Shown piece after piece: positions 1 through 59,898 of a DNA stretch of 59,898 nt. The position numbers and the translations under genes were made by a program. Source of the stretch: Octopus bimaculoides (taxonomy: Eukaryota). Numbering within the stretch: the stretch's first letter is position 1; every line of letters begins with the position of its first letter. The stretch is taken from the NCBI RefSeq assembly GCF_001194135.2, contig NC_068989.1:73686304-73746201 (forward strand), written 5' to 3'. Under the pieces are notes generated by a model. That model did not search any database and was not told the DNA's origin. It saw nothing but the letters and a program-made list of their open reading frames with translations.

Positions 1-1444
1 CGCAGTTTATTTATTTATTTATATTATTCTATTGTATTTTTAATCGATTTTTATTCTTATGTATAAAAATTTTAACTTCCCTTTACTAATTTGGTTTTGT
101 GGTCTATGTTGTACTTCTTATATGTGATCATTGATGGGCTACGGCTTTTTGAGTCGATGACCTAACGGTTTTATTCTGCAATTAACTTTGTACCTATGTC
201 TCAACTAGTTTGAGCACTTCTTTTACAGCCTTGTATAAATTCTTGGTTTTCTAATACAAAACTGTTAATATTGAATAATTATATATATATATATATATAC
301 TACACACACGCACACACACACACGTGCGTGTGTGTGTGTGTGCGTGTTGTCTGGCGAGTAAGCAGAAATTTCGAAGTCCGTGACAACCCTTTCTTTGTAA
401 AAGTTTAATAAACATGTCCTCTACTAAAAAGAATTCAGTAATCCTTCCGTTTAATTTAAATTGCTAACACACACACAAACACACACACACATGTACATAT
501 ACACACATGTACATATACAAGCAATTTAAGATATGTTTATTAAACTTTTACAAGAAATAGGTTGTGAGAGGCTTCGAAACTTCTGCACATTTTGGTAGGT
601 TGGACTGGAGAATATGACCCACCGACACAACGTCTGTATATTACTGCTACTTATTTGATCGAATTGCATGTAGTTTAAAAAGACAGACTTGATTTCTGCA
701 GTCACTGAGTGAGGGGACTGGGAAAGAGAATGCAAGAGGGGGGGGGGAAGCTGAAAGCTCAGATGTATTACTAGTCAGCCAGTTTGACATGGTAATATTC
801 GATACTCTTACTTTAAAGGTCATTAGCAGAACATTCCTGTTGATTTTTCCGCAAATGAAAATAAACTGTTCTTTTATAAGGTCAGTTTGTTCAGCTTATA
901 TGAATATCACATCAGAGGTCAGTAAAAACAGGAAGCATTTAACGTCCAAAAATTCAGAAGCTGCCAATAATATTTTATAGATTTTGAGCTGGAGTCAACT
1001 TTGAAAATTATTATCTTTTCTCAGACCGATAAAACAAGTATTAGCCATGTAGCAAGATGAAAATAATGGACATTTCTCTAAAAACATAGCAATTTTATGA
1101 TCTTGTGCTATTCTAGAAAACTGTTTATAAATATTGATACCCTCGCTTAAGTCTTGTAATTGCCGTTTGTGATACAAGTATCAACTGAGTGAGTGAAGTC
1201 AATGGAATATACAAAAAAGCTACTCACAAAAGTTTGCGTTCTTTTGCCAATCTAGGAAACGAGGTTTCTATCAATGTTGATACTACGTTGAAGCCGTAGA
1301 TTTGCTATCTGTGATAATCTTTTATTGGTTTATTGCGACCTGAAATCACACACAAGCTGGAGTGTGGAACGTAGATCAGAATGTTTATCTATCTATCTAT
1401 CTATCATCCATCTACATATGTGTGTGTATGTATATGTATATATA

Positions 1445-1881
1445 TTCTTTTACTTAGTTCAGTCATTTCACTGTGGCCGTGCTGGAGCGCCTCCTTTAGT
1501 TGAACAAATCGACCCCAGATCTTATTCTTTGTAAGGCTAGTACTTATTCTATCGGTCCCCTATGCTGAACCGATAAGTTATGGGGATGTAAACACCAACC
1601 TCGGTTATTAAGCGATGGTGGGGGTACAAACGGTGACACACAAACACATACATACACACACACCGCCTGTAACTGCCCCACCGAACTCATCTCCAGATAT
1701 CTTGACCGTGTCCTTGCCCCCACTCTTTTGTTTTTTGTAAATTCTAACGATATATATATATGCGACGGGCTTCTTTCAGTTTCCGTCTACCAAATCCACC
1801 CATGAGGCTTTGGTCGACCCAGAGCTATAGCAGAAAACACTTGCCCAAGCTGCCACGCAGTCGTACTAAACTCGGAACCAT
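1445..1881 (-). mobile_element. CORE-type SINE family D with internal microsatellite and an inserted fragment
   Basis: acacttgcccaag CORE motif, ctttcagtttccgtctaccaaatcc body and tail shared with 38929-39357, 46035-46352 and 57525-57945. Confidence 0.8.
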
Positions 1882-2027
1882 GAGTTTTGGATAATTCTTA
1901 ATTAGCTCTTTTGTTCGTTTAAACGAATTCTTCAAGACAAGAATTAAAATCGAAATCAAAATTTTAATTATTATCTTGAAGAATTAAACGAACGAAAGCG
2001 TTAATAATAAAGAATTATCCAAAATTC
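1882..2027. repeat. AT-rich foldback element (MITE-like)
   Basis: Arms ttttggataattctt...gttcgtttaa...ttcttcaaga...aattaaaat and its reverse complement. Confidence 0.75.
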
Positions 2028-2879
2028 TGACTGCCTCCTTTTTTGTCGATATACAATATCTGTACACCACTTTAAACACTACACACACACACACACACAC
2101 GAAATTGCTTTGTATTCTCAGTCAGAATTTGTTCTTACGTTTCCTTGTTTCTTTTCGGCATACGAAACATGCAGGTTGGAAATAGAGGTTTGCTTCAGAA
2201 ATAACACACGTTTACAGATTTATCAGAATTGGAGACTCAAAGACGGCGAAGCTAACAAGAAACGCTTGTTGCAATCTTCTAAAAATATTTACGTGGCCAA
2301 TGTTATTAACAGCTTCTGGACCAGACAATCAATAGCCTTCACGAAAGATAAACGGCTACACATTCACATACACAAACACGCATACATATACATATATGCG
2401 TAGACTGGTGCCCACTCACTCACAAATTTTAAAATATAATACCACAAATACACACATGCATACACAGACTCCCAGACATTAATTACATTGGGGTGAGGTG
2501 GGAGGAACGTAGACGAATATATTCTTATTCACATATATTTCGGTGTGTATGTATATATTACGCTTGAAAAATCGCACAAACACTCACAGTGCAAAGTTTA
2601 CATATATAATAGCATGAACAAAATACTGACAAAAATATATATGCACACACATATATTCATCTCATCACGCATTAATGTATGTATATATATATATGTGTGT
2701 GTGTGTGCATGTACATGTATTCTCTAGTGCTTGTAAGCAAAAAAGCTAGGATCATAGTGTATGTATGTATGTATATTATATTATATATATATATATCTTG
2801 TATTTATGCATATATGTATATATATATATTTATATTTATGCACACATACAAACACACATTCGTCATGGTGGACCGCTGA

Positions 2880-3047
2880 AATCCAAAAGTTCTTTTCATT
2901 CTCTTTCTGTTTTATTTTCTCTTATTCTTTTCTATAGAAGAGCGTAGGCTCGAAACGTAAAAGACTTTCATTTTCCCGAGCGTCAAACTAATACACTTGC
3001 TTGTTGTTCATACACCTGTCTTCACCTTTTGTTTTTCCATAAATTCC

Positions 3048-3050
<3 letters not shown>
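2880..3050 (+). mobile_element. PLE-type terminal repeat fragment ending in (TA)n
   Basis: Carries the HHR relic; its 3' part (aaagactttc...cccgagcgtca...cacctgtc) recurs inverted at 34630-34725. Confidence 0.5.
2927..2964 (+). ncRNA. Degenerate hammerhead motif (core mutated to CUAUAGA)
   Basis: tttt CTATAGA A GAGC-gtag-GCTC GAAA CG TA^ AAAG: perfect helix II, GAAA-CG-UA and helix I present, two core substitutions. Confidence 0.5.
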
Positions 3051-3092
<42 letters not shown>

Positions 3093-3711
3093 CATATATG
3101 TATAAAATATATATACATGTATATACATCTATTTATGTATTATCAATATATATATATATATATATATGTACATACATATATACACGTGTGTATCTGTCTC
3201 TCTCTCTGTCTCTTTTTCTCTCTCTATCCACATGTACACACATGATGTGTTTGTGTTTGTGTGTGGAACTTGTGCTGCGATCTATGAATGAAATATATTT
3301 CTTGATAAATATTAAGAATTCTTCTAAGTACTTATCCGAAAACTCCGTCAACGTGAAAGAATAATAGATAAGATTCATACGCTGTGCAGTATTAATCATG
3401 TACAGCAATATTATTATTATTATAACTGTTGATGATATTATTATCATTAATAATAATAATAATGATAATAATAATAAACACGTAATACCACCATATGGCC
3501 TTGGGAAACATTACACAATCCTATTTATTTTTCGTTATAAGTCGACGACCTTTGAATTACTTTATTTTACGAAAGAAATCAATATCATATATATATATAT
3601 ATATATATATATCTGTAAAAATATGTGACACTTATATGCGTGTATGTATGTTTGGTGATGCATACAGGAAAAATAGAAGTAAAACAACATGAGTACATAC
3701 ACACGTTAACA

Positions 3712-3886
3712 AAGTAACAAAATGACTCAAGAGCTCAGAGTTTCGTGCGTTAGTACTTATCAAACTAGTTACAGATCGAGGTAAATACAATTATCACCAG
3801 TTATATACATTTACAACCCCTCTATCAGTAACTAGTTTGATAAGTGCTAACATACGGAACTCGGTCCTTGAGTCACTCTGTTGCTT
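3712..3886. repeat. Imperfect foldback inverted repeat (about 70-bp arms)
   Basis: gactcaag...gttagtacttatcaaactagttac pairs with gtaactagtttgataagtgctaac...cttgagtc. Confidence 0.85.
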
Positions 3887-5114
3887 CTGCTCAATATTAA
3901 TAGAAAAATATACATTTGTTTGTAATGCACCTGTGTCTGTCTGTCTGTCTGGGGCAGAGAGTGTGCACTCTGCGTGGTGAGTAAAAATGCTTGTCACTCG
4001 ATGCACAGAAACACCAAATCCCCCTCAGATCCTTTCCAGTCAAATTTCCTTCATATTGCTTGTATGTGTGTATGTATGAATGTGCGAGTGTTTGCCGTGT
4101 GCGTGTTTGTACGCAGCCATGGGGACATCATAAATACGGTGCTTAGTCTAGCTTCAAATCCTGTAGCGTGTTGATAATTCCCGCTGTATCCATGCGTGCC
4201 TGTGGTTCAGACTTGATGATTATTGTGTGAGGTTTTAAGCCTTTCGCTTCTTAGTGGTTATTATAGTTAACAGATTCTACTTCTCAAACTGTGCACGAAG
4301 GAGAAAAATAATTGATGAGATTATAAACCAGGCTTGCACATGCGTGATGCACTTAACTGAACTGTCGGTCGGTCCGTCTGTGTGCAGGAGAATGCTTGCT
4401 TAGGTTTCCCTTTGCAGCTTAAGACGAATCCGGATTGCTATTTAATTAATTATTTAATTAATTATTATATAATGAAGTGATAAACAGAAATACACATCTG
4501 TTGCGTGTAAGATAGTTCTTTAGAACACAAAAACTCAACTTAGATACGAACTTCAAATTTGTTTGTACGACATTCCTAAAAATCTCTTCTTACAATTTCC
4601 ATTCAGTTAGACTGTGTAGAATATTAAGACGGTTTAAATTACATTGACTAATATTTAGAATTATTCGTAACTACTTAATTATATAATAGCGTAGGACAAG
4701 ATGACATATTGGTTTATTACTTCACTGTTATATGTTTAAATCATGCCTAGATACCTGTGTGTAACGTGGCTTCTGAGTTTTGAACCACCTCGCTCCGACC
4801 TCCAGTATAGGAACACGTCCTAACTATATTGCCACAAAGACTAAGCATAAGAAATTAACTGTCACGGCAAAAAAGTATTAACGCCTTCATGAACCCGGTT
4901 TGAGCAATCAGTACAATTGTTGTATAACTAAATAAGCGGTAGATTTGAAAGTAAGTCTTGTGAATCATGCTGCCAAATAGTTCTGTCGAAGGTTTTAGAA
5001 GTTTGACTGAATATTATAAAAATTAAGATATAGAACAACTGCAGATGCTACACAGAACTCGGTCGGTCTGTTTTGTGATATGGTGTCCTCACTCTTTCTA
5101 CTTATTCTGTCTTA

Positions 5115-5180
5115 TGACGTAGTGGTTAAGGGTGCGGGCTACTTACCCCAAGATTCCGAGTTCGATTCCAGGCAGTGACA

Positions 5181-5217
<37 letters not shown>

Positions 5218-5350
5218 TCGAAAAATACCTTAGGAATGAGAACCCAGGTTCGAAATTTTCCCAATACACCTGATGAAGGCTGGAGGGTATATCAGACGAA
5301 AGTTGTGTTAACAACAAACGAGATGAGGACAAATATCCGTTAAATGTAAA
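5115..5350 (+). mobile_element. Composite SINE-like element: tRNA-like head, (AAT)n, then HHR-containing PLE-type tail
   Basis: A-box-like tgacgtagtggttaag at 5115 and B-box gttcgattcc at 5160-5169, AAT run about 5181-5213, HHR at 5266-5308. Confidence 0.55.
5266..5308 (+). ncRNA. Degenerate minimal type I hammerhead motif
   Basis: ACAC CUGAUGA A GGCUG-gagggtatat-CAGAC GAAA G UU GUGU: core intact, helix I ACAC/GUGU, one mismatch in helix II, helix III lacks the C of the usual GAAACGU. Confidence 0.6.
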
Positions 5351-5456
5351 TAATGTATTCGAGTTATATTTTGGCTCTTATTTCTAGCAATTGTAGGTGC
5401 TACTTTGCACCCGTATATATATAAACTAGTGTGATATTATTAGTGGGAATTCTTAC

Positions 5457-5542
5457 CTTCATCTCTGCAACTTTAGCTTCTGACTCTCTGCTTTTGTTCA
5501 GTTTCTCCGTTATTGAACTTCTTCGTACGTTACCAGTGATAT
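5457..5542 (-). CDS. Internal coding exon (86 nt, phase 1 to phase 0) of the same gene: (D)ITGNVRRSSITEKLNKSRESEAKVAEMK
   Basis: Acceptor ccatctctttcttttcag|AT, donor AAG|gtaaga; the G left by the upstream exon plus AT gives GAT and keeps an open frame. Confidence 0.85.
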
Positions 5543-5789
5543 CTGAAAAGAAAGAGATGGTTTAGATATAGCGCGAAGTCATGTCCGCACACAGAAACCT
5601 TAACAATTACACTACATACCAATATCTTAAAAAAAAAAACCCCGGAAAACAAAGAAAGGAATGGTGTAACATCTCAAAGCAAAGTATGAAAAATGCATTT
5701 CGGTCCTGGATTAAGTTCAAGCACAACTGTTATTGTTACCTTGGAAACGTTCTATTTGTATATTTTATGAATCCTTATTTAGGCTCCAT

Positions 5790-6215
5790 ATAGCTCCTCT
5801 ATAGCAAGACGCCTGCTTCTGCTTCCCTGTCTCTCTGTCACACCCCAACCTTTCATCATCAGACACAAGATTCCCTCCTCAAATGCACCCGCCTCTCTCA
5901 AAATTCTTTATCTTGCAAGTTACTTGGTGATCCTGCCAGTGCTGGTGCCACGTGAAAAGCCCACACTGTAAAGTGGTTGGCATTTGGGAGGGCATCCAGC
6001 TGTAAAAATCATGCCAAAACTGACCTCACCTGTGCTGGTGCCACGTAAAAAGCACTGAGTCCATTCTGCGGGAGTAGTTGGCTTTAGGAAGGGCATCCAG
6101 GTGTAAAAACACTGCCAAAACAGACACAGTAGCCTGGGGTAGTCTTCTATCTGGCCGGCTGCTGTCAACTGTCCTACCCATCCATGCATGGAAGACGCAC
6201 ATTAAACGATTATGA

Positions 6216-6225
<10 letters not shown>
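5790..6225 (+). mobile_element. RTE-type LINE 3' end/3'UTR
   Basis: Internally duplicated gtgctggtgccacg...gggcatccag.tgtaaaa block and terminal catgcatggaagacgcacattaaacgat(gat) tail. Confidence 0.6.
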
Positions 6226-6261
<36 letters not shown>

Positions 6262-6623
6262 TTGTATATAGGTGTGTATATACATCTAAAGTTCACCGTC
6301 ATANNNNNNNNNNAAAGTACGAGTCAAGTACTGGAGCCGATTATGATTCTCGTGTAAATTCGAGGCCTTGTACTCAAGTTAGAAATCATCAACACAAATT
6401 AATCATAAAGGAATAGGGGGAAATTCCTCGTCTGCAGGTGCCAGTTATGGAGAGGCAAAAAAATACATGCAGCTCAAAATCCCTGTTAATTGAAAGGGTG
6501 ATACCCTAAGAGTCAGGCCCCGCCCTACCTTGGTGCTAAAATCCTTTGACGTGCTACAGTACAAAACATCGACTCTTTGGCTAAATGTCCAGTACTTCTA
6601 TCGATATAACCATCTGTCTATAT

Positions 6624-6859
6624 CAGTATTTCTAAACCATTTTTTAATCTATGGATCCCTTTGATTTCTATTCTAATCGGATGGACCCTCCTAGCCATTC
6701 AATGTTTAAAATTCCTATTATAATTTTATAATTACATATTATTAGGAATTGTGTAAAGAAATTAAAATATTTTGTATATTGTAGAAGTTTAACTAATTTT
6801 AACAACAAAATCTTATATGGAGCCCCAAGAGCCATATGGATCCCAGTTGAGAACCACTG
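6624..6859. mobile_element. hAT (Charlie-like) MITE with 8-bp TSD
   Basis: TIRs cagtatttctaaac and gttgagaaccactg; flanks gtctatat (6616-6623) and gtctatgt (6860-6867), 7 of 8 identical. Confidence 0.75.
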
Positions 6860-8146
6860 GTCTATGTTATGAAGGTCATTCGTAAGTCAGAGAAAAATTA
6901 AAAAAATATAAGGGAAGATAACCTGTTTCGTTCGATAAATGGACGCATTCAATCAGTTTCAACTTATCAGACAGTTTACTTTAAGATACACATTATTAAA
7001 TACATGATACAAACAAACCTTTCTTGAAACGTTTGTGTTCGCTCAGTAGGTGGTGGTTTTATGAGATGCTGGTTTGTGAAGAAGTTTCGATTGCACTTTT
7101 AATTGTTATCAATTGCGTTTTCTTTTGAAACAATTAGAGAATTACGCTTTTGTCTACACAGCCATCCTGTTTTCTTTCTAAATGCTTGATCAATGGCTAC
7201 AGTCTTTTCTTTGTCATACATCACGCAGTGGCCAGTAGAACAAGATTTCATTTCAGACCTCAACAAATTCAAGAAATAAATAGTTTATTCCTGTGTTTTC
7301 GTGTTAATCTTTTATCGCTAGTTTTCCTATCCTAGTCTTTTGTGTTGGCTTATCTTATTGTAGCATCATATTGTTAGCAACCTTACATTGTTAGCAATGT
7401 AGTCTTTAGGAAGGAAAGGTTGACGCGGTGCGTGTATGCATGTGTGTATATATACACACACACACACATATAGACAGACAGTTAGGATAGATCAATACGC
7501 AGACATCCATCCATACATACATACAAAAGTACGTACGTGCACATAGAGACAAACAGAGAGATAGATAGATACACAGACAGACAGGCAGATAAATAGATAG
7601 ATAGATAGATAGAACGGGGTGGACAATATCTATTTGTCAATCAGTCTAGTTTTTGACACTACCTGCGAAACTTCGAAGTCACTGTCAATATATGTATTTA
7701 TGTGTGCATGTATGTATGTATGTGCATATGGAATATGGATGTGTGTGTGTGTGTGTGGCATAAACATATTTCGAATTGCCTTGGCTTATGCATCAGCAAC
7801 ATTTGCTTTTTCGCTTGTTTTAAAGAGAATTTATTATTTTCCATTACTATTAAAAAAGAAAGAACAAAAAAAATAATAAACGAAGTGTCGAACCAAATGA
7901 AACATAAGTGATTTGATAATTTAGTGAGTCAAGGGAAGCGATCGATTTTATTCGTACAAAAAAAAAAGACCCAAAAAGTATAAAATATAAAAGACGAAAC
8001 AATTCTATATTTGTTCTTATCTATGACGTCAGCAATCGCTTTATAGTCAATACACTCTTTCACAGACAAAACTGATAAGTATGTTTTAGCGACTAATTAC
8101 ACACGCAAGCACATATACACGCACGCACATGTAAATGTCTGTGTGC

Positions 8147-8185
<39 letters not shown>

Positions 8186-8817
8186 CATATGTGTGTGTTT
8201 GTCTATGTATATATGCATATACACCTATATGCACATACATAAACACATACACACGCATTCGTAGCAAATGGGAATAGAAAGTTTCCAAAGAAACAATAAC
8301 GCTCCTATAGACAGCTAAGTTTTAATAAACTGTTTAATTTGACTCGAAATATATAGACCACAATAGTACATTTTTCACATGTCTTTATCACTTGGAAAAC
8401 CAGCTCCAATAAAATATCGGAAAAGCATTCAGAACTTTTCTCTTTAAAAGTCACGTAGAACAACCACACCTTTGATTTCTCTACAAGGCAGTACGTCAGT
8501 TTTTTCAACTCGCTTGCTATGGACAGTATCACAAAGTTTCAAAGAAGATACGCAGAGATGATGATGACGTATCTTTTTCTCTTCTTTAGTAGATATATAT
8601 TAATCAACCAATTAAATTATGCAGTTATGGGAGCAGAGAAGAACTCTGCTCCCATAACTTAGCGTAAGTCGTAACTCTCGGCATGTTTTCTCAACGAAAA
8701 TCAATTTCAAATTCAGATATGCAAGAAATAGGCGCAAAGAGTGAATCTGATCTTTTGTAGCCTTGTGATTGCTTCGTCCATGTTTCTACCACAAGGATGT
8801 CGCTGTCCTGATCGTCG

Positions 8818-8853
<36 letters not shown>

Positions 8854-9419
8854 TTGTCTGTCTGTCTGTCTATCTGCATGCCTGCATACACAGACGTGCA
8901 CACACAGACACATATGTATGTATCTAAGCTTTATCCCTGCCGTATAACGAGATTTTGATTTTCTTTAAAACTCCAGCCATTTACAAAACTTATATTCCTA
9001 TAAAATCTAACCTTTATAACATACTCTATTATGGATTAAAATAACCTAAGAATCTGTACAATCCTATACTAGTAACATAAATTTAACAAGACAGTAATAA
9101 CGAGCAGAAACAATGTAAGAACACAAACGCATCTAACACAACCGCGGAACTTCTCTCGTCAGCTGCTTATCGGATATCAAAGTGATTTCGACACCTTGAG
9201 AGAAGATTACTACTTCCGATGATGTCAAACAGCCTTAGAAAGTATTTTCTATTGTTGTTTAACGACTATATATAAACAAAACGCTTGTACCTGGACTATA
9301 CATACGTACCTGCACACATACATATACATACATACATATATTGATTTTGAAGTTTCATCGGTAGGACTGAAAGCTAGATTGATTGCTAAATAGATATTGT
9401 TCTCCCTTGTTCGCTATAC

Positions 9420-9450
<31 letters not shown>

Positions 9451-10211
9451 CGTACCTACCTACCTACCTACCTATCTATCTGTCTATCTATCTATGCATG
9501 CATACACACACGTAAGAGAACAGCATTTATCAATCTATCAATCACTCAATCTGTCTACTTACCTACTTATCTATAAACATAGCATACATACGTATGTGTG
9601 TGTAATGTATACATAAAATATTTGTGTATGAGTGTGTGTGTGTATATATGTTGGCCACATACACATCTAAGAAAAAGATTATAAAATAAATAGGAATCCA
9701 ATAACTGCATAAGCTAAGGCAGCAACACATAATGTGAGTAATGTATGGAATATATGTGATCTTCAGATTTTTATCTCACTCTTAAGGTTTTTCGTCCACC
9801 GGTTCTTTTTTCACTTTCTCTCCTCCCCTCTCCCTCTCTCTTACCCTCCATCTCTATCTATTTTCTTTCCTCTCTTTCGAAGTGTATTCCTTCCTCTCAT
9901 CTCTCTTGTACGTAATGGTGCTGAAAAAATAAAACCTCTTCTGCACAAAATTCCTTGGTTAAGTCCATCCCACTTGTGCATGGAAACAGCTTCGCGTTTA
10001 AAGATAAGTAGCTTGGAATATTGCTGTATTTTTCCTCGGCTTCATATTGTTGTGATTTTATTGCTTAATACCGAGCAATTTTCTCCTCACGCCTTTTTAC
10101 ATACACTCATTATTTTCTTATAACAAAACAACAACAACAACAATAATAATAATGATAAAAACGGAATTGTTTTCTTAGTGTATAAATATTTTAGCAACCA
10201 CATCAACACAA

Positions 10212-10281
<70 letters not shown>

Positions 10282-10794
10282 TCACTCACTCACCTTTCCT
10301 TCTCTCTTTTTCTCTCTCCACCGGCTCTTTAATTTTTTTTTTTCATTTTTGACTCACATCACAAGCTTACCTATATAGGTAAAATACGTAGGCACTCTTA
10401 CACGTGCACATTTGTTTTATATGTATAGGAAACATTTACGTAAAGCTATGAACAAAGTACGTATATATAAATCAATCTCTCAATCAGTGCACACACAGTA
10501 GAAGATTTATAGTGTTTTTCCTTCAAGCATAATTTAAAAGGATATATAAAACAGTATAACAAAATGTTACTTGCATTTTTCTATTCACTGATAGCCAAAG
10601 GAGTAGTAGTAGTAGTAGTAGCAGCAGCAGCAGCAGTTGTTGCTGTTGTTTTGTTCTTCAGTATTACAGATCAGCCCTAATTGAGCATACCCAGGGACTA
10701 TGAGAGAGATTTGTTGCAGGAGGGCTTGTGAAATTTTCTGAGGTCTCAATATTTGGATTAATTGAAGACTAGTTTTTGCAGAATGGACACTGGA

Positions 10795-11101
10795 ACTCTG
10801 TCGGTTAAGACGATGAGGGTTCCAGTTGATCCGATCGTTTGTGAAATTAGTATGCAAGTGGTTGAGCGCCCCATAAAACACGCGTACCCTTAACGTAGTT
10901 TACAAGGAGATTCAGCATGACACAGATTGTGACCAGGCTGATCCTTTGAATTACAGGTACAACTCATTTTTGCCAGCCGAGTGGACTGGAGCAGCATGAA
11001 ATGAAGTGTCTTGCTCAAGAATACAACGCGCTGCCAGGAATGAAACTCACAACCTTACGATTGAGAGCTGAACACCCTAACCACTTAGCCACGCGCCTTC
11101 A
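10795..11101 (-). mobile_element. CORE-type tRNA SINE (family C) sharing its 3' tail with family B
   Basis: tRNA-like head, CORE-like cttgagcaagacactt motif, tail tgtaattcaaagg...gatcaactggaaccctc as in family B. Confidence 0.7.
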
Positions 11102-12066
11102 CTACAAAATGGAAGGGAAACACGAAATAAACTTCGAAACCCAAAGACGTTCCAGCTGTATTCACCATTTTTTGGTTCAAACTTAACCAAGCTGTGACTA
11201 CGTTACGAAATGTGTCTTTTCATTATAAAGACGGTATGCCGTAATTTGAGGGAAATTTGGTTTGTTTCTAGAAGATCAATTNNNNNNNNNNNNNNNNNNN
11301 NNNNNNNNNNNNNNNNNNNNNNNNNNNNNNNNNNNNNNNNNNNNNNNNNNNNNNNNNNNNNNNNNNNNNNNNNNNNNNNNNNNNNNNNNNNNNNNNNNNN
11401 NNNNNNNNNNNNNNNNNNNNNNNNNNNNNNNNNNNNNNNNNNNNNNNNNNNNNNNNNNNNNNNNNNNNNNNNNNNNNNNNNNNNNNNNNNNNNNNNNNNN
11501 NNNNNNNNNNNNNNNNNNNNNNNNNNNNNNNNNNNNNNNNNNNNNNNNNNNNNNNNNNNNNNNNNNNNNNNNNNNNNNNNNNNNNNNNNNNNNNNNNNNN
11601 NNNNNNNNNNNNNNNNNNNNNNNNNNNNNNNNNNNNNNNNNNNNNNNNNNNNNNNNNNNNNNNNNNNNNNNNNNNNNNNNNNNNNNNNNNNNNNNNNNNN
11701 NNNNNNNNNNNNNNNNNNNNNNNNNNNNNNNNNNNNNNNNNNNNNNNNNNNNNNNNNNNNNNNNNNNNNNNNNNNNNNNNNNNNNNNNNNNNNNNNNNNN
11801 NNNNNNNNNNNNNNNNNNNNNNNNNNNNNNNNNNNNNNNNNNNNNNNNNNNNNNNNNNNNNNNNNNCTGTGGGACTCGAACTCATATCTTCTGTAAGCAC
11901 GCTATTATATATCGCTTATCAACTTCCCCTGTTAAAAATGTCATGTCTTTCGAAGTTTCTAAATTCATATAGCGGTAATAAATATTTTATTTTATATATG
12001 AGAAAAAATAAAAGTGGTTTTCAGTATTTCAAAATAAGTGAAGTTAACATTTGTTACTTGGTGAAA

Positions 12067-12282
12067 TATTGGTTTCGCATTTCGGTACAAAGCCAACAAA
12101 TTCGGGGGAGGGAGTAAGTCGACACCATCGAGCCCAGTGTTTCACTGGTACTTATTTTATCATTCTCGAAAGGATGAAAGGCAAAGTCAACCTCGGCGGA
12201 ATTTGAACCCAGAACGTAAAGACGGACGAAATGCCGCTGAGCGTTCTCCTGGTGTGCTAACGGTTTTGCCAGCTTGCCGCCC
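12067..12282 (-). mobile_element. tRNA-derived SINE family A
   Basis: Consensus ggcggcgagctggcagaatcgttagcacg...gttctgagttcaaattccgccgaggtcgactttgcctttcatcc, found about 20 times in the window. Confidence 0.8.
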
Positions 12283-12604
12283 TACTTGAAATATTCCCCA
12301 GTTTTTGCTTTTAATAAATGTTGTGACGTAACAACTACGCCTGTCTTTATTTGTATAAAATTTTCGTTTACAGCTTGACTATATTTTATAAATATTTTCA
12401 AAATCAAATATTTCGTCTGCAAATTTTTCAGGATTATACTGCGACTAAAGTGTTGGGATTCGCCGGGCAAGATTAATTGAAGCAGCAGTTCTTTGAAGTA
12501 ATTATTTCAAAGATAGGCACAAGGTCAAAAATTAGGAGTTGATTAACAGCATTGACCCTATTATTTAACTGGTACTTTATTGACCCTTATTATAATATTA
12601 GCGT

Positions 12605-12900
12605 TGCTAATATTGCTATTCAACCTCAGATCATCTCCGATCAAAGGCATCCAAGCAGCAACCATCACGTTTTTGTATTATATTTAAGGACTACATTGTT
12701 CGATACGTCTGTCGCAAAGTGCACCCAAAAGACGGAATGGTCATTGCTGAAATACCTTTGACCACAGGGCTAAACCAACAACATTATGCAAAGCATACCA
12801 AATGGGACACTGCATGCTCGCTCAAACTGATAGAAACAACAGTTAAATTTACTTCAAATCATACCTTGAATGCTTTAAAGACACATTCGACATTGCAGTC
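12605..12900. repeat. Old interspersed repeat family E (related pieces near 11215-11281, 25135-25225, 26803-26990, 37300-37360, 49140-49350, 52990-53075)
   Basis: Recurring gatcaaaggc.ttcca and gaaatagcagccaaatctc-like motifs; class not determined. Confidence 0.45.
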
Positions 12901-13226
12901 TTAAAAATGAAATAAGACGGGTTTGTTTCGGCTGGAATCTCTTTGATTAAACAGTAACAACACTATGCAAAACACACAGAATGAGGGAACCTGTATATGG
13001 TTGCGCGACCCGATATAAACAACTGTCAAATCATTCTGAAAATTACCTCCTGCTGTTTCAATGGAAACGTTCAACCATTGCGGTTCTACATATCCTCAAA
13101 AAGATGGGTTGAAGGGGTGGTCATGGTTGGAATGCCTTTATCCATAGACCTTCACGATCAGCGGTCATTTGTGATTGAAAATAAACAAACCATTTCTTTC
13201 ATGAATTGATTTGAAATGGTAAAATG

Positions 13227-13620
13227 TTCGTTCGTTCGTTCGTTGGCACTCCGTTGCTTACGACGTCGAGGGTTCCAGTTGATCCGATAAACGGAACAGC
13301 CTGCTCGTGAAATTAACGTGCAAGTGGCTGAGCACTCCACAGACACGTGTACCCTTAACGTAGTTCTCGGGGATATTCAGCGTGACACAGTGTGACAAGG
13401 CTGACCCTTTGAATTACAGGCACAACAGAAACAGGAAGTAAAAGTGAGAGAAAGTTGTGGTGGAAGAGTACAGCAGGGTTCACCACCATCCCCTGCCGGA
13501 GCCTCGTGGAGCTTTAGGTGTTTTCGCTCAATAAACACTCACAACGCCCGGTCTGGGAATCGAAACCGCGATCCTATGACCACGAGTCCGCTGCCCTAAC
13601 CACTGGGCCATTGCGCCTCC
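13227..13620 (-). mobile_element. Young full-length tRNA-derived SINE (family B)
   Basis: tRNA-like head ggaggcgcaatggcccagtggttagggcagcggactcg...gtttcgattccc, (AACG)n tail, near-TSD aatggtaa(a)atgt at 13215 and 13621; very similar copy at 42492-42875. Confidence 0.85.
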
Positions 13621-13738
13621 AATGGTAAATGTATTGCAATATAAACTGTTCTACCCATATTTTTGTGTCTGTCTATCTAATACAACCAACGCAACAACAT
13701 TGTTATTCTTAATAGGTGAAGAACGTATCATATCTTAC

Positions 13739-13976
13739 CTTCAGGTGCTAGGTTAGAATCGTCAATAATGTCATCAATTTCTACCAATGCACAGGCGCCG
13801 TCTTCAGTCTCCAGCCCAAGAACGATTTCTGGCGGATTTTTCACTAACTTCTTAGCATTTTCAACAGAATCTAAACAATCTGAGGACACCTGGGTTTTAG
13901 GGGTTGTTGCTGACATGTCTGCAGGTGGCTGAGGAAGTTGAGCGAATTTTTTTGGATCTTTGGGTCCCTTTTTGTG
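13739..13976 (-). CDS. Internal coding exon (238 nt, phase 0 to phase 1) of an unidentified minus-strand gene: HKKGPKDPKKFAQLPQPPADMSATTPKTQVSSDCLDSVENAKKLVKNPPEIVLGLETEDGACALVEIDDIIDDSNLAPE
   Basis: Acceptor ttttgttatatttccag|CAC, donor GAAG|gtaaga; stop-free, non-repetitive, protein-like frame between the two sites; phase matches exon 5457-5542. Confidence 0.85.
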
Positions 13977-14399
13977 CTGGAAATATAACAAAATAATAAT
14001 AATAATAATAATAATAATAATCATGGTTTCAAATTTTGGTACAAGGTCAGAAATTTAGAAGATACAATTAAAACAAAATTCGTACGCGAAAATATCAATA
14101 GTATGAGAACATAATCGTTTAGGAATAAAATATAAAAGAATGAAAAACGGATGTGCAAAGTTCCAACTGTAAATCAAAGATATTTAGGACCTGGAAAACC
14201 TTGAATGAGAAGACCGGTGATGAAAGCCAATCTAGCTTCGATCAAATACATCATCGTTTTCATCGGATATTGTGTATCGAGGATTACATTATCCAAATGT
14301 GTCCCTCTTTTTGAAAGACTTAAGTTGTAATTTAAAGGCGATTTGGTGTTTGGTACATTGATGGTGGTATTGACGATGTATGTATGTATGTATGCTATC

Positions 14400-15142
14400 A
14401 ATCAGTTTCATTCCTGTATTTCTTGTCAATAGAGAAAGAGCCGGACTCTAACATAGGTTCAAGGCTCCTTCGTTGGAACTTTTATCAACATCATCTAGGT
14501 ATTTGTGCATATGTGTGTGTGTGCAGTATTTGGTGTTAGTGTATGCGCAGATTTGTATGTTTGTTTTATGGATGCGTTTTTATATATATATTTTCATGTC
14601 TAGATGCATGCATATGTATTTATGTGCTAAATTTTTGGAAAGTTTTACATATCTTTACAGTTCCATTGATGGCTTGAATCTGTAGTCTTCTAATCAGCCT
14701 TTTTCTTTCAGGTTTTGAGAACCATGTATGTATGTATGTATCGTGTCCATATGTGGTACGCGTAATTAATGATTTCGCTGTATGTGCGTATTTTTGTTCT
14801 ATTTTCAGTTTTGTTGTTCTGCCAACTGTATTGGATTTAATTTATGATGGTGGTATGTTGTTATATAAATGGGCGTGGGTGTGAAAGAGGGTATCAGTAA
14901 CATTATTTGTCTTTTTATTTTATTTCTTTCGTGTATCCGATTTCTTTCTATCTGTATCCATTGTGTAGGTTAAATTTCCGCTATTGTCAGTCTGTATACG
15001 CATCTCTGTATTTGAATTCTATTTATTTGTATATTTAAGCTGAATATAAGACACTATAATATATTATATTCTGTGTATTTTTGCTATTATCGGGAATCTA
15101 TCGACCTACTTAACTACGCACCATATTCCTACCGCACCTATC

Positions 15143-15175
<33 letters not shown>

Positions 15176-15660
15176 GTATCTACCTATTTAACCGTCTGCT
15201 ATTTGTCTGCTAACTCTTTTCAATGAATATACAAGGTAATTTATATTACTATGTTACATAGTCTCATATTGCCTTCTCGATTCCTTGTAACATCTCTGGA
15301 GTAGGGATATATTTTGTATTATTTTATTTATTTGTTATACCTAGGATGAGAGTTCGTGATGTCATATGTATTTTCTCCAGAGAATTGGTTCTGTTTTCTC
15401 ATGTATAAATGGATTCGGTAACTTGTCGAAATGGCAGATCTTGGAGGTGCATAGATAGTGATTTCTCTTCCAGCGTATTTACCAGTCCGTCATTTTCCAG
15501 GTCTTTTCGATAAAGAACGGATGCTGGTCTCTTTTATTGGTACTCACAGTTATTTCCATGATGCTAGCTGTTGTTTCTTCTATATAATTTGAAGCAATAT
15601 CTTTACACGTCTCTGCGAGAAACCTTATCCAGTATTCCACGTCTCATTGTTAATTTGTGG
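14400..15660 (-). pseudogene. Decayed ORF remnant plus 3' region of an unclassified retroelement-like repeat
   Basis: With two frameshifts 15345-15655 reads MRRGILDKVSRRDV/KDIASNYIEETTASIMEITVSTNKR/ASVLYRKDLENDGLVNTLEEKSLSMHLQDLPFRQVTESIYT*ENRTNSLEKIHMTSRTLILG; element ends in a (CATA)n run near 14380-14395. Confidence 0.35.
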
Positions 15661-16550
15661 GTTTAGTTTTGCTTATTCTGTAGTTAATATTTGCGCAAAG
15701 TGTTTTGCATATACTGTATCATATGACAGCCATCTGCAAACCTTTAAAACGAGAGTCCAAAATGCAGCGTATATCATAACCTCTTCAATCATTTGAGCGA
15801 TTGTTATTCGATGTTTTGTACATACGTTATCTAGTATGTAACGTCATAGTGGCATACAAGAAAGCGTTGGCCCTTTTGTGATCGATACAAAGGGAAAAAC
15901 AATCGTATGAGAAACTATCATAGCAGTTAAAGTACAATCAGTTAGCAGAACTCCCCTCCCAGAATTATCCACGCATATTCAATTTTATCCTCGTTTACAT
16001 ATTATATCGAGAATGAGAATGAACATGAATACATACATAAAGTGTAAAAATATATAAATAGAACTGGAAATTATTAGATGGACGGAGGCTAAACTTGTCT
16101 AAAATTAATTAGGCAAATACTAAAATAGTTGATAAGATATAACGATGTCATACAGATGTAACCTTATTCTTGACAAGGACAGATTAACACAGAGCTTCTT
16201 TTTTTTCTACTTCTTATCATTTAATAGAAAGATTGTATGAAGTGAATTTAAAAATATAACTCACGTAGGCGAAAAGAGGAGGTAGCGGAGTGGGGGCTTG
16301 TTACATAAACAGATTGAAAGGTCATAGTATTTTTTTTATGATGAACACCAGAAAAAAAAAAAAAAAAAAAACGGTAACAATGATAGAACAACTGCAATAC
16401 ATGTATATTTTTTCTTACTGAGATAAGCACCGAATTCTAATGATAAAATACGAACAAAAGATGATTTAAGCGATGCTCAAAATGCTGTTGTTGATTATAA
16501 ACTCAACGTTGCCATTTCTAAGCATCGTTTCTAATAAGCATTCCAGTCAA

Positions 16551-17388
16551 ATATTGGTTTCAAATTTTAGGACCAGGCCAGCAATTTCGCGGAAGAGGTT
16601 AAGTCGATTAGATCAACCCCAGTGTTCAACTGGTACTTATTTTATCGACCTCGTAATGATGAAAGGCAAGGTCGACCTCGGCAGAATTTCAACTCAGAAC
16701 ATAAAGACGGATGAAATACCACTAGGCATTTAACGATTCTTCCAGTTCGCCGCCTTAATAACGGTGAGCCGGCAGAATCGTTAGCACGCTGAGAGAAATG
16801 CTTAGTGGTATTTCGTCTGTCGATACGTTCTGAGTTCGAATTCCGCCGAGGTCGACTTAGCTTTTCATCTTTTCGGGGTCGGTAAAATATGTACCAGCTG
16901 TGCATTGGTGTCGATGTAATCGACTAGTCCCATCCACCAAAATTTCAGGCCTTGTGCCCATAGTAGATAAGATTATCATTATTGTTGTTATTATTATTAG
17001 GGCGACGATCTAGCAGAATTGTTAGCACGCCTACCAAAATGCTACGCGGCACTTCGTCCGTCTTTACGTTCTGGGTTCAAATTCCTCGACTTTGCCTTTC
17101 ATCCTTTTGGGTCGATGAATTATGCTCCAGTCAAGTACTGGGGTTGATGTAATTGACCAATTCCAGGTCTTGTGCCTGTATTATTCTTCTTATTATTATT
17201 AAGGCGGCGAGCTGGCAGAGTCGTTAGCACGTCGGGCGAAATGCTTAGCAGTATTTCGTCCATCTTCACGTTCTGAGTTCAAATTCTCCCGAGGTCGACT
17301 TTGCCTTCCATCCTTTCGTGTAATCGACTATTCCCCTCCCCCAAAGTTTCAGATCTTGTGCCTTTAGTAGAAAGGATTATTATTATCA
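16551..17388. mobile_element. Cluster of four family A SINEs (one minus 16551-16756, three plus 16761-16998, 16999-17200, 17202-17388)
   Basis: Repeated A consensus; plus copies each start in the (ATT)n tail of the previous one. Confidence 0.85.
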
Positions 17389-20300
17389 TCTGTTATATGC
17401 CATCAGTTTTCATATCTCACAGAGCTGGTATTGTTTAGAAGAGATTTTTTTTTTGTACCAGATTTGAATTTTTTAATAACAAAGTTTTGTTTGTATTAAC
17501 CTACAAAAGTTTCTGAAAATTCTCGGATGAAAAAAAATACACCCTCTCCTTGTTTTATTTGTTGCTTCTCGATGAAGTACTAGTCATGGAAGCGAAAATG
17601 GTAAGCAACGAATACATACTCCCCAAAAGACAAAAACAAAAAAAATGACACATAGATAGTTATAAACACAGAACATTACAACTTAACTAACATAGTACAT
17701 ATCGTTGTGAAGTGAAAGGGACATGCTGACTGCGAGAAGTTGGGAGACTGTCAGGGACAGTAAGAAAAGAATGAAAGTGAAAAAGAATGACCAAAACAAT
17801 CAAATGGCTGAAAGTCATTCCCGAAGGGACATCTAACCCTATCGATTGTATAAAGTTCACAGTCAACCGAAAGAAAAACGAGAGCCCAGTAAAGCTACTG
17901 AATGAAAGAAAAAAGAAAGCTTGTGAATGGCTTGTGAAAATAGTGCAAGGTATGTGTTATGGATGTGTGTACACGTCAAGTGTAAACTAGTACTACCCAA
18001 ATAAATATTTGGATGTGGTTATCTAAAATAACCTATCGCAGAATTTTTACGTTCACGCAGAACGCACTCCATACTACTCGAACGTAGGTACGATATGAAA
18101 CCAACACACGTCGCACAAACACTAACTAATACGGTCGACCAACACTGTCAACTGTCCTTGATAGTTCACATTGTTCTTATTTATTGCAATCCGTTTCTTC
18201 ACTTTCAGTCACGTGGTTTGTTCAGGATCCTCCCAGAACACTATGTACAGACATACTGTGAGCAAATTGAAATGTGGAAATTAATTCAGTGAGGAATATA
18301 GCGTGCAAGTATGCATTCATCAAAGCGTGGTTCCTAGTCTCTTTTTTATTTATTATAGTTTTCCAAGCCACATAAGAGTTGTTTTAAACTGGCTGTCGTG
18401 GGAAGTTTTATATAATGATAACCTAGTCTTTATAACAAGAGTCTGTAGAAGACTTAAAAAAGAAATTCTAGAAGCGGAAACAAAATCTAGAATTGGTAGG
18501 ATCTCAGATGAAACTTGGCAAAAAGTAAAGTTTTTGTAAGTAAGGAAGAAGACAGCGCTGCTACCATCGAGGAAATGACTGAGCTCGATATGTAGAAACA
18601 AGGAAGGTAGAAAGGAACATCATAGTCTGGCAGGCAAACCGATAGTGATTAAAATCTTTGTATGTGGCAGATATGCTGTGCAAAGCTATCAGATCATTTG
18701 CAAAATCAATCATTTCTCCATTCAAATAGTTGATAACTTCTGTGACGTATTCAGAAATAGAGGAGTGTGCTCTGAAAGTATCGTACCCAGAATGAGAATA
18801 GGGCGGAAAAACTTCAGAGAGCTACTACCTCTGTTTAAGGCTACTAGTTTTCGTTGTGAGATGTAGTGAGTTTAACCTTGAGTGCTACTTATTTCATCAA
18901 CAGGAGAATTTGAAAAGGAAAATCAATCCCAGCATGAAACAAAAAAAGCCTGCAAATTTATTGGTTCAAAGCAAAACGAGTAATAAAAATGGTGTTTAAT
19001 CATGTATTTCTCGCATGAGAAATAAGGCTTCGTATTTTGGAGTCTTGTACAATTGGAAAAAATTCACGATATTGAACGATATTTTATTGCATCACCCCAG
19101 AAGTAAACCATGATGGATTTGAATTGAGAAAGTAAAGGGAAATAACTAATGCTTTCTCCGACGCTCGGCCAATCTATTAGCTTGTATGGACCAAACAAAA
19201 AACAACAAAAGAAAAATAGAGAAAAAAATTAGTAAACAACTTTTAGCGTCTCTTTATAAACATAATTTTCAACGAAATCTAATTGTTAGCATTCAAACAT
19301 GCCGTTCTTAGCCAAGAAAGCTCTGATGTCATTCTTTTCAAATTTGGACAAAGCATTGTGCAAATCTCTTTGGAAAAGATGTTCGTATTAAGTTTATTTT
19401 TCTGTGCCTATTTCGAGAGTATTTGTGCTCATCGCTTGTTTGCTATGGTAGAAAAAAAAACAAAATGGCTTCATCGTTAACTGTTCATGTCGATAGGGAT
19501 TTTAGAGTACACATACACGCAAATACACATATCTACGCAAGCGCGCGCACACACACACACACATGTATATATAGTATGCAGGTACATACACTCATCTATC
19601 TGTCTGTCTGTCTCTCTGTCAATATCTATCTATCCATTCACGCACGCATGCGCTCATACGTGAGGCGGAAAATTAGCAGAATTGTTAGAACGTCAGACAG
19701 AATTCTCCACAATTTTCCTGGCTCTCTACACTCCGAGTTCAAACACCACCGAGATTAATTTTTGTCTTTAATCTTTTCGAGGTCGAAAAAAAATGTACCA
19801 ATCAATGGTGGTGCATTCGCAGAACTACAAGAACGTCGTACTGGATGCCTTACAATATTTGTTTTGGCCCTTCACGTTCTGAGCTTAAATCCCATCATGG
19901 CCTACTTGGGTTGTAGATTTAGCACTTCATCCGTTGCACCGCTTTTACTTAAGGCCCTGTGAGCTTTTAGCAAAGCTCATTATGTTGCAAGAATACCTCC
20001 CGATTTTAGAAAACCTTCTTTCATCCTACTCGTCTCAGAGAACCTAGTACCATGTACACTGCCTTTTCTTCCGACTTAAATGTTTATCTCATAGATTTCC
20101 TACAGAATACAGAGCTAGCACTGCAAGTTACGACGTTTCGTAAGCGAGTACGTCTACGTAAACAATGACATCGAAGAGAGAAAAAATAGGCAATGGGTAT
20201 ATATGCATATTTCAAGAGTTATTGTTCTTTCATCAGCACCTCATCTGACCCATTAACTATCCATGGTTACACTGCTCTAATACCCACTAGGTTTAGCTGT

Positions 20301-20574
20301 GTAACACAATTGGATAGACCCATTTGTGTATTAAGCACATTCCTAGCAACAGGTGTGTAAGTATAATTGCTAGAAGGCAACAGTATTTCGTTTTGCAGCC
20401 ATAATGTACTACCGAGTAAATTACAGGCTTACAAGTGAATATTAAAAATATTTAGATACACCCAACAAAATACACATACCATTTACTCTGTAACACAAGA
20501 GAAAATATTGTCCACAGTGATTCAAGACGACAGACTTTAATTGAAACATTACTACATTCACTAGTACATTTACG

Positions 20575-20950
20575 ACCATTAATACCCTACCGTTTTGCAA
20601 TGCTCGCTGCTACTGATGCTATTCCTCTCCCTTGTCCTTCATTCTTTCCCTGTTTTTCACAACCTTACTTTCATGCCAGCCGCTCCTGTTGGTATCCATA
20701 ACTCTTTTCTATCGCTCTTTTTTTTTTCTTGCAAACATCGTACTAACCCACGTGTTCAATATATTTCTCTCTTCAGCTTGTATCTAGACTTTCGTTCTAC
20801 GCTAGTATTTTTCCTGTTTACCTCTGTTCTATGACAAAAGATATCTTTTTCTAAAACTCTGTATCTATTTTTTTTTGTTTTATGTCCTAGTCTATCGTCT
20901 CCATGCTGTTAGTTTTTAGCTGTAAGACCCACGTTTTCAGTCGTTTTGTT
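20575..20950 (-). mobile_element. Old RTE-type LINE 3' fragment
   Basis: Residual KTWVL and HV motifs with many stops, and a diverged gcattgcaaaacggtagggtattaa tail similar to the 5790-6225 terminus. Confidence 0.4.
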
Positions 20951-21119
20951 TGAACTCTAGCGCTTTGGAGATGAGGGATACCAACTTTTTTTAAGTACCA
21001 AAATCATAATGACTCTGGATAAAAAGTTGACTGTTGAATTAAGGTTTTTCCTTTCACTTTTTAGTCATTTTTATTAATTATCATACACGCCCTTCACCCT
21101 TATTTTGATTTCAGAAAAA

Positions 21120-21252
21120 ACTTCTCTGTGGTAGTAATGGTAGTGATGGTAAAAGTAGTAGTAGCAGTAATAGTAGAAGTGATAATTAAAATGCTATTAG
21201 TAGTGATGGGGGAGGGGTAATAGTGGTAGTACTCATAGTGGCAATGATGGTA

Positions 21253-21285
<33 letters not shown>

Positions 21286-21495
21286 GTCTCAGCAACAGTT
21301 GTGGTAGCAGCCTTCGATCCATAGGCATGACACAGACAACAGCAGCGAGATTGGATCACCGCCAGGCCTCCATATATTTGACGTAAACAGCAGCAGACGA
21401 AGCTAAGCAGCAACAAATATACCACCACCACCACCACTACTACTACTACTACTGATGATGATGATGATGATGATGATGATAATAATAATAGTATT
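21120..21495. repeat. Compound (GTA)/(CAC)/(CTA)/(GAT)/(AAT) microsatellite region
   Basis: Direct inspection. Confidence 0.8.
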
Positions 21496-22096
21496 ACAGG
21501 AACACTAGCAGTTTTTTGTTTGTGCTACATTAGCTGACTCCACGATTGGAAAACAAATTTTCACAAGAAAAGCTAGGAAACGGTTATTAACAAGTGAAAC
21601 TATTTGCTGTTACTATTGGAGACGAGCGATAACTGGATTTAACTGGAGAGATGGAAAAATTGTATTAACTTCTCAGCGTAAAATAGAAATAGAGAAATCT
21701 AGAGGAGAAAGAAGAGAGAGGGGGGGGGGAGAAAAGAAGAAAGAGAAAGCAAAAGGTGGATAGCGGAAGAGAGAGTAAAGAGATAGAGAGAACGTGGAGA
21801 AAGAAGTAGACACAAGCTTGTATACACACATTTATTACTATCTGTCAATCTGTATGTCAGTGAATGTGTATGAAAATATGTGTGTATGTGTGTGTCTATA
21901 TGTATATTAATATATTCATACATACATATAAGCACACACACATATATACGCACACGCACACACACACACACACACACAGAGAAAATACTTTCTTTTATTC
22001 TTTTACTGTTCTACTCATCGGATTGCGGCCATGTTAGGGCATCGGCATGAAATTTTTTAGTCGGAAAAATCGCCCCCGCTGCAATATCTATCTATC

Positions 22097-22139
<43 letters not shown>

Positions 22140-22989
22140 GGAGAGGGAGCAGATAAGAGAAAGGGGGAGTGGGAGATAATTAAGAAATGTTAAAATTTGA
22201 GAAAGAATAAAACAAGATTTAGTGGTTTGCTCCTTTCCCTAGCCATCAATGCTGCTTGTTGCTTTTGTTGAGTAAGAAGAAATGCTTTAAGATATGAAAA
22301 AAAAAATCACTCCCATATTCTCTGCTCTCTATTCGTATATGTTATTTCATGTTTATCATTAGATAATATACGGTTAGAGTGGATAGCCATTAAATCATAA
22401 TATTTTCGGAATCTAAATAACAACATTTATCATATAAACGTTGCTTTTATCCTCTGCGACGGTTTGTGTCAAATACGCGCTTGCTGGCTTTAGATAAAGT
22501 CTGTGAAAACTCCCACACATGCAGATTGTCAAAACAATATTTTTCCTAGCAGAGGTATCTCCACTCCCTTAGTAAGACAGGAAATTTGTCGGTCGTATAA
22601 GACACACTCTTCGTTTTCCTTGTAGGTTCTGGTCATATTATATTCGAGCTCTTTTTTGGCCGAATATAAGATGATTTCATTTAAACCACCTGTATCTTTA
22701 ACACCCGTGAATGAAAGAAGAAGTAGTCAAAGAAACATCTAGATTCATGGGAATTTTACCGTAACTAAACACATAAATATATATTTTAAATCTTTTGGTC
22801 AGAAGAGAATGTTGAGTCCATAACTTGTTATAAGACCAATTAGACTAGGGGAAAGGTAGCCTGGGCGAAATGCTTGCAACAAAGTAGACTCCGCGAAAGG
22901 CACCGAAGGTGCCATGTAATGGTGTTAAACAAGCTAACAGGCTAAGTCTACCATCCAAAGGTTAAATCTACCGTATATATGCTAGGAAT

Positions 22990-23195
22990 ACTGATTGTCA
23001 AACGGTGAAGAGACAAACACAAAAACACCCCACCATACATATATACACGACAGGCTTCCACACAATTTCCGTCTATCAAATTCTGTCAAAGGCTTTGGCT
23101 GATTTGAGGGCATAGTAGAAGATACTTGCTCAAAGTTCAGCGCAGTGTGGCTGGACGCGAAACTTCGTAATTGTGAAGTGAATTTCTTAAACTAC
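22990..23195 (-). mobile_element. Diverged SINE family D copy (source of the local duplication)
   Basis: Diverged body and CORE motif gaagatacttgctcaaag. Confidence 0.7.
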
Positions 23196-23842
23196 TCTGT
23201 CTTGCCTACGAAGATAGAATTGTTCTCAGGGTTTTAAAGTTTAGCTGATAATGTTAGATTAATGCATAAATAATGTAGGCAAAAGGACCTTAATTTAGAG
23301 GAAAAATTAGTTGCTTGTATCGATCCTAGGACGTGATCTGTATTCTGTCGTTCTACTCCGAAAAGTTGAGAGGCTAAATTGACCACGGTAGGCTTTGAAC
23401 CAAGGATGTAAAAAACTGGAAAAAAGTGCCGCATGCCATTTTCTCGGATGTTCAAACGATTCTGTCAATCTGCCAAGAAGCATCTTAAAGTTCATAATTA
23501 TTAAAGCGCATAATCAGGAAGATAGTTTTTTGTACGTTTTTTGATTTCTGAGTAAATGAATTAAATAATTATTAAGCAATTAATCTCAAGGTTAACGTTC
23601 CTAAGTTATGATTAATAAACAATTAAGCAATTAAATCAAGAATAATGTCCTTAAGTTAATAGCTATTAAACACTTTAATACAAAAAATACTGTTCTTGAT
23701 TCGATGGAAAAATTCAGGAATATTCTGAAGTTCATAAGCGAGGACAGAATTATGACTTAGTGTTTTAGATTTTGACGAAATTTTAAATTTAATGAACACC
23801 AAGAACGCTAAAGTGGACCAAACTGATGGCTAAGTGTGGGAT

Positions 23843-24063
23843 TATTGGTTTCAAATTTTTGCACAAAGCCAGAAAGTTTAGGAGAGAAGGCAAGTCGATT
23901 AAATCGACCCCAGTGTTCAACTGGCATTAATTTTATCGATCCCGGAAGGTTGAAAGGTATAGTCGACCTTGGCGGAATTTAAACTCAGAACGTGAAGGCG
24001 AACGAAATGCCTCTAGGAAACATTTTGCTCGACGTTCTAACGATTCTACCGGCTCACCGCCTA
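23843..24063 (-). mobile_element. SINE family A
   Basis: Matches A consensus. Confidence 0.8.
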
Positions 24064-24431
24064 AGTGAGTTAGAAACATCGAGAGGGAAGTGAGTGTTTG
24101 TGACAGAAAGTATGGCTGGTTTGTCCAAAGAACTATAATTAGAGATTTAAAGGCAACCGCTTGCATCATAGTCAAGAATTTGAGAACTGCAGAACTTGTA
24201 ACAGATGTCAAATGATTGTCTGAAATGGAATGCACAATGGCACACAATTGAACACTGGAGGCCTTAGTAATACATCATAAATCTTGTGTGTTAATAGACA
24301 TCAGATTAAAGGGGTAATAATGGTGTTGTCAAACTCTTCTAGTGATCACCAAAGGAACAAAAGCAGGTAAATTTCGTGCTTGCCTTAAATCGTCATTTAT
24401 TTGGATCAAAGTTAAAATATTGAAACTATAT

Positions 24432-24594
24432 GCTAGGAATACTGATTGTCAAACGGTGAAGAGACAAACACAAAAACACCCCACCATACATATATACACG
24501 ACAGGCTTCCACACAATTTCCGTCTATCAAATTCTGTCAAAGGCTTTGGCTGATTTGAGGGCATAGTAGAAGATACTTGCTCAAAGTTCAGCGC
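24432..24594. repeat. Exact 163-bp copy of 22981-23143 flanked by 15-bp direct repeats
   Basis: Base-for-base identity; atattgaaactatat at 24417-24431 and 24595-24609. Confidence 0.95.
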
Positions 24595-25018
24595 ATATTG
24601 AAACTATATACAAATTAGGAATCATTATTTTGCCAGGAATTTGTTACAAAGTGGAGAGGTTTCCATCCGACAGCACCGGCGCCACGGAACCATCTCCTAT
24701 AAGAGCAGTGGTTAAGAGATCAGGTGAATTGATAACGGTGTGTCTCAACTTGTAACATCACTAACACACACACACACACACGCACATACATAGCCTAAGT
24801 AGGATGTGAATTCAAGGTAGTCTTGGGTCTAAACAACAATAGCAACAACAACTGTGAAAACAATATCGATGTCGATGTACAAAATTTTAACGACAATTAG
24901 AATCGATTTATTTCGTTCGAAATCTTCTAAAAGCAACATCAGTTGAAAGTCCAGTGTGGCAGTCAATCTTACCAATACTAGTTGTTGTTGTTGTTGTTGT
25001 AGCTGTTGTGCTTGTTGA

Positions 25019-25049
<31 letters not shown>

Positions 25050-25390
25050 TGTTTGCTGCCTGAGGTGAAGAGCCTGTGTCTGCGCTTTCTGTTTGTTCGT
25101 TCGACGTGGAATGATCGCGATAACAAGTTAATTTTGTTGATTAGCCCCCAGGTCGGCTTTGCTAGAGCAGACGTTTGATGAAAGGCCTTCTATCCATGAC
25201 CAAACCGTCGTCTTCTTCCGGAGTAAAGTAATTCCATCAAAATTTATCCAGTGTGGTGTTTCGCTAACCGGTGAAGATTTAGTTCGAGTGTGACGGTTGT
25301 TCTTTCTAGTAAGTCGAGTAGCCACCTAGAAGTTAACTTAAACTGAAGTTGATATTTCGCTAGACTGATATAAGGAGCTTGCAAAATAGA

Positions 25391-25615
25391 TAGGCGGCGA
25401 GCTGGCAGAATCGTTAGCACGCCGGGCAAAATGCTTAGCAGTATTTCGTCTGCCGTTACGTTCTGAGTTCAAATTCCGCCGAGGTCGACTTTGCCTTTCA
25501 TCCTTTCGGGGTCGATTAAATAACTACCAGTTACGCACTGGGATCGACTTAACCCGTTTGTCTGTCCTTGTTTGTCCCCTCTGTGTGTAGCCCCTTGTGG
25601 GCAGTAAAGAAATAA
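25391..25615 (+). mobile_element. Young SINE family A with variant tail
   Basis: Near-consensus head; tail gtttgtcccctctgtgtgtagccccttgtgggcagtaaagaaata, similar to 58470-58665. Confidence 0.85.
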
Positions 25616-27023
25616 GACATGGTAAATTTTATCAAATGTTTATGATGGTGATGATGATGACGACGACGATGAGAACAATGATGAAGACGATCTTAATGAT
25701 GATGATGTGGATGCTGAATAACCAAATGGTTAGAACAAATTAAACAACAACAGCAACAGCAACAACAAAGTAACAAAAAACAAACAAAAAAACAATGAAC
25801 AAACTAATGTTAATCATTGTAAAAAGTACCAAAAATATACTTACAGAAGTTTCTGGAATGAATTAAGTCTCAAAGAGTGAACGTGAAAACAATAACAACG
25901 AACTTTGGTTATAACAATAAAAAAAAATAACCAATCTTTAAATCCTTTAGTAAATGATTGAATCAAAACGAAATAGCAATGAAAAACCAAGATAACGAGG
26001 ACACGTGAAGTGCGGCGAAGAAGAGAGCAAAGTAAACGCTAGCAGAAGAGATGGTAATGAGGGTAGAATATTGTCTGATCTGGTTGATAAGAGAGACAGA
26101 CAATGGAGCACGTAAATGCAAAAATAAATAACAATGTCACTTTGGCTGTTACGTAGTAGATTACACAGAAATTTGAAGATTGACGAGTTCGTATTAAAGT
26201 CATCTAACAAAACTATAATTCTGTGTTTTGTTTCGTTTAGTTTTATCATTTTTTTCGTTAAATTTCTTGCTTTCAATTTGATGGTTGTTTTGAAGTAGTG
26301 AGCTATTTTTCCAATGACGAGATAGAAATGAGAAGGTTGGATTAATTAAGTGATGTCTGTCCTGCAAATTTAGATATTTTTTTTTTTACCGACAGTGTAA
26401 ACTAAGTTAATAAGCTCAAGCTGAAATGTTTCATTCCGAGTGTTGTTTGGTTTTCTCCATGTTTCTGTTCCGTTTAACTGCAGTGAGAAAAATAGTCACT
26501 CCATGAATAGACGCAAGTCATTGATAGTAACTTTCCCAAACACTGTTTATAATTAGTTATTCTGATCATAGAAATAACGAAGTGCCTGCAGCAGATATAA
26601 ACTTAGTAATCAGGAGATAGTAATCCAATAATTTTACTGGATGACCGCTCTTTAAAATGGACTGATTTTTGATACGAGAGTTTCATATTTCTCAAAACAA
26701 AAATAAAAAGACAAGAAAAATAAAATAAATATTGTAGAGTATTATGGAGTTCGTACAATTAATACCAGTTAAAATTACTGAAATTAATATATTGACTAAT
26801 AGCTGGCGTTGTTTAACACCAGGTCAGCCAGGTAATCTTGGATTTAGAAGTCCTACGATCAAAAACATTCTAACCATAATCACTATCGTTCCAATGTGTC
26901 TTTTGTTTTTAAAGATATGGAACGATTTAAGTGAATTTGGATGCTATTTCTAGTTTGTCAAGAGACCACGTAGAGGCGTCTATCCATAAAATATATTTCC
27001 AACTTTACCATTGCTCTCTTTAT

Positions 27024-27052
<29 letters not shown>

Positions 27053-27058
<6 letters not shown>

Positions 27059-27350
27059 GAAGTATATTGCCACTTAGGTGTGGCTGACCCCTAGGGGTGG
27101 ATGTTACTGTTGCTTTTAGCCCCAGGAGGACATCTCCTCCAGCTGGCTTATCGACACACTACTGTGTCCTGTTTGCCAAGGGAAGTTATCCCTCTCATCG
27201 TGATCTGTAGCACGAACGGACCCGGGTTTCAGGGTTATTTCCCTTCGTCAGCGTCCGATAGCCACTGATCTTTGATGAGAGAGATAAATTCTTGGCAATC
27301 TTATGTATACTTTTCCAGTGAAATTCTTCACTGATATCGAAAAGGTGAAA
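27053..27350 (-). mobile_element. Structured HHR-bearing repeat (PLE pseudo-LTR or retrozyme-like), abutting (TA)n at its 3' end and an N-gap at its 5' end
   Basis: GC-richer island containing the HHR, the 27173-27298 inverted repeat and several short hairpins; PLE terminal repeats are known to carry minimal type I HHRs. Confidence 0.6.
27213..27257 (-). ncRNA. Type I hammerhead ribozyme, intact core, predicted cleavage after GUC between 27219 and 27218
   Basis: Minus strand reads CGGACG CUGACGA AGGG-AAAUAA-CCCU GAAA CCCGGG UC^ CGUUCG: all conserved core bases, 4-bp helix II, 6-bp helix I (one G-U), palindromic helix III. Confidence 0.9.
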
Positions 27351-27791
27351 NNNNNNNNNNNNNNNNNNNNNNNNNNNNNNNNNNNNNNNNNNNNNNNNNN
27401 NNNNNNNNNNNNNNNNNNNNNNNNNNNNNNNNNNNNNNNNNNNNNNNNNNNNNNNNNNNNNNNNNNNNNNNNNNNNNNNNNNNNNNNNNNNNNNNNNNNN
27501 NNNNNNNNNNNNNNNNNNNNNNNNNNNNNNNNNNNNNNNNNNNNNNNNNNNNNNNNNNNNNNNNNNNNNNNNNNNNNNNNNNNNNNNNNNNNNNNNNNNN
27601 NNNNNNNNNNNNNNNNNNNNNNNNNNNNNNNNNNNNNNNNNNNNNNNNNNNNNNNNNNNNNNNNNNNNNNNNNNNNNNNNNNNNNNNNNNNNNNNNNNNN
27701 NNNNNNNNNNNNNNNNNNNNNNNNNNNNNNNNNNNNNNNNNNNNNNNNNNNNNNNNNNNNNNNNNNNNNNNNNNNNNNNNNNNNNNNNATA

Positions 27792-28589
27792 TTCGAGATG
27801 GTATCAAAACGTTTCCAGACTAGTTATATTTAATAAAAACAAAAAAAATAATTTATTTTCTAAGTTTAACATCTTCTTTTTCAAAATAGTCACTTTGCGC
27901 AGCAATACGCCGGTCACTTTTGGAATCTGGCCTGGAAGTCGTTTTCCCTAAACGAGTCAAAGACCTTCTGTGATTCGCTCCTGATCTCGACAGCGGTGTT
28001 AAAACAGTGACCTTTGAACTGTGTTTTCATCTTGGGGAAGAGATGGAAGTCCTCAGGTATTAAATCTGGCGAATAGGGAGAGTGTGGAAGCGATACTATG
28101 TTGTTTTTGGCGAAAAGCTCACAAGTGAAGATTGCTCGGTGACAGAACATTATCGTCGTGAAGAACCGAATTCTTCGCGCTCCATAGATCCGGTCTTTTT
28201 CCCCGAATGTCTTCTCTCAAATGTTTCAAAACGTCGAAGAACTCTCTGGCCGAGGAGGACGACTTCTCGATGTACAATACCGCGTATGTCGAAAAAAAAA
28301 ATCTCTTGATTGAGCTGCGGCTCTGTCGTGCCTCTTGAAGCGCCCGTACCACTCGAAACATTGCGTACGACCCATTGCCTCGTCGCCGTAAGTTTGCCAA
28401 AGCATGCTCAACATTTCTGTAGCAGAGTCCTAAGTTTAACGCAAAATTTCACGTTGGCTCTTTGTTCCAACTTCCTATCTATGACACAGCACACTGCCTC
28501 CTGAAGTTCCATGTTAGCTCTCACTGCACACGCTGCCATCTGTTGGCGCGCCACAGAACTAGCCCGGGAACATTTTGATACTTTTTCTC
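27792..28589 (-). mobile_element. Internally deleted mariner (D,D34D) element
   Basis: Imperfect ~30-bp TIRs (27794-27825 and 28557-28589); transposase pieces EQRANVKFCVKL, MLWQTYGDEAMGRTQCFEWYGRFK, VLHDDN, HSPYSPDLIPEDFHLFPKMK with a central deletion and frameshifts. Confidence 0.9.
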
Positions 28590-28600
28590 ACTCTCTCTCT

Positions 28601-28819
28601 CAGCGGGGGCTGAAATGTTCCTGGCATTGGATTAAAGGAAATACAAGAGAATCAGTCAATAATGTTTTTATTCAACATGTTCCCCTCTCAGATTCACACA
28701 CTTATTGCAGCGGTACTTCAGCTTTTCTAAGCTCTACAAAAGAACTCGGAATGTTGTGTATCCAGCCAAGGTCTTTACGATACCTTTAAAGCCCAGGAAC
28801 TTTCCAGCACTACTTCGTA
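28601..28819. mobile_element. Mariner-type MITE
   Basis: Ends gctgaaatgttcctggc and (reverse complement) tacgaagtagtgctggaaagttcctgggc form imperfect TIRs; right end in TA run; no ORF. Confidence 0.6.
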
Positions 28820-29004
28820 TATATATGTATGTATGAAGTGTGTTTATATATATATATATATATATNNNNNNNNNNNNNNNNNNNNNNNNNNNNNNNNNNN
28901 NNNNNNNNNNNNNNNNNNNNNNNNNNNNNNNNNNNNNNNNNNNNNNNNNNNNNNNNNNNNNNNNNNATGTAGTGTTCGTGTGTGTATACATATATATGTA
29001 TGTA

Positions 29005-29056
<52 letters not shown>

Positions 29057-29240
29057 TTGTGTATATGTATATGTGTATATATATGTGTATGTATATATGT
29101 GCATGTTGTGTATATATATATATGTATGTATATATGTGCATGTTGTGTATATATATATGTATGTATATATGTGTATGTTGTATATATATATATATATGTA
29201 GATAGATAGATAAATACATACATACATACATACATACGAA
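28820..29240. repeat. (TA)/(TG) microsatellite and ~35-bp minisatellite block around a gap
   Basis: Repeated gtgcatgttgtgtatatatatatatgtatg units. Confidence 0.85.
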
Positions 29241-30244
29241 AGGCAATATGGGATTAAAGCAAAATCATAATTCTGTTTTAGTACCCTGAAGCTATAGTGA
29301 GTTAAGAAATTGTGTAAGTATTGAAACAAATGTTGGCTTATTATACCTTCGGTGATGCAGCTGGCGATTTTTCACGAATAGGTTTCATCCTAGGTGGGGA
29401 ATAGCGAAGAAAACGGCGCTGATGAATTGACAATGCAATTTTAAAGGTTAAAAGTAACTATAATATTTACTCAACTAAGATACAGTTTTCCAATAATTGT
29501 ATAAACTGATAAGAAGAAAAACTTGTGTTAGGAGTAAGAAATCGTATGAGTAAATTGTCTTTAAAAAGCCTGGAGGCCTCGACGATGCGGACAAAAGGTG
29601 AAGAACCTTTCTAAGATAGAAAACTGCATTGAAATTTAACTCCTATTTGACAAGGCCACTCACTCACTCTCTCTCTCTCTCACACGCACACGCACACACA
29701 CGTACACACGCACAAACACACACGTTGCTAATTGTATTATTTTATGAAGTATAATTATTGGCAATAATTCATACAAAATCTAAAACAGGTGGAGTTTCGT
29801 AATAAGCAACGTACCGTAACATTTGTTTACCGAAAGTTTCTACGGATTTCTAAGTTATAAACATGATTGTAATTACTCTACAGACGCAATTACAATTGTA
29901 GGTAAAGAAGTATAAATAACCGTTTCTAAAATTAGCAATTTGCTGTAAAGTTTAGCTGTAAATAAAATTAAATCAACAAAAATATATTCTAATATAATGA
30001 CTTATTCTTCAAACTTTGTATTTCGTTTCAAAAACAGCCTTCCCGATTCTGTCGTAGACTGAGTGTAACATGTAGGCAATTATTACCATTCATTTTTCTT
30101 TGAGGAAGAAGGCAAAAAGGCCATGTAAAGAAGTGAGCGACTCGTAAACGAGAATCGTAAATGCAATTCGTCTGTAGGCTTTTCACTCAAAACCCAGTCT
30201 ACTCTAGCCCAGGTCCGTCAAAGCAGCAGGTATATAACACAGAG

Positions 30245-30375
30245 CAGTAGCGTGGCTAGTGGGGCCAACACTTTTATTGGGTGGCACTGTTGCGTCTACT
30301 TTATAAGTTTGTGTAGGCTTGCGGAGGAAAACTCAAGTGCTGCCGCAGATGGCACACACTCTAGCTACGCCACGG
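30245..30375. mobile_element. Short hAT-type MITE
   Basis: TIRs cagtagcgtggctag and ctagctacgccacgg (CAGTGGCGTAGCTAG-like); no TSD retained. Confidence 0.6.
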
Positions 30376-31617
30376 TCGCAGTTGTAACGTATCGCTACAA
30401 GTAGCGACAACAGTTTAAAACTGACGATCGTCTTCTTGGCTTTCTGTACTATGTTAATTGCTGCACACAAGGAAAAGATAACTAGATATACTACCGTTTT
30501 GTCTATGAAGATATATGTTACGATTCCATTTAAAGCTAAGGAAGCCGAAGATAATCACTGACCAAATAGAACAAGCATGTATGAAATAAGGAGTAATAAA
30601 ACACCATCAATGATTTCTAGCATCAGTACAAGACCTCGAATTTTCAGAGATATAGCATTGTTGATTTGATCAACGACAAATATCTGACTGGCATGTTTAA
30701 CCGATAACTATGAGTTTGACAGAATATTTTTTTCGTTACAAAGCTGGTCAGAAACTATATGTAGTTTGACAAGCCTTGCGGTGAAGCAAAACATTTTATC
30801 GTACTCTTGGTTAACGATTAAACGTACTGACACTTAGATTACTTACGTTGAGTTCTTTATTCTAAACAGCCTGATCCATTTTCCTATGAACTTGTCATCC
30901 TCAAGAATAATATCTGACATTAGTTTATTTTATCAAGTCCCGGATATTCGAAAAGTTGACTTCTGCTGGATTCGAAACCCAGCACATGGAAAACCATAAA
31001 TTAATGTTACAATATATTTCGATCGTCACTCTAACGATTCTACGAATTTATCATCCTAAATTTTGAAAGATTGTCTATTCTTGATAAAATATTTTTCTTA
31101 CATAGGTAATGAATTAAAGGAATCGTTAGAACATGGGACAAAATGTCTCATAACTCTTTGTTATGGATTTTTACGCTCTGAGTTCAATTGCTGCTGTTCA
31201 TCCTTCCAGAGTAAATAAACAGTTGCAACAATGAAGCGCTGAGGTGCAACATTCTGTCTCTCAAGCTGCCATGTCTTACATTCTCCACCGACTGAAGTGG
31301 ATGCCTGTATCTGATCAAGACTATATGGAGCACTTAAAGAAAACTTTAGTGAAAGGTATGATGCCAAGGCACATATTCAACTACGAGTTATGTCCAGCTT
31401 ATACTGGAACAAGACCCCTCATTTTCAATAAGTATAAGGTAGCGGAGATGGGGTTGGATGGGGAGGGGCTAAGGCCAATTGGATCAACATCCCAGTATCT
31501 GATTGGAGTGGACGAAAGGCAAAGTCGGTGTAATTTGAAACTCAGAAAGTATAGGACGTAGCTGAAATTTTGTCCATCTACCGATTGTTTAATTCACCAA
31601 TGTTGACTATAAATTCA

Positions 31618-31654
<37 letters not shown>

Positions 31655-31774
31655 CTTACAGTATAATTTTCTGCTCCCCGAGAGCCTGCTATACATGTAT
31701 GACATCCTTTCTCCTGTTCAGAAACTGCAATCCTGGTCTTACCGGTAAAATAAGAAAGCACTCATCTGCTTTAT

Positions 31775-32260
31775 AAAAAATTCAGATTTAATTTCATCAT
31801 AACAACTAACTTTAAAAGAATAAACTTTCTTAACATCATTTTTCTATCTAATTCTTAGTACTATCCTTTTCGTAAGCCTAACGAGACACTAAACTGCATA
31901 CACAGGAAATCAAACCACCTCAGGAACAACTCTAACTCATTAAGAATGTACCCTATAAACTTTCAAAACTCTCTGCTAATGAGCAGATATTCAAAGACCA
32001 CTCCTGCTACAATAACAACCTAACAGGAAAAAATATCATGTATATCGAATCAAGCATCGTACAAGTGTAACAACGAAAACAAAAATATTTGCTGGAACAA
32101 TCCATACAAGATTTTGAGTAACTTACACTTAAGGCTAAATTATTCGTTTCAATACTTAATACTTCTCATCCAATCATAGATATAACATTTTGATAAGGAT
32201 ACGATAAATATTTCATACTCCACGACTCCAAATCTAAACAAGCTCCTACACTCTTACCAG
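31775..32260 (+). mobile_element. Decayed Penelope-like RT thumb/linker region
   Basis: Translates with stops and frameshifts to FIITTNFKRINFLNIIF..*YYPFRKPNETLNCIHRKSNH and DKDTINISYSTTPNL, matching PLE motifs NFLDVTF/Y.PYRKPN/YIH..SNHP and K.SYSC.PN. Confidence 0.75.
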
Positions 32261-32554
32261 AAATAAGTACTGAAATTGCAGTTTAGTGTAAGTTCATCAA
32301 TTCCCTTATATACGCATTTAACTTGGTTGATCAAAAACCTTGTTTATCCATGCAATATAACAACTCTACCAAACCGTATGTCGGTTTTGCATCAACTTCA
32401 TTTAAACTATAAACAACTACCTCGATTTTCTTCCTTCACAGAAAAATGTCCTTCCAATTAGAGCGCATTTCGTACCTTAAAACTATAAATGTACAATATA
32501 GTCTAAACGAATACCGTCACTACAACCAAGCCTTGAACAAGAGCCAGAAAGCCA

Positions 32555-32990
32555 TTTGGCCTTTGTTATCTGTGCACGGAAGATCGCATTTCTTGCAGAA
32601 TTCCTAGTACACCTTAAGAGCGACTATGTCATGTTGACGTCTGTACTCTTTTTGTGCTAATTGTGAGCAGCCACTGATAACGCGTCCTATTGTTTTAGTC
32701 TCCTGCTCACATTTTCTGCATAGTGGTGACTCTGCTGTGTGAACGATAGAGTACTGGACAGAACTTGTTTTCAAGGCCTGCTCTTAGTCAGCAAAGATCA
32801 CTTCTTCGGTCTCTTACTCATTCCACAAGCATCTCCATGACTTGGGTTCAGCCAGCTTCTGTGATTCTTGTGAAAACATTCCAAACAATGACGTTTCTTT
32901 CCATATTGCCATGTTCCCCTCAAACACTCTTTTCTAAATATCAACCAAAGATTCTGTCTCTGCTTGTACCTTCTCATTCAGTGCTGTCAT
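32555..32990 (-). mobile_element. R4/Dong-clade non-LTR retrotransposon fragment (CCHC zinc knuckle region)
   Basis: Minus translation ...SWRCLWNE*ETEEVIFAD*EQALKT...SPLCRKCEQETKTIGRVISGCSQLAQKEYRRQHDIVALKVY*EFCKK matches the RLE-clade pattern ETE..I.AAQ.QAL.T / CR.C....ET..H..SGC..LA..EY..RHD.V. Confidence 0.8.
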
Positions 32991-33077
32991 CAGCACCCAC
33001 CCGTGACATGACTGTAAATAATCATCCAATGAAATGCACTCAAATTATTATCATTATTATTAATTAATTAATTTTTT

Positions 33078-33320
33078 TCAGGCGGTATTTCGTCCGTATT
33101 CATGTTCTGAGTTCAATTTCCGACGAGGTCGACTAGGCTTTTTATACTTTCGGGGTCGATAAATTAAGTACCGATGAAACATTGGGGGTCGGGCAAAATG
33201 TTTAACAACATTTCGTCCGTGCTTACGTTCTGAGCTCAAATTCTGCTGGGGACTAGTCTCCTCCCCGCGAAATTTCAGGCCTTGTACCTATAGTAGGAAA
33301 GATTGTTATCATTATTATCC
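33078..33320 (+). mobile_element. Two nested or partial family A SINEs
   Basis: A-body segment present twice in tandem before the ATT tail. Confidence 0.7.
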
Positions 33321-34601
33321 TCACACTCACTCCTCCTGTCCCTTTATATTTTCCCCGTATTATTGTGTTATCATTATTGTTCTGCATTATCATTAGCACA
33401 TTAGGTTCATTATGAAAATCATTATTATCCACTTCCCTTCATAATATTCTTTTTATCGCAACTTTCACCTCTCCCAACCATTAACTAACTAGTTCCGTTA
33501 ACTCATTAATAGCCCTTCGCCTTTATTGATTTTTTTCCTATAATTTCATTGCTCCACTTATTTATTCAGCAGTTTTGTTAATTTATTATATCATCAAATC
33601 ACTAATTCACTAAATTATAAATGACGTACAACCCCTCACGCTGTTTACCAAAAATAAAATAATAAAAAAAAAGATCTGCTCTTCTCTGTGTCATCTGACC
33701 TGCTGCCAGCGCTCTGCTCAACGTCGATCCTCACCACTCGGATGACCTTCAGAACTATATCCCTATACCCTAGCACACTTGACCGCCAGACAAACAAATA
33801 TCAATTTATACTTCTATCACCATTAAATTTATGTTTTAGACTCATAACTTTATTTTTAGGAGTAGTCTATTGATTATTGATTATTTTCTAATTTTCAATT
33901 TTTCTCATACTAATTCTGCACACTGTTTAATTTCTATGGAATTCCGGTTCAATACCCTCCATTGTTCTCAACCACCATACGCAGGCCGTTGTCATCTACT
34001 CACCCCTTTTCATCTTTCACTCTTATCCTCCCTCTAATAATTCCCTACCCTCATCCATTATCACTCCCCTCCACATGCCACCCATTATCCCCTACCTCTC
34101 GTTACATTTGCATTGCATATTTATGTACATTTTTGATCTCTTCAATTCTTAACATTCGAGTATTGTCATTAATAGATTTCAAATCCAGCTGATATCAACT
34201 TTACCTTTCATCCTTTCTGGGTCGATAAAATAAAGTAGCAAGAAGGCAAAAATCACTAGATCATCGGAAAGGATACCTTGTGGCAATTGTTTCATTTCTT
34301 TACATGCTGAGTTCAAATCCCACCCAGATCAACTTTGTCTTTCATCCTCCAGTGTCTATGAAATATGGAGCCTGACAATTGCCCAGTTTTCTTTTGAATA
34401 AGTCTTACTCATTCTACTCTTCCTTATGTAGTTTTTAATTTCAGTACAAGAATATTACTCTCGCTTTCAGAGTAATGAGGAATATCTCTTCGCCAGTTTG
34501 GACCTGTTATGGTAACTATGGAGTAACAGGTGATCGAAACGGCCAAAATCAACTATCGCACTCTGTTTTGAGTGCTTTTCTGGATCGTTTAACTAATTAC
34601 G

Positions 34602-34629
<28 letters not shown>

Positions 34630-34632
<3 letters not shown>

Positions 34633-34795
34633 GAGAATATACAAAAAATAACAACAGACGAGGACAGGTGGTGTAAATAACAAAAGTATATATTAGTATG
34701 ACGCTCGGGAATACGGAAAGTCTTTATAGGGATAAAATCGTTATTTAAAATACTGATTTTAGGTGGCCAGCATGGGAATAAAACCCTCAAAGGTA
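34630..34795 (-). mobile_element. Second copy of the 2880-3050 repeat family, HHR part absent
   Basis: Reverse complement aligns by eye to 2960-3050; ends in (TA)n at about 34600-34629. Confidence 0.55.
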
Positions 34796-34813
34796 GTAAT
34801 TATTATTAGAATT

Positions 34814-34959
34814 ATAATTAAGGGTATCTAAGAGATACCACCACGCTAGTTATAGCAGCCAAAAATTGACTCTAAAACTGTATCATTTAATATGGTTTTA
34901 GAGTCAAGTTTTGGCTGCTATATCTAGCGTGGTGGTATCTCTTAGATACCCTTAATTAT
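34814..34959. repeat. Foldback inverted repeat, 65-bp arms with 2 mismatches, 16-nt loop
   Basis: 34814-34878 is the reverse complement of 34895-34959. Confidence 0.95.
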
Positions 34960-35143
34960 GATTTCATATATATGTATGTATGTATGTATGTATGTGTATA
35001 AGTATGTGTGTTTGTATGTATGTATGCACACAAAGCGAAAAAGAGAAGAATATACGCATGCTGGTAGACAAACTGATATATATATANNNNNNNNNNNNNN
35101 NNNNNNNNNNNNNNNNNNNNNNNNNNNNNNNNNNNNNNNNNNN

Positions 35144-35189
<46 letters not shown>

Positions 35190-35529
35190 GGAGGGAGGTA
35201 ATAGACAGACAGTCATTTTTCTCGTCCAACTTATCAATTTGTTTTTCTTGTTTATCTAAGAATTGCGTGAAAGAGAAACCAAACCAAAATTCCTATAGAT
35301 TTTTCTGCTGTCATTTCAAGATTTTTCTGTGTCTCTAGTTTCTATCGTAATCAATTTATTTACCAGAATTCTTATGTTTTCTTTTTGTTTTTCTATTATT
35401 TTTGCACAGGTTATTACATTTTACATTTTTATGCATTGTCTTCTATTGTCATATACACATAGCGATGCTTCCTACGTGACATTTAAATCACACGTATGTT
35501 ATTGATATTATATCAAAACTTGAAGGAGG

Positions 35530-37090
35530 TAAGTTAACAGAACTGGTGAAGAGGCAGATTGAATGGTTTACGATATTTCTTCCGAATCATTACCTTCTAA
35601 GTTCAAATCCTGCCGCGGGCAACTTTGCCTTTCATCCATTCGAAATCGATAAAATAAAACACGGTCAAGTGGTGGAGGCAGTGGTATCGACTAATCCAGT
35701 CACAAAATTACCGGCCATATGGTTCAATCAGAAACCATTATATCAAGACTAAAAGGCGGTGGATTATCAGAAAAGCAAAGCGGTGGACTGAAAAGCTTTG
35801 CGGTTTATATTTATATTTTTATTTTCTGGAGTTATATCTCTCCGAGTTCAACTAACCCTTTCATCTGTCTGAGGCCGATAAAAATAAAGTATCAATCAAG
35901 TACTGGGATCTATGACATTGATTAACTATCGCCCTCAAATTTCAGACCTTGCTCCAGTTAGAGGCTAAGGTCGATTTAATCGATTGATATTGATTTCAAA
36001 TTTTGGTACAAAGCCAGCAATTTCTGAGGAGTGGGTGAGTCAATTACATCGACCAGAATGATCAACTGGTACTTATTTTATCGACTCCGAAAGGGCAAAG
36101 TCGACTTCGACGGAATTTGAACTCAGAACGTCGAGACAGACGAAATGCCGCTAAATGCTTTTCTCGAGTTGCTAACCATTCTGCCAACTCATCGCCTTAA
36201 GCTGCTTTCCCGGTCAAATAGACTCATAAAACCGCTTTTCTGGTTTCTATGGTGTATGTTCTCCTTGGACAGGACGCCGGTCCGTTGCTGGATTAGTCAC
36301 TTTTGTCAGATGATTGGACTGGAGTAATGTGAAATGAAATATTTTACTCAAGAACACAACGCATTGCTCGGTCCAGGAATCGAAACCGCAATCTTACAAT
36401 CATGAGTCCAATACCCCTAACCACTAAGTCATGCGCCTTTGCAGCTGATCGATTAATATTCGCAACAAATCTGTGAATTTGCATCTGCTTTAGAAGCAAT
36501 ATGGCGTTGGATGCTTTTAAGTATACCGTTTCACATAGGTGGTGACCATGCGGATTGAAGAGGGGACGGTCAAATTAACATGTTTACTAAACTTACTAAA
36601 CTTGTCCAACTCCTAAGGGAGAACAATTATATTGATGTAAATTCTGTTTTGTCTTCTTAATATAAACTCTAAAACTAAGCCTGCGAGCTGGCAGAGATGT
36701 TAGCACGCTGGGCGAAGTGCTTAGCGGCATTTCGTCTGTCTTTACGTCCTGAGTTCAAGTTCCACTGAGGTGGAATTTGCCTTTCATTCTTTCAGGGTCA
36801 ATAAAATAAGTGCTTGTTGAGACCTGGGACCTCTTCCACGAAATTGCTGACCTTGTACCACAATTTGAAAGCAATATAAACTCTAAAACTAAGACAGTGG
36901 TTTGGTCGAATCGTGGGAGCACCGGACAAAATGCCTTGTGGTATTTAGTTACAGTACTTTTACATTCTGAGTTCAAATCCCACTGATGCCAACTTTGTTA
37001 TCATTCTGTCGAGCTTGATGAAATAAAGTACCAGTCACGTACTGGAATCCATGTTATCGACTTACGTCTCTCCCAAATTTTACGCCACTT
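35530..37090. mobile_element. Cluster of diverged family A SINEs (plus 35530-35720, 35780-35960, 36683-36870, 36892-37090; minus 35990-36208)
   Basis: Repeated gagttcaaat...ctttcatc...gataaaataagtac motifs. Confidence 0.7.
36240..36440 (-). mobile_element. CORE-type SINE family C relative with a different 3' part
   Basis: Head and CORE region align to 10980-11101. Confidence 0.55.
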
Positions 37091-38831
37091 TCTTATGGTG
37101 TTGGTCGTCGATCTCCCGAGCGAACCAATGGAAACTGTATTCCCATTGACTTATTCAAGTCACAATCCCCTGACAGAAGCGTAACTATTTTTCGGTAACG
37201 AGGCGGGATCTGCAGAAAGGTAGGTATTTCAGGTAGGACTGGTGAGCGAAATAACATGTAAATAGCTTGTTCATATGATTAACAGAGGCCAGTAACTCTG
37301 ATGCTTAACGGCATCCTATGTCACCTCTGATCAAACAGACCTATGATCAAAACTAGTCCAACCCCAACGAACCCGTTTTTTGTTAACACACAATATGCCT
37401 AAGAGTATATTAACCAATGGGTCCTTAATTTTTCAATGACATTTAGGGTGTAACTTGACGGATGTTTAGCTGCTACTTCTACATTGACCCAATGTTCTCC
37501 GCATCGACTTGCGCTGATAGTAATAATGTAGCAACATAGATAGAATGGGCTATGGGTTTTAGTATGTTGGGTAGTGACTCTCAGAGGAAGGAATGACAAA
37601 ATTGTCACCGGCAGGATTCGAACTCCAAATATGTAATTAAATACAATAAGCCACTTTGTCTACCTCTCAACCAATTCTGATAATCCACCACCCGCGAGTT
37701 TTCATATAATAAATATCAATAGTATACATGTGTTTTAAATGCCATGCAAGAAGTATTGTTCAGTATATATGACAACTGAAGACAATACATAAAAGAAAAC
37801 GTAATAATCAGTGCGAAAATAACAAGCAAAACAAAACAAAACAAAACTAAAGAAAATAATTCAGATAGAAACTAGAGACACAGAAAAATCTTGAAATGAC
37901 AGCAGGAAAAAATCTATAAGAATTGTGGTTTGGATTGAGTTTCACTCGATTGTTAGAAAAATCCTGGGAGATAAATTGTTAAGTAATGCGTGAGATCTGT
38001 CTGTCTGCCTCTTTTTTCCTTTTTGCGCTCTCGCACATGTGTGTGTGTGTGTGTGTGTATGTATGTACATGCACACACACAAACACAAATACTCACACAC
38101 ACACATAGATACATACACAAACGTACATCTATCGTGGAACCTCGACAAGGCCCTTTCAGAGTTAAGTTGTGGAGAGTTAAGGCCAATCAGAAGCATGTGT
38201 CACTACCCTCAGGTATCAAGTTTTAACGGAAAGTTGATAAGACTCTTAAGTCAAAAGCAGTTGTGGGGGACCCGATTTCTATTTTACATAAAACCTCTGA
38301 CTGAATGATTTAAGTGGATCTGACGGAAAAACTCATCTTCCCGGAAAAGATGGCAGTATCATCGCTCAGACTAGACTAGATAACAAGATCGGTGCGCTAT
38401 TTCTTGCGGCAGGTCAGCTTGGAACCCAAGTAACAGAAGAAAAACCTCTTGGGAGGCAGCCATACTTGCCGAGGCCAGCTCAGGACTGTGGTAGTTGATA
38501 AGGGACTTTAGATACTATCTTTCTGCAAATGAGCTAGTTCAGTCCTCGCTGCTCTGCTCAGGCTAAGCATAGTAGCGGCTAAAGAATGAAACGCTCGTGA
38601 CTTCAGGATACCTGCTGATGATATAAAAAAAGGTTTCCATCTATGGAATTCCTTTCGTCACCATCAAGACAAAGAGCTTGCAACATTTTAAAATGGTTCC
38701 AGCAGTTTCACCTACAAGTAAAGCATCTATGACGCTTTGTCGCATGGATGGCGCACGTTCCCTGTAGAAAGTTCATAGAAGGTTTATATTATGATTTGAC
38801 GCACATGCTAGATATACGGTATATATATATA

Positions 38832-38900
<69 letters not shown>

Positions 38901-38928
38901 AAAAGAATAAAACAAAGATATGTATATA

Positions 38929-39357
38929 GGCATAAAGCATGACTGCGTGGTAGGCATCTTGCTTCCCAACTACATAGTTCCGGGTTCAGTCCCATTGCGT
39001 GGCACGTTGAGCAAATGTCTTCTACTATAGTCTCGGACCGACTAAAGCCTTGTTAATGTATGTGGAAGACGGAAACTGAAAGAAGTTCGACGTATATTAT
39101 ACACACACACTCACACACACACACACATATACATACATATTTGTGTGTGTGTATGTGTGTTTGTGTCTCCCCACTTGACAACCGGTGTTGGTGTGCTTAC
39201 GTCTCAGCAACTTAGCTGTTCGGTAAACAGCTGAGAGACTAACAGAAGAAGTACCAGGCTTCATAAAAACGTACTGGGATCGATTCATTTGACAAAAATT
39301 CTTCAAGGCGGTGCCCCAGCATGGCCGAAGTCTAATGACTGAAACAAGTCAAAAGGT
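38929..39357 (+). mobile_element. SINE family D copy
   Basis: tRNA-like head, CORE motif, internal (CA)/(TG) run, conserved tail. Confidence 0.8.
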
Positions 39358-39982
39358 AAACGAAATATAAAATATTGCTATAAACGCAGGCACACTTCTG
39401 TGTATCTGTCTGTCTGTCTGTCTGTCTATAAACAACATTATTTGTACGTGTGTACATGTATCTTTATGCATACATATGTATATATATGCACGTGTGTGTG
39501 TATATATAAATATATATGCGCGTAAGTGTATGTGTGTGTGTGTGCGTGCGTGTGTGGTGTATAGGATGTTGCCACTGAATGCACAAGATCTTGTTTTATA
39601 CATAAATCATTATTAATCCTCAAAGAACTATGTAGTATTATCAGTCATAACAAAACGACATCTAGATTATAGATATTTTCTGCATCAAATAATACTTGTG
39701 GTTGTCTCAGGACACGAAGACAAACAACGAGAACGAAAAAAAAAAGGATTAAAAAACCTTGCAACTTCCCTTATAGCATTATATCATAACTCTCATATTT
39801 ACTATATACTATTTATTCAGAAACAAATACAGAAGAAATAAACGCATGTCGAGTAATATGTCTGATATTATATATATGCACTAGAGTGTTACCCGTCATG
39901 TTACTTTTAAAGTATAATTTTGTCACTACAGATAACATCAAGAAATATAGCGTACATACAAAAATTACACAAGCATACACAC

Positions 39983-40138
39983 ATGTGGCTGTGTGGTAAG
40001 AAGCTTTCTTCCTAACCATATGATTCCAGGGTTCAGTCTCACTGTGTAGCACCTTGGGCAAGTGTCTTCTACTATAGCCTCGGGCCGACCAAAGCCTTGT
40101 GAGTAGATTTGGTAGACGGTAACTGAAGAAGCCCATCG

Positions 40139-40179
<41 letters not shown>

Positions 40180-40751
40180 NNNNNNNNNNNNNNNNNNNNN
40201 NNNNNNNNNNNNNNNNNNNNNNNNNNNNNNNNNNNNNNNNNNNNNNNNNNNNNNNNNNNNNNNNNNNNNNNNNNNNNNNNNNNNNNNNNNNNNNNNNNNN
40301 NNNNNNNNNNNNNNNNNNNNNNNNNNNNNNNNNNNNNNNNNNNNNNNNNNNNNNNNNNNNNNNNNNNNNNNNNNNNNNNNNNNNNNNNNNNNNNNNNNNN
40401 NNNNNNNNNNNNNNNNNNNNNNNNNNNNNNNNNNNNNNNNNNNNNNNNNNNNNNNNNNNNNNNNNNNNNNNNNNNNNNNNNNNNNNNNNNNNNNNNNNNN
40501 NNNNNNNNNNNNNNNNNNNNNNNNNNNNNNNNNNNNNNNNNNNNNNNNNNNNNNNNNNNNNNNNNNNNNNNNNNNNNNNNNNNNNNNNNNNNNNNNNNNN
40601 NNNNNNNNNNNNNNNNNNNNNNNNNNNNNNNNNNNNNNNNNNNNNNNNNNNNNNNNNNNNNNNNNNNNNNNNNNNNNNNNNNNNNNNNNNNNNNNNNNNN
40701 NNNNNNNNNNNNNNNNNNNNNNNNNNNNNNNNNNNNNNNTATATATATATT

Positions 40752-40784
<33 letters not shown>

Positions 40785-40787
40785 ATA

Positions 40788-40821
<34 letters not shown>

Positions 40822-41040
40822 TTGTGTGCTTGTGTTTTTCCCCCTCCACCATCGCTTGACAACCGATGCTGGTGTGTTTATGTCCCCGTATATAAGTGGT
40901 TCGGCAAAAGATACCGATAGAATAAGTACTAGGCTTACAAAGGATAAGTCTCGGGGGCGATTTCTTCGACTAAAAGTCGTTAATGCGGTGCTCCAGCATG
41001 GCTACAGTCAAATGACTGAAACATGTAAACAAATAAATGA
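39983..41040 (+). mobile_element. SINE family D copy whose internal microsatellite spans the 40180-40739 gap
   Basis: 5' half ends in (TA)n before the gap; 3' half resumes after (TA)n(TG)n. Confidence 0.75.
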
Positions 41041-42491
41041 ATACACATACATTTGACCAAATATATTAGTTATAGATCAAACGGCCAGATACGTTCCCTC
41101 GTTTGCTAAGTATAGGTTCACCCATGTTACTAATAACTATAGTCTATATAATAAAATAACAAATCGAGACAACTATTATAACAAATCGTAAAAAAGGCTT
41201 CCCCGATTGATTGGTACAAATCACTCACAAACCTACTCCAGCCTCCTACCACCACCACCACCTCTAAAGACGTGACATCTCCTCCTTATGTCCTTCTCTC
41301 ATTTGACTACAATGACTCCCTACTCCTCAGAATAAGCTGGTTTTGAATCACTTTCTCTCGCTTCACGTCTTATTTCCTATGTTAATTCCACCTCAACCGT
41401 GTCTGTACCGACGATTACGCCTTGTCCTTCGTTCTTCGAGTATCGAGCCTTTAAAACTATTTCATCTTTTTCCTGCGGTCATGGACACACAATTGTTTAA
41501 ACGGAATGTTAATGACATCAATCTCGGTAGGCTTGCAAAAAGAAAGAAAAAAAAGAAAAAAGAAAAAAAAAGAAAAAAGAAAAAAAGACTTTTGATTTCT
41601 CTGCACAGAGAGAACAGCTGTAATCTTCCAAATCAAGCTAAACAGATTCCATTGTAGTGTCAATTTTTTCGTATTTAAGAAACCATATTAACTCTTTTGA
41701 CACGAAACCACCTGAGACTGCCCATGGTTTTATGACAAAAAACAACTCTATTTTAAAGTAATCTAAATTGAAACCACACGTCAAAATTTTGTGTTAAATT
41801 CTGCTCCAAATATCAGCTTAATATCAAAATTATTTTTCTAAATTTCGTTAAAAGCATATTTTTACAGGAAGAAAAGATAAAAAAAGACTGTTAAAGTATA
41901 AAAGATCAAATTACCGAGAAAAAGGAAACCCATAATTACTTTAACAAGTAAACAAAGAAAAAGGAAAAAAAACAGGGGGTGGAATTAAGCAGTAGAAGAT
42001 GGGGGTGAAGAGTAACAGGTTGTGCACTCCAGAACAAATGGCGTGTTTAGCCGCCCCTCACGGACATAATTGCAAAGGTATTGCCGCAGAGAATGGCCAG
42101 TGACATTCGCCGCAGCAGCCACCCCCACAGCGCGGGGCTAATTTTCCCTCATTATTTTCCAAATTTATTGAGACAAAAGCAGAGTATTTCAATGGAATTA
42201 TAGAAACAAAAGTAAATCTCGTTTCATTTGCAATCATGTTACAGCGACCCACCACAAAGTATTGCCACATAATTGTTGATTTGGTACTGTCCGAGTAAGT
42301 ACGATGCTCTGAAGGCTTGTGCTACCAGGGTAGATGATTTGGGGTAGGTGATTGGCTCCGTTGGTTACAGTATTGTGGCAATGTTGCCGATGCTGTTGTT
42401 TAGCGTTATGTCACTGCTAACATGATTCATTGAACAGATTTATGATGAGAGACGTTCCAGGTGTGATCTTCTCCTCTCACCTACCCCTGCA

Positions 42492-42875
42492 TTGTTGTTG
42501 GCACTCTGTCGCTTATGACGTCGAGGGTTCCAGTTGATTCGATCAACAGAACAGCCTGCTCGTGAAATTAACGTGCAAGTGGCTGAGCACTCCACAGACA
42601 CGTGTACTCTTAATGTAGTTCTCGGGGATATTCAGTGTGACACAATGTGAAAAGACTGACCCTTTGAATTACAGGCACAACAGAAACAGGATGTAAGAGT
42701 GAGAGAAAGTTGTGGTGAAAGAGTACAGCAGGGTTCGCCACCATCCCCTGCCGGAGCCTCGTGGAGCTTTAGGTGTTTTCGCTCAATAAACACTCACAAC
42801 GCCCGGTCTGGGAATCGAAACCGCGATCCTATGACCGCGAGTCCGCTGCCCTAACCACTGGGCCATTACGCCTCC
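42492..42875 (-). mobile_element. Full-length SINE family B copy
   Basis: High identity to 13227-13620 over its whole length. Confidence 0.85.
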
Positions 42876-42924
42876 ACAGTGAATTAGTGGAGTCGATATA
42901 ATTGCAGAACTAATAGACGCATTA

Positions 42925-43321
42925 TCGTGCCCGAAAAAAAATTGCTTTGTAATATTTCTGCAACCATTACGCTCTGAGTTCAAATGCAGCCGAGATCGAC
43001 TTTGCTTTTCATTCTTTCTTGAGTTGATAAAATAAGTACGAGTTGAGTACTATGGTTGGTGTACTCGACTAAACTCCATCCCCTGCAACAAAATTTCAGG
43101 CCTTATGCCTTAGTAGAAAGGATATAGTTGCCTATACACTCCTGTGAGTAAGGATCAGGCCAGTCTACACCACGACGCAGTTTCAAATCTCAGTCAATGC
43201 TAGAGCAGCTGCGTGCCTAATTACAACTTACCTTGGAAAGCAATGGACGCTCGACTCTATTTTATGTGTAGCTATGTGCCCTGGAAAACAAATGTATTTC
43301 AATATTTATGAATATAGTTAC

Positions 43322-43358
<37 letters not shown>

Positions 43359-44090
43359 AACAAATACTTCAACGGTATCCCAGTAACACAAGCTATAATG
43401 TGGAATTACTATTCAAACATATTACAGGTTTATTATTGCAGTAATCGCAGTAAAATAGCTATAAAGCATTGATAAACTGAACTCTGTGATCTGGTTTGAA
43501 GAAACGTCTTTACACCACTGTAGCTCACGGGGATACAATCAAGTATCCTATAAGTAACTAGGTTGTTGATGAACGATGAAAAATCAAATCATTATATATN
43601 NNNNNNNNNNNNNNNNNNNNNNNNNNNNNNNNNNNNNNNNNNNNNNNNNNNNNNNNNNNNNNNNNNNNNNNNNNNNNNNNNNNNNNNNNNNNNNNNNNNN
43701 NNNNNNNNNNNNNNNNNNNNNNNNNNNNNNNNNNNNNNNNNNNNNNNNNNNNNNNNNNNNNNNNNNNNNNNNNNNNNNNNNNNNNNNNNNNNNNNNNNNN
43801 NNNNNNNNNNNNNNNNNNNNNNNNNNNNNNNNNNNNNNNNNNNNNNNNNNNNNNNNNNNNNNNNNNNNNNNNNNNNNNNNNAGCATGTTGGACGAAATGC
43901 TTAACGGATTCTCGCCCGTCGCTATGCTCTGAGTTCCAATTCCGGCGAGGTTGACTTTGCCATTCATCTTTTCGGGGTCGATAAATTAAGTACCACTGAA
44001 ACACTAGGGTTGATGTAATCGGCTAGTTCTCCACCCCCCCCATAATTTCAGGCCTTGTGCCTTTAGTAGAAAGGATTATTAGTAATAATT
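42925..44090 (+). mobile_element. Family A SINEs at 42925-43130 and 43882-44090 (interval also contains unique DNA and a gap)
   Basis: Match to A consensus. Confidence 0.7.
43232..43280 (-). other. Candidate 49-nt exon (5'UTR, poison or coding phase 1 to 2)
   Basis: Acceptor catttgttttccag|GG and consensus donor AAG|gtaagt in unique sequence; only one frame is open (HIATHKIESSVHCFP). Confidence 0.45.
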
Positions 44091-44108
44091 AAAGGCGGCG
44101 AATTGGCA

Positions 44109-44246
44109 GAATCCCCGAGAACTACGTTAAGGGTACACGTGTCTGTGGAATGCTCAGCCACTTGCACGTTAATTTCACGAGCAGGCTGTTCCGTTGATCG
44201 GATCAACTGGAACCCTCGACGTCGTAAGCGACGGAGTGCCAACAAC
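44109..44246 (+). mobile_element. 3' fragment of SINE family B fused to a family A head
   Basis: Matches the reverse complement of 13243-13378; preceded by ggcggcgaattggcagaat. Confidence 0.8.
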
Positions 44247-45177
44247 ATTATGCCTAGAGGAGTTGTGCTTATCTGGCTCCTTAACCTACCACACTCGGTC
44301 CCTCATCCGTAAAGCGGCCACATTAGACACAAGGCAATTATTTTTTATTGCTTTTTTTATTTAAAAAAAAGCGTGTTTTAAATGCCTGCAAATACTGAAC
44401 GTCATTCATGAGTTTCAAGGACACTTTGAAGAGAAGACTAAAGCTGATGCATGGGCAGGGATGTTGCTGCGTCCATGCGATCTGAAATGCAGATATAAAT
44501 GATTATCGAAATCATCGTCATATTCATTAAAAAAACAAAAGGCTTCAAATAAGTAGCTTAATATAATTTAATTATATTTCGTACACAGATATAATAATAA
44601 TCCTAACCATGTTATTTTCCATTTCCGGTGAATTGATGTATTATTAGATTTAAAAGGCGTCCCAAACCTTCCCCATTTACTCTCACTCTCTTGCTTTCTT
44701 TCTCTCTTTCTCGCTTTATTTCCCCCTCTCTCTGTCTGTTTCACTCTGTCTGCCTGTCTCTCTCTGTCTCCGTTATTCCTCTTCTACTTTCGCACAATTT
44801 TTGCACACACACAATCATACAAAGACTCATATAAACACGTATTTTCAAATGAAAACAAACTTACAAAATCATATTTTTTCATTATTAGTTCTTTCAACTA
44901 CTTTGATAAAACTAGATGTTTTCTATTTTCGATAAAAAGACAAATGAAAAAAAAAAATGCTTAAGATGGATGTTGTAGCATTGAATCATTTCTAAATTTA
45001 AGTTGTCACGGGATATCGAAGAACAAACAAACAAACAAAGAAACAAACAAACATATCACAAAACAATGCAAAACTACATTCAATGAGAGAGAAGAAACAT
45101 TTTCACAAAATGGCGTCTAGAAAATATTCCAACGAGACATCAATGAGACATGGCGGCACAGTCGGTGAAAAAATAAT

Positions 45178-45222
<45 letters not shown>

Positions 45223-45269
45223 TGAATACATTGTCTTTACGTTTGTTGTTTGCATGTTATTCTGTTTTC

Positions 45270-45790
45270 CCTCCCGAAGCAACACCGCTGCCGCCTCCAC
45301 CCTTACCACCACCACCACAAAGAACTACAATACTTGCACTAGCTCCAACATTGAACTGCCGCCACGGACACCACCACTACATAATCGCTGCCACCACCAT
45401 TACCCCCACTACCGTTACCCCCAACCCCAACCACCACCACCACCACCATCATCACTACGACCACGACCACCACTGCTGCTGCTGCTGCTGTTGCTGTGGC
45501 TAACATCAATGTTTTCGTATCAAACTTTGGAATTCGATCCTCGGTGTCCATCCATTTTGGTCGTAGATTGTCATAAGATGATTTATCATGTAATAATACT
45601 AAATGATCGTGTTCTCGTCGTTGTTGTAGTCATTGTTGTTGCTTTTGATATTGTTGCAGATGAAGATGATGACGACGACGATAACGACGGCGACAACTAC
45701 AACAACGGAACTACGACTGTGATAATGCTGACGATGATGATGATGATGATGATGGCAGTGGCGGTGACGATGATGGTTTTGTGGTGTTGA
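45270..45790. repeat. Compound trinucleotide low-complexity region (CAC, CTG, GTT, GAC, GAT)
   Basis: Direct inspection. Confidence 0.85.
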
Positions 45791-45854
45791 TATTCGAACT
45801 TGTTGTCCGAATTACTTAGGAATGATGGTACTATCCGGATTAAGTAACGTTACT

Positions 45855-46352
45855 GAGGGAGTTAATTGCTTGCTGTGTAGTTAAGAAGCCCGCTTTACAC
45901 TGACGTGGTTTTGGGTTGAGTATCCCACCCTGTGGTACCTTGGAGAAGTGTTTTCTATTATAGACCCGGGCCATCAATGCCTTGGGAATGAATTCGATAG
46001 ACGAAAACTGCTTGGAGGCCCATATATCTCTTTTACTTGTTTCAGTCTTTTGACTGTGGCCATGCTGGAGCACTGCCTTTAGTCAAGCAAATCGACCCCA
46101 GGATGTAAACGCACAAGCATCGGTTGTCAAGCGATGTTGGGGGGACAAACACAGACAAACAAACACATACACACATACATATATATATATACGACGGGCT
46201 TCTTTCAGATCCCGTCTACCAAATCCACTCAAGGCTTTGGTCGGCCCGAGGCTATAGTAGAAGACACTTGCCCAAGATGCCACGCAGTGGGACTGAACCC
46301 GGGACCATGTGTTTGGTATGCAAGCTACTTACCACACAGCCACTCCTACGCC
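45855..46352. mobile_element. Two family D SINEs tail-to-tail (plus 45855-46030 diverged, minus 46035-46352)
   Basis: Shared CORE and body motifs in opposite orientations. Confidence 0.75.
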
Positions 46353-47970
46353 TATATATATATATATAATTTTTTTTCAGAATGAGATAAAAAACCAAGG
46401 GTGTGAAGATTTTAGAACATTTATAAATAGAAGGTCTTACAGCTATTTTCAGGATATTTATTATATCCCTTCAGGAGACGGTGTGAGAAGATGGTTAAGC
46501 AATAGTTAATTTAGATAAGATACAAAATAGAGAGTGAAGTGGAGGAATGAAAATAGTTTGATGTAGNNNNNNNNNNNNNNNNNNNNNNNNNNNNNNNNNN
46601 NNNNNNNNNNNNNNNNNNNNNNNNNNNNNNNNNNNNNNNNNNNNNNNNNNNNNNNNNNNNNNNNNNNNNNNNNNNNNNNNNNNNNNNNNNNNNNNNNNNN
46701 NNNNNNNNNNNNNNNNNNNNNNNNNNNNNNNNNNNNNNNNNNNNNNNNNNNNNNNNNNNNNNNNNNNNNNNNNNNNNNNNNNNNNNNNNNNNNNNNNNNN
46801 NNNNNNNNNNNNNNNNNNNNNNNNNNNNNNNNNNNNNNNNNNNNNNNNNNNNNNNNNNNNNNNNNNNNNNNNNNNNNNNNNNNNNNNNNNNNNNNNNNNN
46901 NNNNNNNNNNNNNNNNNNNNNNNNNNNNNNNNNNNNNNNNNNNNNNNNNNNNNNNNNNNNNNNNNNNNNNNNNNNNNNNNNNNNNNNNNNNNNNNNNNNN
47001 NNNNNNNNNNNNNNNNNNNNNNNNNNNNNNNNNNNNNNNNNNNNNNNNNNNNNNNNNNNNNNNNNNNNNNNNNNNNNNNNNNNNNNNNNNNNNNNNNNNN
47101 NNNNNNNNNNNNNNNNNNNNNNNNNNNNNNNNNNNNNNNNNNNNNNNNNNNNNNNNNNNNNNNNNNNNNNNNNNNNNNNNNNNNNNNNNNNNNNNNNNNN
47201 NNNNNNNNNNNNNNNNNNNNNNNNNNNNNNNNNNNNNNNNNNNNNNNNNNNNNNNNNNNNNNNNNNNNNNNNNNNNNNNNNNNNNNNNNNNNNNNNNNNN
47301 NNNNNNNNNNNNNNNNNNNNNNNNNNNNNNNNNNNNNNNNNNNNNNNNNNNNNNNNNNNNNNNNNNNNNNNNNNNNNNNNNNNNNNNNNNNNNNNNNNNN
47401 NNNNNNNNNNNNNNNNNNNNNNNNNNNNNNNNNNNNNNNNNNNNNNNNNNNNNNNNNNNNNNNNNNNNNNNNNNNNNNNNNNNNNNNNNNNNNNNNNNNN
47501 NNNNNNNNNNNNNNNNNNNNNNNNNNNNNNNNNNNNNNNNNNNNNNNNNNNGAAAAATATGGCGAAGAATGACGTTGACTATGGCGGAAATGATGATTGC
47601 ATGAAGGTAGGGGGTCTACAGACGACGTTAGCGATTGGTTAGTCGGAATGAAGACGCAAATCGAATCAACACCACGTTTTGTGTTATTTCAAATGTTTGA
47701 AAAGAGAAAACGCCCGACTTGAGATTACAGATATTAAGGCAATTGGTTGATAACAATGTATTTTAAGAAGTGTAGATCCGTTTTTTGTTATCATTTGTTA
47801 TGAATGCGGATCTTTCGACAAATTTCCGTAACTAGATGTAGGATATGACCTATTTAGAAAATATGGATTTCTTCACAATTCTTCACACACACACACACAC
47901 ACATACACGAGCCAAATGTTTATACGTCTACATATTTGTTATATACGTCTATTCGTGCATATATATGTAG

Positions 47971-48225
47971 TATGATGTTGAAAGGGGCAATCTCAGAATG
48001 ATGGAGTCCTTCCTTATAAACAAACTGAGACCAGTCATGAACAACAGCAAGGAACTACACGAAGCAGACTGGTTGCTATAGCAACACCAGTCTGTGCATG
48101 TCTTCCTCCTTCCTCCTTCCTTCCCTACCTCCTTCTCCCACACACATCTGAGCAACGATTTTTCGCAACTATCGCTGTTCCTAAATGCCTTGAAGAATGG
48201 GTCTTCACCACGAAACATAGAAATA
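47971..48225 (+). mobile_element. PLE 3' remnant: GIY-YIG C-terminus plus decayed HHR-like motif
   Basis: Frame 47971-48081 gives NLRMMESFLINKLRPVMN (E..LI...RP..N, typical GIY-YIG end), followed at 48184-48224 by ttgaaga a tgg..cca c gaaa ca ta. Confidence 0.45.
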
Positions 48226-48554
48226 CAAGGTACAACTGCAACTTTTTTCTTTTCTTCTCTTTTTGTAGTTTACTTTGTATCTTCTCGCATTCTTCTCACC
48301 TTACCCAACAACCTTCTTTAAAGTTATACCGCACAAAGCTTCACCAAAACTACATCCCAAATAACTAAATAGTTTAATAAAAAATAAGTAAACTCGAGAT
48401 CTGGGTTTATAAAGAATGCTTCATAATAATGAGACACATACCTTGGTTATATATTATATAATTCCCTTAATAAATATGCATGTGACATTCCTTGCTTCTT
48501 GCATTAAAAATGTCCCATCATCATGAGATTGCCAGTATTATTCAGGGACATAAA

Positions 48555-48770
48555 GACGGTGAATAGGTAGAATCATTAGCACGCTGGACAAAATGGTTCG
48601 CAGTATTTCTTCCGAATTTACTTTCTGTGTTCAGTTACTACCAAGGTTGATTTCGCCTTTCATTCTTTCGGGGTTGATAGAATAAGTATCATTTGAGCAC
48701 TGTTGTCACTATAATTGACTTTCTCCTACCCCTGAAATTGCTGGCCCTGTGCCAAAATTTTAAACCATTA
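48555..48770 (+). mobile_element. Diverged SINE family A
   Basis: Match to A consensus. Confidence 0.7.
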
Positions 48771-49907
48771 TCCAGGAAAATTCGAAATTATAATGCAATT
48801 ACTAATGCTCAGAAATTTAGACATGTTGCGGTATTAACTTACATAAAATCGTTCAGATCAGACGACAACTTAGATAATTCAGTGTCGTGTTAACAGTTTC
48901 TCCTTTGTTGACTCGCAGAAGTTTCCATGAGTGTTAGGAGTCTTTGTAAAGGACTCAGAACAATACAAACAAAACTAAGCTTTAACCATCTAATCCTTAA
49001 ACCGACGGTGTAAAGCACCGATCAGCTATCGTTGTTTTCATATATAAAGCAAAGTATAAGAGAGTTAAGGAAACAATGGAGAGATAGAAAAAAGAAAGAA
49101 AGGAGAAGAAAGAAAAGAAGTGATGAAATAGTTTTGTGACGCCGGCTTTTACATCATAATATCACAACAATCAATATGGTGTGAAGACTGTAACGTTGGG
49201 ACGGAGATTTGGAGATTTAAGACAGGCTCTTTTGGTGAAAGTGACGCATTAACACCAACTGGGACAGGACGAGCCATCGAGGGTGCCTTAAACATGGTCA
49301 CTTGATCTACTGGAAATAGCAACAAAATCTCTCTCAAGCTTCATTGCAAGTTACAGTCATGGAAAAAGACACGTTCTATAATCCTTTTTACTATAGGCAC
49401 AAGGCCTGCAATTTGGAGAGGAGATAGTCGATTTCATCGACCCCAGTGCGTAACTGGTACTTATTTCATCGACCCTTCATCAGTTGTCGGCTATCTATCT
49501 ACTCCTCATTTCAAGCATTGAACGATAGATATATGTATGTGTAAGTATGTACATATATATACACACACACAGACCCGTGTGTATATGCATGTATGTATGT
49601 ATGCATACATACATGTATATAAATAAATAAATAAATAAACCAGTGGTTTACCGTTAAGTTAAATGTTTATAAAAGATTAATTTTGAAAGCTGCATTCCCT
49701 CGCTTTCGGTAAATATGTTGCTTATTTTTTTGTAGTTTTTGACTTATTTAGTCCCTCGAAGCGTGAGGCGTTACTACACAGTTAATGCCCTTTATATAAA
49801 TTATATATATTTATGGAAAAAAATGATGAATTTGTTTTTCATTATGAGGTTTTTTTTCACGCTGACTACTTGATAAATTCTTATAAAGATTTTATCCTAT
49901 ATTATAT

Positions 49908-49938
<31 letters not shown>

Positions 49939-50596
49939 GAACCTTTTTAAATAATTAAGAAAGGCATTCTTTATAATCATTGTTAGTTCTCTATTTTGCC
50001 TTTTGTTTGTTGGTTTGTATTATTTTTACAGCTGAACGGGTTTGTTATTGCAGTAGAAACAGAATAGCAAAGATGGAAGCAGAAACCAAAATTGACACTG
50101 AAGCCGATCTTGTCTATATGTAAGCTCTTTCACTGGAATTTTTTTCTTTAATCAAAATATGATGTTATCTATTGATAATTCGAAACAAAATATTGATTAA
50201 AACATATTCGGAATTCATTTGTTTATTTGTGTAAGAATGTATGTATGTACGTACGTAGGTATTTATGTACACTTGCAAATATGTATACAGATATTTATCA
50301 AAATATTTGTATATGCATATAAATAATACAAGCACAAAAGCGCATGTATAATACACACACATACACACATATATGCCAGGAAAAATTGTAGAGTAATAGT
50401 TGTATGTGCTCATGCATGTTCATATGTATATGTGCTCATGCATGCATACATCCATACATAGATGCGTACACACACATACATACGCGCGTAATAGTTACAT
50501 AATACGTACATACATTTATTGATTTATATATATATATATATATATATATGTNNNNNNNNNNNNNNNNNNNNNNNNNNNNNNNNNNNNNNNAAATAT

Positions 50597-50627
<31 letters not shown>

Positions 50628-51244
50628 GATAGAGAGAGATCAAAACATTTTGATTCAAATTCGTTGGTACTTTTGAGTTTCAAGCGTGATGCTAATCGTC
50701 AGCCATTTTGAATTTGAATGACAGAGGTTGATTGTTATTACCGTAACGTGGGCGGAAATTGGCCGAAGAAGGTCACGCGGTGTCGTGGTTTGATGTTGGT
50801 ATATGGGTTACAGTTAGTTGGAAAATACCGCATACAGGAAATTGACAACGTGAAGGACAGGAAATAGATCACGTGGCGATTAGGAAATCGGCCAGGTTTT
50901 TGGAGGGAAGTAGGAAGGGGGTGGTATATGCAAGTATATAGTTCTATATGCGGGTGTGTAGATGCGTTCATATGGTTTTGCGTGCATGTGTGTATTGATC
51001 CGAGCATGCACATCTGTACATGGACGCGCACGTCTGCAGAAACGCAGACACACACACACGCTGGGAAGAACGCGCACGCGTGCACACGCACATACTCACG
51101 AACACATGCACACACATACACATTTACACACACATGCTCAGTCATTCATGTCTACATATATATATTCGCATGCATACCAGTGTGCACGCACACACGTATG
51201 CTCATGTGCATTCGCGTGCGTGCGTGAGTATACAGGCACAAAAT

Positions 51245-51346
51245 AGCGTTGGGGTTTGGTAAGCGTTTGGAATTGGTAAGCGTTGGGAATTGATATGCGT
51301 TGGGGACTGGGAAACGTTGGGGACTGGGAAACGTTGGGGACTGGTA
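51245..51346 (+). repeat. 17-18-bp G-rich minisatellite in the PLE 3'UTR
   Basis: Units ggggactgggaaacgtt and diverged agcgttgggaattggta. Confidence 0.85.
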
Positions 51347-51430
51347 ATTGGCGGTCCTTCTCAGTGGGGTTGGTTGGTAGCGGTTGCCATGCTGCAGGTG
51401 GTGAAGAGTAGCAGCTGGTGCTAAGGTGGT

Positions 51431-51820
51431 TTATCCCGATTGTCGGCAATCAGAGGCCTGAAATTTGCCAGAAGCGCATACTTTCGTGACAGCAATACTA
51501 TAAATCGTATTTCTTGTTGATGGATACTGGAGGATATGCAGCTTTTCACGGTGGCAGTGCTGGCGGTTGGGCGCGCCGGGTGAATATCGTGGCGCTCTGT
51601 CGACAATAGTCCACTTGATGCTGGGTATTTCATCTCGGAGTCTCCAGAGAAAACGAGACAGGGACGTAGAGTTCCCTCTGTCCCGGGATATAAACCAGTG
51701 CATATGCTTGGAGTATCTGTCCTTGAAGTCATTAGCTGTCACACCCGTATAGTGCTTAGTAATGCCATCGGATGATGTAAAGGCTGCTCTGTATACTACG
51801 GCATCTTTATATTCATTGAT
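51431..51820 (-). mobile_element. Penelope-like element: 5'-truncated ORF end encoding a GIY-YIG endonuclease
   Basis: Open frame ...AVVYRAAFTSSDGITKHYTGVTANDFKDRYSKH...GNSTSLSRFLWRLRDEIPSIKWTIVDRAPRYSPG...HCHREKLHIL... matches the PLE endonuclease pattern VVY..YxGxT...FKxRY..H...NST.LS...W..K.....I.W.I...A..Y.....C.LC..EK..I. Confidence 0.85.
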
Positions 51821-53127
51821 TCATTGATATATGCTTTAAAATTCTACACAGCAACAGTAGCGAAAATAGCAGTGGAGGTACAATTAGACGACACCAAAAA
51901 TTAACAGTTGAATAAGAATTACTGCACCTCCCTTAACACATTTTATAAAACATCTTTAGAGAACTTAGGTATAAATATTTTATCAATTAGGTCCCTTCAA
52001 GAGCTTTTATAAAGCAGTGTATAATGGAATTGTTAAACAAGTAGGTACAGGACATCTACTGACGTGACCAATGAATGAGCAATAAACAAATAATCACCTC
52101 TAGAAAAACAGGACATGGCTTAGCAAAATAGGTTGCAATTATATAATTGATATATATATAGAGAGAGAGAATGCCTGCAGATTTGGCTACTGAATTAAAA
52201 TAACAAATGATATAGAGATAAGAAATTTCATAAAAAAATCTTCTAGATAACAAGAACTGAAAGATGATATTTAGAATAAAACAAAGAGAACAAGAACGAC
52301 AAAGTAATGAGAAATAGAAAGACAACGAATTGGCAAATGAAACGAGGACAATCATATATAACGCTTTAATAAAACTATATTATAAACCAGCCTTACATTT
52401 GTATGTATGTCGATGCTTGTACTTGATTATGCATGTATTTGAGTATGCATGTATATGCATACTTGAATATGCATGTATATTGGCGTGCGCCAATATATGT
52501 GTTTGTGTACGGGTGTTTGTTAAGAATTAAATAGCAGAAAGGACAAAGCATTGAACAGCCCTTTTGTAAATGGTTAATTCATAAACATTTACCTCATTTT
52601 ATTGGGTGAGTCGATGTAGTATGTTCACGGACTTGGTTATTCATTATGTTTCTGGGAAAGTTTAATTATTGTGTCCAAGGGCGAATCTATTATGGCCCTC
52701 GGCAATTCTATTTTCTGTGCTTCTCAGCAGGTTTCTTTACTGTCTACCAGAGTATTTTTTTAATACTGGTTTAGCCTATTTATTATGCTTCTGGGTAAGT
52801 TTTATGTATTATGCCTCTTGGAAGGCCTAATGCATAGCACCATTTGAACAACGAAGGAAGATTTATACCCTTGTCCGATCTGCTATAGATAGCAAATTTA
52901 TTTACCTCAAGGGACACCCTACCATCTCAAATATATTGAAATACCACTGGACATGCTTGTTGTTCTCGTTCTCCGTCTCCAAAGGCGAAATGATTACGAT
53001 TGGGACGATTTCTTTAAGCATAAGTCTACTTGATCACGGCTGATCTGGGATTAAATATCAATCTTCGTCGCTAAAATCTCAGTCATTATGATCTCATGGG
53101 GCCGTGACCGTAGTGACGTCACACACA

Positions 53128-53332
53128 ATATTGGTTTCTAATTTTGGCACAAGGCCAGAAATTTTTGGGTAGAGGGTAAGTCGATTACATCGACCCACCA
53201 GTGATCAGCTGGTACTTATTTTATCAACCCCTGAAGGATGAAAGACAAAGTCGACTCAGAACGTGAAGACGGAAGAAATCCTGCTAAGAATTTTGCCTAC
53301 CGTGTTTACGATTCTGCCAGCTCACCGCCTTA
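53128..53332 (-). mobile_element. SINE family A
   Basis: Match to A consensus with a small internal deletion. Confidence 0.75.
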
Positions 53333-53819
53333 AAATATCGCATGAACTGTTATTTGAAATGGGATATCAAAAGAATCAGAAAAGCGGTAATCACAATTCA
53401 TGCAGTGTATAGTTTCGCCGCTTGGCGTTGAGATTTCGAATCACGTAAGTTTCGTTCTTGCTCAATCCGAGATTAATAAAAGAAATACCAGTCCTTCTCT
53501 ACAAAAGGAAACATCGTGTCTTTGTTTGAAATGAATATTTGTGTATTTGGTGGAATAATCTATCTATTGTTGAAAGTGTCTTTAGATGTGTAATGGTTTT
53601 ACAATTTATTGAATTTTGATAAATTTGTTTCTAAATAAAATTAGTCTTCAAACTTCACCCAGCACTGAATTTCAGCCACTACATTCTCATCATTAGTATA
53701 AATAAATTAATTTATCTCTTTTCTCCCCATTCTATTTGTCCTGGTAATATTTTTACAGAAACAGGATAGTTGCTTTGAAATTATAAGCTTGATATTCTTA
53801 ACCTAACCGTTGTGATTCA

Positions 53820-53963
53820 AAGGATAGAAAGAGAGAGGGAGAGAGAGGTGAGAAAGAAAGAGAGATAGCAGTACATAGAGAGGGGGAGAGAGAAAGAGAG
53901 AGAGAGCGAGCGGTACATAGAGGGTGAAAGAGAGAGAGGGAAAGAGAGAGAGGGAAAGAGAGA

Positions 53964-54022
<59 letters not shown>
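53820..54022 (+). repeat. Long polypurine (GA)n tract
   Basis: About 200 bp of almost pure A/G. Confidence 0.9.
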
Positions 54023-54023
<1 letters not shown>

Positions 54024-54150
54024 AATAATAAATTTAGCACCAGCTTGAACCGCATTGAAGAAAAGAATTAAAATAAATAAATAACTTGCGGAGAATAATC
54101 AATCGTGTGGAATATGTAAAAGGCATGTCCCCTATACAAGTATATCTTAC

Positions 54151-54240
54151 CATTATCGGATCGGCAACAGATGTTTTAAACTGGTGCTCATATTTCATTC
54201 TTATCAAATGTATATAGTAACGCAGTACTTTTGTTTGCAT
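54151..54240 (-). CDS. Candidate first coding exon or uORF-bearing 5' exon: MQTKVLRYYIHLIRMKYEHQFKTSVADPIM (alternative ATG at 54198)
   Basis: ATG just after an in-frame stop, open to a strong phase-0 donor ATG|gtaaga, compatible with the phase-0 acceptor at 13976; no homology support. Confidence 0.35.
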
Positions 54241-56599
54241 CTGTTTTGCCTATATTGTTGCGGCTGTTGTGGTGTTTTTAAAACAGGAAAATATTTGTAC
54301 AGTATTGTAATTTGATATACCTTCATAATAAATGCAATAGTGGAAGTTGCTATACTGTATCTGTAAGTTATTGACAGACCGAACTAATGACCTGGCTTCG
54401 ACCTTCACAGTCATTTTTATCATTTCATATGGTGAAGCTTCTCAATTTAACAATTTGTCTTGCTATTTTACCATAAAATTCTGAGAAATCATTAATCGTA
54501 CTGTAAACAATTACAGCAGACAGTGAATGTAAAATAAAGATAAGCTGCAAGTGAGACGAGTCTGCGACCTGGCTTTCGATTCTTAGTTGTAGCAATTTAA
54601 CGTTTTTTCCTTTCTATAATGAATCTGAATAAGACATGAAAGGTTACGAGAATTTGATAGTCTCTTATCGTTAAATTAAAGATATCGTACTTAGAAACGA
54701 AATCAGTGTTTATGAGAAATGTATATGAGGACTTTTCAAAGAAGTATAAAACTCTGGGTAGCCGAGGTTTAAAATATTCAATGATCGATATATCAATTTC
54801 GGATTGTGTCACTGTTGATAAGTATACCATGATCGAACCACAGCAGTGTCAATCTAGTGGCCTGCGGTAAGTAAAATAAGTGGCAGTAATACATAGTAAT
54901 AACTTCAACTGGTTAAGCAAAGCTATTTTTGCTCTGCGTCTGGCCATAACCAACTATAAGAAATAACTGCTGCTAGATAAACTGGACCAGTGAAAGTTAC
55001 GTTGCCTTTTTAAGTTATTGCAGACGTCGACATGCGGATTTTCGAACTAAATATCAAATGAATCGAATCGATTGTGTCGGTCATAGAGGGCCTACATAGT
55101 TCATGGAATGGAGTTGATTGGAGTAAAAACATTCAAGGGCTAGGTGAGAGAGTTAAATCAGACGGTGATTTATGTTTATCATTGAAGAACAAGAATGTTC
55201 CGTCTGACGAAACGAAATTACGCATAGTTTCCATTCTTTAAAATTTCACTCACAGGGATTTCGTGTACTCGTGACTATTGCGGAATACACTTATCCAGGT
55301 ACCACACAATAGGTACGAACCCAAAACAATGTAACCCTGATGCAAACGTCTTAACCACACGTATATGCCTGCGCTCAAACGTTGAAACAGATATATATCA
55401 TACTGATGTGTTTAGACTATACAAAAGGAACGGATCAAATGAGCGGATCAGATGAGCATAAATAAAATAACGTACCGCTTATTCATATTTTGAGGTGTAG
55501 AAGATAAAGGGAAATTTCTTTCCACTGAAATTAAGTTATTTTCTAGGGACATTCACTCCTTAATTCAGAAGTCACGCTAAATGTTAATTCTATTAGTTCT
55601 CTTGTACAAGATATTTAGGTTTTGGCGTAGTAGAATATGAAACTAATCATTAAACTAACTTTCTACTTCTTAAGTTATGTTATCATATTTTCCACATCTC
55701 GGTACTTTTACGGGAACTATTTATTGCTAAATGTGTTATTAGATGTAACAAAATCGGGTTCCATCCTCGTCAAGAACATTGCACAACTCCATTGATAGTT
55801 TGATACAGTTTGTATCCCTTCTCAGTATATTGATAACAGATACCCAGCTTATATAAAGTAACAATTGGTATATTCAGTAATTTCAGTGTGCATTAAAAGA
55901 TCAACGTCATCAAAGTTATTATTAGTGACGTCAAAAGTGAATTATGTCTATTAGTCATCACTAACATATGAAAATCACAAGAAGTTAGTTAACAAATTTT
56001 ACGATTACACTCATTAAGGATTATTAATAGTATAATGCAACGTTCATATTCTGTATAATAACATTTTGAAATTAAATACGTCCGATTATTAGTTTTTTCT
56101 TTTCTTTTTTCTCGTTCATTAAATTATTGAAACATGATTAGCTTTTGGTTGTTATATGTTAAAGCCATTAAGACAATAGCCGGCAGGTGTACATTTCACA
56201 CTACATGCATGCAATAGAAATTGATTATAAAGGGTGAACAGCCTAAAGAGTTAAATCGAAGACAAGGTGATTTATAGTAAAAATAGTCATTTTCAGTTAT
56301 TATGAATACTACCGCTTACATGGATTTAGTTAACAGCAATAACACATGAACTAAGACAAGGACGTTGAATACTTTCAGTGAAGACAATCGAGCCCTTCCA
56401 AAAATTTTATTATAATTCCTATATTGAGGCAATTTGGCTTTTGTACACTTTATCTCTTGACTTCTATTTAAATCTATTCACGAAAGCATTTCAAGTTTAG
56501 GGGTACGTATCTCAGGACCATTATGATAGAATGTTAACTCAAGGGATTTGCCATTTAATTTATGCTTGATTTGTTACATGTTGTCTTCTGTTACCTTAC

Positions 56600-56636
56600 C
56601 AGAGTGAGGTTAGCTGCTTATGACGGGAATTCGCAC
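56600..56636 (-). other. Candidate 37-nt exon (probably 5'UTR)
   Basis: Acceptor cattttttttatctag|GT, donor CTG|gtaagg; one open frame (ANSRHKQLTSL). Confidence 0.4.
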
Positions 56637-57524
56637 CTAGATAAAAAAAATGCTTGAAATTCTAATACGTTTCAAACAAATGCATTTTATATTATGTCAG
56701 TTAATATCGAATTTCAGCTGAATTGATGGTTTAGCCTTCAGGCAGTTATTTGAGTATCATTTGTTTCTTTTAAGTCAGCATATTCCGTTTTTGTTTTATT
56801 AATCATTTACGAGATAAATTTTCACAATGTTTCAGAACAGTCTATGAATAAATCAAGTTTATATAGTTATTTATAGCTTTTGTGACAGTGGCCTCTTAAT
56901 TCAAAACCAGAACTGTTTGTCTTATTGGAAATGTATCATTACTGTCAGTTTGAGGTCATATATCTTCTCCCCGTCTATTGGTAACAAGCTTTGTTTTGTG
57001 AAAAGCCAGCGTGTTAAAGCTAAGAAAGACTGTGCAAGCCACCGTTTGTATTAATACATGCATATATTTCCATGTGTGCGTGCATGTATTATCATGTGTG
57101 CATACATGTATTTCCGTGTGTGCGTGCATGTATTACCATGTGTGCGTGCATGTATTTCCGTGTGTGCGTGCATGTTTATGCACGTGAATTGTCAAGTGTT
57201 TGTATTTATATACATTTATTTTTCTTATAGACAATGTCAACGACACTAGTTTATCGATAAAACTATTTCTATGTAATATGCGGTGCAGAAGCAGATATAA
57301 GTTCTCTTAATAAACGATTTTGGAGAATCTGAGAGTTTACCAACGATAAGATTGCGTTGTTAAGGATGCAACAGCGTTTCAAGTACAGTAGGTCACGCAT
57401 ACATTATGGCGGACATAGTGAAATCAGAGAAAACCCCGAGAGAAATAAATTCGATAGAGTAGGTAGAAATAAAACCCTTTTAGTACCTTTATCATGTCAC
57501 AGAGTTTTATATATTCTATCTAGT

Positions 57525-57945
57525 ATCTTTTACTTGTTTCAGTTTTTAGACAGCAGCCGAACTGGGGCATCTCCTTGAAGGATTTGGTTGAACAAATCGA
57601 TTCCTGTACTTATTTTTTAAAAGTCTAGTACTTCTTTTATCGGTCTCGTTAACTTACGGGTCTGAAAAAACCAACACCGGTTGTCAAGCGATCGTATGGG
57701 ACAAACACAACACAGAAACACACGGTTGCACACACATATACACATGCGCGTGGGCACACACGAGTATATATACGCAAAACACGAGTATATATACACGACA
57801 GGCTTCTTTCAGTTTCCGCCTCCCAAATCCACTTACAAGGCCCAGGGCTATAGAGGGAGAAACTTACTCTGGGTTCCGCACAGTGGAACTGAACGCAAAA
57901 CCACATGGGTGGGAATGAAAGTTGTAACCACATGGCCTCGTCTAC
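57525..57945 (-). mobile_element. SINE family D copy
   Basis: Body and tail motifs as in the other D copies. Confidence 0.75.
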
Positions 57946-58209
57946 GCCAGTACGTACATACATATACACACACACACATATACATACATATATATGACTA
58001 TGAATATATCTATATGAATATAGTAAGAGTACTCGATATAAAGAGTACAGTGTAGATGCCGTGCAGAATAGAAATTCAATGTTTCTGACATAGTCCTTCA
58101 AGAGAAAAGTTGAAAGGAGAGAAGCTAATGAGACACAAAAGAGTTTTACATCTTCTAAGTTAAAAAAACAAAAATAAACTGGAGGCACACCTTTCAAAAT
58201 TTGAAACAA

Positions 58210-58221
58210 TTATTGTTGTTG

Positions 58222-58253
<32 letters not shown>

Positions 58254-58468
58254 GGACTTGACTCAGGTTTGTTCCTATTCCTGGTAGAATTTATATGTGT
58301 AGCAGGTTACTACCAGTAACCTTAGGTATCCATAAGCTTTCAAGTGCTCAAAATCCTTCTGATAATCTTTCTTGTTCCTAGGAGGCAAATATTCTGTAGA
58401 AGCTGTAGAGGAGCTCCTATTTCAGTCCCCTTCGACCATTTGTCTATATCATTATTCACAGTTCCTCA
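58210..58468 (-). mobile_element. R4/Dong-clade 3' end with short 3'UTR and (AAT)n tail
   Basis: Minus frame ends ...LQLLQNICLLGTRKIIRRILST* (stop 58340-58342), the LQK..LLGT.RILR.VL terminus of R4/Dong ORFs; interrupted by a SINE at 58469. Confidence 0.7.
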
Positions 58469-58469
58469 A

Positions 58470-58665
58470 GGAAGCGAGCTGGCAGAAACGTTAGCACGCC
58501 AGGCGAAATGCTTAACGGTATTTCGTCTGCTGCTACGTTCTGAGTTCAAATACCACCGAGGTCGACTTTACCTTTTATCCTTTTGGGGTCGATAAATTAA
58601 ATACACCCACACTGTCTCTGTATTGGCCCCCCCTCATCATTCGCCCTTGTGGTAAAGAAATAAAA
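58470..58665 (+). mobile_element. SINE family A inserted into the R4/Dong remnant
   Basis: Match to A consensus. Confidence 0.8.
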
Positions 58666-59273
58666 TCATCATCATCATTATTATTATCATTATTATTATT
58701 GTACACAGGTATAATCCCTAGATTCGAGGTATTTCGTTTAGTTACCTCCCTTTGTATTCATGGAGGAAATGCCTTTGGTCACAAGTCTTCTCTGTAAGGC
58801 TGGCCTCAGGATTGAAGAACAGCAACAACAACAACAAATACAATACAAATACGAACTATACAACCACCACCACTAAATTCACTACCACCGCTGATGCCAA
58901 AACAGAATATAGACAGAAATCAATATACAAATAGCTAAATATACAAATTGCTAAAACGAACTAGATAAACAGATCGATAAGGATGCATATAGACGTGTGG
59001 ATATGTACACAAAAACACACACTCACACACACATTTCTTAAAATACTACTGGAATTTATCGTTAAGCAGAATCCATTAAAGGGTTTCATCATCAGGGTTT
59101 GGGAGCAATAGAATTTGATGTAATGGTTTGTATACTTACAGAATACAAACTATTATACGTAAGTACATATATACATACTCAAGTACATTCATACGCACAC
59201 AGAGACGTGCATATGTAGACATATATATGTATGTATGTATGTGTGTATGTATATATATATGTGTGTGTGTGTT

Positions 59274-59346
<73 letters not shown>

Positions 59347-59898
59347 NNNNNNNNNNNNNNNNNNNNNNNNNNNNNNNNNNNNNNNNNNNNNNNNNNNNNN
59401 NNNNNNNNNNNNNNNNNNNNNNNNNNNNNNNNNNNNNNNNNNNNNNNNNNNNNNNNNNNNNNNNNNNNNNNNNNNNNNNNNNNNNNNNNNNNNNNNNNNN
59501 NNNNNNNNNNNNNNNNNNNNNNNNNNNNNNNNNNNNNNNNNNNNNNNNNNNNNNNNNNNNNNNNNNNNNNNNNNNNNNNNNNNNNNNNNNNNNATATATA
59601 TATATATATATATAACGTTGACCACTAACGTGGAAATTCAATGTGCTAGAAATAGATCACATCTTGTGTCTAATAAGACCTAAATTGTTCTCATGAAATA
59701 TAGCGGGATACCGAAACGTAAGCGGGCAAGACAAATCCCTTGAGATTGCAGATACTGTTTCTGAATCTCTTTGATTCTTTAAATGTGCTAGCTTCCTGGT
59801 AATTAATCGATATTAATTAATATATGGTTTTTACCCTATTTTTTAATAATATATTAACCATTACCGAGTTCTCATACTGGATATATGCGACGCAGTAA

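What the first reader, a model, noticed from the sequence alone, without database searches (positions are those of the whole stretch)
27173..27298. Intact hammerhead ribozyme with Schistosoma-like tertiary architecture at the tip of a 126-nt hairpin
Seen: the minus-strand RNA reads UUGCCAAG..UUAUCUCUCUCAUC..GAUC.GUGGC UAU CGGACG CUGACGA AGGG AAAUAA CCCU GAAA CCCGGG UC^CGUUCG U GCUAC.GAUC..GAUGAGAGGGAUAA..CUUGGCAA. Every core nucleotide is canonical, the cleavage triplet is GUC, and helix I continues through a UAU/U internal loop into a long imperfect stem. Known: the S. mansoni HHR has a 6-bp helix I, a UAC bulge and a CAAAUA loop II that dock to give fast cleavage, and minimal PLE HHRs use palindromic helix III to act as dimers. 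Inference: the same bulge and loop signature plus G-U-preserving changes suggest an active, selected ribozyme. It is sense to the minus-strand host gene, so it could cut that pre-mRNA if the intron spans this site.
Basis: partly seen in the sequence, partly recalled or inferred. Interest (0 to 1): 0.9.

Follow-up and report, generated by a model that had tools for sequence, protein, structure and literature searches.

The report
Hammerhead ribozyme copy in octopus intron
The sequence really does encode a complete self-cutting hammerhead RNA of the standard animal type, sitting as a single copy in the first intron of an Octopus bimaculoides gene; it is most likely a stray copy of a known class of ribozyme-carrying mobile elements, not a new kind of thing.

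Summary
Confirmed: the minus strand of 27213-27257 is a complete type I hammerhead. All 13 core nucleotides are present, with a 6-bp helix I, a 4-bp helix II with a 6-nt loop, a 2-bp helix III with the palindrome ACCCGGGU, and a GUC cleavage triplet (cut between 27219 and 27218). It sits at the tip of a 126-nt hairpin. A strict descriptor finds it once in the window and never in 400 random windows.

Rfam reports no hammerhead hit. A covariance model built only from a Schistosoma-derived ribozyme finds it as the top hit (22.5 bits, E about 0.002), but only with filters off.

The window is Octopus bimaculoides chromosome CM046609.1. The motif lies in sense orientation in the 15.4-kb intron 1 of LOC106875983. 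It is 52 nt from an assembly gap and 118 nt from a (TA)14 microsatellite.

One paralogous copy exists elsewhere in the genome. No tandem partner and no Penelope-like ORF is visible.

Folding predicts an inactive rod as monomer and a double hammerhead as dimer.

Best reading: a solitary copy of a canonical metazoan hammerhead element (retrozyme or Penelope-like lineage). It is a new member of a known kind. Regulation of the host gene is possible but unsupported.

The parts
27173..27298 (-). 126-nt imperfect hairpin carrying the hammerhead at its tip (helix I extended by a closing stem and outer stems)
   Evidence: MFE -57.4 kcal/mol, z -7.1. Inverted-repeat arms at 27173-27199 / 27274-27298.
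27213..27257 (-). Type I hammerhead ribozyme proper, from the helix I 5' strand to the helix I 3' strand
   Evidence: the only strict-descriptor hit in the window, and 0 hits in 400 random windows; top hit of the Schistosoma-derived model, 22.5 bits.
27245..27251 (-). Catalytic core box C3-U4-G5-A6-C7-G8-A9 (CUGACGA)
27231..27244 (-). Helix II (AGGG/CCCU, with an A10.1-U11.1 closing pair) and its 6-nt loop AAAUAA
27228..27230 (-). Core G12-A13-A14
27220..27227 (-). Helix III, the palindrome ACCCGGGU. It forms 2 bp plus a CCGG tetraloop in the monomer and an 8-bp intermolecular helix in the dimer.
27218..27219 (-). Predicted cleavage site: 3' of C17 (27219), 5' of C1.1 (27218)
   Evidence: using standard hammerhead numbering
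27258..27260 (-). Internal loop 1, 5' side (UAU). U at 27212 is the 3' side. This is the candidate docking partner of loop II.
   Evidence: aligned to the UAC/U of N79
27207..27211 (-). Closing stem of helix I, 3' strand GCUAC (5' partner GUGGC at 27261-27265)
27101..27172 (-). Sequence downstream of the hairpin on the RNA strand. It is shared with the paralogous copy, so it is part of the repeated element.
   Evidence: UniRef A0A0L8IHK6_OCTBM is identical over the 32 residues encoded by 27101-27196.
27027..27054 (.). (TA)14 microsatellite 118 nt downstream of the hairpin on the RNA strand; a possible insertion target
   Evidence: (TA)n is a preferred target of Naiad Penelope-like elements (PMC8557442).
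27351..27788 (.). 438-N assembly gap 52 nt upstream of the hairpin. It could hide a second repeat unit.
   Evidence: the same gap is present in GCA_001194135.2
29347..29388 (-). Coding exon 1 of host gene LOC106875983 (MKPIREKSPAASPK), with a GT donor at 29346/29345
13740..13979 (-). tblastn match for coding exon 2 of LOC106875983 (approximate bounds). From the sequence the exon starts about 13977 after the acceptor ...tttccag; the intron 1 acceptor lies just upstream.

Best explanation
This is a solitary genomic copy of a hammerhead-carrying mobile element of the kind common in animal genomes. It has a canonical metazoan type I hammerhead, as found in non-LTR retrozymes and in repeats related to the terminal repeats of Penelope-like elements. 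It sits in sense orientation in intron 1 of Octopus bimaculoides LOC106875983.

Shown:
- The ribozyme motif is complete.
- It belongs to a sequence present at least twice in the genome.
- It lies in the intron, next to an assembly gap and 118 nt from a (TA)n tract.

Inferred mechanism: in the family's normal life cycle, multimeric transcripts fold so that two units pair their palindromic helix III (ACCCGGGU). This makes a double hammerhead, which cuts after C17 of each unit and releases unit-length RNA with 5'-OH and 2',3'-cyclic phosphate ends. That RNA can be circularised and reverse-transcribed by a Penelope-like enzyme.

A lone unit is predicted to prefer a rod-like fold. In that fold CGGAC pairs with GUCCG across the cleavage site, and CUG of the core is sequestered. 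Cleavage of the host pre-mRNA by this single copy is therefore expected to be weak, unless a second unit lies in the adjacent gap or the loop-loop docking drives the active fold during transcription.
For: Motif and significance:
-.
- The structural match to a Schistosoma-derived model covers the whole model length: 22.5 bits, E about 0.0016, next best 9.9 bits.

Architecture: it equals the published definition of canonical metazoan hammerheads, namely helix I 6 bp, helix II 4 bp, helix III 1-2 bp capped by a small palindromic loop (PMC4209133). [quoted passage not shown]

Folding:
- Monomer MFE -57.4 kcal/mol is an inactive rod; the active fold is -49.5.
- The homodimer MFE of -120.3 is a double hammerhead with an 8-bp intermolecular helix III, intermolecular helix I and both cores unpaired.
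- The dimer is 5.5 kcal/mol below two monomers.

Repeat status: the antisense ORF over the element matches A0A0L8IHK6_OCTBM at 93% identity.

Context:
- The element region (27060-27350) is 46% GC and strongly self-paired, z -7.1.
- (TA)14 lies 118 nt downstream of the hairpin.
- An assembly gap lies 52 nt upstream.
- Dispersed monomeric retrozyme copies, many of them intronic, are common in Xenopus (bioRxiv 10.64898/2026.07.22.740005).
Against: - No second copy or tandem unit is visible in 60 kb.
- No Penelope-like RT/EN ORF lies next to it; the neighbour across the gap is a decayed mariner.
- Only one paralogue could be found, and only as a protein, so family size, consensus and covariation are untested. 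A segmental duplication is not excluded.
- Rfam gives no hammerhead hit even at E<=10.
- My own model misses it with default filters.
- The A10.1-U11.1 pair departs from the conserved G-C.
- No paper found in the library search reports hammerheads from cephalopods.
Confidence: 0.72

Rival explanations
1. It is a domesticated intronic ribozyme. The host keeps the hammerhead in intron 1 to cut the nascent LOC106875983 pre-mRNA and so tune mRNA output or isoform choice, as proposed for the conserved intronic hammerheads of amniotes.
For: - It is in sense orientation, about 2.05 kb into a 15.4-kb intron with canonical splice sites.
- All core nucleotides are intact, and the loop/bulge layout needed for fast cleavage is present.
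- A Schistosoma-derived hammerhead placed at the 5' end of a ~17.5-kb intron gave strong knock-down in Drosophila (PMC12550524).
Against: - No hammerhead or hairpin homologue was found in the Argonauta orthologue or in the 10 kb upstream of it. Introns there are not alignable, so this is weak evidence.
- A paralogous copy exists elsewhere, which fits a repeat.
- The weak helix III and the inactive-rod ground state argue against efficient single-copy cleavage.
- Exon 1 is used only in the NCBI model. The UniRef model and the orthologues start in exon 2, in which case the site would be upstream of the coding region.
Confidence: 0.07
2. It is the remnant of a terminal repeat (pLTR) of an autonomous Penelope-like element whose ORF has been lost or lies in the unassembled gap, and it is not a non-autonomous retrozyme.
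For: - Penelope-like elements carry type I hammerheads with a minimal palindromic helix III in their terminal repeats, and most genomic copies are solo motifs from truncated elements (PMC4209133).
- (TA)n is a preferred target of some clades (PMC8557442).
- Retrozymes and pLTRs are phylogenetically intermingled.
Against: - Typical metazoan Penelope-like hammerheads have a long helix II (6-8 bp), a short helix I (4-5 bp), an extra nucleotide after A9 and no loop-loop motif. This one has the canonical 6/4-bp layout with a docking bulge.
- No RT or GIY-YIG ORF lies nearby.
- The GIY-YIG-like ORF 24 kb away has no Pfam support.
Confidence: 0.15
3. It is a decayed, catalytically dead relic, or a hairpin of another origin (foldback/MITE-like inverted repeat, miRNA-like precursor) in which the hammerhead consensus has no present function.
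For: - The monomer ground state is not the active fold.
- The A10.1-U11.1 pair is atypical.
- Rfam reports no hammerhead hit, and reports only very weak miRNA-hairpin matches at 14.4-14.6 bits.
- The paralogue appears mutated in helix III.
Against: - Thirteen invariant core positions plus three correctly placed helices plus 31 further stem pairs cannot arise by chance (and the analytic estimate in the full report).
- The motif reads only on the minus strand, where three G-U pairs make the RNA more stable than its complement: -57.4 vs -50.1 kcal/mol.
Confidence: 0.06

Closest known systems
Canonical metazoan type I hammerheads of non-LTR retrozymes (coral, mussel, axolotl/newt satellite 2; Cervera & de la Pena 2020, PMC7229834)
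   Same: - Type I topology.
- 6-bp helix I with an internal loop and closing stem.
- 4-bp helix II with a 6-nt loop.
- 2-bp helix III capped by a palindromic tetraloop.
- Region below 50% GC and strongly self-paired.
- Predicted to work best as a dimer.
   Different: - Seen here as one unit, not a 150-450 bp tandem array.
- A tandem partner could only be hidden in the 438-N gap.
- Copy number in the genome is unknown.
- No expression or circular RNA data.
Schistosoma mansoni Sm-alpha (Sm1) hammerhead and its engineered derivative N79
   Same: Segment-for-segment the same layout: closing stem, UAY bulge opposite U, 6-bp helix I, CUGANGA, 4-bp helix II, 6-nt A-rich loop, GAAAC, GUC. A model built only from N79 aligns full length at 22.5 bits.
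   Different: - Helix sequences differ throughout.
- Loop II is AAAUAA, not CAAAUA.
- The bulge is UAU, not UAC.
- The 10.1-11.1 pair is A-U, not G-C.
- N7 is C, not U.
- Helix III is the natural minimal palindrome, whereas N79 has an engineered 6-bp stem.
Minimal hammerheads in the terminal repeats of Penelope-like elements (Cervera & de la Pena 2014, PMC4209133)
   Same: Type I, with a minimal palindromic helix III implying action as a dimer. Mostly found as dispersed solo motifs. Found in animal genomes that also hold retrozymes.
   Different: Those have a long helix II, a short helix I, an extra base after A9 and no loop-loop docking motif, and they flank an RT-GIY-YIG ORF. None of this is seen here.
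Conserved intronic hammerheads of amniotes (HH9 in RECK, HH10 in CTCL; Rfam RF02275, RF02277)
   Same: A type I hammerhead with Schistosoma-like loops, lying in sense orientation in an intron of a protein-coding gene.
   Different: Those are conserved at orthologous positions across birds and mammals. According to the literature as I recall it, they also have a stable helix III. Here there is no evidence of orthologous conservation, helix III is minimal, and Rfam reports no match to those models.

Membership tests
Hammerhead ribozyme, type I | Invariant core: C3 U4 G5 A6 N7 G8 A9, G12 A13 A14, A15.1-U16.1, H17 | tested here: met
   CUGACGA at 27245-27251, GAA at 27228-27230, A15.1 at 27227, U16.1 at 27220, C17 at 27219
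Hammerhead ribozyme, type I | Three helices around the core, with helix I open-ended and helices II and III closed by loops | tested here: met
   Helix I is 6 bp and continues into the long stem. Helix II is 4 bp with a 6-nt loop. Helix III is 2 bp with a CCGG loop.
Hammerhead ribozyme, type I | Highly conserved G10.1-C11.1 pair at the base of helix II | tested here: not met
   A10.1-U11.1 (27244/27231). The conservation is stated in PMC4209133. This is a purine-pyrimidine pair, so the helix is kept.
Hammerhead ribozyme, type I | Match to the curated covariance models (Rfam Hammerhead_1 and clan) | tested here: not met
   No hammerhead family at the gathering score or at E<=10. The cause is probably filters: my Schistosoma-derived model also misses the site with default filters but scores 22.5 bits, E about 0.0016, with filters off.
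Hammerhead ribozyme, type I | Loop 1 / loop 2 tertiary docking elements | tested here: inconclusive
   Same sizes and positions as in N79: UAU/U vs UAC/U, and AAAUAA vs CAAAUA. Docking cannot be computed with these tools.
Hammerhead ribozyme, type I | Mg2+-dependent self-cleavage 3' of position 17 | not testable with these tools
   Needs in vitro transcription and cleavage assays.
Non-LTR retrozyme (metazoan) | Head-to-tail tandem repeats of 150-450 bp, each with a type I hammerhead | tested here: not met
   One copy in 60 kb, and no tandem repeat apart from (TA)n. A 438-N gap starts 52 nt upstream, so a dimer cannot be excluded. Monomeric derivatives of such families are known.
Non-LTR retrozyme (metazoan) | Low GC (<45-50%) and a highly self-paired RNA | tested here: met
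   GC is 0.46 for 27060-27350. MFE -107.9 kcal/mol, z -7.1.
Non-LTR retrozyme (metazoan) | Multicopy family in the genome | tested here: inconclusive
   One paralogue was detected through UniRef A0A0L8IHK6_OCTBM at 93% protein identity. The genome itself could not be searched.
Non-LTR retrozyme (metazoan) | Expression as linear and circular unit-length RNA | not testable with these tools
   No transcriptome access.
Penelope-like element terminal-repeat hammerhead | Lies in a direct repeat flanking an RT + GIY-YIG ORF | tested here: not met
   No such ORF lies around 27 kb; the neighbours are a gap and a decayed mariner.
Penelope-like element terminal-repeat hammerhead | Minimal architecture: long helix II (6-8 bp), short helix I (4-5 bp), an extra nucleotide between A9 and 10.1 | tested here: not met
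   Helix II is 4 bp, helix I is 6 bp, and there is no unpaired base after A9. Definition taken.
Conserved intronic hammerheads (HH9/HH10 type) | Sense orientation in an intron of a protein-coding gene | tested here: met
   Lies between exon 1 (29347-29388) and exon 2 (13740-13979) of LOC106875983, all on the minus strand, with GT/AG sites present. This depends on the NCBI model's exon 1.
Conserved intronic hammerheads (HH9/HH10 type) | Conservation at the orthologous position in other species | tested here: inconclusive
   No hammerhead or homologue in the 28-kb Argonauta hians locus. Only exons align, and the upstream flank may not reach the equivalent position.

The most novel reading that the evidence does not exclude
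The octopus keeps this hammerhead as a working part of LOC106875983. It would cut the nascent transcript about 2 kb into the 15.4-kb first intron, perhaps only when a second unit or a trans partner completes helix III. That would gate mRNA production or release an intron-derived circular RNA. It would be the first conserved intronic ribozyme switch outside amniotes.
Probability: 0.06. Interest if true: 0.65.

Novelty: new member of a known kind. Interest (0 to 1): 0.3.

Why it matters
It adds a cephalopod example to the widespread family of hammerhead-bearing animal repeats. I found no cephalopod hammerhead in the papers searched. It also shows that filtered covariance-model scans (Rfam-style) can miss a textbook-complete hammerhead with a minimal helix III. 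The sense-strand position near the 5' end of a long intron makes it a convenient natural test of whether a weak, dimer-dependent ribozyme affects a host pre-mRNA. As it stands, it is an ordinary mobile-element relic and not a new mechanism.

Tried and rejected
- **Rfam scans**, at gathering score and at E<=10 on 501-nt and 81-nt stretches: no hammerhead family. The only outputs were weak miRNA-hairpin hits and a spurious ClpQY hit.
- **Other copies in the window**, by BLAST and by descriptor: none.
- **Pattern scans** for CTGANGA-N14-GAAACCCGGGTC. IMG/VR gave 0 hits. JGI metagenomes gave 28 hits, all in 47-72% GC contigs, and none with both helix I and helix II paired. Those are chance matches.
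- **Literature search** for the exact sequence strings: only unrelated papers.
- **Using ORFs across the element as protein probes.** The antisense 55-aa ORF found one paralogue. The sense-strand 51-aa frame found nothing. Exact-sequence look-ups of the ORF and of the paralogue found no contigs.
- **Newer chromosome assembly.** I hoped it would fill the gap, but it carries the same 438 N.
- **Argonauta orthologue locus:** no homologue.
- **tRNA-like SINE head:** none.
- **GIY-YIG-like ORF at 51434-51820**, tested as a possible Penelope-like endonuclease: many relatives but no Pfam support for it or for seven relatives. I do not use it as evidence.
- **Hand-written dimer structure** with intramolecular helix I: topologically invalid. 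I replaced it with analysis of the cofold MFE.

Full report

Yes. Segment-by-segment coordinates were verified by script:

| Segment | Sequence | Window coordinates |
|---|---|---|
| Closing stem | GUGGC / GCUAC | 27261-27265 / 27207-27211 |
| Internal loop | UAU / U | 27258-27260 / 27212 |
| Helix I (6 bp, one G-U) | CGGACG / CGUUCG | 27252-27257 / 27213-27218 |
| Core | CUGACGA | 27245-27251 |
| Helix II + loop | AGGG-AAAUAA-CCCU | 27231-27244 |
| Core | GAA | 27228-27230 |
| Helix III | ACCCGGGU | 27220-27227 |
| C17 | C | 27219 |

A strict descriptor (6-bp helix I, CUGANGA, 4-bp helix II, GAAA, UH) finds this single site in the window. It finds none in 400 random windows with the same dinucleotide statistics.

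My own estimate from base composition puts that loose descriptor at some tens of chance hits in a 2.7-Gb genome. The 31 further base pairs of the closing and outer stems add a factor of about 1e-13. The whole object is therefore not a chance event.

The hairpin folds at -57.4 kcal/mol, z = -7.1. Its complement is weaker at -50.1, z = -5.4. That is because three G-U pairs become A-C mismatches on the other strand.

**2.

cmscan against Rfam 15 gives no hammerhead family at gathering scores. It gives none at E<=10 on a 501-nt stretch or an 81-nt stretch either.

To see whether this reflects the sequence or the search, I built a covariance model from a single published sequence. This was the Schistosoma Sm1-derived N79 ribozyme printed in PMC12550524.

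- With default filters it finds nothing in the window.
- With filters off, the top hit of the whole window is 27207-27265 (-): 22.5 bits, E about 0.0016 (rough calibration), aligned over all 69 model positions. The next best hit scores 9.9 bits.

The alignment puts closing stem on closing stem, UAU on UAC, helix I on helix I, core on core, the 6-nt loop on the 6-nt loop and GUC on GUC. The only deletion is of N79's engineered long helix III.

So the motif is a structural homologue of the Schistosoma hammerhead. The negative library scans are most likely a filter problem for a short motif with a minimal helix III. I still record the Rfam test as not met.

**3. Departures from the textbook motif**

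- The pair at the base of helix II is A10.1-U11.1, not the highly conserved G10.1-C11.1 (PMC4209133).
- Loop II is AAAUAA, against CAAAUA in Schistosoma.
- The bulge is UAU, against UAC.

Docking cannot be computed here.

**4. Predicted folding behaviour**

The hand-drawn active fold of the 126-nt RNA costs -49.5 kcal/mol. The MFE is -57.4. In the MFE structure CGGAC pairs with GUCCG across the cleavage site, and CUG of the core pairs into helix III.

Two copies cofold to -120.3 kcal/mol, which is 5.5 kcal/mol below two monomers. Analysis of that structure shows:

- an 8-bp intermolecular helix III (ACCCGGGU with itself);
- intermolecular helix I;
- intact helix II hairpins;
- both CUGACGA boxes unpaired.

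That is a classical double hammerhead. The 59-nt core construct behaves the same way: -46.9 against 2 x -20.7.

This is the behaviour described for newt, salamander and many invertebrate hammerheads, which are weak as monomers and efficient as dimers (PMC7229834; PMC4209133). These are thermodynamic predictions, not measurements. Some invertebrate hammerheads with the same 2-bp helix III cleave well as monomers: 0.8 per min in coral and 0.1 per min in mussel.

**5. Where it is**

A candidate exon at 13.7-14.0 kb matches 'uncharacterized protein LOC106875983 [Octopus bimaculoides]' at 100% identity. The locus fetched for that protein, GCA_001194135.2 CM046609.1, is 100% identical to window 1-39388, including the same N runs.

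The protein maps to three places, all on the minus strand:

- 29388-29347 (residues 1-14)
- 13979-13740 (residues 14-93)
- 5543-5403 (residues 94-140)

Exon 1 ends AAG|GTATAA. Exon 2 is preceded by ...tttccag| and followed by G|GTAAGA.

The hammerhead is therefore in sense orientation, about 2.05 kb into a 15.4-kb first intron. One caveat applies: the UniRef model of the same gene and the orthologues from Argonauta and a Logan assembly all start inside exon 2. Exon 1 rests on the NCBI model alone.

Immediately around the element:

- a 438-N gap starts 52 nt upstream on the RNA strand;
- a decayed, frameshifted mariner lies beyond the gap;
- a (TA)14 tract lies 118 nt downstream of the hairpin.

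No tRNA-like head, no tandem unit and no RT/EN ORF is present.

**6. Is it a repeat?**

The genome could not be searched directly. As a work-around I used the 55-aa ORF that happens to run antisense over the element (27101-27268 +) as a protein probe. It hits one entry, A0A0L8IHK6_OCTBM, at 93% identity.

The first 32 residues are identical, so the shared sequence extends at least 72 nt beyond the hairpin (27101-27172). The four differing residues fall in codons 27197-27202 and 27218-27223. By parsimony, which is inference only:

- The first pair of changes corresponds to A-U becoming G-U in the outer stem, plus changes in the AC bulge. These are structure-neutral.
- The second pair corresponds to C17 becoming A (still cleavable) and G16.2 becoming A. 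The latter breaks the C15.2-G16.2 pair and the palindrome.

At least one more copy therefore exists, and it looks partly decayed in helix III. Two copies do not prove a family.

Pattern scans of IMG/VR and JGI metagenomes returned nothing relevant. The Argonauta orthologue locus (28 kb) has no hammerhead and no homologue of the element, but only exons align between the two species.

**7. Comparison with what is known**

The published definition of 'canonical' metazoan type I hammerheads is helix I 6 bp, helix II 4 bp, interacting loops, and helix III 1-2 bp capped by a 2-4-nt palindromic loop. They are active as dimers in tandem repeats (PMC4209133). That definition fits this motif exactly.

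Such motifs are the hallmark of non-LTR retrozymes: 150-450-bp AT-rich repeats expressed as self-paired circular RNAs, found from cnidarians to molluscs and amphibians. These retrozymes were recently argued to derive from terminal repeats of Penelope-like elements. They also have dispersed monomeric derivatives, 42-44% of which overlap introns in Xenopus.

The minimal hammerheads inside Penelope-like elements themselves differ. They have a long helix II, a short helix I, an extra base after A9 and no docking loops. The amniote intronic hammerheads resemble this case in position but are defined by deep conservation, which is not shown here.

I found no paper in the library reporting a cephalopod hammerhead. 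That is an absence in a limited library, not proof of novelty.

**8. Verdict**

The interpretation that it is special or selected, or that it acts on the host pre-mRNA, is not supported by anything I could test.

The most likely account is a solitary, possibly gap-truncated, copy of a hammerhead-bearing retroelement (0.72). Less likely accounts:

- a Penelope-like terminal-repeat remnant (0.15);
- a domesticated intronic ribozyme (0.07);
- a dead relic or unrelated hairpin (0.06).

It is a new member of a known kind and of modest interest.

Noticed in passing
window 27917-28448 (-): Frameshifted fragments of a mariner-type transposase (for example ...SPYSPDLIPEDFHLFPKMKTQFKGHCF...). They lie just across the 438-N gap from the hammerhead and on the same strand.
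   Followed up: no
window 51434-51820 (-): A 129-aa open frame with GIY-YIG-like motifs by eye. It has 1628 relatives at E<=1e-3 in the representative library, and in a few ~700-aa proteins the match is C-terminal. No Pfam family matches it or seven of its relatives. It is an unclassified repeat-encoded protein.
   Followed up: partly
window 13161-13376 (-), 42443-42631 (-), 44070-44309 (+); also 13405-13596 (+) and 42660-42851 (+): Near-identical repeated units that give the same pseudo-peptides in several places. They are probably abundant octopus SINE-like repeats. Several other such families occur (RPRKDERQSRPRRNLNSE..., TQNVKTDEMPLS...).
   Followed up: no
window 5403-5543 (-): The NCBI model of LOC106875983 ends ...AEMKVRIPTNNITLVYIYTGAK. 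The Argonauta and Logan orthologues continue ...AEMK(V/I)DAEQRQRDFEQLL.... That continuation is not encoded in the window, so the octopus model probably reads into an intron after about 5454 and the gene extends beyond the window start.
   Followed up: partly
window 27178-27191 and 27232-27245: The helix II / loop II segment is 79% complementary to part of the 3' outer arm of the hairpin. This offers a further alternative pairing that would compete with the active ribozyme fold.
   Followed up: no
window, ten N runs (for example 11282-11866, 27351-27788, 46567-47551): Many assembly gaps are flanked by TA or CA microsatellites. The chromosome-level assembly GCA_001194135.2 keeps the same gaps, so the local repeat structure is unresolved.
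   Followed up: partly
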